Source: Clostridiales bacterium (lineage in GTDB: Bacteria > Bacillota > Clostridia > Ch29). Taken from it: DNA of 62,406 nt. The DNA is taken from NCBI GenBank assembly GCA_012523075.1, contig JAAYJF010000112.1:1-62406 (forward strand). Direction: 5' to 3'. Below, one piece after another: positions 1-62,406 of this stretch. A model generated the notes under the pieces. That model saw only the letters and a list, made by a program, of their open reading frames with translations, did no database searches and was not told the DNA's origin. How positions within the stretch are numbered: the first letter of the stretch is position 1; every line of letters begins with the position of its first letter. The translations under genes were made by a program, and so were the position numbers.

Positions 1-71
1 AGGGTATCCGTTTTGCAATAAGGGAAGGCGGCAGGACGGTAGGCGCGGGAGTAGTATCCAAGATACTGTAA
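1..71 (+). CDS. tuf: elongation factor Tu, 3' end (partial, runs off window start)
   Basis: Frame 3 reads GIRFAIREGGRTVGAGVVSKIL*, the conserved EF-Tu C-terminus. It lies directly upstream of rpsJ. Confidence 0.85.
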   Translation, partial: GIRFAIREGGRTVGAGVVSKIL

Positions 72-84
72 TGAGATGTGGGAT

Positions 85-117
85 GTGAGAGGTGCGAAGT
101 GGGAATCACACCTCTCA
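85..117 (+). terminator. hairpin after tuf (gtgagaggtg / cacctctcac)
   Basis: Perfect 10-bp inverted repeat 14 nt after the tuf stop. The downstream T tract is weak (ttctc). Confidence 0.4.
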
Positions 118-132
118 CTTCTCAAATGGCTA

Positions 133-161
133 TTGATATTTTATTGCTGTTATTATAGAAT
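133..161 (+). promoter_or_regulatory. candidate sigma-A promoter for the S10 operon
   Basis: TTGATA-N17-TAGAAT read directly. It would give a leader of about 200 nt before rpsJ. Confidence 0.3.
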
Positions 162-365
162 ATAGAAGTTGCAGTAAGGATGCGATGAACTGGAAGGTTG
201 CTGGAGATTTCCGGGAAATTTCCGGGGAGTATGTCCACATCTCGAATGGGGCGACTTTGGTTTTGTATGCACGCATTTAAAAAAAATTCAAAACGCCTGG
301 ATGAGTGTATATGAGACTGGGTTGCGCGTAAACAAAAACGTGCGATTTATAAGGAGGGAAATTTA

Positions 366-674
366 ATGGCGAAACAAAAAATCAGGATAAGGTTGAAGGC
401 GTTTGACCATTCGGCACTTGACCAGTCCGCAGTTAAGATTGTGGATACGGCGAAAAAAACCGGTGCCAAGGTATCCGGTCCTATACCGCTGCCTACCGAA
501 AAGGATGTAGTGACGATACTTAGAGCTCCTCATAAGTACAAGGATTCGAGGGAACAGTTCGAAATAAGGACTCACAAAAGGCTTATAGACATCCATAATC
601 CCAATCCCAAAACGGTAGACGCGCTTATGCGCCTTGACCTGCCCGCCGGAGTGGATATAGAAATTAAATTGTAA
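366..674 (+). CDS. rpsJ: 30S ribosomal protein S10
   Basis: [15 protein letters not shown]...; GGAGG RBS; first gene of the S10 operon. Confidence 0.97.
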
Positions 675-735
675 GGCTATTATGATTGTCCGAAACAATG
701 GGATAATCCGCTAATAAGTTTTGGAGGTGCAGCAA

Positions 736-1365
736 ATGGAGAAAGGTATACTGGGGAAGAAGATGGGTATGACACAGGTGTTTGACGAAAACGGAAATAT
801 TATTCCGGTTACGGTTATTAAGGCTGGGCCTGTGAAGGTTGTACAGAAAAAGACTGTTGAAAGCGATGGGTATAAGGCAATACAGGTAGGCTTCGAAGAG
901 GCGAAACCCGCTAAGGTAAACAAGCCCATGAAGGGTCATTTTGACAAGGGCGGGGTTGAGTACAAAAAGGTTCTCATGGAATTTAGGGTTCAAAATCCCG
1001 ACGCATACGAAGTCGGGCAGGAGATAAAGGTTGACATATTCGAGGAAGGCGAAAAGGTGGACGTGGCAGGTACGTCCAAGGGTAAAGGGTTTCAGGGCGT
1101 AATAAAAAGATGGAATCAAGGCCGCGGCCCTATGACCCATGGCTCAAAGTATCACAGGGGAGTAGGCTCTATGGGAGGGTCCAGTTCACCATCCAAAACC
1201 TTTAAGGGTAAGAATATGCCGGGCAGAATGGGCGGCGAAAGGGTCACTGTGCAGAACTTAGAGGTGGTTAAGGTGGACCCGGAGCACAATCTCCTGCTTC
1301 TAAAGGGAGCGGTGCCGGGGCCAAAGGGTGGTTTGCTGGTCATAAAGGATTCTGTAAAAGCATAA
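736..1365 (+). CDS. rplC: 50S ribosomal protein L3
   Basis: [16 protein letters not shown]... The ATG at 736 follows the GGAGGTG RBS, so the track start at 721 (TTG) is probably too early. Confidence 0.96.
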
Positions 1366-1392
1366 GAGGGTTTGTAGAAGGGAGGAAAGAAT

Positions 1393-2019
1393 ATGCCGAA
1401 AGTAGCAGTTTATAATACCGAAGGACAACAGGTGGACGAAATGGAACTGAAGGACGAGATTTTTGGCGTCCCGGTGAACGAAGCGTTGCTGCATCAGGCA
1501 GTGCAAGTATATCTGGCCAACAAAAGACAGGGCACCCAGTCTGCCAAAACCAGGGCGGAAGTTAGGGGTGGCGGCAGAAAACCCTGGAGACAAAAAGGGA
1601 CCGGAAGAGCAAGGCAGGGTAGCATCCGTTCTCCGCAGTGGACAGGTGGAGGAGTGGTATTCGCACCCAAGCCTAGGGATTTTGCACAAAAATTTCCCAA
1701 GAAAATGCGTCGGCAGGCAATGCTCTCCGCTTTGAGTTCAAAGGCCCGGAACAATGAAATTATGGTGTTGGACAGCTTGGTAATGGAAGAGCCCAAGTCT
1801 GCTTTTATTCATGGAATGTTAAAGAACCTTAAAGCAGGTAAAAAAGCTCTTATAGTAGTTAAGTGCAATGACGAAGTGGTGGCGAAATCCGCAAGAAACA
1901 TTCCCGGCGTTAAATCGGCCTTCGCGGGCGGTCTTAACGTGTATGACATACTAAAGCATGATACCTTTGTGATAACGAGGGATGCGGTGAAAGAGGTTGA
2001 GGAGGTGTACGGGAAATGA
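1393..2019 (+). CDS. rplD: 50S ribosomal protein L4
   Basis: Translation and operon position match L4. Confidence 0.96.
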
Positions 2020-2306
2020 AGGCTCCCCAGGATATAGTTGTTCGCCCGGTAATAACCGAGAGAAGCATGAGGGATATGGAAGAAAGCAAGTACACCTTTG
2101 TGGTAGACAGGAAAGCTAACAAGATTGAGATAAAGAAAGCCGTTGAAGAGCTGTTCGGCGTTAAGGTGGAAAAGGTAAACGTTGTAAACTACATGGGCAA
2201 GATGAGAAGAATGGGTAGAAATATTGGCAGGAAGGCAAGTTGGAAAAAGGCCTTCGTGAAGCTTACGGAGGATAGCAAAAAAATAGAGTTCTTCGAAGGA
2301 ATGTAA
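2016..2306 (+). CDS. rplW: 50S ribosomal protein L23
   Basis: Translation and operon position; 4-nt overlap with rplD. Confidence 0.96.
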
Positions 2307-2325
2307 ATGCAAGGAGGGAAAAAAT

Positions 2326-3156
2326 ATGGCAGTAAAAAAATTCAGGCCTACCTCCCCGGGAATAAGAAACATGACGGTTTTGGACTATTCAGGGGTTACA
2401 ACCGATAAACCGGAAAAATCCCTTGTAACGGATCTGAAAAAATCCGGAGGAAGGAACGTATACGGCAGAATTACCGTCCGGCACAGAGGAGGCGGGCATA
2501 AGAGGAAATATAGGATTATAGACTTCAAAAGAAACAAGGATGGGGTCCCGGCGAGGGTTGCCACCATCGAATACGACCCGAACAGAAGCGCCAACATCGC
2601 GCTCCTTAATTATGCCGATGGTGAAAAACGATATATTATCGCACCGTTGGGGCTCAAGGTGGGCGATATTGTGGTGTCCGGACAGGACGTGGACATTAAA
2701 CCGGGCAACGCTCTTCCCCTTTCATGTATTCCTATGGGTACCATTATCCATAATATTGAGTTAAAGCCCGGAAAGGGCGCCCAGCTTGTCAGGGCTGCGG
2801 GCAATTCCGCACAGCTTATGGCAAAGGAGGGGGGTTACGCACAGATAAAGCTTCCTTCCGGAGAGGTGAGAATGGTAAGACAGGAGTGCAGGGCAACAGT
2901 GGGTCAGGTTGGGAATCTGGACCACGAGAATATTACCATAGGTAAGGCCGGGAGAAAACGAAATTTAGGCATAAGGCCCACTGTGAGAGGCTCGGCAATG
3001 AACCCGGCTGACCATCCGCATGGTGGCGGTGAGGGTAAGGCTCCGATAGGAAGGCCAGCACCGGTTACCCCGTGGGGCAAGCCCACAATAGGATACAAAA
3101 CGAGGAAGAAAAATAAGGATAGCGACAAGTTTATAATTAAACGACGCAAGAAGTAA
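2326..3156 (+). CDS. rplB: 50S ribosomal protein L2
   Basis: [14 protein letters not shown]...HPHGGGEG motif. Confidence 0.97.
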
Positions 3157-3181
3157 GAAAAGAAGGGAGGAAGTATTGTTT

Positions 3182-3466
3182 ATGGGAAGGTCACTAAAAA
3201 AAGGGCCCTATGTTCAACCCAAGCTTTTGGAGAGAATAGAAAAGATGAATAAAAACAACGAAAAAAAGGTTCTTAAGACCTGGTCGAGGGCATCAACCAT
3301 CTTCCCGCAAATGGTAGGCCATACCATAGCGGTGCACGATGGCAGAAAACATGTCCCTGTTTATATAACCGAGGAAATGGTGGGTCACAAACTGGGCGAA
3401 TTCGCGCCTACCAGAACCTTCAGGGGGCACGGTTCCCACACCGAAAGGTCAACGTCACTCAAGTAG
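3182..3466 (+). CDS. rpsS: 30S ribosomal protein S19
   Basis: [11 protein letters not shown]...; the ATG at 3182 lies after the GGGAGGA RBS. Confidence 0.96.
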
Positions 3467-3482
3467 AGGGAAGGAGGGTTTA

Positions 3483-3821
3483 ATGGTGGAAGCAAAAGCG
3501 CATGTTAAATATGTCAGAATATCACCCCGCAAGGTCGAGATTGTCTTGGACCAGATAAGGGGTAAGAGCATAGATGAGGCGTTAGCCATACTGAGGTACT
3601 TGCCCCAGAAAGGCGCAAGGATAACCGAGAAGCTTATACAGTCGGCGGCGGCTAATGCCGAAAACAACCACGATATGGTTAGGGATAATCTGTATGTTGC
3701 GCAGGTTTACGCGAACCAAGGGCCTACCATGAAAAGGTATAAGGCGAGGGCCCAGGGCAGGGCGAACCTGATACGCAAAAGAAGCACCCATATCTCTGTG
3801 ATACTCAGGGAAAAACAGTAA
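3483..3821 (+). CDS. rplV: 50S ribosomal protein L22
   Basis: Translation and operon position. Confidence 0.96.
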   Translation: MVEAKAHVKYVRISPRKVEIVLDQIRGKSIDEALAILRYLPQKGARITEKLIQSAAANAENNHDMVRDNLYVAQVYANQGPTMKRYKARAQGRANLIRKRSTHISVILREKQ

Positions 3822-3837
3822 AAGGAGGGAAAGCTAA

Positions 3838-4485
3838 GTGGGTCAAAAAGTCAATCCCCACGGACTCAGAGTTGGAATAATAAAAGACTGGAGTTCAAAG
3901 TGGTATTCGGGTAAAAAGGATTTTTCAAACCTTCTAATAGAAGACAAAAAAATAAGAAAACACGTTAAGGCTAAATTTTTTACCTCCGGCGTTTCCAAGG
4001 TGGAAATCGAACGGGCTGCCAACAGGGTCAAGGTTACCATTTATACCGCCAAACCGGGAATGGTAATAGGCAAAGGCGGCTCGGGAGTTGAGGATTTGAA
4101 AAAAGAGCTGGAGGCCATGACGGGTAAGAACGTGTTCATCAATATAATAGAGATAAAGGTCCCCGAGCTTAATGCACAGCTTGTTGCTGAAAATATAGCA
4201 TCTCAGCTTGAGCGAAGGGTTTCCTTCCGAAGGGCAATGAAGCAGTCGATACAGCGTACCATGCGTTCGGGAGCCAAGGGTATCAAAACAATGGTATCCG
4301 GAAGACTTGGCGGAGCAGAAATAGCGCGAAGCGAAAGGTACAGTGAAGGAACCATACCGCTGCAAACGTTAAGAGCCGACATAGATTATGGTTTTGCAGA
4401 GGCGGATACTACCTACGGTAAAATCGGCGTTAAGGTATGGATATACAAGGGGGAAATCCTGGGTAAGACCAAAAGCGAAAATTAG
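3838..4485 (+). CDS. rpsC: 30S ribosomal protein S3
   Basis: GTG start; [14 protein letters not shown]... Confidence 0.96.
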
Positions 4486-4512
4486 GGACTCGAAAGGGAG
4501 GAGGAAGGCCAA

Positions 4513-4947
4513 ATGTTGATACCGAAAAGGGTCAAGCGCCGAAAAGTCCAGAGGGGCAGAATGAAGGGAAAAGCAACCCGTGGTAGCACCATAGCATACG
4601 GTCAGTTCGGTCTGCAGGCGACTGAGCCCGGGTGGATTACTTCCAATCAAATAGAAGCCGCAAGAATAGCTATGACCAGATATATAAAAAGAGGCGGAAA
4701 AGTTTGGATAAAGATATTTCCTGACAAACCCGTTACGCAAAAACCCGCCGAAACCAGGATGGGTTCGGGTAAAGGTTCGCCCGAGTATTGGGTAGCGGTA
4801 GTAAAACCAGGAAGGGTTATGTTCGAAATATCCGGTGTAAACGAAGAAGTTGCAAGGGAAGCAATGCGACTGGCCATGCATAAACTGCCTATTAAATGTA
4901 AATTTGTAAAACGCGAAGAAGTGGGTGGTGAAGCAAATGAAAGCTAA
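4513..4947 (+). CDS. rplP: 50S ribosomal protein L16
   Basis: [19 protein letters not shown]... Confidence 0.96.
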
Positions 4948-5140
4948 AGAGGTCAGGGAAATGACTGTACAGGAACTGGAAAAAAAGGCTCAGGAGTTAA
5001 AAGGGGAGCTATTTAACCTCAGGTTTCAACTTGCTACGGGACAATTGGATAACCCGATGAGGATTAAACAGGTAAGAAAATCCATTGCCAGGATAAAAAC
5101 GGTTTTGAGGGAAAGAGAACTAAAAGGTATTAAGGCGTAA
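4937..5140 (+). CDS. rpmC: 50S ribosomal protein L29
   Basis: [17 protein letters not shown]...; the ATG at 4937 overlaps the end of rplP. Confidence 0.93.
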
Positions 5141-5168
5141 CACCTTTTTAGGAAGGAGGAAAAGGTCT

Positions 5169-5423
5169 ATGATACGGGGCAACAGAAAGACAAGGATCGG
5201 TAAAGTGGTTAGCAACAAGATGGATAAAACCATAGTTGTGGCGGTTGAGGCTCTTGTAAGGCATCCGCTGTATGGTAAAACAATAAAGCAAACCAAGAAG
5301 TTTAAGGCCCACGACGAAGGCAACCAGTGTTCGATTGGGGACAGGGTAAAAATTATGGAAACAAGGCCCCTTAGCAGGGAAAAAAGGTGGAGACTCGTTG
5401 AGATAATCGAAAAGGCACAATAA
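5169..5423 (+). CDS. rpsQ: 30S ribosomal protein S17
   Basis: Translation and operon position. Confidence 0.95.
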
Positions 5424-5455
5424 TCAACTAAGTTTGCCGGAAGGAGGTATTTCCG

Positions 5456-5824
5456 ATGATACAATCTGAATCCCGCCTTAGAGTAGCTGACAATTCCGGA
5501 GCCAAGGAATTGCTTTGCATAAAAGTTATCGGGGGCTCGAGGAAGAGATACGCCAATGTAGGGGATATAATAGTCGCTACCGTTAAAGATGCAACACCCG
5601 GCGGTGTTGTAAAAAAGGGAGACGTAGTAAGGGCGGTAGTGGTGAGAACAACGAAAGGTGTAAAAAGAATAGACGGAAGCTCTATAAAATTTGACGAGAA
5701 CGCTGCGGTTATAATAAGAGAAGACAAGCAACCAAGGGGAACAAGGATATTTGGCCCAGTTGCCAGGGAGCTTAGAGAAAAGGACTTCATGAAAATAGTT
5801 TCTCTTGCACCCGAAGTTCTCTAA
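5456..5824 (+). CDS. rplN: 50S ribosomal protein L14
   Basis: [18 protein letters not shown]... Confidence 0.97.
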
Positions 5825-5841
5825 CTGAGGAGGTGGCTGTT

Positions 5842-6174
5842 TTGAAGGGTAAAGCAAAAATGCATGTTCGAAAAGGGGATACGGTTGAACTGATCTCAGG
5901 AAAAGACAAGGGCAAAAAAGGTAAAGTGCTGACAGCCTTTCCCAAGGAAAACCGTGTCATAGTTGAGGGCGTTAATATGCTTACAAAGCATGTAAAACCG
6001 ACCCGGCAGATGCAGCAGGGGGGAATAATCCGACAGGAGGGTCCGGTGCATGTTTCCAACGTGCTGTTGTACTGCCCTAAGTGTAAAAGGGGCCGAAGGT
6101 CCGGCAGAAAGATATTAAAGGATGGCACCAAGGTGAGATTTTGTAAAGCCTGTGGCGAAACTCTTGATAAATAA
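5842..6174 (+). CDS. rplX: 50S ribosomal protein L24
   Basis: KOW motif [10 protein letters not shown]. The start is uncertain: TTG 5842 lies 6 nt after GAGGAGGTG, and ATG 5860 is the alternative. Confidence 0.9.
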
Positions 6175-6199
6175 AAGAGTAGGGGAAGGAGGTAGTCGC

Positions 6200-6742
6200 A
6201 TGTCAAGACTTTTGGATAAGTACCATAATGAAGCAGTACCTGCTCTTATGGAGAAGTTTGGATACAAAAATATAATGGAAGTCCCAAGGATAGTAAAGGT
6301 AATAATCAACATGAGGGTTGGCGAGGCCAAGGAGAACGCCAAAACGTTGGAGGCGGCGCTGGAGGACCTAACTGCAATAAGCGCACAAAAACCGGTTGTC
6401 ACCAGGGCAAAAAAGTCCGTCGCCGCGTTTAAGCTGCGCGCCGGGATGCCTATAGGGTGTAAAGTTACGCTGAGGGGCGAGAGAATGTACGAGTTTCTTG
6501 ACAAACTTTTCAATATTGCCCTGCCAAGGGTAAGGGACTTTAGGGGCATATCCCCCGATGCCTTTGATGGCAGGGGTAATTTCGCGCTGGGTATCAAGGA
6601 ACAGCTGATTTTCCCGGAAATCGATTACGATAAGATTGAAAAGATACGGGGAATGGACGTAGCTATTGTTACAACAGGCAAAACCGACGAAGAGGCACGG
6701 GAGCTCTTAAGGATACTGGGAGTACCCTTTAGAAAACAATAA
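6200..6742 (+). CDS. rplE: 50S ribosomal protein L5
   Basis: [14 protein letters not shown]...; the ATG at 6200 follows the GGAAGGAGG RBS, so the upstream part of the track ORF is a read-through extension. Confidence 0.95.
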
Positions 6743-6757
6743 GGAGGTAAGGAATCG

Positions 6758-6943
6758 GTGGCTAAAAAATCGATGATAGCCAAGCAGAAAAGAAGGCCTA
6801 AATACAGCACCAGGGCTTACAATAGATGCAAGGTATGTGGGAGACCCCATGCGTACCTTAGAAAATTCGGCATATGCCGTGTTTGTTTCAGGGAGTTTGC
6901 CTACAGGGGAGAGATCCCGGGTGTTAAGAAAGCTAGCTGGTAA
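6758..6943 (+). CDS. rpsN: 30S ribosomal protein S14, short zinc-binding type Z
   Basis: 61 aa with CKVCGRP...CRVC; GTG start. Confidence 0.95.
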
Positions 6944-6972
6944 GGCTTTATAACGGAAGGAGGTAGAGATAC

Positions 6973-7371
6973 ATGGTTATGACCGACCCCATTGCTGATA
7001 TGCTGACTCGTATTAGGAATGCGAACACTGTTAAACACAGTCAGGTAGAGATTCCAGCATCAAATATGAAGAAGGCTATCGCCAAGATTTTACTTGACGA
7101 GGGTTTTATAAAAGGATACGAAGTTAAAGAGGACGGAAAGCAGGGGATCATCAAAATAGAGATGAAATATGCCCAGGGCCAGGAAAAGGTTTTGAGCGGT
7201 TTAAAGAGAATATCCAAACCCGGGCTGAGGGTATACGTGAATAAAGATGAGATTCCAAAGGTGTTGGGAGGGCTTGGCGTAGCGATAATTTCCACGTCCA
7301 AGGGCCTTATGACCGATGCCCAGGCAAGGAAGGAAAGCATCGGGGGAGAAGTTGTCTGTTATATATGGTAG
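6973..7371 (+). CDS. rpsH: 30S ribosomal protein S8
   Basis: [15 protein letters not shown]... Confidence 0.96.
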
Positions 7372-7389
7372 TTTACAGGAGGTGTTACA

Positions 7390-7929
7390 ATGTCCAGGAT
7401 TGGTAAGTTACCCATAGAGATACCCGGCGGGGTTGAAGTGACTATAGGCGAAGGCAATTTCATAACGATAAAGGGCCCGCTGGGTAAAATGGAGCGCAAA
7501 ATGCACAGGGATATGGTTATTACTAGGGAAGACGATAAAATAGTAGTAAAAAGGCCCTCTGACAACAAGTTCCACAAATCCCTTCACGGGCTAACCAGAT
7601 CGCTTATCGCCAACATGGTGGAGGGCGTGACAAAGGGCTACCAGAAAACCCTTGAGATAAACGGGGTAGGATACAGGGCACAAAAACAGGGTAAAAAACT
7701 TGTCTTGAGCGTAGGATATTCTCACCCGGTGGAGATGCTTGATCCGGAGGGTATAACCGTTGAGGTGGAAGGTACCAACAAGGTTATGGTAAAGGGTATC
7801 GACAAACAGCTGGTGGGCAATTACGCCGCGAAAATCCGAAGCGTGAGGGAGCCCGAGCCCTACAAAGGAAAGGGAATTAAGTATGATTACGAGCATATCA
7901 GACGTAAGGTAGGCAAGACCGGCAAATAG
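7390..7929 (+). CDS. rplF: 50S ribosomal protein L6
   Basis: [15 protein letters not shown]... Confidence 0.96.
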
Positions 7930-7950
7930 GTAAGAAGGGAGAGAACAAGC

Positions 7951-8319
7951 TTGCTTAAGAAAATGGTTAGAAACGAGGCCCGGAAGAAGAGGCACAGGGT
8001 GGTAAGGAACAAGATACACGGCAGTGCCGAAAGGCCGCGGCTTAACGTATACAGAAGTCTTAACCATATTTACGCTCAGTTGGTAGACGATGATGCCGGA
8101 GTTACACTGCTGGCGGTTTCCACCCAGGATAAGGAAGTGAAGGAAACGGTGGAGAAGGGATATAATCTGGATGCTGCCAAGGCGGTGGGCAAAGTGGTGG
8201 CAGACAGGGCGCTTCAAAAAGGGATAAAAAACATTGTCTTCGACAGGGGCGGTTACAAGTATCACGGCAGGGTTAAGGCCCTGGCGGATGCAGCCAGAGA
8301 GAACGGCCTGAATTTCTAG
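7951..8319 (+). CDS. rplR: 50S ribosomal protein L18
   Basis: TTG start; translation and operon position. Confidence 0.94.
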
Positions 8320-8336
8320 GATAAGGAGGGAGATAA

Positions 8337-8849
8337 ATGCAAAACAGGGCAAGGAATACTGACCAGTCAAAGCCGGACCTTGTTGAAAAGGTTATTCATA
8401 TAGGAAGGGTTGCCAAGGTTGTTAAAGGTGGAAGAAACTTCAGGTTTAGTGCACTGGTGGTTGTCGGTGACGAGAACGGAAGCGTTGGTGTCGGAACCGG
8501 CAAGGCGGTGGAAGTGCCGGAGGCCATCAGGAAAGCAATAGAAGCCGCCAAGAGGGATATGGTAAAGGTCCCGATGGTGGGCACCACAATACCCCACGAG
8601 GTAGTAGGCCGATACGGAGCAGGCAAAGTAATTATGATGCCGGCAAAGGAAGGTACCGGAATAATTGCGGGCGGCCCGGTCAGGGCTGTGCTTGAGTGTG
8701 CAGGCGTCAGGGACATAAGGGCCAAATCAATCGGTTCAAACAACCCAAGGAATATGGTTAATGCCACCATGGAAGGAATAGCAATGCTTAAGACCGCAGC
8801 ACAGGTTGCCAAGCTGAGGGGAAAAACTGTGGAAGAGATTTTGGGTTAG
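8337..8849 (+). CDS. rpsE: 30S ribosomal protein S5
   Basis: Translation and operon position. Confidence 0.96.
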
Positions 8850-8862
8850 GAGGGCGTTTGTT

Positions 8863-9045
8863 GTGGCTAAGTTAAAGATTAAACTTATAAAAAGTACAAT
8901 CGGAAGCAAAAAGGACCAGAAGGCGACGGTTGAGGCTTTAGGTCTTAGGAAAATATCCCAGGTGGTTGAAAAAAACGATACGCCGGAGATAAGGGGTATG
9001 GTAAACAAGGTAAGCCATCTGGTCGAGGTGGAAGAAGTTAACTAA
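8863..9045 (+). CDS. rpmD: 50S ribosomal protein L30
   Basis: GTG start; [14 protein letters not shown]... Confidence 0.94.
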
Positions 9046-9058
9046 AGGAGGTGCCACT

Positions 9059-9499
9059 ATGAAGTTGCATGAGCTTAAACCTGCACAGGGCGCAAAACGT
9101 AAAGCTAAAAGGGTTGGAAGAGGCATGAGTTCCGGCCACGGCAAGACCTCCGGCAGGGGGCACAAGGGACAAAAATCCCGCTCCGGTGGCGGTGTAAGAC
9201 CCGGCTTCGAGGGCGGCCAGATGCCGCTGCAGCGAAGGATACCCAAGAGGGGCTTTACAAATATTTTCAAAAAAGAATATTCAGTGGTAAATTTGGAAAG
9301 GCTCAATATGTTCGAAGAAGGTTCGGTAATAACCCCGGAACTTATGGCGGAGCAGGGCTTAGTCAAAAAACCCAGCGAGCGCATTAAGGTGCTGGGAGAC
9401 GGAGAACTGGGCAAAGCCCTGACGGTAAGGGCGCATAAGTTCAGCAAAACGGCAGCCGAGCGCATTGAAGCTGCGGGAGGAAAGGCTGAGGTGATATAG
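9059..9499 (+). CDS. rplO: 50S ribosomal protein L15
   Basis: [14 protein letters not shown]... Confidence 0.96.
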
Positions 9500-9500
9500 G

Positions 9501-10757
9501 GTGTTTCAAACGTTGAGGAATGCATGGAAGATACCGGATTTGAAAAGAAGAATCCTCTTCACAATTGCTATGTTGGTAGTATTCAGGGTAGGTGCCTTTA
9601 TACCGGTTCCTGGAATCAATATAGCGGTAATCAAGGATATTGTGCAAAAAGGCGGACTGCTGGGTTTCTTTGACGTGGTTTCAGGGGGAGCCTTCAGCAA
9701 CTTCACTATATTTGCCCTCAGCATAACTCCCTATATTACATCGTCAATTATAATGCAGCTTCTCACCATAGCAATCCCCAAACTGGAGGAACTGGCCAAG
9801 GAGGGGGAAGAGGGCCGCAAAAAAATCGCCCAGTACACAAGGTACGGTACGGTGGTGCTGGCCCTTGTACAGAGTATTGGCTTAAGCCTTGGAATGCGGG
9901 GCGCCCTTTACAATGCAACGCCAATGAATGTTACAATAGTAGCCTTGACTCTGACGGCGGGTACGGCGTTTCTGATGTGGCTGGGTGAGCAGATCACCGA
10001 CAAGGGTATAGGTAACGGGATCTCGCTCCTTATATTTGCAGGTATTATTTCCAGGCTGCCCGACGGGCTTATCACAGTTTACCAGTACTACAGGGTAGGT
10101 ACAACCAACATAGTTGAACTGGTATTGTTCGCCATAGGTGCGGTGTTTATAATAGCCGGCGTTGTGGCCATACAGGAAGGCCAGAGAAGGATACCGGTTC
10201 AGTATGCAAAAAGAGTGGTGGGAAGGAAAATGTACGGGGGGCAAAGCACCCATATTCCTATAAAGGTTAACCAGGCGGGGGTTATTCCTGTAATATTCGC
10301 CTCATCACTGCTTGCATTTCCCCAGACCATTGGGGCTTTCTTCCCCGAGAGCGGGTTTAACACCTTTATGGAAAGATATTTCGCATGGGGTGGGTTTTCC
10401 CATACGCTGTTTACAGCGCTTTTGATAATATTCTTTACCTATTTTTATACGTCTGTTACCTTTAACCCGATAGAGGTGGCAAACAATCTGAGGAAGTACG
10501 GCGGATTTATCCCAGGTATAAGGCCGGGCAAGCCCACAACCGAGTATATCAGCAAGGTTTTGAACAGGATTACGTTGGTGGGAGCCTTTTTCCTGGTTGT
10601 GATAGTAGTTCTCCCGGTAGTACTTATGAGGTTTACCGGGCTTAAGATATACTTTGGAGGAACAGCCCTTCTGATAGTGGTGGGCGTGGCCCTTGAGACC
10701 ATGAAACAAATCGAGGCCCAGATGCTCATGAGACACTATCAGGGATTTCTTAAATAG
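9501..10757 (+). CDS. secY: preprotein translocase subunit SecY
   Basis: 418-aa multi-pass membrane protein in the canonical position after rplO. Confidence 0.96.
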   Translation: MFQTLRNAWKIPDLKRRILFTIAMLVVFRVGAFIPVPGINIAVIKDIVQKGGLLGFFDVVSGGAFSNFTIFALSITPYITSSIIMQLLTIAIPKLEELAKEGEEGRKKIAQYTRYGTVVLALVQSIGLSLGMRGALYNATPMNVTIVALTLTAGTAFLMWLGEQITDKGIGNGISLLIFAGIISRLPDGLITVYQYYRVGTTNIVELVLFAIGAVFIIAGVVAIQEGQRRIPVQYAKRVVGRKMYGGQSTHIPIKVNQAGVIPVIFASSLLAFPQTIGAFFPESGFNTFMERYFAWGGFSHTLFTALLIIFFTYFYTSVTFNPIEVANNLRKYGGFIPGIRPGKPTTEYISKVLNRITLVGAFFLVVIVVLPVVLMRFTGLKIYFGGTALLIVVGVALETMKQIEAQMLMRHYQGFLK

Positions 10758-10760
10758 GAG

Positions 10761-11420
10761 ATGATGGTATTGCGCTTGGTGATAATGGGGCCGCCGGGAG
10801 CAGGCAAAGGGACCCAGTCAGCCATGATAGCCCAAAGGTTCTCGATACCGCATGTATCCACCGGAGATATTTTCAGGAAGAACCTCAAAGAGGGGACACC
10901 GCTGGGAATGAAGGCAAAGGAGTATATGAGCAAAGGCCTTCTTGTGCCGGACGAAACGGTGGTGGCAATAGTAAAGGATCGTTTGGACGAGAAGGATTGC
11001 AAAAAGGGTTTCCTGCTTGACGGTTTTCCAAGGACCGTAGCCCAGGCGGTTGCTCTGGACGGGGTGCTGACAGATATGGATATGAGTATTGACCACGTGC
11101 TTAACATTGATGTACCCAAGGAAGTGCTGATAGAAAGGGCTGTGGGCAGGAGAGTATGCAAAGCTTGCGGTGCTACCTACCACGTGATGTACAACAGCCC
11201 ATCCCGTGAGGGTTTGTGCGACAGCTGCGGTGGTGCACTCATCCAGAGGGAGGACGACAGGGAAGAGACAGTGGTAAAAAGAATAGAAGTGTACCTTGAA
11301 CAGACCAAGCCCTTGATCGATTATTATTCGGAAAAGGGACTGCTAATTAGCATGGATGGCGGACAGGGAATAAAAGAGGTGGGGGATCAAATTGTAAAGG
11401 CCCTCGAAAAAAGGCAGTAA
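10761..11420 (+). CDS. adk: adenylate kinase (zinc-lid type)
   Basis: P-loop GPPGAGKGTQ; lid CKACG...CDSCGG. Confidence 0.96.
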   Translation: MMVLRLVIMGPPGAGKGTQSAMIAQRFSIPHVSTGDIFRKNLKEGTPLGMKAKEYMSKGLLVPDETVVAIVKDRLDEKDCKKGFLLDGFPRTVAQAVALDGVLTDMDMSIDHVLNIDVPKEVLIERAVGRRVCKACGATYHVMYNSPSREGLCDSCGGALIQREDDREETVVKRIEVYLEQTKPLIDYYSEKGLLISMDGGQGIKEVGDQIVKALEKRQ

Positions 11421-11582
11421 ATGATTGTTTTTTGCGTCCCTCCGCCAAAATCCTGGCTATGGCTGCTGCAGACGGTATTGTTGCATCGGTCTGTCCGTCT
11501 GTTTTGAGCACGCTGTAGTCATACCAGGGATGCCCCCCGGATACTTACCCAAACAAAAAAGTTTGACGGAGGTGAATGGGGT

Positions 11583-11855
11583 ATGGAAAAAGGCGGAATA
11601 GTTCTCGGCCAGGTTGTCAGGTCAAAGGCCGGGAGGGACAAGGATGCATATTTTGTAGTGGTGGGTTTAGAAAAAGAGCAGTACCTGTATATTGCCGACG
11701 GAAACCTGCGAAAGGTTGACAGACCAAAGAAAAAGAAAGCAAAACACCTGGCTAGGACGGGTATCGTACTGACGGAGGTTGCGGAAAAGCTAAAAAGCGG
11801 CAAGAAGGTTACCAACGCTGAACTGAGAAAGAACCTTAGAGACCTTGGGGGTTGA
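11583..11855 (+). CDS. KOW-domain RNA-binding protein (L14e-like)
   Basis: [20 protein letters not shown] motif; GGAGGTG RBS; this is the usual small gene before infA in Clostridia. Confidence 0.75.
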
Positions 11856-11887
11856 TAGGGTTCGGTGAATGGAGGTATGATTACCTT

Positions 11888-12109
11888 ATGGCGAAGAAGG
11901 ATGTTATTGAGGTTGAAGGCAAGGTTGCAGAGGCACTGCCAAATGCTATGTTTTATGTGGAGCTTGAAAACGGACACAGGATTTTAGCCCATGTATCCGG
12001 CAAGCTCAGAATGCACTATATAAGAATTTTACCCGGCGACAGAGTGACGGTTGAACTATCTCCCTATGACCTCACACGGGGCAGGATAGTATGGAGGGGC
12101 AAAAGCTAA
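11888..12109 (+). CDS. infA: translation initiation factor IF-1
   Basis: [30 protein letters not shown]...; the track ORF start at 11852 is an upstream extension. Confidence 0.96.
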
Positions 12110-12121
12110 GGAGGTATTGCA

Positions 12122-12235
12122 ATGAAGGTAAAACCATCAATTAAGCCGATATGCGAAAAGTGTAAAATAATCAAAAGAAAAGGCAAGGTAATGATAATCT
12201 GTGAAAATCCCAAACACAAACAAAAACAGGGATAA
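12122..12235 (+). CDS. rpmJ: 50S ribosomal protein L36
   Basis: Not in the ORF track because it is under 60 aa. Hand translation gives [37 protein letters not shown]; GGAGG RBS. Confidence 0.95.
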
Positions 12236-12262
12236 TGTAAATACGGGAGGTGTGGGTTTTAG

Positions 12263-12634
12263 ATGGCAAGGATTGCTGGCATTGACTTACCCAGGGACAA
12301 GAGAATAGAAATAGGGCTTACCTATATATACGGTATCGGCAGGAATAGGGCGCAAAAAATACTTGCGCAGGCGGGCGTTGACTTTGATACAAGAGTCAAG
12401 GACCTAACCGAGGCGGAAATAAGCAGGCTGAGGGAAGTAATAGACAAGCAGTATAAGGTGGAAGGGGACCTAAGAAGAGAGGTCAATATGAATATAAAAC
12501 GCCTTATAGACATAGGGTCCTACAGGGGACTGCGCCACAGGAGGGGCCTGCCCGTCAGGGGACAGGGCACTAAGAACAACGCAAGAACCAGAAAGGGCCC
12601 CAAGCGGACCGTTGGCGTAAGGCGAAAGAAATAG
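12263..12634 (+). CDS. rpsM: 30S ribosomal protein S13
   Basis: [14 protein letters not shown]... Confidence 0.96.
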
Positions 12635-12664
12635 GTCGTACCATAAATGAAGGAGGTTAAATGA

Positions 12665-13057
12665 ATGGCAGCAAGGCCAAGAAGGAGAACAAAAAGACGC
12701 GAAAAGAAAAATATAGAGCGAGGCCAGGCTCATATCAAGTCGACTTTTAACAATACAATGGTTACTCTGACCGATCTGCACGGCAACGCATTGTCTTGGG
12801 CAAGCTCCGGGAAACTGGGGTTCAGAGGCTCAAGAAAATCCACTCCCTTTGCTGCGCAAATGGCGGCCGAAGCGGCGGCCAAAGACGCGATGGAGCATGG
12901 TTTGCGAAGTGTAGAAGTATATGTAAAGGGTCCGGGTTCCGGTCGGGAGGCGGCCATAAGGGCACTCCAGGCTGCAGGGCTGGAAGTAAATCTTATAAAG
13001 GACCTTACCCCGGTGCCCCATAACGGATGCAGGCCACCGAAAAGAAGACGTGTTTAA
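12665..13057 (+). CDS. rpsK: 30S ribosomal protein S11
   Basis: Translation and operon position. Confidence 0.96.
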
Positions 13058-13084
13058 ACAAATAGCAGGAGGTGTACTATATTA

Positions 13085-13708
13085 ATGGGTAGATATATAG
13101 GCCCGGTATGCAGGCTGTGCCGCAGGGAGGGCATGAAGCTGTATCTGAAGGGCGACAGGTGTTATTCGGACAAATGCGCAATCGACCGAAGGTCCTATGT
13201 GCCCGGCCAGCACGGACAGGGCAGGAAAAAGGTGTCGGGCTATGGGATCCAGCTACGGGAAAAACAAAAAGCAAAGAGATATTACGGAGTTATGGAAAGT
13301 CAGTTCAGGAAGTACTTCAATATGGCTGAAAGAATGAAGGGCGTAACGGGAGAGAACCTGCTTTCAATACTCGAATCCAGGCTGGATAACCTTGTGTATA
13401 GGATAGGCCTTAGTGAATCCAGGAAGGAAGCCAGGCAGCTGGTTAAGCACGGGCATTTTCTGGTTAACGGAAAAAAAGTGGATATACCTTCCTACCTGGT
13501 AAAGGTAGGAGACGTTGTCCAAGTCAAGGAAAAGAGCAGGTCAAGCGAAAAATTCAAAGAGCTTGCAGACAATAATCAGAGGGTTGCCCCCGACTGGCTG
13601 GAAGTGGACTTGGAGAAGATGAGAGCAAAGGTTGTTGGCGCACCGAAAAAAGAGCATATAGATATACCGATCGAAGAACACCTAATAGTAGAGCTTTACT
13701 CCAGGTAA
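13085..13708 (+). CDS. rpsD: 30S ribosomal protein S4
   Basis: [16 protein letters not shown]... Confidence 0.96.
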
Positions 13709-13773
13709 TCAATATAATTGAAATCGGTTGCCCTCGGTAAGATTTCATAGAGTTGTTCAAGGAGGGTTAATTA

Positions 13774-14721
13774 ATGATAGAGATTGAAAAGCCCAAAGTT
13801 GAAATAATAGAAACAAGCAGTGACAACACCTACGGTAAATTCGTGGTGGAGCCGCTTGAAAGGGGTTACGGGATAACCCTCGGCAATTCCCTGAGGAGGG
13901 TTCTTCTTTCCTCGCTGCCGGGAGCTGCGGTGACCTCCGTCAAAATAGACGGGGTACTTCATGAGTTTTCTACCATACCCGGCGTTAAGGAAGACGTCAC
14001 CGAGATAGTGCTAAACTTAAAGTCCCTAAACGTTAAACTGGATGGCGACGAGCCGAGGCTGGTTAGGGTAGAAGCGGAGGGTGCCAGGGAAATAAAGGCC
14101 GGTGACATAATCCACGGGCCGGATGTGGAAATCTTAAACCCCGAGATTCATATTGCAACCCTTGAGGACGGTGCGAAGCTATATATGGAAATCACCCTTG
14201 AAAAGGGAAGGGGCTACGTATCTGCAGAGAAGAACAAGGAGCAGGGCCAGCCCATTGGGATTATTCCTGTGGATTCCATTTTTACTCCGGTGGTTAAGGC
14301 CAATTTCAGGGTTGACAACACAAGGGTGGGTCAGGTAACCGACTTTGATAAACTGACGCTTGAGGTGTGGACCGATGGCAGCATTGCTCCCGACGAGGCG
14401 GTATCCCTTGGCGCAAAGATTCTAAACGAACACCTAAACCTTTTTATAACTCTTACCGACCAGATAAGGGATGTTGAAATAATGGTAGAAAAGGAAGAGG
14501 ATAAAAAGGAAAAAGTGCTGGAAATGACCATAGAGGAACTGGACCTTTCGGTAAGGTCATATAACTGTCTGAAGCGGGCGGGAATAAACACGGTGGAGGA
14601 ACTCACCCAAAAGACCGAAGAGGACATGATGAAGGTACGAAACCTTGGCAAGAAATCCCTGGAGGAAGTTCAGTCCAAGCTTTCCGAGTTAAACTTGAGT
14701 TTGAAAAAAAACGACGAGTAA
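13774..14721 (+). CDS. rpoA: DNA-directed RNA polymerase subunit alpha
   Basis: 315 aa; translation and position. Confidence 0.97.
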
Positions 14722-14742
14722 CCACGCAGGGAGGGATATTTT

Positions 14743-15084
14743 ATGGCATCAAACAGAAGATTGGGTCGGGCAACCGACCATAGGATGTTAATGCTTAGGA
14801 ATTTGGTTACAAGCCTGTTGGATAAAGGTAAAATAGTAACCACCGTAACCCGGGCCAAGGAGACAAGGAGTTTGGCCGAGAAAATGATTACGCTGGCAAA
14901 GAGGGGAGACCTCCATTCCAGGCGTATGGCTATGGCCTTTGTGATGGATGAAACGGTGGTAAAAAAACTATTTGACAATATAGGCCCGAAATACGCCGAC
15001 AGAGAGGGAGGATATACCCGTATAGTAAAGATTGGCCCCAGAAGAGGAGATGCAGCGGAGATGGTTATACTGGAGCTGGTCTGA
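14743..15084 (+). CDS. rplQ: 50S ribosomal protein L17
   Basis: Translation and position. Confidence 0.96.
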
Positions 15085-15110
15085 TAGGGACACAGGGACA
15101 GGCTTACTGT

Positions 15111-15145
15111 TCCGGTTGGCAGTGGTTGGCCCGCTGCCAGTCACC
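15111..15145 (+). terminator. imperfect hairpin between rplQ and ecfA1 (possible partial terminator)
   Basis: CCGGT-TGGCAG ... CTGCCA-(GTC)-ACCGG followed by tattatt. Confidence 0.3.
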
Positions 15146-15190
15146 GGTATTATTAGTGATGTCCTTAATTTAAACTTAAGAGGGGTTAAA

Positions 15191-16027
15191 ATGGAATACC
15201 AAATACTGATGGAAAACCTCAGTTTCCGTTACGGCGAGCAAGAAGAAATGGTTCTGAAGGACATCAACCTTAGGGTGAAGCAGGGAGAATTCGTGGCTGT
15301 AATAGGACATAACGGTTCAGGGAAATCAACTCTGGCAAAGCAAATAAACGCTTTGCTTGTTCCCGTTTCGGGCAAAGTCCAAGTGATGGGCATGGATACC
15401 CGGGACCCCGAAAATTTATGGCAGATAAGACAGAAGGTTGGTATGGTTTTTCAGAACCCGGATAACCAGTTGGTTGCAACCATAGTTGAGGAGGATGTGG
15501 CCTTTGGCCCCGAGAACCAGGGGGTGCCTTCGGGGGAAATCAGGAAAAGGGTGGACGACGCCCTAAGGGAGGTGGGTTTGTATGATTACAGGACCCACGG
15601 CCCGCACCTGCTTTCAGGCGGCCAGAAACAAAGGGTTGCAATAGCCGGGGTATTGGCTATGCAGCCGGATTGTATTGTTCTGGACGAGGCTACCGCCATG
15701 CTTGACCCCAGGGGCAGACAGGAGCTGATGGAGGTCATAGGGCGGCTGAACAAAAAAGAGGGCAAGACCATTTTACACATAACCCATTACATGGAGGAGG
15801 CAACCGCGGCGGACAGAGTGCTGGTAATGGACCGGGGAAGGATAGTTATGGAAGGTACCCCCTCCGAAGTGTTTTCAAAGGCGGCTCGGCTTAAAGAACT
15901 GGGGCTGGACGTGCCCGGGCCCGCCCAGCTTGCCCGCAGGCTAAGGAAAAGCGGGGTACCGCTGCCGGATATTCTAAACGAGGATGAGATGGTGGTAGAG
16001 CTATGTCGATTGAAGTCACTAACCTAA
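15191..16027 (+). CDS. ecfA1: ECF transporter ATPase component
   Basis: GHNGSGKST Walker A and LSGGQKQR signature. ATG 15191 follows an AGAGGGG RBS; the track ORF (15032) is an extension overlapping rplQ. Confidence 0.92.
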
Positions 16028-16866
16028 GATATACCTATATGCCCGGTACTCCCTATGAAAAGGTGGCCCTTGAGGGAATAGACCTTAAGGTGGATGAGGG
16101 GAGTTTCATCGGCATAATAGGCCATACCGGCTCGGGAAAGTCCACGCTGATACAGCACTTCAACGGGTTATTAAAGCCCCAGAGGGGCACAATAGTGGTG
16201 GACGGCAGGGATATCTGGGAGAAGGGGTACAAAAGAAGCATAGTGAGACAGAAGGTGGGGCTTGTTTTTCAGTATCCCGAGCACCAGATTTTCGAAGAAA
16301 CGGTGTTTAAGGATGTGGCATTTGGTCCCCGCAACATGGGCCTTAGTGAAAATCAAGTTCTAAAGAGATCCCGGTTGGCTATGAAGATGGTGGGTCTAGA
16401 CTTCGACACTTTGAAGGATACAAGCCCCTTCGGACTATCTGGCGGCCAGCGGCGGAGGATAGCCATCGCCGGTGTGCTTGCCATGGGGCCTAAATACCTT
16501 ATTCTGGATGAGCCCACAGCGGGCCTTGATCCAAGGGGTAGAAGGGATATACTAAATTCTATCCGCGATATGAACAAAAAACAGGGGATTACCATAGTAC
16601 TGGTATCCCATAATATGGACGAAGTTGCATGGCTGGCTGACAGGATAGTGGTCATGGACCGGGGCAGAATCAGCAGAAACGGAACCCCACAGCAAGTGTT
16701 TGACGACGGCAGGTACCTTATGGATTTAGGGCTTGCTCTACCCGCCATGTCTTCGCTGATGTTTAAGCTAAGGGAGCGGGGATGGGATGTAAAGGGAAAC
16801 GTTTTTACCGTGGAGGACGCCGAAAAGGAAATTCTAAAAAACCTAAGGTGTGGGAACAATGCTTAA
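16003..16866 (+). CDS. ecfA2: ECF transporter ATPase component
   Basis: GHTGSGKST and LSGGQRRR motifs. Confidence 0.92.
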
Positions 16867-17656
16867 GGATATAACAATTGGCCAGTACTTTCCCGGAGAT
16901 TCTATGGTCCACAGGCTGGACCCAAGGATTAAAATAGTTCTTACCTTTGTACTTATAATTAGTCTTTTTATTGCTTCCAACTTTAAGGGATATGGAATTT
17001 GTGCCCTTTTTGTTCTGGTCCAGCTGGTACTGTCACGGGTGCCCGTTAAGCACGTATTTAAGGGGCTACGCCCCCTGCTTATAATACTGCTCCTCACCAT
17101 ATTCATAAATATGCTGATGGTGGAAGGAAAAGTGATATACAGCCTGGGTCCCTTTGGTATTACCCGGGAGGGACTTATGCAGGCGGGACGCATGGCAACC
17201 CGGCTGATACTTCTGGTTATGGGTGCATCTCTGCTTACCCTTACAACATCGCCAATAGCCCTCACCGACGGGATAGAAAAGCTTTTAAACCCGTTCAGAA
17301 GGCTGGGGCTGCCCGCCCATGAGCTGGCAATGATGATGACCATAGCCCTGAGGTTTATTCCAACCCTACTGGACGAAACGGATAGAATAATGAAGGCCCA
17401 GATGGCAAGGGGCGCGGACTTTGAAAGCGGAAACCTGTTAAGAAGGGCAAAAAACCTTGTACCTCTTCTGGTACCGCTGTTTATAAGCGCCTTCAGGAGG
17501 GCCGATGAGCTGGCGCTGGCGATGGAATCACGATGCTACAGGGGCGGCGAGGGTAGGACCAGGCTTAAAGTGCTGCGTATGGCCGGGATGGATTACTTTG
17601 CGCTGACCCTTGGAGGATTGGTGCTTGTTACAACCATAGTGAGCAGAGGTTGGTAG
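16859..17656 (+). CDS. ecfT: ECF transporter transmembrane component
   Basis: Multi-pass membrane protein after ecfA1A2. Start is ATG 16859 or GTG 16850. Confidence 0.9.
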   Translation: MLKDITIGQYFPGDSMVHRLDPRIKIVLTFVLIISLFIASNFKGYGICALFVLVQLVLSRVPVKHVFKGLRPLLIILLLTIFINMLMVEGKVIYSLGPFGITREGLMQAGRMATRLILLVMGASLLTLTTSPIALTDGIEKLLNPFRRLGLPAHELAMMMTIALRFIPTLLDETDRIMKAQMARGADFESGNLLRRAKNLVPLLVPLFISAFRRADELALAMESRCYRGGEGRTRLKVLRMAGMDYFALTLGGLVLVTTIVSRGW

Positions 17657-17667
17657 AGGTGGTCTTA

Positions 17668-18432
17668 ATGAGGAATATTCTTATGACCATAGAATACGAC
17701 GGCACAAATTATCACGGGTGGCAGAGGCAGAAAAACGCTCTGTCCATCCAGCAGCTTATAGAGGAAAGCATTGAGAAGGTTACCGGTATCAGGGCAAGGC
17801 TTATAGGTTCAGGCAGGACGGATACCGGAGTCCATGCCCTGGGACAGAGGGCCAATTTCAAGACGGAAACAAACATACCGGTGGGCAGGATACCCCTGGC
17901 GCTAAACAGTAGTCTTCCGCCGGATATAAGGATTATTAACGCAGTCGAGGTACACCCGGACTTTCATGCAAGATATGACGTTGTCGGGAAAAAATACAGG
18001 TACAGAATATTTAACAGAAGCATCCCTTCGGCGGTTTTCAGAAATTACAGTTGTTTTATCCCGGTAAAACTGGACATTGAAAGTATGGAAGAGGCAGCCG
18101 GATATATAATAGGCAGGAGGGACTTTTCTTCTTTCTGCAGTAGCGGCAGCATGGTAAGGTCAAGGACAAGAAATGTGCAGATGCTGGAATTTGAAACTAA
18201 AGGCTGTATTATTGATATGTCAATAATGGCGGACGGGTTTTTGTACAACATGGTCAGGATAATTGCCGGCACCCTTGTGGAGGTTGGAAAGGGCAATCTG
18301 TCTCCGGAGGAAATAAAGACCATTTTGGATAAAAGGGACAGAAGGTGTGCCGGGCCAACGATGCCTCCCCAGGGCCTATTTCTGGAGGAGGTATACTACC
18401 GGGGAATTCTTGACACACCCGGTACCATGTAA
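17668..18432 (+). CDS. truA: tRNA pseudouridine(38-40) synthase
   Basis: MRNILMTIEYDGTNYHGWQRQ...GRTDTGVHA. Confidence 0.94.
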   Translation: MRNILMTIEYDGTNYHGWQRQKNALSIQQLIEESIEKVTGIRARLIGSGRTDTGVHALGQRANFKTETNIPVGRIPLALNSSLPPDIRIINAVEVHPDFHARYDVVGKKYRYRIFNRSIPSAVFRNYSCFIPVKLDIESMEEAAGYIIGRRDFSSFCSSGSMVRSRTRNVQMLEFETKGCIIDMSIMADGFLYNMVRIIAGTLVEVGKGNLSPEEIKTILDKRDRRCAGPTMPPQGLFLEEVYYRGILDTPGTM

Positions 18433-18524
18433 TATACTATTTATGTTTATGGATATTAGGCCCACCAGCCCCGGGCCATATGTCATACAAAGCTTGGCAA
18501 AGTTAACTGAGGAGGGATATTAGG

Positions 18525-18959
18525 ATGAAAACATATATGCCTAAACCGGACAGTATAGAGAGAAAGTGGTATGTTGTGGACGCCAAGGGCAAAACCCTAG
18601 GCCGGCTTGCCAGCCAGGTTGCCAGTATTTTAAAGGGAAAACACAAACCAATATATTCTCCTCATATGGATACAGGCGATTTTGTTATAGTGGTGAACGC
18701 TTCCGAGGTGCACCTGACCGGCAAGAAGAAGGAGCAAAAAGTATATCGCCGTCATTCGGGTTATCCCGGCGGCCTTAAGGAAGTATCCTATGAGAGAATG
18801 ATTAAGGAAAAACCCCACAAGGTTGTCTATGACGCTGTTTGGGGCATGATACCCCACAACAGGCTGGGCAGAAAAATGATTAAAAAGCTTAAGGTGTACG
18901 GGGGCCCCGAGCATAAGCATCAGGCCCAAAAGCCCGAAAAGCTGGAGTTTGATTATTAA
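18525..18959 (+). CDS. rplM: 50S ribosomal protein L13
   Basis: Translation. Confidence 0.96.
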
Positions 18960-18983
18960 TCGGTGAGGAAGGGAGGAAGGACA

Positions 18984-19376
18984 GTGGAAAAGGTTCAGTA
19001 TTACGGAACGGGCAGAAGGAAAAAATCCATAGCCCGGGTCAGGCTTATACCCGGCGAAGGCAGGATAAATATAAACGGCAGGGATATTGATGAATATTTT
19101 GGTCTTGAGACCCTGAAGGTTATAGCCCGGCAGCCGTTGGAGCTTACCGGAACGACCGGAAAATTTGACGTGGTGGCCCTGGTACACGGTGGCGGGTTCA
19201 CCGGCCAGGCGGGGGCCTTAAGGCACGGCATATCAAGGGCCCTTGAGCAGGCGGACCCCGAGTACCGGCCGGTGCTTAAGAGAGCGGGCTTTATGACAAG
19301 GGACCCAAGGATGAAGGAAAGGAAGAAGTACGGCTTAAAGAAGGCCAGAAAGGCTTCTCAGTTTTCCAAGCGATAA
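18984..19376 (+). CDS. rpsI: 30S ribosomal protein S9
   Basis: GTG 18984 follows a GGGAGGAAGG RBS; [13 protein letters not shown]... Confidence 0.95.
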
Positions 19377-19549
19377 AATGTTGTTTCTTTACACTCGAGT
19401 TTGTTCAAACTTACAAAGTTTGCTTATCGCAATCGCCAACCGTCAGGGGGGAGAATTCCCTTTGGCGGTTTATTTTATAGTATCTGGAATTGGAACAACC
19501 GGATACCTGAAGGTGTCTAAAGCAGTATAAATAAAACGGAGGGATTATA

Positions 19550-19870
19550 ATGGTTGTAACCACAACACCCGGTATAGAAGGCAAAAAAATATACCAGTAC
19601 AAGGGAATAGTCTTTGGCGAAGTAGTCTCTGGAGTGGATTTTATTAAGGACTTTGCAGCAGGCCTCACCAACTTTTTTGGTGGACGCTCCGGCTCCTATG
19701 AAGGGGAACTAATTGAAGCAAGGGAAGCGGCATTAAGGGAAATGGAAAAAAGGGCAGCAGCCCTTGGGGCCAATGCGGTGGTCGGGGTGGACATTGATTA
19801 TGAGGTGCTTGGCCAAAACGGCAATATGCTTATGGTGACCGCCTCCGGCACGGCGGTGGTTGTTGAGTAA
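19550..19870 (+). CDS. YbjQ/UPF0145 family protein
   Basis: 106 aa; the TTPGIEGK...GGRSG...[11 protein letters not shown] pattern is typical of YbjQ. Confidence 0.8.
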
Positions 19871-19898
19871 GTATTATTGCAGCGAAAAGAAGAATTAT

Positions 19899-19924
19899 TG
19901 CCGACAAAAAACGGCACTTTTTTT
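19899..19924 (+). terminator. rho-independent terminator after the ybjQ-like gene
   Basis: Short stem TGCCG/CGGCA followed by a T7 run. Confidence 0.5.
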
Positions 19925-19925
19925 C

Positions 19926-19954
19926 TGGACATTGCCGGCGGCCGGTGATATAAT
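19926..19954 (+). promoter_or_regulatory. candidate sigma-A promoter of the uracil permease leader
   Basis: TGGACA-N17-TATAAT. Confidence 0.5.
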
Positions 19955-19969
19955 TTAGGAAAATGAATA

Positions 19970-20083
19970 CAAGCCTTCCTTTAAGGTGGTCCGGAGAGGC
20001 CGGCAAGGAAAAGAGTTGAGAGTGCTTCTAAAACTGGCACTTTTGTGTAAAGACGCTTCCTGTCGGTGACGGGAAGCTTTTTT
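19970..20083 (+). promoter_or_regulatory. PyrR-binding transcription attenuator
   Basis: GGUCCGGAGAGGCC (19988-20001) matches the PyrR loop consensus (RUCCRGAGAGG) and sits inside a CUUCCUU/AAGGAAA stem. A downstream terminator GCUUCCUGUC...GACGGGAAGC plus T6 lies at 20055-20083. Confidence 0.8.
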
Positions 20084-20109
20084 AGTACAAAATTTAAGGA
20101 GTGTGGATT

Positions 20110-21387
20110 ATGACTGGTAACGGCAAAAACAAAAAGGCGGACAACGGTATCATATCTGAAGGGGTTGCTCTTAGCACCGGTAAGAAAATGGTTTTGGGTT
20201 TGCAGCACACCTTCACAATGTTTGGAGCTACTGTTCTTGTTCCCATTATTACCGGGATGGATATATCAGTAGCTCTTTTTATGGCTGGCATAGGCACTTT
20301 ACTCTTTCATCTTGTTACAAAGAAGAAAGCTCCGATATTCTTGGGGTCTTCCTTTGCATTTATACCACCTATACTGGCAGCCGCCGCGGCGGTGGCAGCC
20401 AGAAACGGGGTTGCCTACCAGGCGGGGGACGCGTACGCCGAGGGGCTTGCCTACGCCCAGGGGGGAATAGTAATAGCCGGTCTGGTGTATGTGGTAATGT
20501 CGGGGCTTGTCTATGTGTTCGGATACGAAAAAATTGCAAGCTTCTTTCCGCCCATCGTTACCGGTCCGATTATTATGACCATAGGGCTGTTGCTGGCACC
20601 TACAGCCATAGACATGGCCAGCGGCAACTGGTTTCTAGCCTTTGTTGCATTAATTACGGTGGCACTGGTAAGCATCTTCGGAAAGGGTTTTGTTAAGGTG
20701 CTCCCGGTATTGATAGGCCTTTTTGTTGGATACATTGTAGCTATGGTAACCGGACATGTGGACTATACACCCTTTGCGGAGGCGGGTTGGTTCGGTATAC
20801 CGCCCTTCCAGGTAGCCAGGTTTGATATGGAAATGATAATGATTGTGGCTCCCGTTGCTATAGTAACCATTGTTGAACATATAGGAGACATTCTGGCCGT
20901 TGGCGCCACGGTGGAAAAGGACCTGGTGAAGGACCCGGGCCTTACAAGGACTCTTATAGGCGACGGCCTGGCAACCTGTATATCCGCAATGTTCGGTGGC
21001 CCGGCCAACACCACCTATTCTGAGAACACCGGCGTGCTTGCCCTTACCAAGGTATACAATCCGGTAGTTATGAGAACAGCAGCGTGTTTTGCAATAATAC
21101 TTGCAGTAATACCCAAACTGGGGGCTTTTGTTAGTACAATACCAACCGCCGTTGTGGGCGGAATATCCATAATATTGTTCGGTATGATAGCAGCAGTAGG
21201 TGTAAGGACGGTGGTGGAAAACCAGGTGGACTTCAAAAAGTCACGGAATCTTATCATAGCTGCGGTAATACTGGTTCTCGGCCTTGGAGGGGCAACCCTT
21301 TCATTTAAATGGATTACCGTGTCGGGAATGGCCCTTGGCGCAATCGCGGGTATAATTCTAAACAAAATCCTCCCCGACATCGAATAG
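20110..21387 (+). CDS. pyrP: uracil permease (NCS2 family)
   Basis: Polytopic NCS2-type protein preceded by a PyrR attenuator. ATG 20110 lies 8 nt after AAGGAG. Confidence 0.85.
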   Translation: MTGNGKNKKADNGIISEGVALSTGKKMVLGLQHTFTMFGATVLVPIITGMDISVALFMAGIGTLLFHLVTKKKAPIFLGSSFAFIPPILAAAAAVAARNGVAYQAGDAYAEGLAYAQGGIVIAGLVYVVMSGLVYVFGYEKIASFFPPIVTGPIIMTIGLLLAPTAIDMASGNWFLAFVALITVALVSIFGKGFVKVLPVLIGLFVGYIVAMVTGHVDYTPFAEAGWFGIPPFQVARFDMEMIMIVAPVAIVTIVEHIGDILAVGATVEKDLVKDPGLTRTLIGDGLATCISAMFGGPANTTYSENTGVLALTKVYNPVVMRTAACFAIILAVIPKLGAFVSTIPTAVVGGISIILFGMIAAVGVRTVVENQVDFKKSRNLIIAAVILVLGLGGATLSFKWITVSGMALGAIAGIILNKILPDIE

Positions 21388-21411
21388 GGAGGAACAAAAA
21401 GGGACAAGAAA

Positions 21412-21440
21412 GGGACAAGGGACGGTTCTTTGTCCCTTTT
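21412..21440 (+). terminator. rho-independent terminator (GGGACAA...TTGTCCC plus T run)
   Basis: Hairpin read directly. The same 29-mer recurs at 42924-42952. Confidence 0.75.
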
Positions 21441-21522
21441 CTATTTTCACAGTTTTCTGTGATTATATTTTTTTTTGTACATATATTTTTTATATACCCG
21501 ATAAAGTAGGGGGAATATAAAT

Positions 21523-22227
21523 ATGCACGTAATTGTAATCAGGAGGAGAAACCTCTTTATTGTAACCGCCCTTTTGACCATGGTACTATTTACATTTTTC
21601 TTTTTTAATGATATCTTGAATTCCAGCAGGGCTGTCTTTTTCCCAATGACAAACAGAGCAGTGTTCATAGACGCCGGTCATGGGGGCAGGGACCCCGGCG
21701 CCGTTGGAAGACAGGGCGCAAACGAGGACAGGATAAACCTCGAAATAGCTTTAAGGCTCAAAAGGTTGGTGGAGGAGGGGGGAGGGATTGCCATTCTGAC
21801 CAGGGATGGCGATTACGGTCTGTACTCTCCCGATGCGCCCAACAAAAAACGGGACGACTTGCAAAAACGGAAAGCCATAGCAGACCAAAGCGACAGCTGC
21901 GTCAATGTAATAATCCATCTAAATAGCTTTTCCCAATCCCGGTATTATGGGGCACAGGTCTTCTATCACAGAGGTTCGGAGGAAGGCAGACGACTTGCGG
22001 TGATAATGCAGGAGGAGCTGCGAAGGGTCCTCGACAGGGACAACTACCGTCAGCCCAAGGCGGATGACGATATCTATCTTCTTAAGGATAACAAAGTGCC
22101 TACGGTGTTGGTGGAATGCGGCTTTTTGTCCAACCCGGAGGAAGAGCGGCTTTTAAACGATGAGAGATATCAGGAAAAGGTTGCCTTTGCAATATATTCG
22201 GGCATTCTCAGATATTTGACCGAATGA
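21523..22227 (+). CDS. cwlD: N-acetylmuramoyl-L-alanine amidase, CwlD type
   Basis: N-terminal TM segment and the Amidase_3 motif DAGHGGRDPGA. Its position shortly downstream of rplM-rpsI matches Bacillus. Confidence 0.75.
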   Translation: MHVIVIRRRNLFIVTALLTMVLFTFFFFNDILNSSRAVFFPMTNRAVFIDAGHGGRDPGAVGRQGANEDRINLEIALRLKRLVEEGGGIAILTRDGDYGLYSPDAPNKKRDDLQKRKAIADQSDSCVNVIIHLNSFSQSRYYGAQVFYHRGSEEGRRLAVIMQEELRRVLDRDNYRQPKADDDIYLLKDNKVPTVLVECGFLSNPEEERLLNDERYQEKVAFAIYSGILRYLTE

Positions 22228-22239
22228 ATCGCCCTTATC

Positions 22240-22478
22240 GTATGTTATGTATATACAACGTACTAATAGTATTACATTCCATTATCTGTTATTCCGAATA
22301 AGCGGAGTCCGAAGGGCCCGATTCTGACGCTTTAAAGGGCGAAGCCCGAAGAACCTTTCGGAGGCAGGCATAAGGTCCTTCGCTTCGCTCAGGATGACAG
22401 CTACTACGCAAGGTCCTTCGCTTTGCTCAGGATGACACACTAGGAAATGTAGAATTAAATGTGTTTTATGTAACTATG
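22240..22478 (+). repeat. composite palindromic MITE-like repeat, copy A (most diverged)
   Basis: Shares ...acaacgtactaatagtattacattcc...ccttcgcttcgctcaggatgaca... with copies at 28641 and 51075. Confidence 0.8.
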
Positions 22479-22511
22479 GGTAAATGGATGAAAAATGGAG
22501 GGAAAGAAATC

Positions 22512-23915
22512 ATGGGGAAAATAGGTACAAGCTATCTGGTGCCACATCCTCCTATAATAGTTGCGGAGGTGGGGCAGGGGGAGGAAAGAAAGGCCCAAAA
22601 AACAATTGATGCGATGAAGGAAGTATCGCTGGACATCGCTGCTAAGAAACCGGAGATTTTAGTTGTCATTACGCCCCACGGTCCATTGTTTAGGGACGCC
22701 ATGGCGGTGGGAGTCCAGCGGGAGTTTAGCGGAGACTTCGGCGGCTTCGGCCAGCCCGGTGTGTCTCTATCCTTTACAGGGCACACCCAAATGGCCTTCG
22801 ATATAATGGAAGAAGCTGCCCGGGACGGTATATCCGTTATGGCCGTTGACGAAGAAACCCGCAAGAGGTACGGCATATCCTCCGGTCTTGACCATGGGGC
22901 CCTAGTACCCCTGTACTTTATCAGCAAAAAACACCAGGGTTTTGGCCTGGTGCACATAACCTACGGGTTGCTTCCGCCAGAAAGGCTTTACCGGTTCGGT
23001 AAGTGCATCCAAAGGGCGGCGGAGAAGCAAAACGGTCAAACCGCCGTTTTATGTAGCGGAGACCTGTCCCACAGGCTCAAAAGGGGAGCCCCCGCAGGTT
23101 ACAGCAAAAAGGGCATCGAATACGACCGAAAACTTGTGGCCCTCCTTAAGGACATGAGGGTGGAGGGTATAATGAAAATGGATCCTGGCCTGATAGAACA
23201 AGCCGGCGAGTGCGCTTACCGGTCTGTGGTGACTACCCTGGGAGTTCTGGACGGCTACAGCGTGGATGCTCGGGTACTGTCCTACGAGGGTCCCTACGGC
23301 GTAGGATATTGCGTCGCCGCCTTTACCCCCTCGGGGAGGGAGCATAAAGGGGAAGGTGAAAAACCGCAAGATTCAGCTAATAAAAGTCCTGCCGAAGGCC
23401 AAAGGGGAGATCCCTTCGTCGGACTGGCCCGCCTGGCGCTGGAAAGCTATATAAAGAAGGGTGAGGTAATAACCCCCGACGAGGGGCTTCCAGAGGAGAT
23501 GCTGTTCCAAAGGGCCGGGACCTTCGTGTCCCTCAAGATGGACGGGCAGCTTAGGGGCTGCATAGGTACAATTGCGTCCACCACTGAAAACATTGCCCGG
23601 GAAATAATAAGCAACGCAATAAGCGCCGGGGTGAGGGACCCCCGGTTCTATCCGGTAACGCCGGAGGAACTGGAACACCTTGAATATTCGGTGGATGTAC
23701 TGGGGCAGCCGGAGGTCATTCAGTCCATGGACGAGTTGGACGTCAAAAGATACGGCGTAATAGTCCGCTCGGGGGGAAGGTCTGGTCTTTTGCTGCCCGA
23801 TATAGAGGGGATTGATACACCGCAGCAGCAGGTGACCGTCGCTCTAAGGAAGGCGGGTATCAGTCCAGGGGAGCCCTATGTTATGGAGCGGTTTGAAGTA
23901 ATAAGGCACAAGTGA
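22512..23915 (+). CDS. fusion protein: Memo/LigB-superfamily domain plus AMMECR1 domain (AmmeMemoRadiSam components B and A)
   Basis: N-terminal half has PHPP...ITPHGP...LDHGALVPL...SGDLSHRL. C-terminal half has GTFVSLKMDGQLRGCIGTI...RDPRF (AMMECR1). ATG 22512 follows a GGAGGG RBS; the track start at 22461 lies inside the repeat. Confidence 0.8.
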   Translation: MGKIGTSYLVPHPPIIVAEVGQGEERKAQKTIDAMKEVSLDIAAKKPEILVVITPHGPLFRDAMAVGVQREFSGDFGGFGQPGVSLSFTGHTQMAFDIMEEAARDGISVMAVDEETRKRYGISSGLDHGALVPLYFISKKHQGFGLVHITYGLLPPERLYRFGKCIQRAAEKQNGQTAVLCSGDLSHRLKRGAPAGYSKKGIEYDRKLVALLKDMRVEGIMKMDPGLIEQAGECAYRSVVTTLGVLDGYSVDARVLSYEGPYGVGYCVAAFTPSGREHKGEGEKPQDSANKSPAEGQRGDPFVGLARLALESYIKKGEVITPDEGLPEEMLFQRAGTFVSLKMDGQLRGCIGTIASTTENIAREIISNAISAGVRDPRFYPVTPEELEHLEYSVDVLGQPEVIQSMDELDVKRYGVIVRSGGRSGLLLPDIEGIDTPQQQVTVALRKAGISPGEPYVMERFEVIRHK

Positions 23916-23927
23916 GGATGTGAGAGC

Positions 23928-24911
23928 ATGGGAATCAAAGAAGCTATGTACTACACAAGGGATGGAGATACTGTCCGGTGTTTTCTGTGTCCCCACGCAT
24001 GCGTACTTAAACCGGAACAAACAGGCAGATGCAGCGTCAGAAGAAATAAAGGCGGTGTTTTGTATTCGCTAAACTACGGAGAGATAACCGCCTGTAACGT
24101 CGACCCGATAGAAAAAAAGCCCCTATATCATTTCTATCCCGGAAGGCCGATACTGTCGGTGGGTAGTTTCGGGTGCAATCTAAAATGTGGTTTCTGTCAG
24201 AACCATGCTATTGCCCACGGCACTCCCGGGACGGTTTTTGTGTCTCCCGGGGACCTTGTGAGCCGGGCGATGTCGGTGAGGGACAATATTGGAATAGCCT
24301 ATACCTATAACGAGCCTTCAATATGGTATGAATACGTGCTGGACACCGCGCGCCTTGCAAGGGAAAGGGTTCTTAAAAACGTGCTGGTGACAAACGGTTA
24401 TATTGGAATAAAAGCTTTGGAACAGCTGCTGCCCTTTATAGACGCCCTCAATATTGATATAAAGGCCTTCAGCGATGATTACTACGGCAGCATATGTTCG
24501 GGCAGGCTGTCCCCTGTTCTTGATACGGTGAAAGCGGCGGCGGGATGCTGTCATGTGGAGGTTACAACCCTTGTGGTGGACGAACTTAACAGCGACACCG
24601 GGCAGTTGGAAAGCCTGGCTGAATGGATAGCCGGCGTTGACAAACATATTCCCATTCACCTTTCCAGGTACTATCCGGCGTATCAAATGGACAGGCCACC
24701 AACCCGGCTGGATACCATGGCTGCCGCCAAAGAGGCTGTTAAAAAGCATTTGGAATACGTCTATATAGGCAATGTAGCCGGTGTAGACAACAATACCTAC
24801 TGCCCCGCCTGTGATGCAAAACTGGTGGAAAGGAGGGGGCATGCCGCCAGGCTTTTATTTGACGGCAAAAAGTGCGGCGACTGCGGAAAACCTATTAGTA
24901 TGGTCGTTTAA
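23928..24911 (+). CDS. amrS: AmmeMemoRadiSam system radical SAM enzyme
   Basis: CNLKCGFCQN radical-SAM cluster motif plus Cys-rich N- and C-termini; adjacent to the AMMECR1 gene. Confidence 0.8.
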   Translation: MGIKEAMYYTRDGDTVRCFLCPHACVLKPEQTGRCSVRRNKGGVLYSLNYGEITACNVDPIEKKPLYHFYPGRPILSVGSFGCNLKCGFCQNHAIAHGTPGTVFVSPGDLVSRAMSVRDNIGIAYTYNEPSIWYEYVLDTARLARERVLKNVLVTNGYIGIKALEQLLPFIDALNIDIKAFSDDYYGSICSGRLSPVLDTVKAAAGCCHVEVTTLVVDELNSDTGQLESLAEWIAGVDKHIPIHLSRYYPAYQMDRPPTRLDTMAAAKEAVKKHLEYVYIGNVAGVDNNTYCPACDAKLVERRGHAARLLFDGKKCGDCGKPISMVV

Positions 24912-24959
24912 AGGAGAAGTGCCGCAATAAACGGACAGTGTAAACAAGTATATGGTGTT

Positions 24960-25010
24960 AAACTCCCCCCTTGCTCCATATAATTATATAGAGTAAGGGG
25001 GGGAGTTTTT
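24960..25010 (+). terminator. long hairpin terminator after amrS
   Basis: AAACTCCCCCC ... GGGGGGGAGTTT followed by TTTT. The 3' arm also supplies the only SD-like sequence for the next gene. Confidence 0.65.
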
Positions 25011-25015
25011 ATTAT

Positions 25016-25750
25016 ATGGCAAAAAAAATACTGGGTCTTGTACTGACTTTTATTGTTTTGGCGGCCATTTTTCTATACTACGGCACCAGCCGGACGGATA
25101 AGGAGCAGTTGAGGGAATTACAGGACTATCAGGTCTGGGAAAAAAGGTACATGCTGGATAATCCCGAATACGAAAACCTGCAGATTTTTATAGATATAGA
25201 CGAGAAAACCCTTTACCTACTGGACGGAAGCGCACTGATAAAGAAATACCCGGTGGCTACAGGGGCGCGTTCTACCCCGACGCCCATCGGCCGATGGAAG
25301 GTAATAAGCAAGGCGAGGTGGGGGGGCGGCTTTGGAAGCCGGTGGATAGGCATAGACGTGCCCTGGGGCATTTATGGGATACACGGCACCAACAAACCCT
25401 CCAGCATCGGATACAATGCGTCCCACGGCTGCGTCAGAATGTATAATAAAGACGTGGAGGACCTTTTCACCTATGTAAAATACGGAACGCCGGTGTACAT
25501 ATATGGGGGACTTTACGGCCCCTTTGGCAACGGTGCCAGGAACCTAAAACCCGGGGACAAGGGAATTGACGTGGTGGAGGTGCAAAGGCGGTTGAGGCTT
25601 TTGGGGTACTACAACGGTTCCATAGACGGGGTATACGGGCCGGGCATGGAGAGGTCCCTGTACCAATTCCAGGCCGACAACGGCTTGCCAAGGAGCAGGG
25701 TCATATACTACGAGACGTACAGGGCCATGGGTATTATTATGATGGATTAA
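25016..25750 (+). CDS. L,D-transpeptidase (YkuD) with C-terminal peptidoglycan-binding domain
   Basis: N-terminal anchor; HGTN...SHGCVRM catalytic motif; LRLLGYYNGSIDGVYG PG_binding_1 motif. Confidence 0.88.
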   Translation: MAKKILGLVLTFIVLAAIFLYYGTSRTDKEQLRELQDYQVWEKRYMLDNPEYENLQIFIDIDEKTLYLLDGSALIKKYPVATGARSTPTPIGRWKVISKARWGGGFGSRWIGIDVPWGIYGIHGTNKPSSIGYNASHGCVRMYNKDVEDLFTYVKYGTPVYIYGGLYGPFGNGARNLKPGDKGIDVVEVQRRLRLLGYYNGSIDGVYGPGMERSLYQFQADNGLPRSRVIYYETYRAMGIIMMD

Positions 25751-25753
25751 ACG

Positions 25754-25788
25754 AAAAAGCCGAAGGGAAATTATGCCCTTCGGCTTTT
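25754..25788. terminator. bidirectional terminator between convergent genes
   Basis: AAAAAGCCGAAGGG...CCCTTCGGCTTTT, flanked by an A run and a T run. Confidence 0.8.
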
Positions 25789-25805
25789 CCGTGGCTTCAA
25801 CCGGT

Positions 25806-26360
25806 TCAAAACCCGTCGGAGCCCATCGGGTCCATGGTGTATATATGCCCCATAAGGGAGTCTGTTTTTTTACCGTCTACCAGGAACTGAACCGCGTCTA
25901 TGTTGTCCAGCTCTGTGAGGGTCATTATCACCGAGCCGATAAGAAAGAACTCCTCCATAGACCCGCCGTTCATGCCCGAGCTTGCAAAGTTTACATAGGC
26001 TATATCATCCACCACTTCGACGTCTATAAGCTTTATCCTGGACGGTATGACCACGCCCATGTTTTTATCCCTGGGCCCTTCAATAAGTTCCTCCACAGCG
26101 GCCTGTGCCAGGGGTTTGTTTGTGAGGGGCACCTCTCTCTTTTCGGTTAGCATCTTTTCAAGGTTTTCGTCTCCGGTCTGGACATATTCATTGTTGGCAA
26201 AATAAAGGGTTATTTCCACCGTTTCTCCTTCCGGCTCGGGGGGGACTATTGTATCCCCCGGCTGGGGGTCTCCTTGTCCGTTGCCGCCGGAGAACATGCC
26301 GCATCCCGCCGTTAAAATGGCTGCAATAAGTATCAGTATAAGCACGGTATTTCTTTTCAT
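25806..26360 (-). CDS. GerMN-domain lipoprotein
   Basis: Lipobox LTAGC and a single GerMN-like domain. ATG 26360 lies 8 nt after AAGGAGG. Confidence 0.75.
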   Translation of the reverse strand: MKRNTVLILILIAAILTAGCGMFSGGNGQGDPQPGDTIVPPEPEGETVEITLYFANNEYVQTGDENLEKMLTEKREVPLTNKPLAQAAVEELIEGPRDKNMGVVIPSRIKLIDVEVVDDIAYVNFASSGMNGGSMEEFFLIGSVIMTLTELDNIDAVQFLVDGKKTDSLMGHIYTMDPMGSDGF

Positions 26361-26456
26361 GTTGTGCACCTCCTTGTAATTTGGACTTGATTTCTTAAGT
26401 ATATGATAGCGCCCATTTGTAAAGATAATGTTAAGCGGTCTTAAAGAAACTCTAAA

Positions 26457-27845
26457 CTACAGGGGGATGGTAACAATCATGGTGGTACCTTTCCCCGGCT
26501 GGCTGTCCACCGAAATGTCCCATCCGTGGAGGGATGTTATTCTTTTTACTATCGCCAGGCCCATACCGTAGCCCTCTATCTCTTTGCTACGGGACGGTTC
26601 GCTCCTGAAAAGCCCCTCGAATATACGGGGCAGGTCCTGGGCGGCGATGCCTATCCCGTTGTCGGAAACTTCCAGACGGTATTTGCTATTGGTAAGGTAA
26701 TCCTTAAGCTCTATTCTGTTTTCAGCCTTGGTTTTGTCCCTATATTTTATCGAATTGTCAAGGAGGTTTACCAGCATCTCCCTGACCAGATTCTTATCGC
26801 ACAGGACTTTGATATCCATCCGGACCTCATTTGTGACCTTTACGTCATGGGATGCGGCCAGCGGTGTCATAACCCGGACGGTGTTTTTTATAATATCCGA
26901 GATTTTGAAGTATTCCCGGTTAAGGGTTTCCTCCTCCAGCCGGGTAAGGGTAAGAAGCCGAGAAATAAGCGTGGAGAGCCTGTCCACTTCGTTCACAACG
27001 TCCCCAAGAAACTCCCGTTGCTGCTTAGGCGGAGTGTGTCCCATCATCAGGGCCTCCGTCAGAGCCTTTATTGAGGCCAGCGGAGTTTTCAATTCGTGGG
27101 AGACGTCCCCTATAAACCTGCGCCGGTTTGTTTCAATGCGGTGCAGTTCAGCGCTCATGGTGTTTATAGTATCCGCCAGCTGGCCTATTTCGTCGGTTCT
27201 TTTTATATTTACCTCCTCCCCCAGGTTGCCCCGGGACAGCCGATCGGAGAAAGCTATTAGCTTGTTTAGAGGGCTTGACAGGCGGTAGGCCGCTACAAGG
27301 CTGAAAAATATGCCTGATAGTCCCGCAATGAGGGAAATTAATACCACCCTCCAGCGTAGCGCGTAATAAGCCTGGTACAGGTCCTCCAGCCCGGCCGAAA
27401 TAAGTATTGCGCCGTTTATTTGAAGGCTATCTCTATCGCCGGAGGTAACGGGGACCGCCAGCTGTAAATTCCTGGTCCCATTGCCGTAAACAGCCCATGA
27501 ATTGCTACCGGACAGGGCTTCCCTTACCTGGGGATTTGTAAGGGTTTCCCCGGTATAGCGGTTTGCCCCGTCCGAAACAACCACCGACCGGCTATCTATA
27601 AAAAGGAACCGGGCGCCGGTGGTTTCGGTGTACTGTTCGAGAGTCCGGGTTATATAAAATGTATCCGATAGGTTTGTGGACGCTATGTTGGCAGCGATGT
27701 TTCCATAGGTAAAATAGGCTATGGTCCTCTCCTGCAGCCTTGATCGGAAGTAGTCGCTAAGAATAAGGAAGTCCACCGCCAGGATGGTCATAAAAATAAT
27801 AAGAGAATAAACCAGTATAAGCCTTGTTCTTAAACTCTTAAACAC
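26457..27845 (-). CDS. sensor histidine kinase (TM-HAMP-HisKA-HATPase)
   Basis: H-box FIGDVSHELKTPL and a C-terminal ATPase domain. The GTG start overlaps the regulator's stop. Confidence 0.9.
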   Translation of the reverse strand: MFKSLRTRLILVYSLIIFMTILAVDFLILSDYFRSRLQERTIAYFTYGNIAANIASTNLSDTFYITRTLEQYTETTGARFLFIDSRSVVVSDGANRYTGETLTNPQVREALSGSNSWAVYGNGTRNLQLAVPVTSGDRDSLQINGAILISAGLEDLYQAYYALRWRVVLISLIAGLSGIFFSLVAAYRLSSPLNKLIAFSDRLSRGNLGEEVNIKRTDEIGQLADTINTMSAELHRIETNRRRFIGDVSHELKTPLASIKALTEALMMGHTPPKQQREFLGDVVNEVDRLSTLISRLLTLTRLEEETLNREYFKISDIIKNTVRVMTPLAASHDVKVTNEVRMDIKVLCDKNLVREMLVNLLDNSIKYRDKTKAENRIELKDYLTNSKYRLEVSDNGIGIAAQDLPRIFEGLFRSEPSRSKEIEGYGMGLAIVKRITSLHGWDISVDSQPGKGTTMIVTIPL

Positions 27846-28527
27846 TGCCTTCGTTTCCCCTTTTGAAGTAATAACCGCTTCCCCATTTGGTAATAATGTA
27901 AACCGGGTTGGAGGGGTCGACCTCTATCTTTTCTCTAATATTTCTTATATGGACGTCTATGGTACGGGTGTCAAAGCCCTCCTCCTCCCATATCATCTCA
28001 AAAAGCTTTTTCCGGCTGAAAATCCTACCCGGGTTGCTCATTAGCACCTCCAGCAGCTGAAACTCCTTTACGGTAAGAGGGACTTCCCTGTCCCCCACCC
28101 TTACTCTCTGCAGGTCTGGGTTAAGTTCCAGCCGACCTTCCACAATATTTGCTGAAGGAGTTTTTCGTTTTTGTACGCGCCGGTGCACCGCCCTTATACG
28201 GGCGATGAGCTCCATAGTGTTAAAGGGTTTGGTCATGTAATCATCCGCTCCGGTTTCCAGTCCGGCTATTTTGTCCAGGTGGTCGCTGCGGGCGGTGAGC
28301 ATTATTATGGGAACCTCCGATCGCTCCCTGAACATCCTGCACAGCGACATTCCATCTATCTGCGGCAGCATAAGGTCAAGCACTATAAAGTCGTACTGGT
28401 TTTCGCCAAACTTGGAAAGGGCCTCGCTGCCGCTGTAAGCCGTATCAACGTTAAAGCCATGGAACTCCAGGCTGCTCTTTAGTCCCTTTACCAGGGCCTT
28501 TTCATCGTCTATAAGCAGTATTCTCAC
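27838..28527 (-). CDS. OmpR-family response regulator
   Basis: VRILLIDDE...LDLMLP receiver domain and a winged-helix C-terminus. GTG 28527 follows AAGGAGG, so the track ORF (to 28629) is over-extended. Confidence 0.9.
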   Translation of the reverse strand: MRILLIDDEKALVKGLKSSLEFHGFNVDTAYSGSEALSKFGENQYDFIVLDLMLPQIDGMSLCRMFRERSEVPIIMLTARSDHLDKIAGLETGADDYMTKPFNTMELIARIRAVHRRVQKRKTPSANIVEGRLELNPDLQRVRVGDREVPLTVKEFQLLEVLMSNPGRIFSRKKLFEMIWEEEGFDTRTIDVHIRNIREKIEVDPSNPVYIITKWGSGYYFKRGNEGSV

Positions 28528-28640
28528 GTTAACAGCCTCCTTTTCCGGGAAGCAGGAGGACGGTTCCTTTGCTCCCTGTCCGATGGTCCCTGTCATTACA
28601 TATATTGTAGCACAGTTTTTGACCGGCAATTAATACTAGG

Positions 28641-28896
28641 GTACCTATATAACGCACTAATAATATTACATTCCTTTATCTGTCATTCTGAGGGCAAAGC
28701 CCGAAGAATCCGGCTTTGCCGCTTAAGAACGTAGTGAAGAATCCGACTTTGTCGCTTAAGAGGGCGAAGTCCGAAGAATCTTCCCGGAGACAGGCATAAG
28801 ATCCTTCGCTATCGCTCAGGATGACAAGCGCTTCGCAAGATCCTTCGCTTCGCTCAGGATGACAACTGTGTAAAGTCTTTATCACGTTATATATAT
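28641..28896 (+). repeat. composite palindromic MITE-like repeat, copy B
   Basis: Ends: gtacctatataacgcac... at the left and ...cacgttatatatat at the right (inverted). The interior is built of forward then reverse copies of GTCATyCTGAG-GCGAAG-CCGAAGrATC units. Confidence 0.85.
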
Positions 28897-29160
28897 TCCC
28901 GAACCAAATAAAAAACTCCGCATAAACAGCGGTCGGTAAAATAAATATCCAAAGACAGTTCAGTATATTTTTTCCGAACAACAAAAATATAACCGGTTAT
29001 CTTTGCGGAGTAAAGCTAAAAATATGCTGTACCGAAGCAACGACCGCTGCTCCGACTGATTAAAAAAATATATTTGTTGTATAATTAAAAGAAGGAGAAA
29101 AGTATACAATTATAGAAAGTATACTATGCAAAGTTTTTCAAAAAGTCTGGGGTGGGCAAA

Positions 29161-30009
29161 ATGGCTATGCAGTTGAAGGATATAATAATGAGCATCACGC
29201 TATGGGACGTAATAGACATGGCGGTTATTGCCTACGTCTTTTATAAATTATTTATGCTCATCCGGGAAACTCGGGCGGAGCAGTTAATAAAGGGCATTTT
29301 CGTTCTTGTATTTGCCACATGGGCCAGCGGCCCCAGCGGCTTTTTTCCGCTGTATACCGTAAACTGGCTGCTGCGTAACACTATGACGGTGGGGGTTATC
29401 GCTCTGCTTATAGTTTTTCAGCCGGAACTGCGCAGGGCGCTAGAGTTTCTGGGCCGGGGCGGTATAATTTTCGGCAAACCCTTAATCGAAGCCCTTGACA
29501 AGGAGACCAAAACGCTTATAGACGAAATAACCGCAGCGGTGCAGGTCCTTGCCAAAAAAAAGACCGGTGCCCTTATAGTGCTTGAAAGGGAAACGGGGAT
29601 TGGCGAATTCGTGGAAACGGGTATAAATTTGGACGCTGACGTGTCCTCCCAGCTACTGCAGACCATATTCGCAACCAATACACCTCTGCACGACGGGGCG
29701 GTCATTATTAGGGACAAGAGGATAGCCTCGGCGGGATGTCTGCTTCCGCTTACCGAGAACCAAAGCCTCAGTAAAGAACTGGGTACTCGGCATAGGGCCG
29801 GGCTTGGCATTTCTGAGCATTCCGACGCAATAGCAATAATTGTATCTGAAGAAACGGGCGTAATATCTACCGCCAAGGGAGGCCGGCTGTCCAGATACCT
29901 CGATGGGAAAATGCTAAAAGAGATGCTGATAAGTCAGTACAAACCACAGGAGCACAAATACCGCGGCTTCCTGAAATGGAGGGTCAAGGATGTCCAGGAT
30001 GATAAATAA
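29161..30009 (+). CDS. cdaA: diadenylate cyclase CdaA
   Basis: Three N-terminal TM helices plus a DAC domain (TPLHDGAVII, RHRAGLG). ATG 29161 is preferred; GTG 29152 is possible. Confidence 0.92.
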   Translation: MAMQLKDIIMSITLWDVIDMAVIAYVFYKLFMLIRETRAEQLIKGIFVLVFATWASGPSGFFPLYTVNWLLRNTMTVGVIALLIVFQPELRRALEFLGRGGIIFGKPLIEALDKETKTLIDEITAAVQVLAKKKTGALIVLERETGIGEFVETGINLDADVSSQLLQTIFATNTPLHDGAVIIRDKRIASAGCLLPLTENQSLSKELGTRHRAGLGISEHSDAIAIIVSEETGVISTAKGGRLSRYLDGKMLKEMLISQYKPQEHKYRGFLKWRVKDVQDDK

Positions 30010-31219
30010 AAAGATGAACACCAGGATAATATCCGTACTGTTTGCGGTTGCCCTCTGGTTGTATGTAGCCAGCGATCAAAACCCAGTGGAGTACAAGCCC
30101 ATAAAAGACGTTCCGGTGCAGCTTATTAATACCGAAACCATTGTTACATCAGGGCTTGTTATTAAGGACCCCCAGCAGTATAAAATAGATGTAAATCTCC
30201 AGGGAAAACGTAGCGTCTTGGCCGAAATAAAAGCCAGTGACATAATTGCCGAAGCCGATCTTCGGGGGCATACCCAAAGGGGGGTAAACAACGTACCGAT
30301 AGAGGTGAGGGGTCTGCCCGGCAATGTGGAATTGGTGGATTTCACTCCTAAAAGCATAAAGGTGAATATGGAGCAGATATCCAGCGTTCAGGTACCGGTA
30401 ACCGTGTCCACCGAGGGGAGGCCTATGGAGGGATATACTGCTCTTCCGCCGGTCATAACCCCTGGAGAGGTGCTGGTAAGCGGGCCCGAGAGTTTGCTTA
30501 ATAACATAAGGGTGGCAACGGCGGTGATGAAACTGGCCGGGGCTACCGGAGACCTACAGGAAGTGCTGGCGGTTAAAGCGGTGGATGCCGAAAACAACGA
30601 TGTTGCTGGGGTCACGCTTAATCCCAATATAGTGGAAGTAACCGTTCCGGTAAGAAAAACAAAGCTAATCAATATAGAACCGTCGGTAGAGGGGCAGCCC
30701 TCCGTGGAGTGGGAGATTACTGATATCCAGCTTAACAGGGATACCATAGTTGTATACGGAGAGGAATCGGTGCTGCAAACAATAAATTCAATTAAGACCG
30801 AGCCGGTTTCGTTGGCAGGCATAAACCGAAATACTAATTTTAATGTTGGACTGATAATGCCAGCGGGGGTTGCGCCGGTTGAGAATATTAGCACGGTGAC
30901 TGTTTACGTCAGAGGGGAAGGGATAATTAACAGAGAAATTCCGGTGGGGAGGGTAAATTTCAGCGGTCTGGGACAGGATTTAAGGCTCTCCGATGAGACA
31001 CCGGTACCCACAGTGCGGGTTACCGTCCGTGGCAGACAGAGCACAATAGACCAACTGACCGCAGGCGACATTTCAGTGACCACATCGCTGGAGGGCCTTG
31101 CTGCCGGTAAGCATACCGTTACGCTTAAGGTGGACCTGCCGGAGGATATAGAGCTTGTAAGCATTGCACCCTTGCGGATTGAAATAGAACTCATTGTCCC
31201 GGACGAGGTTGAGGAGTAG
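29990..31219 (+). CDS. cdaR: CdaA regulatory protein CdaR (YbbR-repeat protein)
   Basis: N-terminal anchor plus repeated YbbR-like beta domains; overlaps the end of cdaA. Confidence 0.88.
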   Translation: MSRMINKKMNTRIISVLFAVALWLYVASDQNPVEYKPIKDVPVQLINTETIVTSGLVIKDPQQYKIDVNLQGKRSVLAEIKASDIIAEADLRGHTQRGVNNVPIEVRGLPGNVELVDFTPKSIKVNMEQISSVQVPVTVSTEGRPMEGYTALPPVITPGEVLVSGPESLLNNIRVATAVMKLAGATGDLQEVLAVKAVDAENNDVAGVTLNPNIVEVTVPVRKTKLINIEPSVEGQPSVEWEITDIQLNRDTIVVYGEESVLQTINSIKTEPVSLAGINRNTNFNVGLIMPAGVAPVENISTVTVYVRGEGIINREIPVGRVNFSGLGQDLRLSDETPVPTVRVTVRGRQSTIDQLTAGDISVTTSLEGLAAGKHTVTLKVDLPEDIELVSIAPLRIEIELIVPDEVEE

Positions 31220-31238
31220 GTGGACTGGGGGGGGAAGC

Positions 31239-32969
31239 ATGCCAAACAGGGAACTGGAGGTAATACTAAACTCTACCCGCGATGCTATTGTTGCAGTGAA
31301 CAGGGATGGGATAATAACCATTTTTAACAAAGCCGCTGAAAGACTAATGGGGGTGAGATTTGAAGATGCGCTAGGCAAGCCGATTTTGGACGTGGTGGAT
31401 AACTCCCGGCTGTCCTATGTGCTGGAGACCGGCAAGGCGGAACTGAACAGGGAACAGCCCTTTTGCAACACAAGAATACTAACCAACTGTATGCCGGTAA
31501 GGGACGGGGCGGGAGACGTTATAGGTGCCGTGGAGGTGTCCAGCGATATTGGCGAGATAAAACAGCTGGCAGAGCAGATTACAAACCTCAAGGAGATACA
31601 AAGCATGCTTGAGGCTATTTTCCATTCCACCCAGGACGCCATATCGGTGGTGGACCAACACGGAATGGGGGTAATGGTAAATCCTGCCTATACGAGGCTT
31701 ACTGGGTTATCCGAAAAGGACGTGATAGGAAAGCCGGCCACGGTGGACATCGCCGAGGGAGAGAGCATCCATTTCAAGGTGCTGGAAACCAGAAAGCCTA
31801 TAAAAAGCGCTCGGCTTAAAGTGGGTCCCTCCAGGAAAGAGGTTATAGTGGATGCCGCCCCCATAGTGGTTGACGGGGAACTGCGGGGAAGCGTCGGAGT
31901 GATTCATGACATATCCGGGATAAAAAAACTCACCGAAGAACTCAATCAGGCCAAGCAGATAATAAGAAAACTTGAGGCAAAGTATACCTTTGACGATATT
32001 GTAAGTGTAAACCATAAAATGCAGCAGGTTATCGAAAAGGCCAAAAAAGCTGCCCAGACCCCGGCCACAGTGCTATTGCAGGGGGCGAGCGGAACCGGCA
32101 AGGAATTGTTTGCCCATGCGATACACAATGCCAGCGGGAGGAGGTTTGGCCAGTTTGTTCGGGTCAACTGCGCCGCGCTGTCAGAGTCCCTTCTGGAATC
32201 CGAATTGTTCGGCTACGAGGAGGGAGCATTCACCGGTGCAAAAAAGGGCGGTAAGAAGGGGCTTTTTGAGGTAGCCAGCGGCGGCACCATATTCCTTGAC
32301 GAGATAGGCGAAATTAATTCCGGGATTCAGGCAAAGCTGTTGCGGGTGCTCCATGAAAAGGAAATAATAAGGGTGGGAGGAACTAACGCAATCCCAGTGG
32401 ACGTGCGGATAATTTCAGCCACCAACATAGACCTGGAAGAGGCCATGCAGCAGGGAAGGTTTAGGGAGGACCTGTATTATCGTCTCAACGTTATCCCGCT
32501 AAGAATCCCCCCCTTAAGGGACAGAAAAGAAGACATATATCATCTGGCCATGCATATAGTAAGACGGTTTAACCAGGACTACGGTAGAAGCATACAGGAT
32601 ATATCCGCCGGTGTGCAGAAAAGGCTCTTGGAATATGAATGGCCGGGCAATATAAGGGAACTTGAGAACTTCATAGGCCGTGCCATAATCAATATGAAGT
32701 TTAACGATACGGTAATCCTTGAGGAGCATCTTCCACGGATTAATGAAAAGGCAGTAGGCGCGCCGGATGTGGAGGGGAAAGCGTATACCCCGGACTTTGT
32801 GGACGCTTCGGTGCCGCTTAATAAAGTTCTGGACGATACCGAAAAGGAATATATAAAGAAAGTACTGCATCAAGTAGGGTATAACAAGACCGAGGCAGCA
32901 AGAAGGATGGGCATATCCATTAGAAACCTATATTACAAGCTGAAAAAATACCGTATTGACATGCAATAA
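31239..32969 (+). CDS. sigma-54-dependent transcriptional activator (PAS-PAS-AAA+-HTH)
   Basis: GASGTGKE Walker A, GAFTGA loop, and a C-terminal Fis-type HTH (TEAARRMGISIRNLYYKLKKY). ATG 31239 follows a G-rich RBS. Confidence 0.92.
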   Translation: MPNRELEVILNSTRDAIVAVNRDGIITIFNKAAERLMGVRFEDALGKPILDVVDNSRLSYVLETGKAELNREQPFCNTRILTNCMPVRDGAGDVIGAVEVSSDIGEIKQLAEQITNLKEIQSMLEAIFHSTQDAISVVDQHGMGVMVNPAYTRLTGLSEKDVIGKPATVDIAEGESIHFKVLETRKPIKSARLKVGPSRKEVIVDAAPIVVDGELRGSVGVIHDISGIKKLTEELNQAKQIIRKLEAKYTFDDIVSVNHKMQQVIEKAKKAAQTPATVLLQGASGTGKELFAHAIHNASGRRFGQFVRVNCAALSESLLESELFGYEEGAFTGAKKGGKKGLFEVASGGTIFLDEIGEINSGIQAKLLRVLHEKEIIRVGGTNAIPVDVRIISATNIDLEEAMQQGRFREDLYYRLNVIPLRIPPLRDRKEDIYHLAMHIVRRFNQDYGRSIQDISAGVQKRLLEYEWPGNIRELENFIGRAIINMKFNDTVILEEHLPRINEKAVGAPDVEGKAYTPDFVDASVPLNKVLDDTEKEYIKKVLHQVGYNKTEAARRMGISIRNLYYKLKKYRIDMQ

Positions 32970-33019
32970 CCTGCATAAGGGCCTGCGTTTTTGCAAAATA
33001 ATGCATGCAATATATTGCA
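32962..33019 (+). promoter_or_regulatory. three TGCA-N6-TGCA palindromes, candidate enhancer (UAS) sites
   Basis: tgcaataacctgca (32962-75), tgcaaaataatgca (32992-33005) and the perfect palindrome tgcaatatattgca (33006-19), about 155-210 bp upstream of the -24/-12 element. Confidence 0.45.
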
Positions 33020-33030
33020 ATATTTTAGCA

Positions 33031-33077
33031 CGACGGTGGCGTTATGAAGGACTATGACGCCGTCGCTGCTTTTTTTT
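33031..33077 (+). terminator. terminator after the sigma-54 activator gene
   Basis: CGACGGTG...CGCCGTCG stem followed by a T8 run. Confidence 0.6.
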
Positions 33078-33171
33078 GGCTTTTTCTTATGCCGGAAGCT
33101 TCACTGCCCAGGGGGTTAAACCTGTCGATAAATGCAAATAACGCCAAATAATATAAAGAAACTGGAATAAT

Positions 33172-33186
33172 TGGCATGATATTTGC
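33172..33186 (+). promoter_or_regulatory. sigma-54 (-24/-12) promoter
   Basis: TGGCAT-gatat-TTGC with canonical GG/GC spacing, 39 nt upstream of the buk ATG. Confidence 0.85.
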
Positions 33187-33224
33187 GATTATAAATTAGG
33201 AAAGAACTAAAAAGGAGGGAAAGG

Positions 33225-34319
33225 ATGAAAAAGGAAGATTATGTTCTGGTCATAAACCCCGGTTCAACTTCCACCAAGGTAGCGATTTTTGAGAATAATC
33301 GGAACGTGCTTCAAAAGAATCTTTCCCACTCGGTGGAAGAATTAGACAAGCTGGGAAGGGTAGCTAACCAGTACCAATACAGGCTTGGAATAATTCTTGA
33401 CTGGCTTAAGGAACAAGGTATACACCTTAAATCCCTGGTTGCAGTGTCCGGGAGGGGAGGCTTGCTGGCACCGATGTCCGGCGGAACCTACGGTGTTACT
33501 CAAAGCATGATTGACGACCTAAAAAAAGCGACGAGAGGAGAGCACGCTTCAAACCTGGGAGCTATGCTGGCAAAGGGGATAGCAGATAGGGCAGGAGTGC
33601 CCGCCTTTATTACCGACCCGGTTTCGGTGGACGAGTTCGAGGATGTTGCAAGAATTTCAGGCTTGCCGGAACTGCCAAGGAGGACCCTTGGTCATGCACT
33701 TAACATAAAAGCGGTCGCTCACAGGGTTGCCAAGGAAGAAGGTAAACCCCTCAATGACTTGAGGCTTATAATGGTTCATCTGGGCGGTGGGATATCAATA
33801 TCACCGCTTAAGGATGGGAGAATCATTGATATAAACGGTGCAAACGACTACGGACCTTTTTCGCCGGAGCGGGCAGGCGGCATGCCGACGTTAGCTGTTA
33901 TTAAGATGGCTTATTCGGGTAAATATACCGAGCAGGAACTGAAGAAAAAATTAATAGGCAAAGCGGGTCTTGCCGGTTACTTGGGGACCAACGATGCCAG
34001 GGAAGTTGAAAGGATGATAGAACAGGGCGACGAAAGAGCACGGTTTATTCTAAAAGCAATGGCGTACCAGATCGCAAAGGAGATAGGGGCTATGGCGACG
34101 GTTTTGAAAGGAAAGGTTGACTATATAGTTTTAACCGGCGGCCTTGCCCATTCAAAAAGGCTGGTTGATGACATTATCGCTATGACAGCCTTTATCGCAC
34201 CCGTAAAGGTACACCCCGGGGAAGACGAGATGCGCTCCCTTGCCGAAGGGGTTTACAGGGTGATATCGGGAGAACAGCAGGCGAAGGTTTATGAAGAAGA
34301 GGTGAAGGAGCTTGATTAG
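33225..34319 (+). CDS. buk: butyrate (branched-chain acyl) kinase
   Basis: [14 protein letters not shown]... acetate/butyrate kinase fold. Confidence 0.92.
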   Translation: MKKEDYVLVINPGSTSTKVAIFENNRNVLQKNLSHSVEELDKLGRVANQYQYRLGIILDWLKEQGIHLKSLVAVSGRGGLLAPMSGGTYGVTQSMIDDLKKATRGEHASNLGAMLAKGIADRAGVPAFITDPVSVDEFEDVARISGLPELPRRTLGHALNIKAVAHRVAKEEGKPLNDLRLIMVHLGGGISISPLKDGRIIDINGANDYGPFSPERAGGMPTLAVIKMAYSGKYTEQELKKKLIGKAGLAGYLGTNDAREVERMIEQGDERARFILKAMAYQIAKEIGAMATVLKGKVDYIVLTGGLAHSKRLVDDIIAMTAFIAPVKVHPGEDEMRSLAEGVYRVISGEQQAKVYEEEVKELD

Positions 34320-35211
34320 GACCTTTGATGAAATAATTAAGGTGGCAAGGGAAAGAGGCCCCAGCACCATTGCCGTGGCTGTGGCCCAGGACGTAGGGGT
34401 GCTGTCCGCCGTCAGCCAGGCCAAGGCAAAGGGAATAGCAGAGGCGATACTTGTCGGAGACGCACAGGAAATACAAAGAATAGCTTTGCAGCAGGATATA
34501 AGTATCGACGGATTGGAAATAATAGATGAGCCCGACAAGGCAGGGGCCTGCGGCAAAGCAGTGGAGCTGGTAAGTGCGGGCAGAGCGGATATCGTTATGA
34601 AGGGCATAATAGACACATCGGTTATACTAAAGGCTGTACTTTCGGACCAATGCCTCAGGGGCGGCAACATTTTAAGCCATATAGCGGTAACGGAAGTAAA
34701 GGGCTACGACAGATTGTTTGTATTCAGCGACCCGGGCATGAACATAGCCCCCGACCTTTCACAGAAGGTGCAGATAATAGAAAACGCAGTGGGACTGGCC
34801 AGGGCTTTAGACTATGATAATCCAAAGGTAGCGGTTGTTTGCGCCGTTGAAAAGGTAAACCCGAAAATGCCAGCGACACTGGATGCGGAGGAACTGGTTA
34901 AAATGAACCAGCAGGGTCGTATCAGCGGCTGCGTTGTGGGAGGACCCTTTGCGCTGGACAACGCGGTGTCGGTGGAGGCGGCAAGGCATAAGGGAATAGA
35001 CCATCCCGTTGCGGGTAACGCGGACATATTAATAATGCCGGATATCGAAGCGGGTAATATTCTGTACAAGTCACTGGTATACTTTGCCGGGGCAAAATGT
35101 GCCGGCCTGGTGGTGGGGGCAAAGATTCCTATAGTGGTTACCTCAAGGGCCGACAACGAGGAGGACAAATTAAACTCCATCGCTCTCGCGGTTTTGCTGG
35201 CAAATAGATAA
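34312..35211 (+). CDS. ptb: phosphate butyryltransferase
   Basis: PTA_PTB family translation; TTG start overlapping the end of buk. Confidence 0.88.
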
Positions 35212-35230
35212 TAGAATACGGGGTGAGAAG

Positions 35231-36307
35231 ATGAAGGATATATTCAGACTGCTTGTAATAAATCCAGGGTCTACTTCGACCAAAATTGCAATATTCGACA
35301 ATGAAAAGCCTGTTTTTGAGGAAGTTATAAGGCACTCTTCCGAAGAGTTGGCGCCCTATCCTACCATATTCAGCCAGTATCAGTTCAGGAAGGATATAAT
35401 ACTGGAAACCCTGAGTAAAAGGGATATAAATCTTACGAAACTAAGCGCTGTTGTGGGCAGGGGGGGCCTTCTGCATCCCATTCCCAGCGGTACCTATGAG
35501 GTAAATGAGAAGATGATTGAGGACCTGAGGATGGGCCTTTTTGGTCAGCATGCGTCGAGTCTGGGGGGGGTACTGGCAAGGGAGATTGCTTCGCAGCTCA
35601 ACATCCCCTCCTATATAGTGGACCCGGTGGTGGTGGACGAGATGGAGGATATAGCCAGGATATCGGGGCTACCTGAGATAGAAAGAATAACAATATTTCA
35701 TGCGCTGAACCAGAAGGCTGTTGCCAGGAGAGCCGCCAAGGACCTTGAAAAAGCCTATGAGCATCTCAACCTTATAGTAGCCCATATTGGCGGCGGTATA
35801 TCGGTAGGGGCCCATAAAAAAGGAAGGGTTGTGGACGTAAACAATGCGCTGAACGGCGACGGACCCTTCTCACCCGAGAGGGCGGGAAGCCTGCCGGTGG
35901 AGGGTCTCATTGGGCTTTGTTATTCCGGACGCTATACGCTGGAAGAGATGAAGATGAAGATCGTCGGAAAGGGAGGCCTGGTTGCCCATTTAAAGACCAA
36001 CGATGCCAGAGAAGTGGAAAGGATGATAGAAGCGGGCGACAATCATGCTGAGCTTGTGTACCGGGCTATGGCATACCAGATTGCCAAGGAGATAGGAAGC
36101 TGCGCAGCCGTACTTGAGGGCAAGGTGGACGCAATCCTTCTAACCGGAGGCATCGCTCACAGCAAGATGCTGACCGGTTGGGTAATAGAAAGGGTTGAAT
36201 TCATCGCCCCGGTTCTTGTTTACCCAGGCGAAGACGAAATGATGGCCCTCGCTGAAGGGGGCTTAAGGGTATTAAGGGGCGAAGAAAGGGCCAAACAATA
36301 CGAATAA
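35231..36307 (+). CDS. buk: butyrate kinase, second paralog
   Basis: [14 protein letters not shown]...; paralogous to the 33225 gene along its full length. Confidence 0.92.
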
Positions 36308-36321
36308 AGGACTGGTAGCCC

Positions 36322-36993
36322 ATGCAGCAGGATAAAAGGATTAGAATTGTAACCGGCCATTACGGGAGTGGTAAGACAGAGTTTTCGGTAAACTATGTGA
36401 TAAGGCTTGCAGAAGCGGGCAAAAAGGCCGCCATTGCGGACCTTGACATTGTAAACCCCTACTTTCGCTCCCGGGAGGAAAAGGGTCGAATGGAGAGAAT
36501 CGGGATACGGGTGGTGGCACCGGAGGGCAAATTCATAAACGCCGACGTGCCGGCTCTGCCTGCGGATATTTACACTCTTTTGCAGGACCAAAGCTACCAG
36601 GTGGTGCTGGACGTAGGGGGCGACGCGGCAGGGGCCAGAGCCCTAGGACGGTATTATAACTACCTTAAAGATGCCGACTACGATATGTTCATAGTGATAA
36701 ACGCCAACCGACCCAATACCGGTAGCCCCCGGGCGGTGATTGAATATATTGATGAAATTGAAAGGGCGGCCCGGATTCGCGCTACCGGCCTTGTAAACAA
36801 CACCCATATGCTGCGCGACACAACGCTCGAGGATGTGCTTAGGGGACAGCGGGTGGCAGAAGAGGTCTCCCGGCAAATAAATGTGCCGGTGAAATATATA
36901 TGTGCCATTGAAAGGATAGCCGGACAAATTCCGGAGGGTTTAATGGGTGAGGTTTTTCCTGTCAGTATGTATATGCGACCTGATTGGTTGTAA
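36322..36993 (+). CDS. uncharacterised P-loop NTPase (MinD/CooC-like, SIMIBI class)
   Basis: Walker A GHYGSGKT at the N-terminus and DVGGD (Walker B-like); no TM segment. Confidence 0.7.
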   Translation: MQQDKRIRIVTGHYGSGKTEFSVNYVIRLAEAGKKAAIADLDIVNPYFRSREEKGRMERIGIRVVAPEGKFINADVPALPADIYTLLQDQSYQVVLDVGGDAAGARALGRYYNYLKDADYDMFIVINANRPNTGSPRAVIEYIDEIERAARIRATGLVNNTHMLRDTTLEDVLRGQRVAEEVSRQINVPVKYICAIERIAGQIPEGLMGEVFPVSMYMRPDWL

Positions 36994-37020
36994 TTTAAGC
37001 GAAAAAAAGGAGGGTTGTTC

Positions 37021-37254
37021 ATGGCAAAGGTAAGAGGGAAGGTTACATTCAAGGAGCATCTCTGCAAGGGATGTGAGCTCTGCACCACTGTTTGCCCGGT
37101 AGACATAGTCAAGATGGCGAAGGACAGGATAAACACTAAAGGGTACCACCCCGCAACCGTCGATGAAATGGAAAAGTGTATAGCCTGCGGGAACTGTGCT
37201 ACAATCTGCCCGGACACCGTTATTCAGGTTGAGAGGTTAAGGGACAATGATTAG
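37021..37254 (+). CDS. 2x[4Fe-4S] ferredoxin, delta subunit of 2-oxoacid:ferredoxin oxidoreductase
   Basis: CKGCELCTTVCP and CIACGNCATICP motifs. Confidence 0.9.
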   Translation: MAKVRGKVTFKEHLCKGCELCTTVCPVDIVKMAKDRINTKGYHPATVDEMEKCIACGNCATICPDTVIQVERLRDND

Positions 37255-37296
37255 TTTATCTGTGGAAGCAAGCTCAAAAAAGAGGAGGGAAATTCT

Positions 37297-38358
37297 ATGG
37301 CAAAGGTTTTAATGAAGGGAAATGAAGCAATCGGCGCCGCTGCAATAAAGGCCGGCTGCAAATTTTTCTTCGGTTATCCGATTACACCTCAAAGCGAACT
37401 ACCCGAATACATGGCCAGGGAAATGCCGAAGGCGGGAGCGACCTTCCTGCAGGCCGAGAGCGAAGTAGCCGCAATAAACATGGTATACGGCGCTGCAGGG
37501 GCAGGGGCAAGGGTAATGACCTCATCCTCCAGCCCCGGTATAAGTCTCAAACAGGAGGGGATATCCTATATAGCAGGGGCGGAACTGCCCTGTGTTATAG
37601 TGAATATTATAAGAGGCGGCCCCGGCCTGGGTGGAATACAGCCGGCCCAGTCGGACTATTTCCAGGCCACCAAGGGCGGCGGCCATGGCGATTACAAGAT
37701 GGTGGTGCTGGCCCCTGCATCGGTGCAGGAACTCACCGACCTGATGATGGAAGGCTTTGACATCGCCGACCAGTACAGGAACCCCGTCATGATTATAGGG
37801 GACGGTATGCTGGGACAGATGATGGAACCGGTGGAGCTGCGGGAGCCAAAAAAACGCGACCTCAAGCCCAAGGACTGGGCAACCACCGGTACCGGTGGAA
37901 GAGGACACACCAACGTTATCAATTCATTGTTTATAGACCCCGCCGAGTGCGAGAAGCACAACTTGAAGCTGAAGGCAAAATTCGATGAAATGGAAAAGAA
38001 CGAGAAAAAATATGAGATATTCAACTGTGAAAATCCGGATATTATAGCCGTTGCTTACGGTACCACCGCAAGGATTGTAAAAACCGTTATAGACAAGTGC
38101 AAGGAAGAGGGCATAAACGTAGGCCTTATAAGACCCATATCGCTGTGGCCCTTCCCCTATGAAGTGTTTGAAGAGTATGCCGACAAGACCAAGGCATTCC
38201 TTTCGGTGGAAATGAGCATGGGTCAGATGGTGGAGGATGTAAAGCTTGGTGTTAACGGTAAGAAACCGGTACATTTCTACGGAAGAACCGGCGGAATGGT
38301 GCCGGTACCGGACGATATTATTGCCGAGATAAAGAACATATTAGGGGGTGCTAAATAA
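37297..38358 (+). CDS. 2-oxoacid:ferredoxin oxidoreductase alpha subunit
   Basis: POR/KOR/VOR alpha-type translation. Confidence 0.9.
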
Positions 38359-39107
38359 TGGCCGAAATGGTATTCCAAAGGACGAAAGGTTTGCAGGACA
38401 GGCCCTTTCATTACTGTCCGGGCTGCACCCACGGCATAATCCACCGACTGGTTGCCGAGGCCCTTGTGGAACTGGATGTTCTGGACAAGGCGATTGGTGT
38501 TGCGCCGGTGGGATGCTCGGTGTTTGCTTACGACTATTTCAACTGCGACATGCAGGAGGCTGCCCACGGCAGGGCACCTGCCGTTGCCACCGGTATAAAG
38601 AGAGTACATCCCGACAAAGTGGTATTTTCTTATCAGGGTGACGGTGATTTAGCTTCTATAGGTACCGCCGAAATAGTACACGCAGCCATGAGGGGCGAAA
38701 AGATAACCACCATATTCGTAAACAACGCCATATACGGGATGACTGGAGGCCAGATGGCGCCGACCACGCTGGTGGGCCAGAAGGCCACCACTTCGCCCTT
38801 TGGCAGGGATAAGGACCATGCCGGCTCACCCATAAGGATAAGCGAAATGCTGGCCACGTTGGACGGACCCGCCTATATAGAAAGGGTTACCGTAACCACG
38901 CCGGCCCATGTAAGGAAAGCCAAGAGGGCGATAAAGAAAGCCTTTCAGACGCAGATAGAGGGCAAAGGGTTTACCATGGTAGAGGTCCTGTCCACCTGTC
39001 CAACAAACTGGGGACTTACTCCCGTTGAGGCACTCCGGTGGCTGGAAGAAAACATGATACCCTATTATCCGCTGGGGGTTTATAAAGCTCCCGAGGAGGT
39101 GAAATAG
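38358..39107 (+). CDS. 2-oxoacid:ferredoxin oxidoreductase beta (TPP-binding) subunit
   Basis: CPGC...GDGD TPP motif. Confidence 0.9.
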
Positions 39108-39110
39108 GAT

Positions 39111-39665
39111 ATGATAAACGAGAGAATAATAATGGCCGGGTTTGGCGGCCAGGGCGTAATGTCCATGGGCCAACTGCTTACTTATGCCGGTATGATTGAG
39201 GGAAAGAACGTATCCTGGCTACCGTCCTACGGACCGGAGATGAGGGGTGGTACCGCCAATTGTAATGTAATCATATCCGACAGTCCGGTGGCTTCCCCGA
39301 TAGTAACGGATGCTACCGCGGTAATAGCAATGAACAGGCCGTCCCTTGACAAGTTCGAGCCTTCTATCATAGAGAAAGGGCTGCTCCTAATAAACAGTTC
39401 GCTTATAGACAGAAGCGCCGAAAGGGATGACATAATAGCCTACGACATACCCGCCAACGATATAGCCAACGAGCTGGGCAACAGCAGGATAGCCAACATG
39501 GTTATGCTGGGGGCGTATCTAGAGGCCACCGGCGCCCTTAAAAAGGAAAGTGTAATAGAGGCCTTAAAGAAGGTCTTTGGCGAGAGAAAAGCGCATCTTA
39601 TACCGATTAACGAAGATGCCCTGGATAGGGGTGCTCAGCTGGTAAAGGGAAGCAGCTGCGGCTGA
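39111..39665 (+). CDS. 2-oxoacid:ferredoxin oxidoreductase gamma subunit
   Basis: GFGGQGV motif. Confidence 0.9.
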   Translation: MINERIIMAGFGGQGVMSMGQLLTYAGMIEGKNVSWLPSYGPEMRGGTANCNVIISDSPVASPIVTDATAVIAMNRPSLDKFEPSIIEKGLLLINSSLIDRSAERDDIIAYDIPANDIANELGNSRIANMVMLGAYLEATGALKKESVIEALKKVFGERKAHLIPINEDALDRGAQLVKGSSCG

Positions 39666-39694
39666 TAGAGAATAAACCCGTCAGTTTTGCCGGA

Positions 39695-39737
39695 CAAAAA
39701 AAGGAGTAGCCCCAAATTGGTGGGCTACTCTTTTTTT
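39695..39737. terminator. bidirectional terminator
   Basis: A8 run - GAGTAGCCC...GGGCTACTC - T7 run, between convergent genes. Confidence 0.85.
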
Positions 39738-41163
39738 AACTCAGCTTGAAAGCCTTGGCTGGATCTACTTTGACGTCCCTCGGGTAATAGGATCCCGTCT
39801 GCTGCGAAAAAGCATATCTCTTGGCCAGCTCCCCCGACCGGGCCATATTTTTTATCTGCCCGAGGCATTCTATAAACCGGTCTATATCTTTCCGATTGTT
39901 GTAAGCCGCAAGGCTTATCCTTACCATGCCCGGGATACCGCTTAAGTCGCCGGTTCTTTTCTTATGTATAAGCCGGGAAAGCTGGTGCTGGTCAAGGCCT
40001 AAGAGACGCAGCATATAGGGCTGGGCGCAAAAACAACCGTTTCTCACCGCGATACCGCCCTCCCAAGCAAGGGCCGCTGCTACCAGGCTGTGGGGTACTC
40101 CGTCCAGGTTAAAAGCAATAACCCCCACCCTGTTCTCGGTCCGATTTGGATCGGTTTCGCCGTAAATTTTAAGCCCTTTAATCTCACCCAGCCTTTTTAG
40201 TGTATAGGAAGTAAGGCCCTTTTCATATTTCTCGATATTGTCCATACAGCACCTTTCCAGGTACTCTATAGCCGCCGCCAGGGCTACCGCCCCCACCACG
40301 TTGGGCGAACCCGCCTCTTCCCTGTCCGGGATTCCGGCCCATTCCACCAATTGGTGGGTTACTATGTTTACCGTTCCGCCACCGGTGTATTCGGGGGCAC
40401 CCCTTAAGAAAGCCTTTTTTGGCCCTATAAGCACCCCCGTCCCGAAGGGAGCGTACATTTTATGGGCCGAAAACACCAGGTAATCTATATGCTCCGGGTG
40501 GCCATCGGGTTTTATGTCCAGCGGCGAATGGGGAATAAGCTGGGCCCCGTCTACCAGTATTGGGACCCCCGCCCGGTGCGCCATGGTGGCAATCCTTGCC
40601 ACATCGCATTTATAGCCGGTTACGTTGGAGGCACCGGATACGCTGATAAGCTTAAGCCGGCTGCCGTGTAAAGCTATCTTGGCCTCCAGGTCTTTATAAT
40701 CAAGGGCACCCTTTTCATCGACAGCGGCGTATACCGTGCCCGCCTTCAAGCGCCATGGCAGGTCATTGGAATGGTGCTCCATCATTGTTGTTATTACAAC
40801 ATCCCCCCGAGTAAAACCCAGCCGGTAGGACAGTTTGTTGATCGCTTCGGTGGCATTTTTCACAAATACTATTCCGTTGGTTTTGAGGTCGGCGTTGACT
40901 AAACCGCCGACAATTTCATGGGCCCTGTCGTATACATGGGTGGAAACTAACGACTTGAAACCGGCGCCCCTATGCACGCTAGAATACCAGTCCATGAATT
41001 CGTTTACCTTGTGCAATACTGGCCTCAGCACCGGTGTACTGGCGGCATTATCGAGGTTCACATAGGTTTTATATCCTCCTCCGGCGAGGGGTACCCTTTT
41101 GTTTATGCCCACTATATCCCTGCGGAATCTTGCCTGGTTAAACCCATTTTTCGAATAAAGCAT
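39736..41163 (-). CDS. class V aminotransferase-fold PLP enzyme (cysteine desulfurase / SufS-CsdA-like)
   Basis: SAHKMYAPFGTG PLP-lysine region. ATG 41163 follows AGGGGGAG. Confidence 0.8.
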   Translation of the reverse strand: MLYSKNGFNQARFRRDIVGINKRVPLAGGGYKTYVNLDNAASTPVLRPVLHKVNEFMDWYSSVHRGAGFKSLVSTHVYDRAHEIVGGLVNADLKTNGIVFVKNATEAINKLSYRLGFTRGDVVITTMMEHHSNDLPWRLKAGTVYAAVDEKGALDYKDLEAKIALHGSRLKLISVSGASNVTGYKCDVARIATMAHRAGVPILVDGAQLIPHSPLDIKPDGHPEHIDYLVFSAHKMYAPFGTGVLIGPKKAFLRGAPEYTGGGTVNIVTHQLVEWAGIPDREEAGSPNVVGAVALAAAIEYLERCCMDNIEKYEKGLTSYTLKRLGEIKGLKIYGETDPNRTENRVGVIAFNLDGVPHSLVAAALAWEGGIAVRNGCFCAQPYMLRLLGLDQHQLSRLIHKKRTGDLSGIPGMVRISLAAYNNRKDIDRFIECLGQIKNMARSGELAKRYAFSQQTGSYYPRDVKVDPAKAFKLS

Positions 41164-41562
41164 AATTCTTCTCCCCCTGAAAATACGCACTTATACCATT
41201 ATATGAGACCTGATGGAATATTGTTTCAACAATCGGTGAACAAAAGGCGCGGGGCAAACTCTTTCCGGGAAGTTTCGTGGTCTTTGGGGGTACAAATCGG
41301 GCTTAAAACTCATAATATAATTAAATAAGAAATTTTATGCCAGTGTGATATCCGGCCAATTGAAATGCAATAGGCTGTATGATAAGATTTACCCGACAGT
41401 AAACAGTTGTAACCTCCCTTCTTTTTAAAGAGGCGGATAGGAAATGCAAAGGTTCTTAATGGTGGGTTTCTTTGCACCGTATGGGGTAAAAGACTTTGGC
41501 TGACGCAAAGAAACCTCTTAATAGGCATTAAGTCGGTATATTAGAGGAACAGGGGGAATTCT

Positions 41563-42906
41563 ATGGGTAAACTGTTTGGCACCGACGGTGTCAGGGGTAT
41601 AGCGAACGAGGAATTAACACCAGACCTTGCCTTCAAGCTGGCCCGGGCAGGATCAGCTGTCTTAGGCAACGGAATGAAAAGGCCGAGGTTTGTACTGGGA
41701 ACGGATACGCGTCTTTCTTCGGATATGCTGGAAAGCGCAATGGTCGCGGGGCTGTGTTCGGCAGGCAGCGATGCGGTAATGGTGGGCGTTGTTCCCACGC
41801 CGGCGATAGCCTACTTGATAAGGCATCTTGGCGCCGATGGTGGTATTGTGATATCTGCTTCCCACAATCCTGCCCAGTACAACGGGATAAAATTCTTCGA
41901 CCGTCACGGTTACAAGCTGGACGATGACATTGAAGAGGCCATAGAACAAATAGTGTTTGAGGGAGCCGACGGGGCACCATGCACCGGCGCTGACCTGGGC
42001 AGAAAAATAAACGAAACAAGGGGAATAAGGTACTACGCGGACTTCCTCAAGGATACGGTATCAGGGGACTTTGGAGGCCTGAAGGTGGCCGTTGACTGTG
42101 CCAACGGGGCAGCCTATAAAGTCGCTCCCCTGGTATTGACGGAACTTGGTGCTAAGGTAAGCGTCATAAACGACAGCCCTGACGGTACAAACATAAACTC
42201 CCGGTGCGGGTCCACCCATCCTGAGGAACTAGCAGCTTTTGTAAAAGAAAAGGGCTTGGATTTAGGCCTTGCCTTTGATGGTGATGCCGATCGGCTTATT
42301 GCGGTGGACGGTAGAGGTGAAATAATAGACGGTGACTATATAATGGCGGTCTGTGCCCGCAGGCTTAAGGACCAGGGCAAACTTGCGGGGGATGCCGTGG
42401 TTGCCACCGTTATGTCCAACCTGGGGCTGCACAAGGCCCTGGAGAAAATAGGCTGCAGGGTGGAAGAGACCAAGGTGGGAGACAGGTACGTGCTTCAGAG
42501 GATGATGGAAAAAGGGTACAGCCTTGGGGGAGAGCAGTCGGGGCATATAATATTCCTGGAACAAAACACCACTGGCGACGGCCTGCTTACAGCATTGCAG
42601 CTGCTGGACAGCATCAGGTATTTCGATAAAAGCCTTGCAGAGCTTTGCAGTACGATGGAGAAATTTCCCCAGGTATTGGTCAATGCAAGGGTGAAGAATT
42701 CCAGGAAGGAATGCTACATCCAGGATGAAGTTGTTCGTAGCGAAATAGAAAGGGTACAAAACCAGCTTGAAGGTAACGGCAGGGTGCTAATAAGGCCTTC
42801 GGGGACCGAGCCCCTTGTGAGGATTATGCTGGAGGGGCAGGATGCCGGGCAGCTTAAGCTGTACGCTGAGAATCTTGCAAAACTCATTGAAAGCCGTTTG
42901 GCCTAG
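41563..42906 (+). CDS. glmM: phosphoglucosamine mutase
   Basis: MGKLFGTDGVRG...SASHNPAQYNGIK. Confidence 0.96.
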   Translation: MGKLFGTDGVRGIANEELTPDLAFKLARAGSAVLGNGMKRPRFVLGTDTRLSSDMLESAMVAGLCSAGSDAVMVGVVPTPAIAYLIRHLGADGGIVISASHNPAQYNGIKFFDRHGYKLDDDIEEAIEQIVFEGADGAPCTGADLGRKINETRGIRYYADFLKDTVSGDFGGLKVAVDCANGAAYKVAPLVLTELGAKVSVINDSPDGTNINSRCGSTHPEELAAFVKEKGLDLGLAFDGDADRLIAVDGRGEIIDGDYIMAVCARRLKDQGKLAGDAVVATVMSNLGLHKALEKIGCRVEETKVGDRYVLQRMMEKGYSLGGEQSGHIIFLEQNTTGDGLLTALQLLDSIRYFDKSLAELCSTMEKFPQVLVNARVKNSRKECYIQDEVVRSEIERVQNQLEGNGRVLIRPSGTEPLVRIMLEGQDAGQLKLYAENLAKLIESRLA

Positions 42907-42923
42907 GCAGCCGAGGACAAGCG

Positions 42924-42952
42924 GGGACAAGGGACGGTTCTTTGTCCCTTTT
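42924..42952 (+). terminator. rho-independent terminator, identical 29-mer to 21412-21440
   Basis: gggacaagggacggttctttgtccctttt. Confidence 0.75.
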
Positions 42953-43029
42953 ATCCGTTATGTAAAGGAGGTGATGCATTAGAGAATGTTATTGGAAAAG
43001 AGGGAGATGATAACAAACATTGAGGGATA

Positions 43030-43275
43030 CTAAGCGCCAGGGCTCCTTTTTCAACGGGCAATTGTGCGAATTGTGTGCCAAAAACGCGGGCGCTAGAACG
43101 CCTACCAATCGCGCATTGTGTGCAACGTGCCGCGAGTATCTTATAAAAGGAGTTGACGAGGTCCGGGGCTTATCGAGGTTTTCGGCGGATGGTCCCGCGG
43201 TATACTGCTACCGTAAAGGCCCCACAAATCCACCGGGTGACCGATGGGACAAAGGGGGCCGGGCAGTCAACAATA
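43030..43275 (+). ncRNA. glmS ribozyme: glmS ribozyme
   Basis: A/GCGCCAG cleavage-site motif at 43033. Core GUUGACGAGG...UUAUCGAGGUUUUCGGCGGAUG...CCC...GGUGAC...GGGACAAAGG matches the remembered Thermoanaerobacter/Bacillus ribozyme core. Confidence 0.88.
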
Positions 43276-43300
43276 CTTTTTAAAAGGAGAAAATACCACC

Positions 43301-44410
43301 ATGTGTGAAATAGAAAAAAGCGGCTATCCCCATTATATGCTTAAGGAGATATACGAACAGCCGGAGGTAATAAAACGAACACTAAAAGAAAGACTGATAC
43401 CGGGAAGTGAGGGAATAGTTCTTGATGGTATAGGGCTGACCCAAAGAGAGCTGGACGGCGTGCACAGGATGGTAATAGTCGCCTGCGGCACATCCTATCA
43501 TGCGGGGCTTGCTGGCAAATACCTTATTGAAAGTTTAGCCGGGATACCGGTAGAAGTGGAGATAGCATCCGAGTTCCGGTACAGGAGCCCGGCGGTGGAC
43601 AAAAACAGCCTTGTTATAGTAATCAGCCAGTCGGGGGAAACCGCCGACACTCTTGATGCATTGAGGACGGCAAAGGGAAAAGGCGCCCGTGTTCTTGCCA
43701 TAACAAATGTGGTGGGCAGCACAATACCCAGGGAAGCGGACTATTCCATTTATACCTGCGCAGGCCCCGAAGTTTCGGTGGCTTCCACAAAGGCCTACAC
43801 GTCGCAGCTAATAGTCATCTACTTAATAGCGTTGCAACTGGCTTATATAAAGGGAGGTATCGGCCGGGAAGTATACCGGCAAATGTTGGAGGCGGTAAAC
43901 AGGCTTCCGGAGCAGGCGCAAAAGATGCTGGACTGTTCACAGTCAATGAAGGAACTGGCCGGGAAACATAAGGATATAGAAAAGATTGTATACCTGGGTA
44001 GGGGCCTTGACTATGCACTGGCCCTTGAGGGGTCGCTTAAGTTCAAGGAGACATGCTATATTCATTCGGCTGCTTATCCGGGGGGCGAGTTCAGGCATGG
44101 ACCTATTGCCCTGGTGGAGGAAGGACTTTTGGTAGTTTTGCTTGCAACCCAGGACGCTCTTATTGACAAAACCCTTGCCAATTTAAAAGAGGTAAAGGAC
44201 AGGGGAGCCTACGTGGTGGCCCTGGCCAAGGAGGGCGACGGGGAAGTAGGTAAATTGGCAGACAGGGTAGTATATATACCCGATATTTTCGATGAGTTCA
44301 CATCGGCGCTGGCGGTAATACCGCTCCAGCTTTTTGCCTATTACTCAGCGGTAGCCCGGGGTCGTAACGTTGACAGGCCTCGGAGCCTTGTAAAAAGCGT
44401 TACCGACTAA
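43301..44410 (+). CDS. glmS: GlmS-like protein consisting only of the two SIS (isomerase) domains; glutaminase domain absent
   Basis: MCEIEKSGYPHYMLKEIYEQPEV... aligns with the start of the GlmS isomerase domain (E. coli ...DKGIYRHYMQKEIYEQP), and the protein ends ...RPRSLVKSVTD like GlmS. 369 aa against about 600 expected. Confidence 0.85.
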   Translation: MCEIEKSGYPHYMLKEIYEQPEVIKRTLKERLIPGSEGIVLDGIGLTQRELDGVHRMVIVACGTSYHAGLAGKYLIESLAGIPVEVEIASEFRYRSPAVDKNSLVIVISQSGETADTLDALRTAKGKGARVLAITNVVGSTIPREADYSIYTCAGPEVSVASTKAYTSQLIVIYLIALQLAYIKGGIGREVYRQMLEAVNRLPEQAQKMLDCSQSMKELAGKHKDIEKIVYLGRGLDYALALEGSLKFKETCYIHSAAYPGGEFRHGPIALVEEGLLVVLLATQDALIDKTLANLKEVKDRGAYVVALAKEGDGEVGKLADRVVYIPDIFDEFTSALAVIPLQLFAYYSAVARGRNVDRPRSLVKSVTD

Positions 44411-44484
44411 TCACAGGTAATTACAGAGACGGTTGTGTTGTAGGAAAATGCGAAACAAAGATTATTTATAACGGGAGGTATTTT

Positions 44485-44760
44485 GTGGATAGAAAACTAA
44501 AATGTCTACGTTGTGGTAATCCGATGGAATTCGTAGAAAGCGAAAAAATACAATTGGGAGAAAGAGGAATACCTTTTTCTCACGTTATAGCAGGGGCATT
44601 AGAGGTTGATATCTATTATTGCAAAGAATGCGGGAAATTGGAATTTTATCATACAAAGGATGCGCTTCTTACAAAGATTCAATGCCCCAGTTGTGGGAAA
44701 ACCCATGACAAAGACTACCGAAAATGTCCATTCTGTAAATATGATTACAGGGCTAAATAG
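44485..44760 (+). CDS. small double zinc-ribbon protein
   Basis: Four CxxC pairs (CLRC, CKEC, CPSC, CPFC); GTG start after GGGAGG. Confidence 0.6.
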   Translation: MDRKLKCLRCGNPMEFVESEKIQLGERGIPFSHVIAGALEVDIYYCKECGKLEFYHTKDALLTKIQCPSCGKTHDKDYRKCPFCKYDYRAK

Positions 44761-44837
44761 CATAGGAAGTTATTTTGGGCTGACACCAATCACCCTTGGC
44801 ATAACAAATCCTTATTACGCAGCTGCAGGAAAATGCG

Positions 44838-44885
44838 TAATAAGCACTTTTGTCATCCTGAGCGAAGCGAAGGATCTCATGATAC
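44838..44885 (-). repeat. solo unit of the GTCATCCTGAGCGAAGCGAAGGATC repeat
   Basis: ttttgtcatcctgagcgaagcgaaggatctcatg is the reverse complement of the right-arm unit of copies A-C. Confidence 0.8.
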
Positions 44886-44949
44886 ACATTATTCTTAAAT
44901 TGTGAAGGATCCGGGAGAAAATGCTCCAAAAAACGAAACCATTATAGGC

Positions 44950-44982
44950 TTGACTAACGAAGACATTTTATGGTAATATAAT
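44950..44982 (+). promoter_or_regulatory. candidate sigma-A promoter of the gcv operon
   Basis: TTGACT-N18-TAATAT (overlapping TATAAT). Confidence 0.45.
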
Positions 44983-45025
44983 GCAAACCCTATTATGGGA
45001 ATGATAATAAAAAAGGAGAAACGAG

Positions 45026-46132
45026 ATGGATAATTTAAAAAAGACTTCTTTGTTTCCCAGTTACAAAAAGCATGGAGCTAAGCTGGTGGATTACGCCGGC
45101 TGGTCCATGCCGGTGGAGTTTTCCGGTCTGACTCGTGAGCATGAGGCCGTGCGCACCGCTGCCGGTCTATTTGATGTCTCTCATATGGGAGAGATCGAAG
45201 TGAAGGGAAAAGAGGCCACAGAGTACCTTCAGTATCTGCTCACCAACAACATCGGGATAATGCATGACAATCAAATAATTTACGCCTTCATGTGCTATGA
45301 AAATGGCGGTGTAGTAGACGACCTGCTGGTTTATAAGTATTCCGCAGGTCATTATCTCCTTGTTGTGAATGCGGCGAACATGGAAAAAGATTATCAGTGG
45401 ATGCTGGATCAAAAGGGAGACTATCAAGTAGAAATTGACAACCTTTCAGATCAGTTTTCCGAGGTGGCCTTGCAGGGACCAAAGGCCGAAGCCATACTTC
45501 AGAGGCTCACAGACACCGATCTTTCTAAGGTTCCCTCTTTCTATCTGAAACGGGACGTGAAGATTGCCGGAGCGAATTGCCTGTTGTCGAGGACCGGCTA
45601 TACCGGGGAGGACGGGTTTGAAATCTATCTCGGTCACGAGGACGCTCCTTTGGTGTGGGAAAAAATCTTGGAAGTAGGCAAGGCGGACGGAGTGGTTCCT
45701 GTAGGTTTAGGTGCCAGGGATACCTTGCGCTTTGAAGCTGCTCTCCCGCTATATGGTAACGAAATCTCCCAGGATATATCGCCTCTGGAGGCGGGGCTGG
45801 GGTACTTTGTTAAGTTCGACAAAGGGGATTTCATTGGAAGGGAAGCACTTTTTGCGCAAAAGCAGGAGGGTCCCGCAAGAAAGCTGATAGGCTTCGAAAT
45901 GACCGAAAGAGGGATACCGAGGCATGGCTACCCTGTCCTTTCAGAAGGAAAGGAAATAGGTTTTGTAACTACCGGTTATTATTCCCCCACGCTGGGCAAA
46001 AGCATCGGTTTCGCACTGGTACAAAAAGAGTATGCAAATTTGGGAGACACCGTTGAAATTCAGATTCGGAAAAAAACTGCGAAAGCCAAAATTGTTGACA
46101 AGAGATTCTATGCGAAAAACTATAAAAAATAA
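45026..46132 (+). CDS. gcvT: glycine cleavage system T protein (aminomethyltransferase)
   Basis: Translation. Confidence 0.95.
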   Translation: MDNLKKTSLFPSYKKHGAKLVDYAGWSMPVEFSGLTREHEAVRTAAGLFDVSHMGEIEVKGKEATEYLQYLLTNNIGIMHDNQIIYAFMCYENGGVVDDLLVYKYSAGHYLLVVNAANMEKDYQWMLDQKGDYQVEIDNLSDQFSEVALQGPKAEAILQRLTDTDLSKVPSFYLKRDVKIAGANCLLSRTGYTGEDGFEIYLGHEDAPLVWEKILEVGKADGVVPVGLGARDTLRFEAALPLYGNEISQDISPLEAGLGYFVKFDKGDFIGREALFAQKQEGPARKLIGFEMTERGIPRHGYPVLSEGKEIGFVTTGYYSPTLGKSIGFALVQKEYANLGDTVEIQIRKKTAKAKIVDKRFYAKNYKK

Positions 46133-46148
46133 ATGGAGGTAAAAAATA

Positions 46149-46532
46149 ATGGTAACGGTAGGAGGCTTGTATTATTCGAAAGACCATGAGTGGGTAAAGG
46201 TTGACGGGAAAAAAGCTCTTATAGGAATCACCGACTATGCTCAGAACGCGCTTGGTGAAATCGTTTACGTGGAACTCCCGGATATGGGTACAGAGTACAA
46301 GGCCGGGGACGTATTCTGCGTAATTGAATCCGTAAAGGCCGCTGCGGATTCTTTCACTCCGGTTTCTGGAAAGGTCGTGGAAGTCAATGAAGAGTTGGAG
46401 GATTCTCCCCAGCTTTTGAACGAAGGTCCTTATGATAACTGGATTGTGGCCATTGAAATGGACGACTCTTCCGAACTGGAAAACCTGATGGACGAGCAAG
46501 CTTACAAAATGTTTTGTGAAAAGGAGGAATGA
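46149..46532 (+). CDS. gcvH: glycine cleavage system H protein
   Basis: Lipoyl-lysine motif VIESVKAA. Confidence 0.95.
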
Positions 46533-46533
46533 C

Positions 46534-47871
46534 ATGCATAGATATATTCCCAACACAGATGCCGACGCCAAGGCCATGCTGGACGTAATTGGGATAAAAT
46601 CCATGGACCAATTGTTCCAAGGTATTCCCGACGACCTGATTCTAAAGAGGGCCCTTAAGTTAGATTCTGGCATATCTGAGCTGGAAATCGAGCGAAAGAT
46701 GAAAGAGTTGGGTAAAAAGAACCGGTCTACCGATGACCTGGTTTGTTTCCTTGGAGCCGGTGCCTATGACCATTACATACCCTCCATAATCAAACATCTG
46801 GCGAAAAGGTCTGAATTTTACACGGCATACACGCCTTACCAGCCGGAAATAAGCCAGGGCACCCTTCAGGCAATCTTCGAATACCAGACTATGATCTGCA
46901 ACCTTACAGGGATGGATGTGAGCAATGCCTCTTTATACGACGGAGCTACCGCCTGTGCAGAAGCGGCCATCATGGCGGTGGACAGCACCCGGCGGAATAC
47001 CGTCTTAGTGTCGGAGACAATGCATCCGGAAACCCGGCAGGTACTAAAAAGCTATATGCATTCCAGGGAAATAAACATCGCGGAGATTCCAATGGCAGAC
47101 GGGGTCACCGACCCGGAGATGCTGAAGAAACTCATTGATGCAGACAGCGCGGCTGTCATCGTCCAGAGCCCCAACTTCTTCGGCATCGTTGAAGACTTGA
47201 CAGAGATTGAGAAAATCACCCATGGCAATAGGTCGCTTTTGGTCAGCTCGGTGGATCCTATTTCCCTGGCCATCTTAAAAAAACCGGCCGAATATGGAGT
47301 GGATATCGCCGTGGGGGATGCCCAGGTCCTGGGCAACAACCTGAACTACGGAGGACCATACATTGGATTTATGGCTGCCACTTCAAAGCTCATGAGAAAG
47401 ATGCCTGGCAGGATGGTGGGGCAGTCGCTGGACGTAGACGGCAGGCGAGCCTTTGTACTGACCCTGCAGGCCAGGGAACAGCATATCCGGCGCTACAAGG
47501 CTACCTCGAATATCTGTTCCAACCAGAGCTTGAACGCTCTGATTGCCTCCATTTATATGGTTACCATGGGAAAGAAAGGCCTACGGGAAGTGGCACTTCA
47601 GATTACGGAAAAAGCTTATTATGCTGCGGGCAGGCTCACAGCAGGAGGCAAATACAAGTTAGCTTTCGACCAGCCGTTCTTCAGGGAATTTGCCCTAATT
47701 GGACCGAAGGATGCGGACCTTATAAACAGAGAACTGCTTGCTAATAACATCCTAGGAGGCTACAACCTCAACAAGGAATACGGGATTGAAAACGGTGTTT
47801 TGCTGTGCGTCACAGAAAAAAGGACAAAGCAGGAAATTGATCAGCTGACAGATCTAATGGAGGTGATCTGA
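46534..47871 (+). CDS. gcvPA: glycine dehydrogenase (decarboxylating) subunit 1
   Basis: MHRYIPNTD...; ATG 46534 follows AAGGAGG. Confidence 0.95.
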
Positions 47872-49329
47872 TTGAGAGGCTATAACAAGTTGATCTTTGA
47901 ACTTTCAAAAGAAGGCAGAAACGCTTTTTCGCTCCCGGAAAACGATGTGGGAAGGACACCTCTTGAGGACATGCTTCCTGCCCATCTCCTTACAAAAGAG
48001 GAAGTAGAACTGCCGGAAGTCAGCGAAGTGGATGTGGTTAGGCATTATACTCTGCTGTCCAAAAAAAATTACGGATTGGACACGGGGTTCTATCCTTTGG
48101 GGTCCTGCACTATGAAATACAACCCGAAAATCAACGAGGATATGTCCTCTTTAGACTGTTTCGCTAATCTCCATCCCTATCAGCCTGAGGATACCGTGCA
48201 GGGGGCCCTGGCCCTCATGTACGACCTGGACTACATGCTTTCAGAGATAAGCGGCATGAGCAGAGTATCTCTGCAGCCGGCTGCGGGGGCCCACGGGGAA
48301 ATGGTTGGGCTGATGATAATCAAGGCGTACCACAAAAAAAGAGGGGACAACAAGAGGACGAAGATTATAGTGCCCGATTCCGCCCATGGGACCAACCCGG
48401 CCAGCGCTGCGATGGTGGGTTTCGACATTATTGAGATCAAATCCACCAAGGACGGCGCCGTTGATATGGAAGACCTCAAGGCAGCATTAAGCGATGAGGT
48501 GGCGGGGCTGATGCTCACTAACCCCAGTACGCTGGGGCTCTTTGAAAAGAACATAAAGGAGATCGCCGATCTGGTCCACGAGGCAGGAGGCCTGCTGTAT
48601 TACGACGGGGCCAATATGAATGCCATTATGGGTATCTCCAGGCCCGGTGATATGGGCTTCGATGTGATTCATTACAATCTTCATAAGACCTTTTCTACTC
48701 CTCACGGGGGTGGCGGCCCCGGGGCCGGCCCGGTGGGTGTAAAGGAACATCTGGTGGAGTTCCTGCCCGTTCCCATGATTGAGAAATCAGGCGATAGATA
48801 CTTCCTTGATTATGACAAACCCTATTCTATAGGCAAGATTAAAAGCTTCTACGGCCATTTCGGCGTAATGGTACGGGCGTATACCTATATACTGGCCATG
48901 GGTGCAGAGGGGTTGAAAGATGCGAGCCGCAAGGCGGTTTTAAATGCCAACTATATGATGGCCCGGTTGAAGGAGTATTACAAGCTGCCCATCGATGAGA
49001 TTTGCCAGCATGAGTTCGTGCTTGGAGGTTTGAAAGACGGAACTGATGAAGTAACTACGCTGGATATTGCTAAGAGGCTAATAGATTATGGATACCATCC
49101 GCCTACCATCTATTTCCCGCTCATCGTCCATGAAGCCATAATGGTGGAGCCCACCGAAACTGAAAGCCGTGAAACTTTGGATGAATTCATCGATGCCATG
49201 ATTCGTATTGCTGAGGAAGCCAAGGAGAATCCACAGGTTCTAAAAGAGGCACCTCACAATACCCCGGTGCGCAGGATCGATGAAGTGCTGGCAGCCAGAA
49301 AACCCGTTCTGAAATGGCAGAATGATTAG
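47872..49329 (+). CDS. gcvPB: glycine dehydrogenase (decarboxylating) subunit 2
   Basis: TTG start; [21 protein letters not shown] region. Confidence 0.95.
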
Positions 49330-49359
49330 CATTGCATTGTAAAAATGACGAGAGGTGAC

Positions 49360-49662
49360 ATGATGTTTGCAGTGGACGGTAACTACCAAAAAGCTTTTAA
49401 GGATGCAATTACTGCTTCGCTGAAGGAAAGGACTGAAAAGGCCTGTGCCACGTGAGACCTCGCAAGCGTGCTTGCAGGCGCATGGGGCGTCATGAAAGAA
49501 GTGGGCCCGGAACAAGTGGAAGGGCTAAAGGAGTATATTGAGGCATTAGAGGGTACCCAGGTCATGCTGGACGATGGGAAGGTAGCGGAAATATTGAAGG
49601 CCGATATTAAGGAGAGGAAAGGAAAAGCTACGCTGATCTTCCGATATCAGCTGCAGTCCTGA
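49360..49662 (+). CDS. candidate small selenoprotein (CxxU) read through an in-frame TGA at 49453-49455
   Basis: Both halves are in the same frame (hand-checked codon by codon). The context is C-A-T-TGA. A hairpin at 49458-49478 lies immediately downstream. AGAGGTG RBS before ATG 49360/49363. Confidence 0.45.
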
Positions 49663-49682
49663 CTCTAATAAAGTCTCGGTTT

Positions 49683-49719
49683 AAAACAGCCTTTTGCCGT
49701 TGTGGCCAAAGGCTGTTTT
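49683..49719 (+). terminator. rho-independent terminator
   Basis: AAAACAGCCTTT...AAAGGCTGTTTT followed by ATAAA. Confidence 0.75.
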
Positions 49720-49884
49720 ATAAACCGCGCTATCCAGGGACGTAGCGCCGTTTATCCCGCCGCTTGCGCCAGCAGTTCCAGCATTGCGTTTTTTACAATA
49801 CGTGGAAATATAAGCAGCGGGCCGGAAAGGTGGTATTAGCGGCGGTAGTCATCGGAAAAGTATTAACATAGGAGCGGGGATGCT

Positions 49885-50874
49885 ATGAGATACATCATCA
49901 ATAACAGTACCAATCCCTTTTTCAATATTGCCTTGGAGGAATACTGCCTTATGCATGTTGACCCGGGGGAAGATTATTTCCTGCTTTGGCAGAACGAGCC
50001 TTCCATTATCATAGGGAGAAATCAGAATACGCTGGAGGAAATCAACCAGCGATTTGTAAGGGAACGGGGAATAAAGGTGGTAAGAAGGATTTCCGGGGGA
50101 GGAGCAGTCTATCACGACCTGGGCAACCTGAATTTTACCTTCATATCCAGCGTAGACCCAGGTAGGGCTATAAACTTTTCGGTTTTTGCGAACCCGGTTA
50201 TCAAGGTACTTAAAGAGCTCGGTGTGGATGCCATTCTGGTGGGCAGAAACGATATCACCGCTTATGGCAAGAAAATATCCGGCAATGCTCAGCGGCTGTA
50301 TCGGAGGAAATTTCTGCAGCATGGCACCCTGCTCTTTGATGTGAACATCGATGACCTGGCAGAAGCCTTGAATGTATCCGCTGACAAGATAGAGTCCAAA
50401 GGCATAAAGTCCATCCGAAGCCGGGTGGGCAACATCCGGGAGTTTCTGAAGGAGGATATGACCATCGATGAGTTTCGAGAACGACTTCAAAGAAGGTTGT
50501 CCGACGATTACCGCTCCAAGGAGATCAAGCTCTCAGAAGAAATGATTCTCCGGGTATCAGAGACTGCCCGGGATAAATTTGCATCCTGGGCCTGGACCTA
50601 TGGCGAATCCCCTCCGTTTAATTACCGCTTCGAGAAGCGTTTCGCCGGCGGAAAGGTGGGAGTATTCATTCATATCAAAGAAGGCCTTATCAGGGAGTGC
50701 AAATTCTACGGAGACTATCTGGGCATACTGGAGACCGAAGGTTTTGGGGCAAGGCTTACGGGGTTGAAATACGACCGGGAAACGGTGGAAGGGGCCATGG
50801 AAGGGGTGGACCTCGTTTCCTATTTCGGATCCATAACCCGGGATGAACTGTTGGAAATTATGTTTTCGGGTTAA
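49885..50874 (+). CDS. lplA: lipoate-protein ligase A
   Basis: MRYIINNSTNPFFNIALEEY...RRISGGGAVYHDLGN. Confidence 0.92.
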   Translation: MRYIINNSTNPFFNIALEEYCLMHVDPGEDYFLLWQNEPSIIIGRNQNTLEEINQRFVRERGIKVVRRISGGGAVYHDLGNLNFTFISSVDPGRAINFSVFANPVIKVLKELGVDAILVGRNDITAYGKKISGNAQRLYRRKFLQHGTLLFDVNIDDLAEALNVSADKIESKGIKSIRSRVGNIREFLKEDMTIDEFRERLQRRLSDDYRSKEIKLSEEMILRVSETARDKFASWAWTYGESPPFNYRFEKRFAGGKVGVFIHIKEGLIRECKFYGDYLGILETEGFGARLTGLKYDRETVEGAMEGVDLVSYFGSITRDELLEIMFSG

Positions 50875-50937
50875 ACTGTTCATTAAATACTCTATTGATT
50901 AATTGTACCACTATGATATAATCCAATTGAACCGAAT

Positions 50938-51069
50938 AATTACAGGGGAGCTGGGCTTTAACCGGCTGAGAGGGAAATATTCCGACCCTTATACCTGATC
51001 TGGGTAATGCCAGCGTAGGAAGTAGACTTTGCTGCCCGTTACCCGTTTGAGGTACGGGCAGTTTTGGTT
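50938..51069 (+). promoter_or_regulatory. TPP (THI-box) riboswitch with terminator expression platform
   Basis: GGGGAGC...CTGAGAG...ACCCTT.TACCTGATCTGGGTAATGCCAGCGTAGGAA, then CTGCCCGT...ACGGGCAG plus TTTT. Confidence 0.9.
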
Positions 51070-51074
51070 TATGT

Positions 51075-51310
51075 GTACCCTACTAAATATAACGCACTAA
51101 TAGTATTACATTCCTTTATCTGTCATTCTTAAGAAGCGAAGCCCGAAGAATCTGCCTCTGTCATTCTGAACGTAGTGAAGAATCCGACTTTGTCGCTTAA
51201 GAGGACGAAGTCCGAAGAATCTTCCCGGAGACAGACATAAGATCCTTCGCTCCGCTCAGGATGACGCACTAGGAGATGTAAAGTTTTAAATGCGTTATAT
51301 ATACATACAC
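51075..51310 (+). repeat. composite palindromic MITE-like repeat, copy C
   Basis: Long identical runs with copy B (for example aacgtagtgaagaatccgactttgtcgcttaagag). Inverted ends ...atataacgcac / gcgttatatat... Confidence 0.85.
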
Positions 51311-51404
51311 CGAGTTTAAAAAGGCGGATTTGGATTGGGTGGGTGGGCCGTCATTTGAGAACGGACTGTGTGAAGGAATAATTTTTGTACGGGGGGTGAG
51401 CAAA

Positions 51405-51695
51405 ATGGCAAAGGTAAATGTAAGTCTGCAGGTTCTGCCGGTGGTGCCGGAGGAGCGCATCTATCCGGTGGTGGACAGTGTTATAAATATGATTGAGCAA
51501 AGCGGTGTTAAATACCAGGTGGGCCCCATGGAAACCACCATGGAGGGGGAATTAGGCCGGCTTCTTGAGATAGTTAAAGAAGCCCAGCAGATATGCGTTA
51601 AGCAGGGTGCAAGCAGGGTGGTTTCCATCGTTAAGATTGACTATAAAAAGGAAGGCGTGACCATGGATGAAAAGGTCGGCAAGTACAGGGGATAA
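51405..51695 (+). CDS. MTH1187/YkoF-family (DUF77) thiamine-binding protein
   Basis: MAKVNVSLQVLPV...GPMETTMEG...; GGGGGTGAG RBS. Confidence 0.8.
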   Translation: MAKVNVSLQVLPVVPEERIYPVVDSVINMIEQSGVKYQVGPMETTMEGELGRLLEIVKEAQQICVKQGASRVVSIVKIDYKKEGVTMDEKVGKYRG

Positions 51696-52518
51696 AGAAA
51701 GGCTAAAGCCCCGTCTGGGGGCTGGTCTATGGATAAATAGGCTGGTAAATGCATGGAACAATAGGGGCCTTGGACCGCAGTTGGTGGCGGGCCTCATTCT
51801 GACAGCCCTGTGGGAGGCGGGGGTAAGGCTGGGCGGTGTGCCAACATTTATATTGCCCGCCCCGTCCCAGGTTGTGGTTTCGCTGGTTAAAAACTTCCCG
51901 GTGATAGCCGACCATACCCGGATTACCCTATACGAGGCAATGACGGGCTTTGTAATAGCGGTTTTATTATCCTTTGTCCTGGCCTTTATAATGGACAGTG
52001 TGCCGGTGATAAAGAAGGCCCTGTATCCAGTCCTGGTCATAAGCCAGACCATTCCCATTATAACCATAGCACCTCTTTTCGTTATTTGGTTTGGATATGG
52101 GTTGCTGCCCAAAGTTATAGTGGTTATGCTGGTATGCTTCTTCCCGATGGTTGTGAGCTTTATGGCAGGGCTCCAGGGCGTGGACGGGGAAATGTATGAT
52201 TTGCTTAAAAGCATGGGAGCAAGCCGGATGCAAATCTTCCGGCTGCTTAAGCTGCCTGGAGCACTGCCCTCGCTGTTTTCCGGCATGAAGATATCGGCGG
52301 CCTACAGCATTATGGGTGCTGTTATAGGTGAATGGCTGGGGGCAAGGGCGGGCCTTGGGGAGTTTATGCGAAGGTCCATGCATTCCTTTGCGGTGGACAA
52401 AACCTTTGCCGCCATAATAGTAATAACGGTGCTAAGCCTGGCAGTTTTTGAAATAATAAAACTTCTGGAAGGCTGGCTTATGCCCTGGGCAAAATTTTCA
52501 GCCCGAGAGGAACAATAA
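51667..52518 (+). CDS. thiX: ABC transporter permease (NitT/TauT family; ThiX-like)
   Basis: Six-TM permease downstream of the THI-box. Confidence 0.75.
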   Translation: MKRSASTGDKERLKPRLGAGLWINRLVNAWNNRGLGPQLVAGLILTALWEAGVRLGGVPTFILPAPSQVVVSLVKNFPVIADHTRITLYEAMTGFVIAVLLSFVLAFIMDSVPVIKKALYPVLVISQTIPIITIAPLFVIWFGYGLLPKVIVVMLVCFFPMVVSFMAGLQGVDGEMYDLLKSMGASRMQIFRLLKLPGALPSLFSGMKISAAYSIMGAVIGEWLGARAGLGEFMRRSMHSFAVDKTFAAIIVITVLSLAVFEIIKLLEGWLMPWAKFSAREEQ

Positions 52519-52538
52519 AAAATTTGGAGGAGAGCATT

Positions 52539-53519
52539 ATGAAAAAAGCCTTATTGCTTATGCTTATTTTTATGCTGGTTTTGTCGGTTATCTCCTGCAA
52601 CAGCAAAACCGAGAGCGATACAGGAAAAATAACGGTGCTGCTGGACTGGGTTCCCAACACCAACCATACCGGGCTCTATGCCGCGAAGGAACTGGGATAT
52701 TTTGAAGACGAAGGGCTGGAGGTGGAAATACTCCAGGTAAACGAAGGGGGCACCGCCCAGTTGGTGGCCGCCGGGCAGGCGGAGTTCGGGATAAGCTACC
52801 AGGAGGAGGTAACATACGCCCGAGTGGAGGAGATACCGGTGGTTGCCATAGCCGCTATTGTACAGCACAACACCTCGGGGTTTGCGTCCCCAGTGGAAAA
52901 AGGGATTAAGACCCCTGCCGATTTCGAGGGTAAAAAATACGGTGGATGGGGTTCACCGATGGAGGAAGCTATTCTTAGGGCCATGATGGATAAATACGGT
53001 GCCGACTTTGACAAGCTGGAGATGGTGTCCATAGGCTCCGCGGATTTTTTCACCAGCGTTACCAAGGACGTGGACTTTACCTGGATTTATTATGGCTGGG
53101 ACGGGATAGCCGCCGGGCTTAGGGGCATTGACCTGAATTTCATTGATTTAAGAAAAGAGGATGAAGCCCTTGACTTTTATACTCCGGTTATTATAGCCTC
53201 GGAAGAGACCCTGGGCCACAACCCGGGACTGGTGAAAGGATTCCTTAGGGCGGTTACTAAGGGGTACGAGTACTCCATAGCCAATCCGGAAGAGGCGGCG
53301 GAATTTTTACTTAAAGTATCCCCCGAGCTTGACCGGGAGCTGGTAATGGAGAGCCAGAAGTTCCTAAGCAAAGAATACCAGTCGGATGCGCCCGCCTGGG
53401 GAGTGATGAAGAGGGAAGTGTGGGATGGTTACGCAAATTGGATGTATGAAAGGGACCTTATTGAGAGCATGATAGATGTTGACAAGGCCTTTACCAACGA
53501 ATTTCTGCCGGGAGAGTAA
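52539..53519 (+). CDS. thiY: ABC transporter substrate-binding lipoprotein (NMT1/THI5-like; ThiY-like)
   Basis: Lipobox VISC and an NMT1-like domain. Confidence 0.75.
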   Translation: MKKALLLMLIFMLVLSVISCNSKTESDTGKITVLLDWVPNTNHTGLYAAKELGYFEDEGLEVEILQVNEGGTAQLVAAGQAEFGISYQEEVTYARVEEIPVVAIAAIVQHNTSGFASPVEKGIKTPADFEGKKYGGWGSPMEEAILRAMMDKYGADFDKLEMVSIGSADFFTSVTKDVDFTWIYYGWDGIAAGLRGIDLNFIDLRKEDEALDFYTPVIIASEETLGHNPGLVKGFLRAVTKGYEYSIANPEEAAEFLLKVSPELDRELVMESQKFLSKEYQSDAPAWGVMKREVWDGYANWMYERDLIESMIDVDKAFTNEFLPGE

Positions 53520-53522
53520 ACG

Positions 53523-54257
53523 ATGAAAAAGATTGAGGTTACTGGCATATCCAGCAGATATGAAGACCTAAAGGTGCTGGAGGATATATCCCTTTATGCC
53601 GAGGAAAGGGAGCTGGTGTCAATACTGGGCCCTAGCGGCTGTGGTAAAAGTACGCTTTTTAACATAATTTCCGGGCTAATTAAACCCGATGCGGGGAGGG
53701 TCTTAATAGACGGGCAGGAGTATACCGGCAAACCGGGCCGGGTTAGCTATATGCACCAGAAGGACCTTTTGTTCCCCTGGAGAACCATAATAGACAATGT
53801 TATTCTACCCCTTGTTATAAGAGGGGAGGCCATAGAAAAGGCCAGGGAGGCAGCGGACAAGTACTTCCCGGTGTTCGGCCTCGACGGTTTCCAAGAAAGG
53901 TACCCCTCGCAGCTTTCGGGAGGGATGAGACAGAGGGCTGCGCTCCTTAGGGCATATATGTTCAAAAGTGATATAATGCTGCTGGACGAACCCTTCGGCG
54001 GGCTGGACGCGATAACAAGGAGGAAGATGCAGCAGTGGCTGCTGCAGGTCATAGAGAAGCTGGGCAGCACCATATTGTTTATTACCCATGACATAGACGA
54101 GGCTATTTTCCTGTCCGACAGGATATTTCTTTTCACCGAACGCCCGGCATCGGTACGCCGGGTGTTCCCGGTAAACATTGAAAGGCCCCGGGGAAGCAAA
54201 ACTTTTACCTCGGAACAGTTCAACCGTTTAAAGGAAAGCATATTAGAATATCTTTAG
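53523..54257 (+). CDS. thiZ: ABC transporter ATP-binding protein (ThiZ-like)
   Basis: GPSGCGKST and LSGGMRQR motifs. Confidence 0.8.
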   Translation: MKKIEVTGISSRYEDLKVLEDISLYAEERELVSILGPSGCGKSTLFNIISGLIKPDAGRVLIDGQEYTGKPGRVSYMHQKDLLFPWRTIIDNVILPLVIRGEAIEKAREAADKYFPVFGLDGFQERYPSQLSGGMRQRAALLRAYMFKSDIMLLDEPFGGLDAITRRKMQQWLLQVIEKLGSTILFITHDIDEAIFLSDRIFLFTERPASVRRVFPVNIERPRGSKTFTSEQFNRLKESILEYL

Positions 54258-54269
54258 GGGGCGTACTTT

Positions 54270-54947
54270 ATGGCTGTTTTTGATATAATAGCAAAGGACT
54301 ACGATGAGTGGTACAAGGGCGGAATAGGGAAATTTGCCGACCAAGCCGAAACCTGCCTTGCCTTTAACCTTTTTTCGCCGGAAAAGCACCATAGGGTGCT
54401 GGATGTTGGCTGCGGCACCGGGAATTTTAGCCTGAAGCTGGCGGGGTATGGGTGCGAGGTGACGGGTATCGACCTTTCGGAGGAGATGCTGGCGCAGGCA
54501 AGGCATAAGGCGGAAGGTATAAAGCCGGAGATACTTTTTAAAAGGATGGACGTGTATAACCTCGAATTCCCGGACAATCACTTTGACGGGGTGTTTTCCA
54601 TGGCCGCCTTTGAGTTTATAACCCAGCCCGGAAAGGCTTACAGTGAGATGTTTAGGGTATTAAAGCCCGGGGGCAGACTCCTTATTGGCACCATAAACCG
54701 CGATAGCAAATGGGGGGAACTCTATTTAAGCAAGGGCTTCCAGGAAAACAGCGTGTTTAAATATGCCAGCTTCATGACCATGGAGCAGCTTAAGGACCTT
54801 GACAGGGAAAACCTTAAAGGGTTCGGCGAGTGTCTTTTTATACCGCCGGATGCCGGTTCCGAAAGCATCTCCTGGGAGGAAGAAAAGAGGCTGTCATTGA
54901 CCGAAAGGGGAGGATTCATTTGCGCGATATGGGAAAAACCGCTATAG
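54270..54947 (+). CDS. class I SAM-dependent methyltransferase
   Basis: Motif I VLDVGCGTGNF. Confidence 0.85.
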   Translation: MAVFDIIAKDYDEWYKGGIGKFADQAETCLAFNLFSPEKHHRVLDVGCGTGNFSLKLAGYGCEVTGIDLSEEMLAQARHKAEGIKPEILFKRMDVYNLEFPDNHFDGVFSMAAFEFITQPGKAYSEMFRVLKPGGRLLIGTINRDSKWGELYLSKGFQENSVFKYASFMTMEQLKDLDRENLKGFGECLFIPPDAGSESISWEEEKRLSLTERGGFICAIWEKPL

Positions 54948-55198
54948 TATCCTGCCAGGTAAGTTTCTATCCCCTTTATACAAAGGAGTGCATAGCTCCG
55001 GTGAAGGAAGTGGTGGGCATTATTGAAAAAAGCACCGGCGTATCAAGCAGCGTCAATGAAATGTCCACCATTATAAGGGGAGAAAGGGGAGCGGTGATGG
55101 GGGTCCTTGAGGATATTCAGCGGGAGATGGAGGAAAAGGGCATACGCTATACCATGGTGATGACGCTGTCCAACACCTGCGGCTGCACCGTGTCTTGA
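54929..55198 (+). CDS. second MTH1187/YkoF-family (DUF77) protein
   Basis: AIVSCQVSFYPL...MSTIIRGE... Start is ATG 54929 or TTG 54920. Confidence 0.7.
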   Translation: MGKTAIVSCQVSFYPLYTKECIAPVKEVVGIIEKSTGVSSSVNEMSTIIRGERGAVMGVLEDIQREMEEKGIRYTMVMTLSNTCGCTVS

Positions 55199-55204
55199 TA
55201 GATC

Positions 55205-55229
55205 AGAGCGGCTCGGCCGCTCTTTTTTT
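55205..55229 (+). terminator. rho-independent terminator
   Basis: AGAGCGGC-tcg-GCCGCTCT plus T7. Confidence 0.85.
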
Positions 55230-55319
55230 GTATTAATGGTCAAATATTATCAAAGGGCTGGAGGAAAGCGCAAATTTTTAGCGAATGGTTAAGTATATCA
55301 AGTTATCGGGGAGACCTTT

Positions 55320-56396
55320 ATGGAGAAAAAATACGGCAGGTATTCACTGGATATAATAAACGGAATGATAGACTGGGTCAGGGTAATAGGCTCCGACCAC
55401 CGGATTGCCTTTATGAACAAGGCGATGAAAGACCAGGTAGGGGACTTTACCGGCATGAAATGCTACCAGGGCCTTGGCCTTGAAAGCCCGTGCCCAAACT
55501 GTATTACCGATGAGACCCTTGAAACCGGAAAGATTCACATGAAGGAGGAAACGGTGCGGGGCAGGGTGTATTCCGTTGCCAGCTCTCCAATAAGGGATGA
55601 AGAGGGCAGGGTATGTAGCGCGGTGGAGGTCTTTCGCGATATAACAAAGGAAAAAATGCTGGAGCAGAGAACAAGGGAGCAGAACAAAAAGTTAAACAAC
55701 AACCTGTGCTTTGCCAAAACGCTGCAGCAGCGGATGCTCCCCCCTAAAGGTATTGTGGACGGCTGCCTTTTGGTGGATTATTCATACGCTCCCTGCGAAA
55801 TGCTGGGCGGGGACCTGTTCGACGTCTTCCCGGCGGGGGGAGGAGGCACCGCCGTGTATATATTCGATATAGCGGGCCATGGGGTCATGTCCTCCATGAT
55901 GACCATGTTTGTACGGCAAACGGTAAGAGCCCTTGCGGAGGAGGGGAGGTGCCCGTCACTAGTGCTTAAGGGGCTCCTTGAAAATCATGTAAAGCTGGGG
56001 CTGGACGATGAAAGTTTTATAACCATCCTATACGGTGTATATAATCCCGGCGATTCGACCTTTGTATATGCCAACGGCGGGCATAACCCACCACTGCTTC
56101 TGCGGGATGGCAACGTGCAAACTAAGGAGGGCGCAGCACCGCCGATATGCAGCCTGGCTTTGGGCTATGAATACGACGAGTACACGGTAAAACTGCAGAA
56201 AGGAGATTATTTGTACCTGTACACCGACGGGATTACCGAGGCCCGCAGCACCAACAGGGAATTCTTCGGCGTGGACGGCCTTGCCGGAGTGCTTGAAGGG
56301 GGTAAGGGTGTAAAGGGCGTCATGGAAGCGGTGCAGAGCTTTTCGGGGGGAGTGCTGGTGGACGATATAGCACTGCTTGAAATAAAGATTATCTAA
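55320..56396 (+). CDS. PAS-domain SpoIIE/PP2C-family protein phosphatase
   Basis: N-terminal PAS-like domain with C...CPNC. C-terminal GGDLFDV...DIAGHG...LYTDGITEA. Confidence 0.85.
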   Translation: MEKKYGRYSLDIINGMIDWVRVIGSDHRIAFMNKAMKDQVGDFTGMKCYQGLGLESPCPNCITDETLETGKIHMKEETVRGRVYSVASSPIRDEEGRVCSAVEVFRDITKEKMLEQRTREQNKKLNNNLCFAKTLQQRMLPPKGIVDGCLLVDYSYAPCEMLGGDLFDVFPAGGGGTAVYIFDIAGHGVMSSMMTMFVRQTVRALAEEGRCPSLVLKGLLENHVKLGLDDESFITILYGVYNPGDSTFVYANGGHNPPLLLRDGNVQTKEGAAPPICSLALGYEYDEYTVKLQKGDYLYLYTDGITEARSTNREFFGVDGLAGVLEGGKGVKGVMEAVQSFSGGVLVDDIALLEIKII

Positions 56397-56400
56397 AAAG

Positions 56401-56421
56401 GCGCAGGCCGTAGGCCTGCGC
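56401..56421 (-). terminator. hairpin GCGCAGGCC-gta-GGCCTGCGC, T-run on the minus strand
   Basis: On the minus strand the stem is followed by CTTTTT, so it fits the small minus-strand ORF. It may also stop the plus-strand phosphatase gene. Confidence 0.6.
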
Positions 56422-56434
56422 AGATTACTGCTAT

Positions 56435-56581
56435 TTATCGAGATTTCTTATCCCGTTTTCTGGAACCGGGGGGATGCTTTACAGAGATAGAATCGGTATT
56501 GGGGAGTTTTATGTTAAGGTTGTCCCCCTCATCCGAAGTGAACGCTACCTGTCCCTTGTTTTTGTTCTTAGCCTTTGCCAT
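56435..56581 (-). CDS. hypothetical small basic protein (48 aa)
   Basis: Hand translation MAKAKNKNKGQVAFTSDEGDNLNIKLPNTDSISVKHPPGSRKRDKKSR*; AGAGGTG RBS and a terminator; below the ORF-track cut-off. Confidence 0.4.
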   Translation of the reverse strand: MAKAKNKNKGQVAFTSDEGDNLNIKLPNTDSISVKHPPGSRKRDKKSR

Positions 56582-56697
56582 TTCCCCTGACACCTCTTTT
56601 TAAGTATTGGCACACCCAAAGGGGTGTTATTACTGTCTAGTATTTGTTAAATCTATAAAAAATATGCCTGCTAATAAGTGAATGAAGCGGTATGCTA

Positions 56698-58095
56698 TCA
56701 GTGTGCCGCTTTTTTGGGGGCCTCAAGCAGCATTTCGCCTATTTTGTATACATCCCCTGCGCCCACCGTAAGGACTAAATCCCCCGCCTGAAGGTTCTCC
56801 GAAAGATGGCGGACCACATCCTCAAAACCGGGTATATAAATAGCATTTTGGTCATTTGCTTTAATGGCCTCCACCAGATGGGTGGAATGAATCTCTCCTG
56901 TGTCCTTTTCGCGGGCGGCATAGATATCGGTTATTATTATCCTGTCGGCACCCTTGAAGCTATCGGCAAATTCATAGAGCAGGAATTTTGTCCTGGTATA
57001 GGTATGGGGCTGAAACACGCACCAGATTTGGTTGTGGGGAAAGTTTTGGGCTGCTGCGAGGGTGGCCCGTATTTCTGCAGGATGGTGCGCATAATCGTCC
57101 ACCACCATGGAGCCCTTAAGGCGCCCCTTTATCTCGAAGCGGCGGTGGGTACCGGTAAAGGTTCCTAAAGTGGCTTTTACCGTGTCAATGTCAATTTTAA
57201 GTATACGGCTTACAGATATCGCAGCCAATGCATTTAGTACGTTATGCTCGCCGGGCAAGGCAAGCCATATTCTGTCAATGAAATCTCTCTCAATATAGAG
57301 GTCAAAGGCGGAGCGTCCGTTGGTGTCAAAGGTCATGTTTGTTGCCGCAACCTGCGCATCCCCGTCTAGCCCGTAGGTGATAACGTTGCAAGACAAGCCT
57401 TTAACGATATCCATAAGAGCCGAGTCGCCCTGGTAGGCAACCACCCAGCCGTGGTCCGGGACGAGATTGGCGAATCTTTCGAAGGCGGTTTTTATATGTG
57501 CAAAGTCCCTGAAATAGTCCAGATGGTCCTGGTCGACGTTCAGTATAACCGCAATGTAAGGAAGAAACTTAAGGAAGTTTTCCCTGTACTCGCAGGCTTC
57601 GGTTACCAGGTAGGGGCTACTGCCTACCTTAACATTGCCGCCTATCTTATCAAGCTCCCCGCCTATCAATAGGGTAGGGTCAAGGCCAGCGTTTTCCATT
57701 ATCAAGGATACCATTGAAGTGGCGGTGGTCTTGCCGTGGGCTCCTGCCACCGCCACGTTGTACCGGTATTCTTTCATAAGAAGGCCCAGCATGGAGGCCC
57801 TGTCGATAGTTTCTATGCCCTTCTCCCGGGCGGCTTGGAGCTCCGGGTTGCTTTGGTCCACCGCCGATGTATATACCACCAGGTCGGGGTCCTTAACGTA
57901 TTCTCGGCTGTGTCCCACATAAACTTCGGCCCCCTTGGCCTTCAGTTTTTCGGTGATGGGCGAGGCGTTTCTGTCCGAGCCTGAAATGCTGTGGCCCTGC
58001 TCCAAAAGGATGTGGGCGATGCCGCTCATGCTTATTCCGCCAATCCCTATAAAGTGTATATGTAATTTTGTGTCTTTGCTTAAATCAATAACCAT
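56698..58095 (-). CDS. murC: UDP-N-acetylmuramate--L-alanine ligase
   Basis: HFIGIGGISMSGIA and GAHGKTTT motifs. ATG 58095 follows GAGGAGGAGAGG. Confidence 0.94.
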   Translation of the reverse strand: MVIDLSKDTKLHIHFIGIGGISMSGIAHILLEQGHSISGSDRNASPITEKLKAKGAEVYVGHSREYVKDPDLVVYTSAVDQSNPELQAAREKGIETIDRASMLGLLMKEYRYNVAVAGAHGKTTATSMVSLIMENAGLDPTLLIGGELDKIGGNVKVGSSPYLVTEACEYRENFLKFLPYIAVILNVDQDHLDYFRDFAHIKTAFERFANLVPDHGWVVAYQGDSALMDIVKGLSCNVITYGLDGDAQVAATNMTFDTNGRSAFDLYIERDFIDRIWLALPGEHNVLNALAAISVSRILKIDIDTVKATLGTFTGTHRRFEIKGRLKGSMVVDDYAHHPAEIRATLAAAQNFPHNQIWCVFQPHTYTRTKFLLYEFADSFKGADRIIITDIYAAREKDTGEIHSTHLVEAIKANDQNAIYIPGFEDVVRHLSENLQAGDLVLTVGAGDVYKIGEMLLEAPKKAAH

Positions 58096-58309
58096 AAAAG
58101 CCTCTCCTCCTCTTTTTCCCACTTCCCATTCGAATTCTTTGCTGCGGAACGTCACTATAATATATTATTGCCTGTTACGGTGAAATTTTACATTCGGATA
58201 AATTATATCACATTATTTTTAACTAAATACCATCATTTAGTTGAATATAGGCAAAAAAGCGAATAAAATTATATGTGAGCATTAGAATATTCGTGTGGAG
58301 GAATAGGTT

Positions 58310-59131
58310 ATGGAGAGATTTAAGAGAAATGAACGGATTGCGGCTATGGTCAAAATACTGTCCGATAATCCCAACCGGCTATATTCCCTAAACTATTTTG
58401 CACAACGACTGAACGCTGCAAAGTCCACAATAAGTGAGGATATAGTAATCGCCAGAAACGTTTTCGAGGAATTGGACCTGGGCAGAATCGAGACGGTGCC
58501 GGGGGCCGCCGGCGGAGTCAAGTACAGGAGTAAAATCTCTGCCGCCGAGAGCTTGGACTTCTTAAAGGGTATTGCGAAGATGCTGTCCGACCCCGGCAGG
58601 ATAATAACCGGTGGTTTTTTGTACATGGCGGACGTCATATCCAACCCACAGGTGGCCTATTCGGCGGGCAGGGTGCTGGCTGGGTGTTTTGAAAGGAATC
58701 CGGTGAGATACGTGGTAACCGTTGAGACAAAGGGAATACCCATAGCACTGATGACGGCGCGGGCCCTGGGAGTACCCCTTGTTATTGCCAGAAGGGATAA
58801 TCGGGTTACCGAAGGATCGGCGGTTAATATAAACTTTTTGTCCGGTTCCACCGGCAGGATTCAGACCATGTCCCTTTCAAAAAGGGCTATGGAAAGAGGT
58901 GCCGAGGTGCTTATAATAGACGATTTCATGAAAGCCGGAGGCACCGCCAGGGGTATGGTTGATTTGATGAAGGAGTTTGACGCGAAGGTCGCGGGTATAG
59001 GAGTGATGATTACCACAACAAAGCCGGAGGAGAAGCTAATCTCCAATTATATTCCCCTTATGTTCCTTGAAGGAGTGGACGAAAAGTCCGGAAAGGTGAG
59101 AATAAAACCAAACGAAAAACTGTTTTTCTAA
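58310..59131 (+). CDS. purR: pur operon repressor
   Basis: N-terminal winged helix plus a PRT-fold domain; followed by spoVG as in Bacillus. Confidence 0.92.
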   Translation: MERFKRNERIAAMVKILSDNPNRLYSLNYFAQRLNAAKSTISEDIVIARNVFEELDLGRIETVPGAAGGVKYRSKISAAESLDFLKGIAKMLSDPGRIITGGFLYMADVISNPQVAYSAGRVLAGCFERNPVRYVVTVETKGIPIALMTARALGVPLVIARRDNRVTEGSAVNINFLSGSTGRIQTMSLSKRAMERGAEVLIIDDFMKAGGTARGMVDLMKEFDAKVAGIGVMITTTKPEEKLISNYIPLMFLEGVDEKSGKVRIKPNEKLFF

Positions 59132-59156
59132 TATTTTTGGAAAATTTATTAAAATT

Positions 59157-59185
59157 AGCAGGAAATTTTTAGTCAATATAGAATA
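59157..59185 (+). promoter_or_regulatory. candidate sigma-H-type promoter of spoVG
   Basis: gcAGGAAAT-N13-aGAAT resembles RWAGGAxxT-N14-HGAAT. Confidence 0.4.
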
Positions 59186-59224
59186 GTAAATAGACCAGCG
59201 TTAAGTACGGCGGAAGGTGGTGAT

Positions 59225-59500
59225 ATGATGCAGATAACAGACGTAAGGGTTCGAAAGGTAAACTCTGAGGGGAAAATGAAGGCTGTCGTCTCTGTGACCT
59301 TCGATAATCAGTTTGTAGTGCATGATATAAAAGTTATAGACGGACAAAATGGTACCTTTATTGCTATGCCAAGTCGCAGAACCCCCGACGGAGAGTTCAA
59401 GGACATTGCCCATCCTATTAACTCAGAAACAAGGGAAATGATTCAAAAAGCAATATTAGATGAATATGAGAAGGTCGTTGCCGAGGAAAATGAGGAATAA
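59225..59500 (+). CDS. spoVG: septation/stage V protein SpoVG
   Basis: [27 protein letters not shown]... Confidence 0.96.
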
Positions 59501-59516
59501 TTGGTTACGTTCTAAA

Positions 59517-60584
59517 TTAAGGCCTGGTTTTTTTGAGGTGCAATAGTTCAGCAAAGGCCTCAACACGAGTCTCCATGCCCGTTTTTTCCATATGCTCATC
59601 AATTGTTAACGACATGATGGGTATTCTTTTTTTGGCGGATACTTTTTGCAGTATCTGACTGCTTACTATTTCCGGCATACAGGTCACAGGAAAGATGTGT
59701 ACAATTCCATCAAAACCCTTATCAGCGAAGGATATGGCATGATATATCGTATCAATGGCAAAACCGCCTATGCAGTCCTCCAGATAACCCCTGGTATATG
59801 CCTTTGCCTTTCTATAATATGCCCTCCTATTCCATGGGAGCAGCATGTTTTTCACCCAGATACTTGTATAGACTGAACGGCAGGTCTCAATGCCGTGTCG
59901 GGCAAGGAGTTCTTCTATGCCCAGGTTTGAATAGGGTTCGTTAAGCGTATATATATCACCTACTATAATAACCCTGGGAAGACTGTGGGAACGGGGGCTT
60001 AATCTTTCCAGTTCCTCTAGGCATTGGGCGGTTAGTCTTTTTACGCCGGAAATGCTGGTGCACTCCGTTATTCTTTCTACCCCACCATGGAGTATGCTTT
60101 TAGACCGGTTTCCGTCATGGGAGTAGGGAAGGCAGGACCAGTATCTTTGCTCCAGTGTGTCCACCGCCTCCAGTTTTGCCCATCCCAGCCTAAGGGCAGA
60201 AATAAAAGCCCGGTAACTGCAGCCCGCCGCTTTTTTGAAGCGGCCAATATCCCGCGGTAGCGTGGAGGGTTCAAGGCATATGAAAGTGAAGCGGTAACCC
60301 AGGTCCCTGGCTATCATATCAAGAAGATGGCCGAAGTATCCGAAACGGCAGGGGCCCGAGCCCCCAAGCATTATTACTGTGTCCGCGCCCTGCTCCAGCG
60401 AGTGTAGCATGTTGCCCAGTATAAGTTTGAAGGGCAGGCAGGAATACTCCGGTGCATACTTGCAACCGGCGCTCTTCATTTCGTCGTTGTTGAAGGGGGG
60501 GACAACAACCTCCATTTGCAATTCCTCAAAAAGAGTCCTAAGAGGTATATATACGCCGCCCATATGCGGAAAGGTGATTTTCAT
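59517..60584 (-). CDS. acyl-CoA dehydratase activase-related protein (DUF2229-like)
   Basis: The C-terminus ...FPVTCMPEIVSSQIL...IPIMSLTIDEHMEKTGMETRVEAFAELL is paralogous to the gene at 61705. The start is uncertain because there is no clear RBS. Confidence 0.7.
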   Translation of the reverse strand: MKITFPHMGGVYIPLRTLFEELQMEVVVPPFNNDEMKSAGCKYAPEYSCLPFKLILGNMLHSLEQGADTVIMLGGSGPCRFGYFGHLLDMIARDLGYRFTFICLEPSTLPRDIGRFKKAAGCSYRAFISALRLGWAKLEAVDTLEQRYWSCLPYSHDGNRSKSILHGGVERITECTSISGVKRLTAQCLEELERLSPRSHSLPRVIIVGDIYTLNEPYSNLGIEELLARHGIETCRSVYTSIWVKNMLLPWNRRAYYRKAKAYTRGYLEDCIGGFAIDTIYHAISFADKGFDGIVHIFPVTCMPEIVSSQILQKVSAKKRIPIMSLTIDEHMEKTGMETRVEAFAELLHLKKTRP

Positions 60585-60754
60585 ACTTTGATTGTATCCG
60601 GTCCCCCAAATAAATATACCTTATCAATGGGCATATACCATGGTAAGGAGTTCCAGGTACCTAACGCCTGTACTCTGTGATTCGTGAACTATAGCCTGTA
60701 AGCATCGCCCAGGCGCCTACCAACTACGAACTATTAACTACCAACTATGATCTG

Positions 60755-61708
60755 TTACAGCGTATCCCACCTGCCGCATCTTCCTCCCCAGCGGGCAGCC
60801 AGTTCGCCGTTCTGGTATATCTGAATAACCTCACACAGGTTTGAACAGTTCTTGCATTCAAAGCTCCTTACCTGGTAGTCAAACTCGCTGGCATCAAAGC
60901 CCTTAAACTTGGTTTGGCCGGTCTTCTTTGCATGGTCCCTAGCAAGAATAGCAACCCCTATGGCTCCCATCACCCCGAAATGCTCGGGAACTATTATCTC
61001 ACAGTCCAGCGCCTTTTCGAAGGCTGCCTTTATTCCGACATTGGCCGCCACGCCCCCCTGGAATACAATGGTGGGCCTTATGTCCTTGCCTTTGCCGACG
61101 TTGTTGAGGTAGTTTCTCACCATTGCTTCGCAAAGACCGGCGATTATGCTTTCGATGGAGTGCCCAAGTTGTTGCTTGTGTATCATATCGGATTCAGCGA
61201 ACACCGAGCACCGGCCGGCAATCCTTACAGGCTCCTCACACTTAAGGGCAAGAGAGCCGAAGTCCTCTATCGGTATGCCCAGTCGGGCGGCCTGGTGGTC
61301 CAGAAAGGACCCGGTACCGGCGGCACAGACTGTGTTCATTGCAAAGTCGGTTACGATTCCGTCCTTGAGTATTATAATCTTCGAATCCTGTCCGCCTATC
61401 TCTATTATAGTCCTCACATCCGGCACTCTATGGGAAGCCGCTATTGCGTGGGCGGTGATTTCGTTCTTTACGATATCCGCACCCACTATTACCGACGCAA
61501 CCTCCCTGCCGCTGCCGGTGGTTCCCACCCCGCATATTTCCAGTTTGCTGTCCAAATCCGGCTGGATTGTCCTTAAGCATTGCTGCAGCATCTCTATAGG
61601 CCGACCGGCGGTACTTGTATATATGCTGGTCAATACATTCAAATTATCGTCTACCACTATAAGCTTTGTGCTTACCGAACCTACATCTACCCCCAGATAA
61701 CCCTTCAT
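60755..61708 (-). CDS. BadF/BadG/BcrA/BcrD-type ATPase (2-hydroxyacyl-CoA dehydratase activase family)
   Basis: GVDVGSVSTK, CAAGTGSFLD and GRCSVFAESD cluster cysteines, plus a Cys-rich tail CKNCSNLC...GGRCGRW. Confidence 0.88.
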   Translation of the reverse strand: MKGYLGVDVGSVSTKLIVVDDNLNVLTSIYTSTAGRPIEMLQQCLRTIQPDLDSKLEICGVGTTGSGREVASVIVGADIVKNEITAHAIAASHRVPDVRTIIEIGGQDSKIIILKDGIVTDFAMNTVCAAGTGSFLDHQAARLGIPIEDFGSLALKCEEPVRIAGRCSVFAESDMIHKQQLGHSIESIIAGLCEAMVRNYLNNVGKGKDIRPTIVFQGGVAANVGIKAAFEKALDCEIIVPEHFGVMGAIGVAILARDHAKKTGQTKFKGFDASEFDYQVRSFECKNCSNLCEVIQIYQNGELAARWGGRCGRWDTL

Positions 61709-62406
61709 GCCAGTGCCTCCTGTTTTTGATTTCTTCGACTATGCATTAGGTCCACAAAGGCCTCCAGCCTTGTTTTTAGCCCCGCCTTTCCTGTCTGCTC
61801 GTCAATAAACAGCGTCAGCAGGGGTATGTCCAAATCCTTTGTAACCTTGCCCAGTATGCTTTTTGACACTATCTCCGGTATACAGGTGAAGGGAGCCAGC
61901 TGTATAATGCCGTCGTAGCCATTCTTTGCATAAAGCACCGTGTTTCCAACGCTAAGGGTGCCGTGGCCCCCTATCAGTTCCCGCAGGTAGGGCTTTGCTG
62001 CCTTTTTTATGTGCTCCTCGCCTTTGAAAAAGGTGTTGTCCTTTGTCCAGTCGACCAGGTAGATGGAGCGGTGGGCAAGCACGCCCATATCACCCAGCAT
62101 ACGTTGTATATCAAAGTTAGCAGCAGGCTCCAGCACCACGTATATTTCACCTATAATGCCCACCTTAAGGGGTTTCACAGAATCCTTGGTTTTAATAGCT
62201 TTAAGCATTTTAGTACACTGGTCCAGACTTTTTATTATTTCCTCCTTTGTCCAGGCCCTGTCTATTATCCTGTAGCATTTTTCCATGACGTTGGTGGTCT
62301 CGTGCTTTACGACCTCCCGGGGCCTTATGTCGTAGGAAAGAGCTTCAATGCGGTCCAGAACCTTTAGCTTCTGCCATGCTGTGGACAGCGCGTCCCATAC
62401 GACAGG
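61705..62406 (-). CDS. acyl-CoA dehydratase activase-related protein (DUF2229-like), 5'-partial (open to the window end)
   Basis: The frame stays open upstream of the track's Met (hand-checked to 62406). The C-terminus is FTCIPEIVSKSIL...PLLTLFIDEQTGKAGLKTRLEAFVDLM. Confidence 0.75.
   Translation of the reverse strand, partial: PVVWDALSTAWQKLKVLDRIEALSYDIRPREVVKHETTNVMEKCYRIIDRAWTKEEIIKSLDQCTKMLKAIKTKDSVKPLKVGIIGEIYVVLEPAANFDIQRMLGDMGVLAHRSIYLVDWTKDNTFFKGEEHIKKAAKPYLRELIGGHGTLSVGNTVLYAKNGYDGIIQLAPFTCIPEIVSKSILGKVTKDLDIPLLTLFIDEQTGKAGLKTRLEAFVDLMHSRRNQKQEALA

Follow-up and report, generated by a model that had tools for sequence, protein, structure and literature searches.

Organization of the short glmS locus

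The window, that is, the whole 62,406-nt stretch of clostridial DNA analyzed here, carries a glmS gene (short glmS) that encodes only the isomerase half of GlmS and lies downstream of glmM and a glmS ribozyme. The features of the locus are as follows.

41563..42906, + strand: glmM, phosphoglucosamine mutase, a GlcN6P consumer, with four PGM_PMM Pfam domains
42924..42955, + strand: terminator-like hairpin after glmM, read by eye
43022-43270, + strand: glmS ribozyme (RF00234), a covariance-model match to this GlcN6P-activated self-cleaving RNA class
43050..43142, + strand: insertion of ~93 nt in the P1 loop of the ribozyme (about 89-103 nt extra)
43283-43289, + strand: ribosome-binding site AAAGGAG, 11 nt upstream of the ATG, read from the sequence
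43301..44410, + strand: short glmS, encoding 369 aa that start with MCEI and continue as the 2xSIS isomerase half
44485..44760, + strand: 91-aa double zinc-ribbon ORF directly 3' of short glmS, given as context only

The short glmS ORF starts with the ATG at 43301, and its stop codon ends at 44410. The product corresponds to residues about 244-607 of Escherichia coli GlmS, and the glutaminase domain is absent. Pfam detected two SIS domains only and no GATase match, and the NCBIfam glmS model TIGR01135 aligned at model positions 243-605 of 607, in agreement with the preliminary description of a 369-aa ORF consisting of Met-Cys and the isomerase half. The glutaminase domain was then searched for in all frames of the whole 62-kb window using a GlmS glutaminase HMM and tblastn, and none was detected (best E = 0.89). 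This search included the 394-nt glmM-glmS spacer (42907-43300), where no frame encoded it, as had been claimed. Similarly, neither the locus nor the remainder of the 62-kb window carries a full-length glmS.

The leader had been described as a glmS ribozyme, and this assignment was confirmed: RF00234 matched the window at 91.8 bits, the Rfam gathering score being 37 (E = 5.7e-20), and the alignment spanned the full model (positions 1-167 of 167). The predicted cleavage motif AGCGCC would be cut between A43033 and G43034. The ribozyme cores GUUGACGAGG, UCGGCGGAUG, and GGGACAAAG are intact, and these cores together with AAGCGCCAG were invariant in 11 ribozymes of the lineage, among which 14 of the 40 predicted pairs showed compensatory change. 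The core of the window ribozyme was 84-92% identical to those preceding short glmS in related species, for which synonymous divergence ranged from 0.4 to above 2. The short-copy ribozyme was found at 86-96 bits in the window, L012, L016, L096, L014, and L015. Its 3' end in the window is 30 nt upstream of the ATG of the GlmS-derived ORF, which is itself atypical, and the AAAGGAG motif was kept in all related leaders. The 5' half of the ribozyme was deleted in L011 and L114, which represent one lineage, indicating that the feedback is not indispensable. Furthermore, the P1 loop comprises 103 nt in the window ribozyme versus 7-12 nt in most relatives, and the insertion was also found in both L096 ribozymes. 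The extended hairpin fold of this insertion was no more stable than that of shuffled sequence (z = -0.58); therefore, we do not claim a structured module. At the level of sequence, these results establish that the locus is composed of a glmS ribozyme preceding a conserved glutaminase-less GlmS paralogue, with both cleavage and enzyme activity as predictions.

In every related locus, glmM precedes glmS. The hairpin after glmM (GGGACAA, an 11-nt loop, TTGTCCC, and then TTTTAT) may hint at a separate transcript start for short glmS. A scan for consensus promoters and terminators gave nothing convincing in the glmS leader; the hairpin was unreported owing to the 8-nt loop limit of that scan. Downstream, the zinc-ribbon ORF occupies the site at which a second ribozyme and a full-length glmS are located in sister species. 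Its homologue, with 83% identity, was observed downstream of the L011 short glmS locus, after an sbcCD pair.

Tandem origin and conservation of the short copy

At least 23 contigs, assembled independently from metagenomes of food waste and digesters, carry the identical protein in the same layout, and the cluster of the window's protein contained at least 30 contigs. The exact 369-aa sequence is also present in NCBI nr and occurs on contigs of up to 192 kb, and L014 belongs to the genome bin GCA_964508195.1. An assembly deletion, about which the preliminary description was cautious, is thereby discounted. Twelve further short proteins shared 68-86% identity with the window's protein. The short-protein clade as a whole spans 68-100% identity and was monophyletic with 100% bootstrap in a focused tree, in which the short protein branched recently from true GlmS, being descended from the lineage's own glmS. 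A literature search by text for glmS genes that are truncated or lack the glutaminase returned nothing relevant, and the short SIS-only clade is, as far as our searches show, undescribed.

The order glmM, ribozyme, short glmS, ribozyme, and full-length glmS was observed in L012/L013, L016/L118, L096/L113/L116, and L119. This layout indicates that the short copy is a tandem duplicate from which codons 5-243 were lost in frame. The junction can be read in L016 (a slash marks it), where the short copy starts with ATG TGT GGA ATA/GAA AAA (MCGI/EK) and the adjoining full copy reads ATG TGT GGA ATA/GTT... and ...GCC GCC GCC/GAA AAG. Thus, the earlier idea of an in-frame deletion with Met-Cys as its relic was supported, but its recent date was not, as the identity range of the clade is wide and synonymous divergence between its two subclades is saturated. 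Cys2 is not conserved in the clade, being G, D, or N in several members. As reconstructed from the related loci, a [ribozyme + glmS] unit was duplicated in tandem behind glmM in the ancestor of this lineage of uncultured Clostridia, the upstream duplicate lost codons 5-243 (239 codons) in frame, and both copies with both ribozymes were inherited vertically, with several species retaining both. In addition, the locus of the window's species no longer holds the full-length copy, and at least one further branch lost it from the locus independently. A long-established SIS-only clade with routine ribozyme association, which had been named as a refuting finding, does exist and speaks against a recent accident; it arose by duplication of ribozyme and gene together.

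Selection was compared between the two copies in the same genome pairs with matching dS. The short copies gave dN/dS values of 0.12-0.18, and the full copies gave 0.036-0.045, indicating an about threefold weaker constraint on the short copy. The values for the short copy speak against the pseudogene suspected earlier; the full-length backup that had been postulated with it was located next door in sister species, not in the window. The short glmS thus is a conserved and selected gene copy with its own ribozyme, neither an error nor a dead gene.

We also searched for a full-length copy elsewhere. All full-length glmS loci examined in the lineage were beside glmM or the short copy and never elsewhere. 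No examined full-length GlmS fits the identity expected for the window's species, and a partner of the expected identity was likewise not found for the L014 and L015 species. L016 is a clade member among the matches listed in a scan of GTDB species genomes. When the glutaminase domain of the neighboring full-length GlmS was used as a query against a large protein database, to look for a stand-alone partner or the full copy of the window organism, only fragments of at most 67% identity were returned; as the query's own protein was missing as well, this result is given no weight. Several candidates were rejected. P0023, a full-length GlmS found on 22 contigs and considered as co-resident with the short form, came from different samples and is part of another organism, which has a glmM of its own. 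P0266 and P0267 (76% identity to the lineage's full copy), considered as L014/L015 partners, are in other genomes beside glmM, and P0264 is likewise in another genome beside glmM.

Active site and switched positions

Residues K485, E488, H504, and K603, whose catalytic roles have been described (PMC9272926), and the CGTS, SQSGET, and VASTK loops are present in the window's protein and invariant in the clade; catalytic and substrate-binding residues were invariant in 13 of 13 short proteins. In addition, seven positions were switched (I489T, S490C, E495A, L502F, K503R, A602V, and V607D), and E608 was also lost. The switches were observed in all 13 short proteins and in 0-1 of 78 full-length proteins, the positions being otherwise near-invariant, and all are within the E488-H504 segment or the C-terminal tail. 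The canonical end ...PRNLAKSVTVE was present in 72 of 73 and 78 of 78 full-length sequences, whereas the window's protein ends with ...PRSLVKSVTD, a tail change shared by every short protein (13/13 vs 0/78 full-length). The C-terminus is therefore not the normal one it was first taken for. In GlmS, the C-tail shuts off the isomerase site and contributes to the ammonia channel (PMC10087520, PMC3224219), and the candidate adaptive substitutions cluster at the former mouth of this channel. Among nine unrelated Met-initiated SIS-only proteins of the GlmS type, I489T was found in eight, a residue other than Ala at 602 and an altered tail in all nine, and FR at 502/503 in three. Support in a broad NJ tree of 89 sequences (2-62%) was too low to judge independent SIS-only origins; identity levels and the focused tree were used instead.

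The locus shares with the canonical ribozyme-glmS unit (Bacillus subtilis type, ~600-aa GlmS) the ribozyme family, core, cleavage site, and position in the 5' leader, as well as the glmM-glmS neighborhood and the isomerase active site, and such a canonical unit sits immediately downstream of short glmS in sister species. In contrast to canonical GlmS, the window's enzyme is without the Ntn glutaminase (residues 5-243) and has a remodeled C-tail and E488-H504 segment. Nearly the same boundaries (368 vs 369 aa) were chosen for the isomerase domain engineered from E. coli GlmS (residues 241-608, PDB 1MOQ/1MOR/1MOS); 1MOQ aligned with the short GlmS end to end (E = 4.8e-88) and shares all sugar-site residues with it. 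However, 1MOQ was made in the laboratory and retains the native tail KSVTVE, whereas the window's protein comes from a naturally occurring, selected gene, has a shortened tail, and differs by seven fixed substitutions.

Candidate function of the short GlmS

GlmS, the textbook case of an amidotransferase that does not accept free ammonia, is regarded as catalyzing the obligatory entry step toward the amino sugars of peptidoglycan, and it is a drug target. Our best reading, to which we give an even chance, is that the short GlmS would make GlcN6P from ammonia without glutamine, would be subject to the usual feedback by GlcN6P, and would suit digesters rich in ammonia. The Fru6P/GlcN6P site (K485, E488, H504, K603, and the phosphate loops) is kept whole. 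Lacking ammonia from glutamine, the enzyme would most likely aminate Fru6P with free NH3/NH4+, that is, it would run the chemistry of SIS-fold GlcN6P deaminases in the synthetic direction. GlcN6P would then induce ribozyme cleavage and turn the gene off, as in ordinary glmS. The remodeled E488-H504 segment and C-tail may adapt the former channel mouth to solvent ammonia. Ammonia-rich digesters, a property of the source samples that we assumed from sample type (sample names), would make the ammonia route feasible and spare glutamine. Retention of the ribozyme before the short copy argues that GlcN6P feedback has been selected, as expected for a GlcN6P producer.

The GlcN6P deaminase reaction is reversible, and it is the only source of GlcN6P in Giardia and Entamoeba (PMC4281351). 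Anabolic NagB-I of these organisms, which lack GlmS, offers a precedent for GlcN6P formation from Fru6P and free ammonia for wall amino sugars, although it has an unrelated fold, belongs to eukaryotic parasites, and is governed by transcriptional induction rather than ribozyme feedback (PMC4281351). As a counterpoint, full-length GlmS reportedly differs from other amidotransferases in that it cannot use ammonia (PMC9272926). Short and full copies coexist in at least four species, so the short copy need not suffice alone. A second glmS, a nagB, or a route for amino-sugar salvage may also lie in other parts of the window organism's genome. An isolated isomerase domain from Candida reportedly makes GlcN6P from ammonia. 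A further-reaching version would make the short GlmS the sole GlcN6P-forming enzyme of the window's, L011, L014, and L015 species, with I489T, non-Ala 602, the new tail, and K503R as a recurrent recipe for a free-ammonia synthase that would have been reused in at least several other lineages of bacteria; this we propose tentatively and think that it probably goes too far.

Alternatively, the short protein might be a GlcN6P deaminase similar to GlmD or NagB-II, converting GlcN6P to Fru6P and ammonia as a catabolic enzyme or overflow valve. Those stand-alone relatives of the GlmS isomerase half with an SIS fold that have been characterized act as deaminases, and GlmD (Thermococcus/Pyrococcus) and NagB-II (Shewanella) have the same architecture of two SIS domains without glutaminase and the same reversible Fru6P plus ammonia/GlcN6P chemistry (PMC4281351, PMC10201695). 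Reversibility also means that the short protein would show deaminase activity in vitro. We nevertheless consider this reading unlikely. The short GlmS is distant from both families, scoring 152.3 bits against the NagB-II model NF046059 (cut-off 430) and 122.8 bits against the GlmD model NF041128 (cut-off 580), with GlmD and NagB-II about 40 residues shorter, and it descends from the lineage's own glmS. The mark of those enzymes is a catabolic gene context (nagA, chitin/GlcNAc uptake) with induction by amino sugars, whereas short glmS in all loci examined lies downstream of glmM rather than near nagA or genes for sugar uptake, and follows a GlcN6P-repressing ribozyme. The earlier regulatory argument still stands here: a GlcN6P-activated ribozyme, conserved before the short copy in six lineages, would silence a deaminase gene just when its substrate is abundant. 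We know of no GlmD or NagB-II under ribozyme control.

The short protein might instead serve mainly as a partner or modulator of full-length GlmS, by mixed dimers or by Fru6P/GlcN6P buffering. GlmS dimerizes via its isomerase domains, with His504 acting across the dimer, and such a role would fit the adjacent, ribozyme-controlled gene pairs of at least four species and the weaker constraint on the short copy. We regard it as rather improbable, given that catalytic and substrate-binding residues are invariant in all 13 short proteins, and that in the window, L014, and L015 the short gene and ribozyme persist with no nearby full-length copy and no full-length partner of the expected identity found for these species. 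A main role in hexose-phosphate isomerization, turning Fru6P into Glc6P, would draw on the isomerization retained by isolated ISOM domains (PMC3224219, citing Olchowy 2007), but is very unlikely, as a glycolytic isomerase explains neither the GlcN6P-specific feedback nor the glmM link, and the Schiff-base lysine K603 and amino-sugar site are conserved. Finally, an assembly artifact, a deletion that arose very recently in single strains, or a pseudogene in decay, suggested only by the appearance of a clean 239-codon loss with Met-Cys kept, has a negligible chance and is refuted by the independent assemblies, the 12 diverged intact relatives, the dN/dS values, the saturated synonymous divergence, and the conserved ribozyme and AAAGGAG motif.

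If the short GlmS is indeed an ammonia-dependent synthase, the isomerase half can act as such in vivo. A form that is selected, fed back by GlcN6P, and alone at the locus in some species would challenge the view of GlmS as ammonia-incapable and would hint at nitrogen economy in ammonia-rich digesters. Some sister species carry both forms, whereas others have the full or the short one alone, and together they constitute a natural experiment.

The short protein scored 434.2 bits against TIGR01135, exceeding the equivalog cut-off of 418.05 through the C-terminal 60% of the model; automatic pipelines will thus label it GlmS. Despite this score, it cannot be a glutamine aminotransferase, and short proteins of this clade are likely misnamed as such. 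In JGI gene calls, some short glmS ORFs were extended into the ribozyme.

Short glmS locus of the window

The preliminary description had recognized a glmS ribozyme ahead of a GlmS open reading frame (ORF) without a glutaminase domain, and this was borne out by the RF00234, Pfam, NCBIfam, 1MOQ and glutaminase-domain searches. The features were as follows.

41563-42906: glmM (phosphoglucosamine mutase), directly upstream of the short glmS
43022-43270, + strand: complete glmS ribozyme, RF00234, 91.8 bits against a gathering score of 37, E = 5.7e-20
43301-44410, + strand: short glmS, ATG to stop, 369 aa, 30 nt 3' of the ribozyme

The ribozyme is an ordinary RF00234 member, with the cleavage motif A/GCGCC at 43033/43034, all core segments intact and a long P1-loop insertion as its single oddity. 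A ribosome-binding site (AAAGGAG) precedes the ATG. Two SIS domains made up the entire Pfam content of the 369-aa protein, and the NCBIfam glmS equivalog matched it at model positions 243-605 of 607 only. Its top solved structure was 1MOQ, an engineered isomerase domain of E. coli GlmS, to which the protein aligned end to end (E = 4.8e-88). No trace of a glutaminase domain was found by domain HMM and tblastn in any frame of the whole 62-kb window. The C-terminus, previously described as normal, reads ...PRSLVKSVTD in place of the canonical ...PRNLAKSVTVE.

Directly 3' of the short glmS lies a 91-aa ORF (44485-44760) with two CxxC...CxxC zinc-ribbon motifs, which is kept near the corresponding locus of the related contig L011 (83% identity). 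The window also contains a TPP riboswitch (50934-51038, 72.4 bits) and an S10-Clostridia ribosomal-protein leader (177-254) barely over threshold (35.5 vs 35.1 bits).

An assembly deletion, considered earlier, was ruled out, because the identical protein and glmM-spacer-gene layout were assembled on at least 23 contigs from differing projects and assemblers (ENA food-waste and anaerobic-digester metagenomes, and several Logan runs). The 90% cluster of this protein comprised at least 30 contigs, the longest being 192 kb.

Origin and history of the short copy

Comparison of sister loci revealed full-only, both-copy and short-only states.

Locus states in the window and related loci (contigs)
Full copy only: L097, L098-L100, L111, L112, L121-L124
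Both copies: L012/L013, L016/L118, L096/L113/L116, L119
Short copy only at the locus, ribozyme intact: window; zinc-ribbon ORF, then gcvTHP downstream
Short copy only at the locus, ribozyme intact: L014, L015; inverted POR operon downstream
Short copy only, ribozyme 5' half deleted: L011 (= L115), L114

In the four species-level lineages with both copies, the order was glmM, ribozyme, short glmS, ribozyme and full-length glmS (609 aa), each gene being preceded by its own RF00234 ribozyme. The L016 short copy starts ATG TGT GGA ATA/GAA AAA AAT GGC TAT. The adjoining full copy starts ATG TGT GGA ATA/GTT GGA... and, at codon 244, reads ...GCC GCC GCC/GAA AAG GGG GGC TAT. By this DNA comparison, the short glmS is a tandem duplicate from which codons 5-243 were deleted in frame. 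Cys2 of the short proteins is a relic; several proteins of the short clade have Gly, Asp or Asn in its place. The in-frame deletion proposed earlier was thus upheld by the L016 codons, but its recent date was contradicted by 12 further short proteins in a large protein database, every one SIS-only and 68-86% identical to the window protein. The closest full-length GlmS proteins were just 63-65% identical to it.

In a focused tree, the short clade was monophyletic with 100% bootstrap and a long stem, and was sister to the full-length proteins of this lineage of uncultured Clostridia within a 100% clade without other Clostridia. A single and old origin is supported. Moreover, the ribozymes ahead of short and full copies formed separate orthologous groups, and the synonymous distances of the two genes agreed between genome pairs. 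The trees, ribozyme groups and matching distances together show one duplication followed by vertical inheritance of both units. L097, with a full copy only, nested among short-copy carriers in the glmM tree, a sign that loss of the short copy may occur as well. In L016, the last 30 leader nt and first 12 coding nt of the two copies were identical (1665-1706 vs 3158-3199), whereas their ribozyme cores differed by 14%, suggesting local gene conversion or a strong constraint on the translation-initiation region.

The full-length glmS loci examined in the lineage all adjoined glmM or a short copy, and none was relocated. When the L016 full-length protein was used as a query, the relatives listed, down to 76% identity, fell into groups assigned to other species. 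No full-length GlmS at ~94-96% identity to L016, as expected for the window's species, was among them, although this species is represented by at least 30 contigs. These results are suggestive, short of proof, of an organism without a full-length glmS of its own lineage, and a foreign glmS, a nagB or a salvage route for amino sugars may lie elsewhere in its genome.

In L014 (3052-12983) and L015 (3152-13091), a block from the POR operon to a sigma-54 activator, plus cdaR and cdaA, was inverted 3' of the short glmS; the POR block of L112 (1-9717) precedes glmM and shares its orientation. The full-length copy of L014/L015 may have been lost or displaced through an inversion with a breakpoint immediately 3' of the short gene. 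Both contigs stop ~190 nt upstream of glmM. In L011 (9860-10000) and L114, a sister lineage with 86% protein identity, the glmM-glmS spacer was just 141-145 nt, and the ribozyme remnant was the 3' P4 part. The cleavage site and core were deleted, and the short gene there has escaped ribozyme control. In L011, an sbcCD pair was inserted between the short glmS and the zinc-ribbon ORF.

A mobile-element end was observed 24-25 nt 3' of the full-length glmS stop codon in six loci (L096:9856-9925, 10141-10325; L012:13426-13467; L097:5230-5264; L111:11866-11920; L113:12215-12249; L116:9-63). It starts TGTATAATTC, after which come three direct repeats of 20 nt (AAATAAAGTTCRCTCC), and in L096 three inverted repeat copies lie ~250 nt beyond. 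In L016 the flank (GGGACGGTTCTTTTGATTAC) is the same but the element is missing, so that L016 represents an empty site. Among the loci compared, none had this end behind a short copy, and it was also absent from the window. Tn7-type elements target the glmS 3' end, and the insertion appears to resemble such targeting of the glmS attachment site. Contigs often end at this site behind the full-length glmS; the insertion may be a reason for these breaks and for a rearrangement-prone full copy.

Selection and residue changes

Short copies showed dN/dS of 0.12-0.18, compared with 0.036-0.045 at similar dS when the full copies were compared between the same genomes, indicating purifying selection about three times weaker than on the full copy. 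The pseudogene proposed earlier was ruled out by these values, and the short glmS is, on this evidence, a functional gene. Ribozyme cores ahead of short copies were 84-92% identical across species at a synonymous divergence of 0.4 to >2, and scored 86-96 bits, compared with 91-103 bits ahead of full copies. Compensatory changes occurred in 14 of the 40 predicted ribozyme pairs lineage-wide, short-copy ribozymes included. The P1 loop was 103 nt in the window and both L096 ribozymes, and 7-12 nt in L012, L014, L015, L016, L097 and L098. The inserts (window 43050-43142; L096:6146-6393, 7723-7971) are related in sequence. Because both L096 ribozymes carry one, either gene conversion or an ancestral extension, since lost elsewhere, is suggested. 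The fold of the insert was no more stable than that of shuffled sequence.

E. coli residue numbers were transferred through the 3OOJ alignment. The catalytic K485, E488, H504 and K603, along with the CGTS, SQSGET and VASTK loops (roles as given in PMC9272926), were invariant in the short clade. Seven positions were fixed otherwise in all 13 short proteins, against 0-1 of the 78 full-length proteins. I489T, S490C, E495A, L502F and K503R lie between E488 and H504; A602V and V607D, plus loss of E608, affect the C-terminal tail. According to PMC10087520 and PMC3224219, this tail shuts the isomerase site, contributes to the ammonia channel and mediates communication with the glutaminase domain.

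Among 1.84 billion cluster representatives, a further nine SIS-only proteins starting with Met (363-376 aa) were 43-50% identical to the window protein (P0387, P0402, P0404, P0421, P0456, P0457, P0486, P0489, P0512). All exceeded the NCBIfam PRK00331 (GlmS) cut-off and fell far under those of the deaminase families NagB-II and GlmD. I489T was present in 8/9 and Phe-Arg at 502/503 in 3/9; all nine had a non-Ala residue at 602 and a tail other than SVTVE. P0486 likewise begins MC. Identity of the short clade to the full-length GlmS of its own lineage (61-65%) was much higher than to any of the nine; a broad tree had low support on whether these SIS-only groups arose separately.

Predicted function

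At the sequence level, the short glmS is a conserved, selected and ribozyme-linked GlmS paralogue without the glutaminase domain, whose product keeps the sugar site intact and has a remodelled former channel mouth. We infer that its isomerase site would combine Fru6P with free ammonia to give GlcN6P, which in turn would switch the gene off through the ribozyme. The short enzyme may even be a sole, ammonia-dependent synthase. Solvent ammonia is the only nitrogen source remaining to the site, and the same reaction, that of the reversible deaminase, has an anabolic role in Giardia and Entamoeba (PMC4281351). Habitat names (food-waste, anaerobic digesters) also suggest high ammonium. However, GlmS has been described as incapable of using ammonia (PMC9272926), which counts against this prediction. 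So does the coexistence of the short and full-length copies in several species, where the short copy may be no more than an accessory.

Alternatively, the short protein could be a deaminase running that reversible reaction. The window protein passed the GlmS cut-off, even without the two defining features of GlmS (glutaminase domain and tail), but failed those of the known SIS-fold deaminases, and negative GlcN6P feedback and glmM linkage fit a producer rather than a consumer of GlcN6P. The short protein might also be a partner of the full-length enzyme. A hexose-phosphate isomerase is a further rival to the free-ammonia synthase.

Literature text searches, which did not cover the main glmS-ribozyme survey, returned nothing relevant on a truncated or glutaminase-less glmS. 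The short gene is relevant to GlmS enzymology and to surveys of riboswitch gene association. Some gene callers begin it at upstream in-frame codons within the ribozyme, so that the products are 388 or 407 aa long (window 43244-44410, P0354, P0007, P0008, P0011; e.g. MAPWYAATVKALQIHR...), whose N-terminal extensions are translated ribozyme sequence and no real protein. The L014 gene (P0010) was called too short; an upstream ATG yields MCKLIDKTMGYPHF, like L015.

What the first reader, a model, noticed from the sequence alone, without database searches (positions are those of the whole stretch)
49360..49662. In-frame TGA in a 100-codon ORF between gcvPB and lplA: candidate CxxU selenoprotein with a SECIS-like hairpin
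From ATG 49360 the frame reads MMFAVDGNYQKAFKDAITASLKERTEKACAT and meets TGA at 49453-49455. It then continues in the same frame (DLASVLAGAWGVMKEVGPEQVEGLKEYIEALEGTQVMLDDGKVAEILKADIKERKGKATLIFRYQLQS) to the stop at 49660-49662. The ORF track shows only the downstream half. The TGA sits at the last position of a C-A-T-TGA motif, the CxxU/CxxC redox pattern in which selenocysteine usually occurs. A hairpin begins 2 nt after the TGA, at 49458-49478: CCU(C)GCAAG-CGUG-CUUGCAGG. It has 8 bp, one bulged C and a 4-nt loop containing GU, which is roughly the geometry of bacterial SECIS elements. The gene lies inside the gcvT-H-PA-PB ... lplA cluster, which contains no dihydrolipoamide dehydrogenase (L protein). 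A small selenol/thiol redox protein could therefore be the partner that re-oxidises dihydrolipoyl-GcvH in this anaerobe; this functional idea is pure inference. I cannot assign the sequence to any named selenoprotein family.
Basis: partly seen in the sequence, partly recalled or inferred. Interest (0 to 1): 0.8.

Follow-up and report, generated by a model that had tools for sequence, protein, structure and literature searches.

The report
New selenoprotein in glycine-cleavage operon
A small gene at the end of the glycine-cleavage operon is read through a conserved UGA as selenocysteine, defining an uncatalogued selenoprotein family that may supply the missing redox partner of this enzyme system in anaerobic Clostridia.

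Summary
The ORF most likely starts at ATG 49363, ends at 49662 and encodes 99 residues. It carries TGA at 49453-55 inside an invariant C-x-x-U motif.

All 30 loci checked at DNA level (20 distinct lineages, down to about 32% amino-acid identity) have TGA at exactly this codon. None has TGG, TGY or another stop. All 35 "full-length" database homologues show W there; the five I checked at DNA level are TGA translated under code 4.

Both sides of the TGA evolve as one reading frame. Seven lineages have no start codon within 20 codons after it. TGA is an ordinary stop elsewhere in the window.

Sixteen of 20 lineages place the gene after gcvPB, alongside lplA, lipA, glyA, fhs or folD. No L-protein gene was seen. 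A strong terminator follows the gene.

The family matches nothing in Pfam, NCBIfam or the PDB (sequence or fold). It is absent from the 2016 and 2022 selenoprotein catalogues. RefSeq annotates only a truncated "hypothetical protein".

The proposed role, a selenol/thiol shuttle for lipoyl-GcvH, remains inference (about 0.4). Sec machinery could not be checked.

The parts
45026..49329 (+). gcvT (45026-46132), gcvH (46149-46532), gcvPA (46516-47871) and gcvPB (47872-49329): the glycine-cleavage genes upstream in the same transcription unit
   Evidence: Pfam GCV_T, GCV_H, GDC-P and GcvP2_C. No terminator-like site on the + strand between gcvPB and the ORF.
49350..49357 (+). Ribosome-binding site GAGAGGTG for the selenoprotein gene
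   Evidence: Read from the sequence. Equivalent GGAGGTG/AGAGGTGG motifs precede the start in L002 and L003.
49363..49662 (+). Selenoprotein coding sequence: 99 codons including Sec31, with TGA stop at 49660-62.
   Evidence: Same-frame coding signature on both sides of the TGA. AF2 model of homologue P0011 has pLDDT 88.8.
49444..49446 (+). Cys28 codon (TGT), the invariant partner in the C-x-x-U motif
   Evidence: Invariant in alignments A2 and A5.
49453..49455 (+). In-frame TGA, the proposed selenocysteine codon (Sec31)
   Evidence: TGA at the identical site in 30 of 30 loci checked. The 'W' in database proteins is TGA in all five checked at DNA level.
49458..49478 (+).
   Evidence: In-register pairing in 66-71% of cells against 28-49% for slid controls. 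Six of 8 pairs show double-sided changes.
49477..49491 (+). Hairpin 2 (GGCGC-AUGGG-GCGUC) over the A-W-G-V codons. An alternative or additional SECIS stem that overlaps hairpin 1 by 2 nt.
   Evidence: 72-77% of cells paired against 22-63% for slid controls. A hairpin at about this position appears in most of the 17 per-lineage folds, in slightly different registers.
49677..49727 (+). Strong intrinsic-terminator-like hairpin with a U tract. It ends the gcv-selenoprotein operon before lplA.
   Evidence: Fold energy -29.9 kcal/mol, z = -7.28, 0 of 200 shuffles fold as well.
49885..50874 (+). lplA (lipoate-protein ligase), the downstream neighbour, probably a separate transcription unit
   Evidence: Pfam LplA-B_cat and Lip_prot_lig_C. 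NCBIfam TIGR00545, 419 bits.

Best explanation
The ORF 49363-49662 is a genuine gene for a 99-residue selenoprotein. It is the last gene of the gcvT-gcvH-gcvPA-gcvPB operon.

Shown here: the UGA at 49453-55 lies in an invariant Cys28-x-x-Sec31 motif. It is kept in every relative, with one continuous reading frame across it. Structured RNA (hairpin 1 and/or hairpin 2) follows it directly, where bacterial SelB-dependent SECIS elements lie.

Inferred from established knowledge: SelB with Sec-tRNA(Sec) reads the UGA as selenocysteine.

The protein has an alpha+beta fold unlike known redox folds: a long helix, the CxxU loop at the N-cap of a short helix, then a beta-alpha-beta-beta-beta unit.

Inferred mechanism, about 0.4: Cys28 and Sec31 cycle between a selenenylsulfide and a selenol/thiol. 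They exchange reducing equivalents with the (dihydro)lipoyl arm of GcvH. The protein would take the place of the missing flavoprotein L component at the lipoyl arm, and would pass electrons to or from a thioredoxin-type system, in either the glycine-cleavage or the glycine-synthase direction.

The confidence value given refers to the core claim (a real, read-through selenoprotein gene of the gcv operon), not to the redox-partner step.
For: TGA conservation:
- TGA sits at the same C-x-x-TGA site in all 30 loci checked (20 distinct lineages, down to about 32% identity). None has TGG, TGY, TAA or TAG.
- All 35 full-length database homologues print W there. All five checked at DNA level are TGA and fail to translate under code 11.

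One gene, not two:
- Variability by codon position is 0.41/0.32/0.62 upstream and 0.43/0.36/0.61 downstream. The upstream part has no stops in frame but several in the other frames.
- Seven lineages have no ATG, GTG or TTG within 20 codons after the TGA.
- Invariant residues R23, C28, U31, R94 and Y95 lie on both sides of the TGA.

Standard genetic code: TGA ends 5 of 30 window genes, including gcvH and gcvPA, and Pfam coverage reaches the gcvH C-terminus.

RNA structure:
- The 42 nt from the UGA have a median rank of 2.4% among local coding stretches (range 0.3-17%) across 17 lineages, mean z -2.3.
- Hairpin 1 pairs in 66-71% of cells against 28-49% for slid controls, with 6 of 8 pairs changed on both sides.
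- Hairpin 2 pairs in 72-77% of cells against 22-63%.

Sec decoding in a host: an IscA/HesB-type gene with TGA at its conserved Cys lies next to the family member in L002.

Operon membership and function:
- A 33-nt gap with an RBS follows gcvPB, and a strong terminator follows the gene.
- Sixteen of 20 lineages lie downstream of gcvPB. Neighbours are lplA, lipA, glyA, fhs or folD.
- No Pyr_redox-type L-protein gene appears in any gcv cluster inspected.
- Precedents: PrdC is a CxxU electron-transfer partner encoded inside the proline reductase operon. [quoted passage not shown]
Against: - No selA, selB, selC or selD gene and no tRNA-Sec was found in the window or in any held locus, so Sec decoding by this organism is not shown directly.
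- No Cys homologue exists, which is atypical, since almost all selenoproteins have one (PMC9312934).
- The SECIS architecture is unresolved. RNAalifold finds no single consensus over all lineages. The window hairpin alone is not exceptional. The loop of hairpin 1 starts only 11 nt after the UGA, closer than I recall for the bSECISearch consensus. Part of hairpin 2 may simply follow from the P/A-W-G-V codons.
- For the function: four lineages (L002, L015, L026, L027) are not next to gcv. Adjacency to lplA and lipA equally fits a lipoylation role. No thioredoxin or thioredoxin reductase gene was seen nearby. There is no structural or biochemical evidence for contact with GcvH.
Confidence: 0.85

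Rival explanations
1. It is a real selenoprotein, but its job is not electron exchange with GcvH. It could serve lipoyl-cofactor assembly or repair (with LplA or LipA), for example reducing or protecting the dithiolane, or acting as a sulfur/selenium relay. It could also be a general thiol-disulfide protein that merely travels with one-carbon genes.
For: Immediate neighbours are often lipoylation genes: lplA in the window clade and in L007-L010, L013, L023 and L033; lipA in L024 and L030; an LplA/B-type gene in L025. Four lineages lie outside gcv clusters. One of these sits next to a HesB-like Fe-S assembly selenoprotein gene.
Against: In the window a strong terminator separates the gene from lplA and ties it to gcvTHP. 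The constant neighbour across lineages is gcvPB, while lplA, lipA, glyA, fhs and folD vary. CxxU motifs are typical of redox carriers such as GrdA and PrdC.
Confidence: 0.4
2. The UGA is recoded, but not as selenocysteine. It might be read through by tRNA-Trp or another near-cognate tRNA, or the hosts might use a variant genetic code.
For: The Sec machinery was not observed. Public gene callers produce full-length proteins with W under code 4.
Against: TGA is a normal stop in the window. If Trp were the product, TGG (one transition away) should appear in some of 20 lineages, and it never does. An invariant Cys three residues upstream and structured RNA right after the UGA are hallmarks of Sec. 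The code-4 calls are mostly on short contigs and look like artefacts of automatic code choice by the gene callers.
Confidence: 0.05
3. There are two separate products: a 30-residue peptide that ends at the UGA, and an independently initiated protein of about 64 residues, as current annotations show.
For: Gene callers and RefSeq annotate a 53-74-aa downstream ORF, and sometimes a 30-36-aa upstream one. The window has an in-frame GTG five codons after the TGA.
Against: Seven lineages have no ATG, GTG or TTG within 20 codons of the TGA, and the positions of candidate starts are not conserved. Residues between the TGA and those starts are conserved (D/N32, L37). I saw no RBS before the internal starts on reading the sequence. 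The stop is always TGA, never TAA or TAG. AF2 folds the two parts into one compact domain with pTM 0.79.
Confidence: 0.03
4. It is a pseudogene (nonsense mutation) or a sequencing error in this window.
For: None beyond the presence of a stop codon.
Against: The same TGA occurs in 30 independent assemblies and 20 lineages, with purifying selection on both sides.
Confidence: 0.01

Closest known systems
GrdA, selenoprotein A of glycine reductase (Pfam PF04723)
   Same: It is a small clostridial protein with Cys and Sec in the same C-x-x-U order. It is encoded with the enzymes of an anaerobic glycine pathway and cycles through a selenenylsulfide that the thioredoxin system re-reduces.
   Different: There is no sequence similarity: no GRDA hit for any of 35 members even at E <= 1. 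GrdA is 158 residues against 99 here. The gene sits in gcv operons, not grd operons. GrdA carries a carboxymethyl-selenoether intermediate, and nothing suggests that here.
PrdC, the proline-reductase-associated electron-transfer selenoprotein (TIGR04481)
   Same: It has a CxxU redox centre, is encoded inside the operon of the enzyme it is proposed to serve, and is proposed to act by selenide-sulfide exchange. It too was missed for years because of the in-frame TGA (PMC3091704).
   Different: PrdC is an RnfC-like protein of about 430 residues with NADH, FMN and Fe-S sites, and it has Cys-containing orthologues such as the one in C. difficile. The present protein is a 99-residue single domain with no cofactor motifs and no Cys forms.
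L protein (dihydrolipoamide dehydrogenase) of the glycine cleavage system, and the thioredoxin reductase/thioredoxin system that replaces it in Eubacterium acidaminophilum
   Same: The proposed role is the same step of the cycle: re-oxidising (or, for synthesis, reducing) the lipoyl arm of GcvH. No L-protein gene appears in the clusters seen. The coupling of gcv electrons to the glycine reductase and thioredoxin route is cited in PMC3091704; the biochemical details are my own recollection of the Andreesen laboratory's work.
   Different: The protein has no FAD/NAD(P) domain, so it cannot by itself link to pyridine nucleotides. It could only be a shuttle that needs a further reductase. The function is untested.
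SelW-like / Rdx family and other thioredoxin-fold CxxU selenoproteins (PF10262 and relatives)
   Same: They are small redox proteins with a CxxU motif placed at the start of a helix.
   Different: There is no Pfam hit. The predicted topology is not thioredoxin-like, and Foldseek finds no redox fold: the best match has TM 0.42 to the cereblon Lon-like domain at E 0.018.

Membership tests
Bacterial selenoprotein gene (SelB/SECIS-dependent UGA decoding) | In-frame UGA conserved among homologues, with coding conservation on both sides | tested here: met
   30 of 30 loci have TGA at the site. Codon-position pattern and frame openness agree. Invariant residues lie on both sides.
Bacterial selenoprotein gene (SelB/SECIS-dependent UGA decoding) | Stem-loop (SECIS) immediately 3' of the UGA | tested here: inconclusive
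   The RNA after the UGA is unusually structured (median rank 2.4%, range 0.3-17%, 17 lineages), and two hairpins have partial covariation support. However, there is no single consensus, no Rfam model matches, and bSECISearch was not available.
Bacterial selenoprotein gene (SelB/SECIS-dependent UGA decoding) | selA, selB, selC (tRNA-Sec) and selD in the same genome | not testable with these tools
Indirect support: a HesB-like gene with TGA at its conserved Cys lies next to the family member in L002.
Bacterial selenoprotein gene (SelB/SECIS-dependent UGA decoding) | Cys-containing homologues aligned with Sec (usual, but not obligatory) | tested here: not met
   No Cys forms among 32 hits of an exhaustive search of 1.84 billion representatives, or among 63 clusters from a profile search.
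Bacterial selenoprotein gene (SelB/SECIS-dependent UGA decoding) | Selenium shown in the protein (75Se labelling or mass spectrometry) | not testable with these tools
   This requires an experiment.
GrdA (PF04723) | Match to the GRDA profile | tested here: not met
   No hit for the window protein at E <= 10, or for any of 35 members at E <= 1.
Thioredoxin-fold CxxU selenoproteins (Rdx/SelW-like, Trx-like, DsbA-like, AhpD-like) | Profile match or thioredoxin-like (or AhpD-like) fold | tested here: not met
   Pfam and NCBIfam give only noise. The AF2 topology is H-H-E-H-E-E-E. Foldseek against the PDB finds nothing at E < 0.001. The PDB profile search gives nothing below E 0.24.
DUF166 selenoprotein family (PF02593, listed in PMC9312934) | Match to the DUF166 profile | tested here: not met
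   Only 1 of 35 members matches, at E 0.081 and 12.9 bits against a cut-off of 24.4.
Glycine cleavage L protein (dihydrolipoamide dehydrogenase) | FAD/NAD-binding Pyr_redox_2 and Pyr_redox_dim domains, about 450-470 residues | tested here: not met
   The protein has 99 residues and no such domain. Any resemblance is in the proposed role only.
Component of the glycine cleavage operon | Conserved co-location and co-orientation with gcvTHP across lineages, and co-transcription | tested here: met
   Sixteen of 20 lineages lie downstream of gcvPB on the same strand. The window has a 33-nt gap with an RBS before the gene and a terminator after it. Transcription itself was not measured.

The most novel reading that the evidence does not exclude
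This is an obligately selenocysteine-containing fifth component of the glycine cleavage/synthase system in anaerobic Clostridia, with a fold of its own. It would take over the lipoyl-GcvH redox step from the flavoprotein L protein and wire the system to a thioredoxin- or glycine-reductase-type electron route. That would make glycine cleavage, or reductive glycine synthesis, selenium-dependent in these organisms.
Probability: 0.35. Interest if true: 0.85.

Novelty: new member of a known kind. Interest (0 to 1): 0.72.

Why it matters
How strict anaerobes that lack a dihydrolipoamide dehydrogenase recycle the lipoyl arm of GcvH has been open since the biochemical work on Eubacterium acidaminophilum. 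A dedicated CxxU selenoprotein encoded in the gcv operon gives a concrete candidate that can be tested.

It would add a selenium requirement to the glycine cleavage / reductive glycine pathway. That pathway is relevant to syntrophic acetate oxidation in digesters and to engineered C1 assimilation.

Methodologically, the family shows a blind spot. It has no Cys homologues, so Cys/Sec-pair searches miss it. Databases hold it either as truncated "hypothetical proteins" or as code-4 artefacts with a false Trp.

An obligate-Sec family with a fold unlike any solved redox protein is also of interest for understanding why Sec is retained.

Tried and rejected
Database and structure searches that found nothing:
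- Pfam and NCBIfam scans of the window protein (U replaced by C).
- The same scans of all 35 full-length members gave only scattered noise. The single weak DUF166 hit was rejected.
- A PDB profile search gave nothing below E 0.24; the best was a chance KOW-like stretch of ribosomal L26.
- Foldseek against the PDB gave no match at E < 0.001.
- Rfam found no SECIS or other match at the site and no glycine riboswitch upstream of gcvT.
- RNAalifold gave an empty consensus over 18 lineages.
- A shuffle test on the single window sequence was not significant.

Searches for Sec decoding: no tRNA-Sec in the window or in 25 loci. No other Cys-adjacent TGA-interrupted candidate gene in the window.

- The paper search failed on all eight attempts (and the second search's turn), and DOI/PMID look-ups failed. 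Literature was therefore read only through PMC ids I could supply.
- As a result I could not check for any description after 2022.

Readings considered and rejected: Trp homologues (the W residues are TGA), two separate genes, a pseudogene, and a genome-wide TGA reassignment.

Full report
**1. The observation**

From ATG 49360 the frame reads 31 codons to TGA at 49453-55. It then continues for 68 codons to TGA at 49660-62. The mechanical ORF list shows only 49468-49662.

Pfam confirms gcvT, gcvH, gcvPA and gcvPB upstream and lplA downstream. NCBIfam confirms lplA.

The start is most likely the second ATG, 49363. Homologues begin MF.... The closest relative has ATA ATG at this point. The RBS GAGAGGTG at 49350-57 is better spaced for 49363. 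That gives 99 codons, with Cys28 (TGT 49444-46) and the TGA as codon 31.

**2. The TGA is conserved, and the "Trp homologues" are artefacts**

- A word-indexed search found only two near-identical 64-aa fragments.
- An exhaustive phmmer search with the C-terminal 68 residues against 1.84 billion representatives gave 32 hits. Their lengths were bimodal: about 57-71 aa and about 97-105 aa.
- Every full-length hit showed W, not C, aligned to the TGA, in the pattern C-x-[TAS]-W-[DNG].
- Reading the DNA showed that these W residues are TGA codons translated under genetic code 4. This was confirmed for L002 and L003 and for contigs of 26, 8.5 and 7.7 kb.
- A profile search raised the family to 63 clusters. 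There were 35 full-length sequences, all with "W" and none with Cys.
- Genome and metagenome scans plus contig look-ups gave 35 loci.
- In all 30 loci I checked, covering 20 distinct lineages at 32-48% identity to the window protein across the deeper branches, the codon is TGA.

**3. One gene, not two, and no code change**

- Pairwise variability by codon position is 0.41/0.32/0.62 for the 24 codons upstream and 0.43/0.36/0.61 for the 33 codons downstream. This is the same coding signature in the same frame.
- The upstream part has no stops in frame, against 0-6 in the other frames.
- Seven lineages have no ATG, GTG or TTG within 20 codons after the TGA, and elsewhere the candidate starts are not conserved in position.
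- The invariant residues are R23, C28, U31, R94 and Y95.
- AlphaFold2 folds the whole sequence of homologue P0011 (99 residues, 35-sequence alignment) into one compact domain, with pLDDT 88.8 and pTM 0.79.
- TGA is an ordinary stop in this organism. Five of 30 genes end with it, including gcvH and gcvPA, and Pfam coverage runs to the gcvH C-terminus.
- If the UGA were read as Trp, TGG should appear somewhere among the lineages. It never does.

**4. RNA structure after the UGA**

In the window alone the hairpin is unremarkable (z = -0.36). Comparison with relatives changes the picture.

- Across 17 lineages, the 42 nt starting at the UGA have a median rank of 2.4% among nearby coding stretches, with mean z -2.3. 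Individual ranks run from 0.3% to 17%; the window itself ranks at 6%. The lineages are related, so the nominal p-value overstates the evidence.
Six of 8 pairs change on both sides, and at most 1 of 500 shuffles reaches the observed covariation score. Examples are U-A to G-C and C-G to U-A in L010, and A-U to C-G in L011.
- Where the tetraloop is present, it reads N-G-U-N. From memory, a loop G-U is what SelB recognises.
- A second hairpin, 49477-49491 over the A/P-W-G-V codons, pairs in 72-77% of cells against 22-63%. A hairpin near this position appears in most lineages, in shifting registers. It may follow in part from the codons themselves.
- RNAalifold finds no family-wide consensus, and Rfam has no match.

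I conclude that a SECIS-like structure is present but its exact architecture is unresolved.

**5. Sec machinery**

This could not be tested. There are no tRNA genes in the window or the loci. No sel genes appear among the window's annotated ORFs. No second TGA-interrupted candidate exists in the window.

There is one piece of indirect support. In L002 the family member lies next to, and divergent from, an IscA/HesB-family gene. That gene scores 59.8 bits on TIGR00049 (cut-off 58.8) and gives sub-threshold hits to the two HesB selenoprotein models. It carries TGA (2178-2180) at its conserved Cys. HesB-like proteins are a recognised selenoprotein family.

**6. Genomic context**

- In the window the gene follows gcvPB after 33 nt with an RBS. 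A very strong terminator hairpin follows it at 49677-49727 (z = -7.28). It is therefore the last gene of the gcv operon, and lplA looks like a separate unit.
- Sixteen of 20 lineages place the gene downstream of gcvPB on the same strand.
- The arrangements seen are gcvTHPAPB-ORF-lplA (most lineages), gcvPB-lipA-ORF-glyA (L024, L030-32), lipA-gcvTHPAPB-ORF-glyA-lplA/B-like (L025), gcvPB-fhs-ORF (L011) and gcvPB-folD-ORF-nrdR (L014).
- Four lineages lie elsewhere: L002, L015, L026 and L027-29.
- No Pyr_redox-type L-protein gene appears in any gcv cluster inspected.
- All named hosts are Clostridia or Bacillota MAGs, including Oscillospiraceae and Senegalia sp.. The window carries a Clostridia-type S10 leader.

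**7. Mechanism**

Shown: the CxxU motif, operon membership, and the absence of an L-protein gene nearby.

Inferred: Cys28 and Sec31 form a selenenylsulfide / selenol-thiol couple. In the model they sit in the loop between helix 8-26 and the short helix 33-38.

The best-supported role is dithiol-disulfide exchange with the lipoyl arm of GcvH, with electrons passed to or taken from a thioredoxin-type system. This fits two statements in PMC3091704. One is that gcv electrons can feed glycine reductase directly in Eubacterium acidaminophilum. The other is the precedent of PrdC, a CxxU partner encoded in its enzyme's operon.

I put this step at about 0.4. A role in lipoylation or cofactor repair is the main rival.

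**8. Comparison with what is known, and novelty**

- No Pfam or NCBIfam (June 2026) model matches the window protein or any of the 35 members.
- No PDB sequence or fold matches. The best fold match has TM 0.42.
- RefSeq and GenBank hold only truncated "hypothetical protein" entries, for example WP_442198486.1.
- The family is not in the 2006 survey, in Table S3 of the 2016 survey, or in the 87-family "complete list" of the 2022 review.
- That review notes that discovery relies on Cys/Sec pairs. This explains how a family without Cys forms escaped.

**9. Verdict**

This is a genuine and apparently uncatalogued selenoprotein family. It is obligately Sec-containing, has a fold unlike known redox proteins, and is tied to the glycine cleavage operon of anaerobic Clostridia. 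I file it as a new member of the known kind "bacterial CxxU selenoproteins". The more novel reading is a selenium-dependent replacement for the L protein.

Noticed in passing
window 43022-44410: A full-length glmS ribozyme (43022-43270, 91.8 bits) is followed by a 'glmS' ORF (43244-44410, 388 aa). The ORF aligns only to residues about 240-599 of GlmS, the SIS/isomerase half. No glutaminase domain is encoded between glmM and the ribozyme.
   Followed up: partly
L002 1992-2276 (- strand), TGA at 2178-2180: An IscA/HesB-family gene with an in-frame TGA at its conserved Cys. It is a known selenoprotein type and lies about 250 bp from, and divergent to, a member of the new family. Two selenoprotein genes sit side by side.
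   Followed up: yes
Database proteins P0006-P0060 (35 clusters); loci L002, L003, L024-L026: Public gene callers translated these genes under genetic code 4, mostly on short contigs. The databases therefore hold 'full-length' proteins with a false Trp at the Sec position. The look-up flag 'translates_to_query: no' gives this away.
   Followed up: yes
window 44411-45025: The 615-nt gap upstream of gcvT has no glycine riboswitch or any other Rfam match, even at E <= 1. It holds only two short unsupported ORFs (44485-44760 and 44606-44905). How this gcv operon is regulated is unexplained.
   Followed up: partly
window 50934-51038: A TPP riboswitch (72.4 bits) lies just after lplA. It heads a thiamine-related transporter operon (BPD_transp_1, NMT1/THI5-like, ABC ATPase). 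The same layout is present in relatives L001 and L004-L006.
   Followed up: partly
window 22461-24911: A LigB+AMMECR1 fusion protein (484 aa) is followed in the same frame, after a TGA stop, by a radical SAM protein (327 aa). This looks like an AmmeMemoRadiSam-type pair. The shared frame appears coincidental: there is no Cys next to the TGA.
   Followed up: no
window 39736-41190 (- strand): A 483-aa class-V aminotransferase of the SufS cysteine desulfurase type, below the family cut-offs. It gives a weak sub-threshold hit to selenocysteine lyase SclA. Any link to selenium metabolism is untested.
   Followed up: no
L027/L028 10205-10738; L015 5193-5990: In two of the non-gcv contexts the family member sits directly next to an uncharacterised co-directional gene. 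One is a 177-aa protein with a faint phosphohydrolase hit. The other is a 265-aa TIGR02569-like protein. They are not obviously related to each other.
   Followed up: partly
window 177-254: An S10-Clostridia ribosomal-protein leader heads the ribosomal protein cluster. This supports a Clostridia origin for the window.
   Followed up: no
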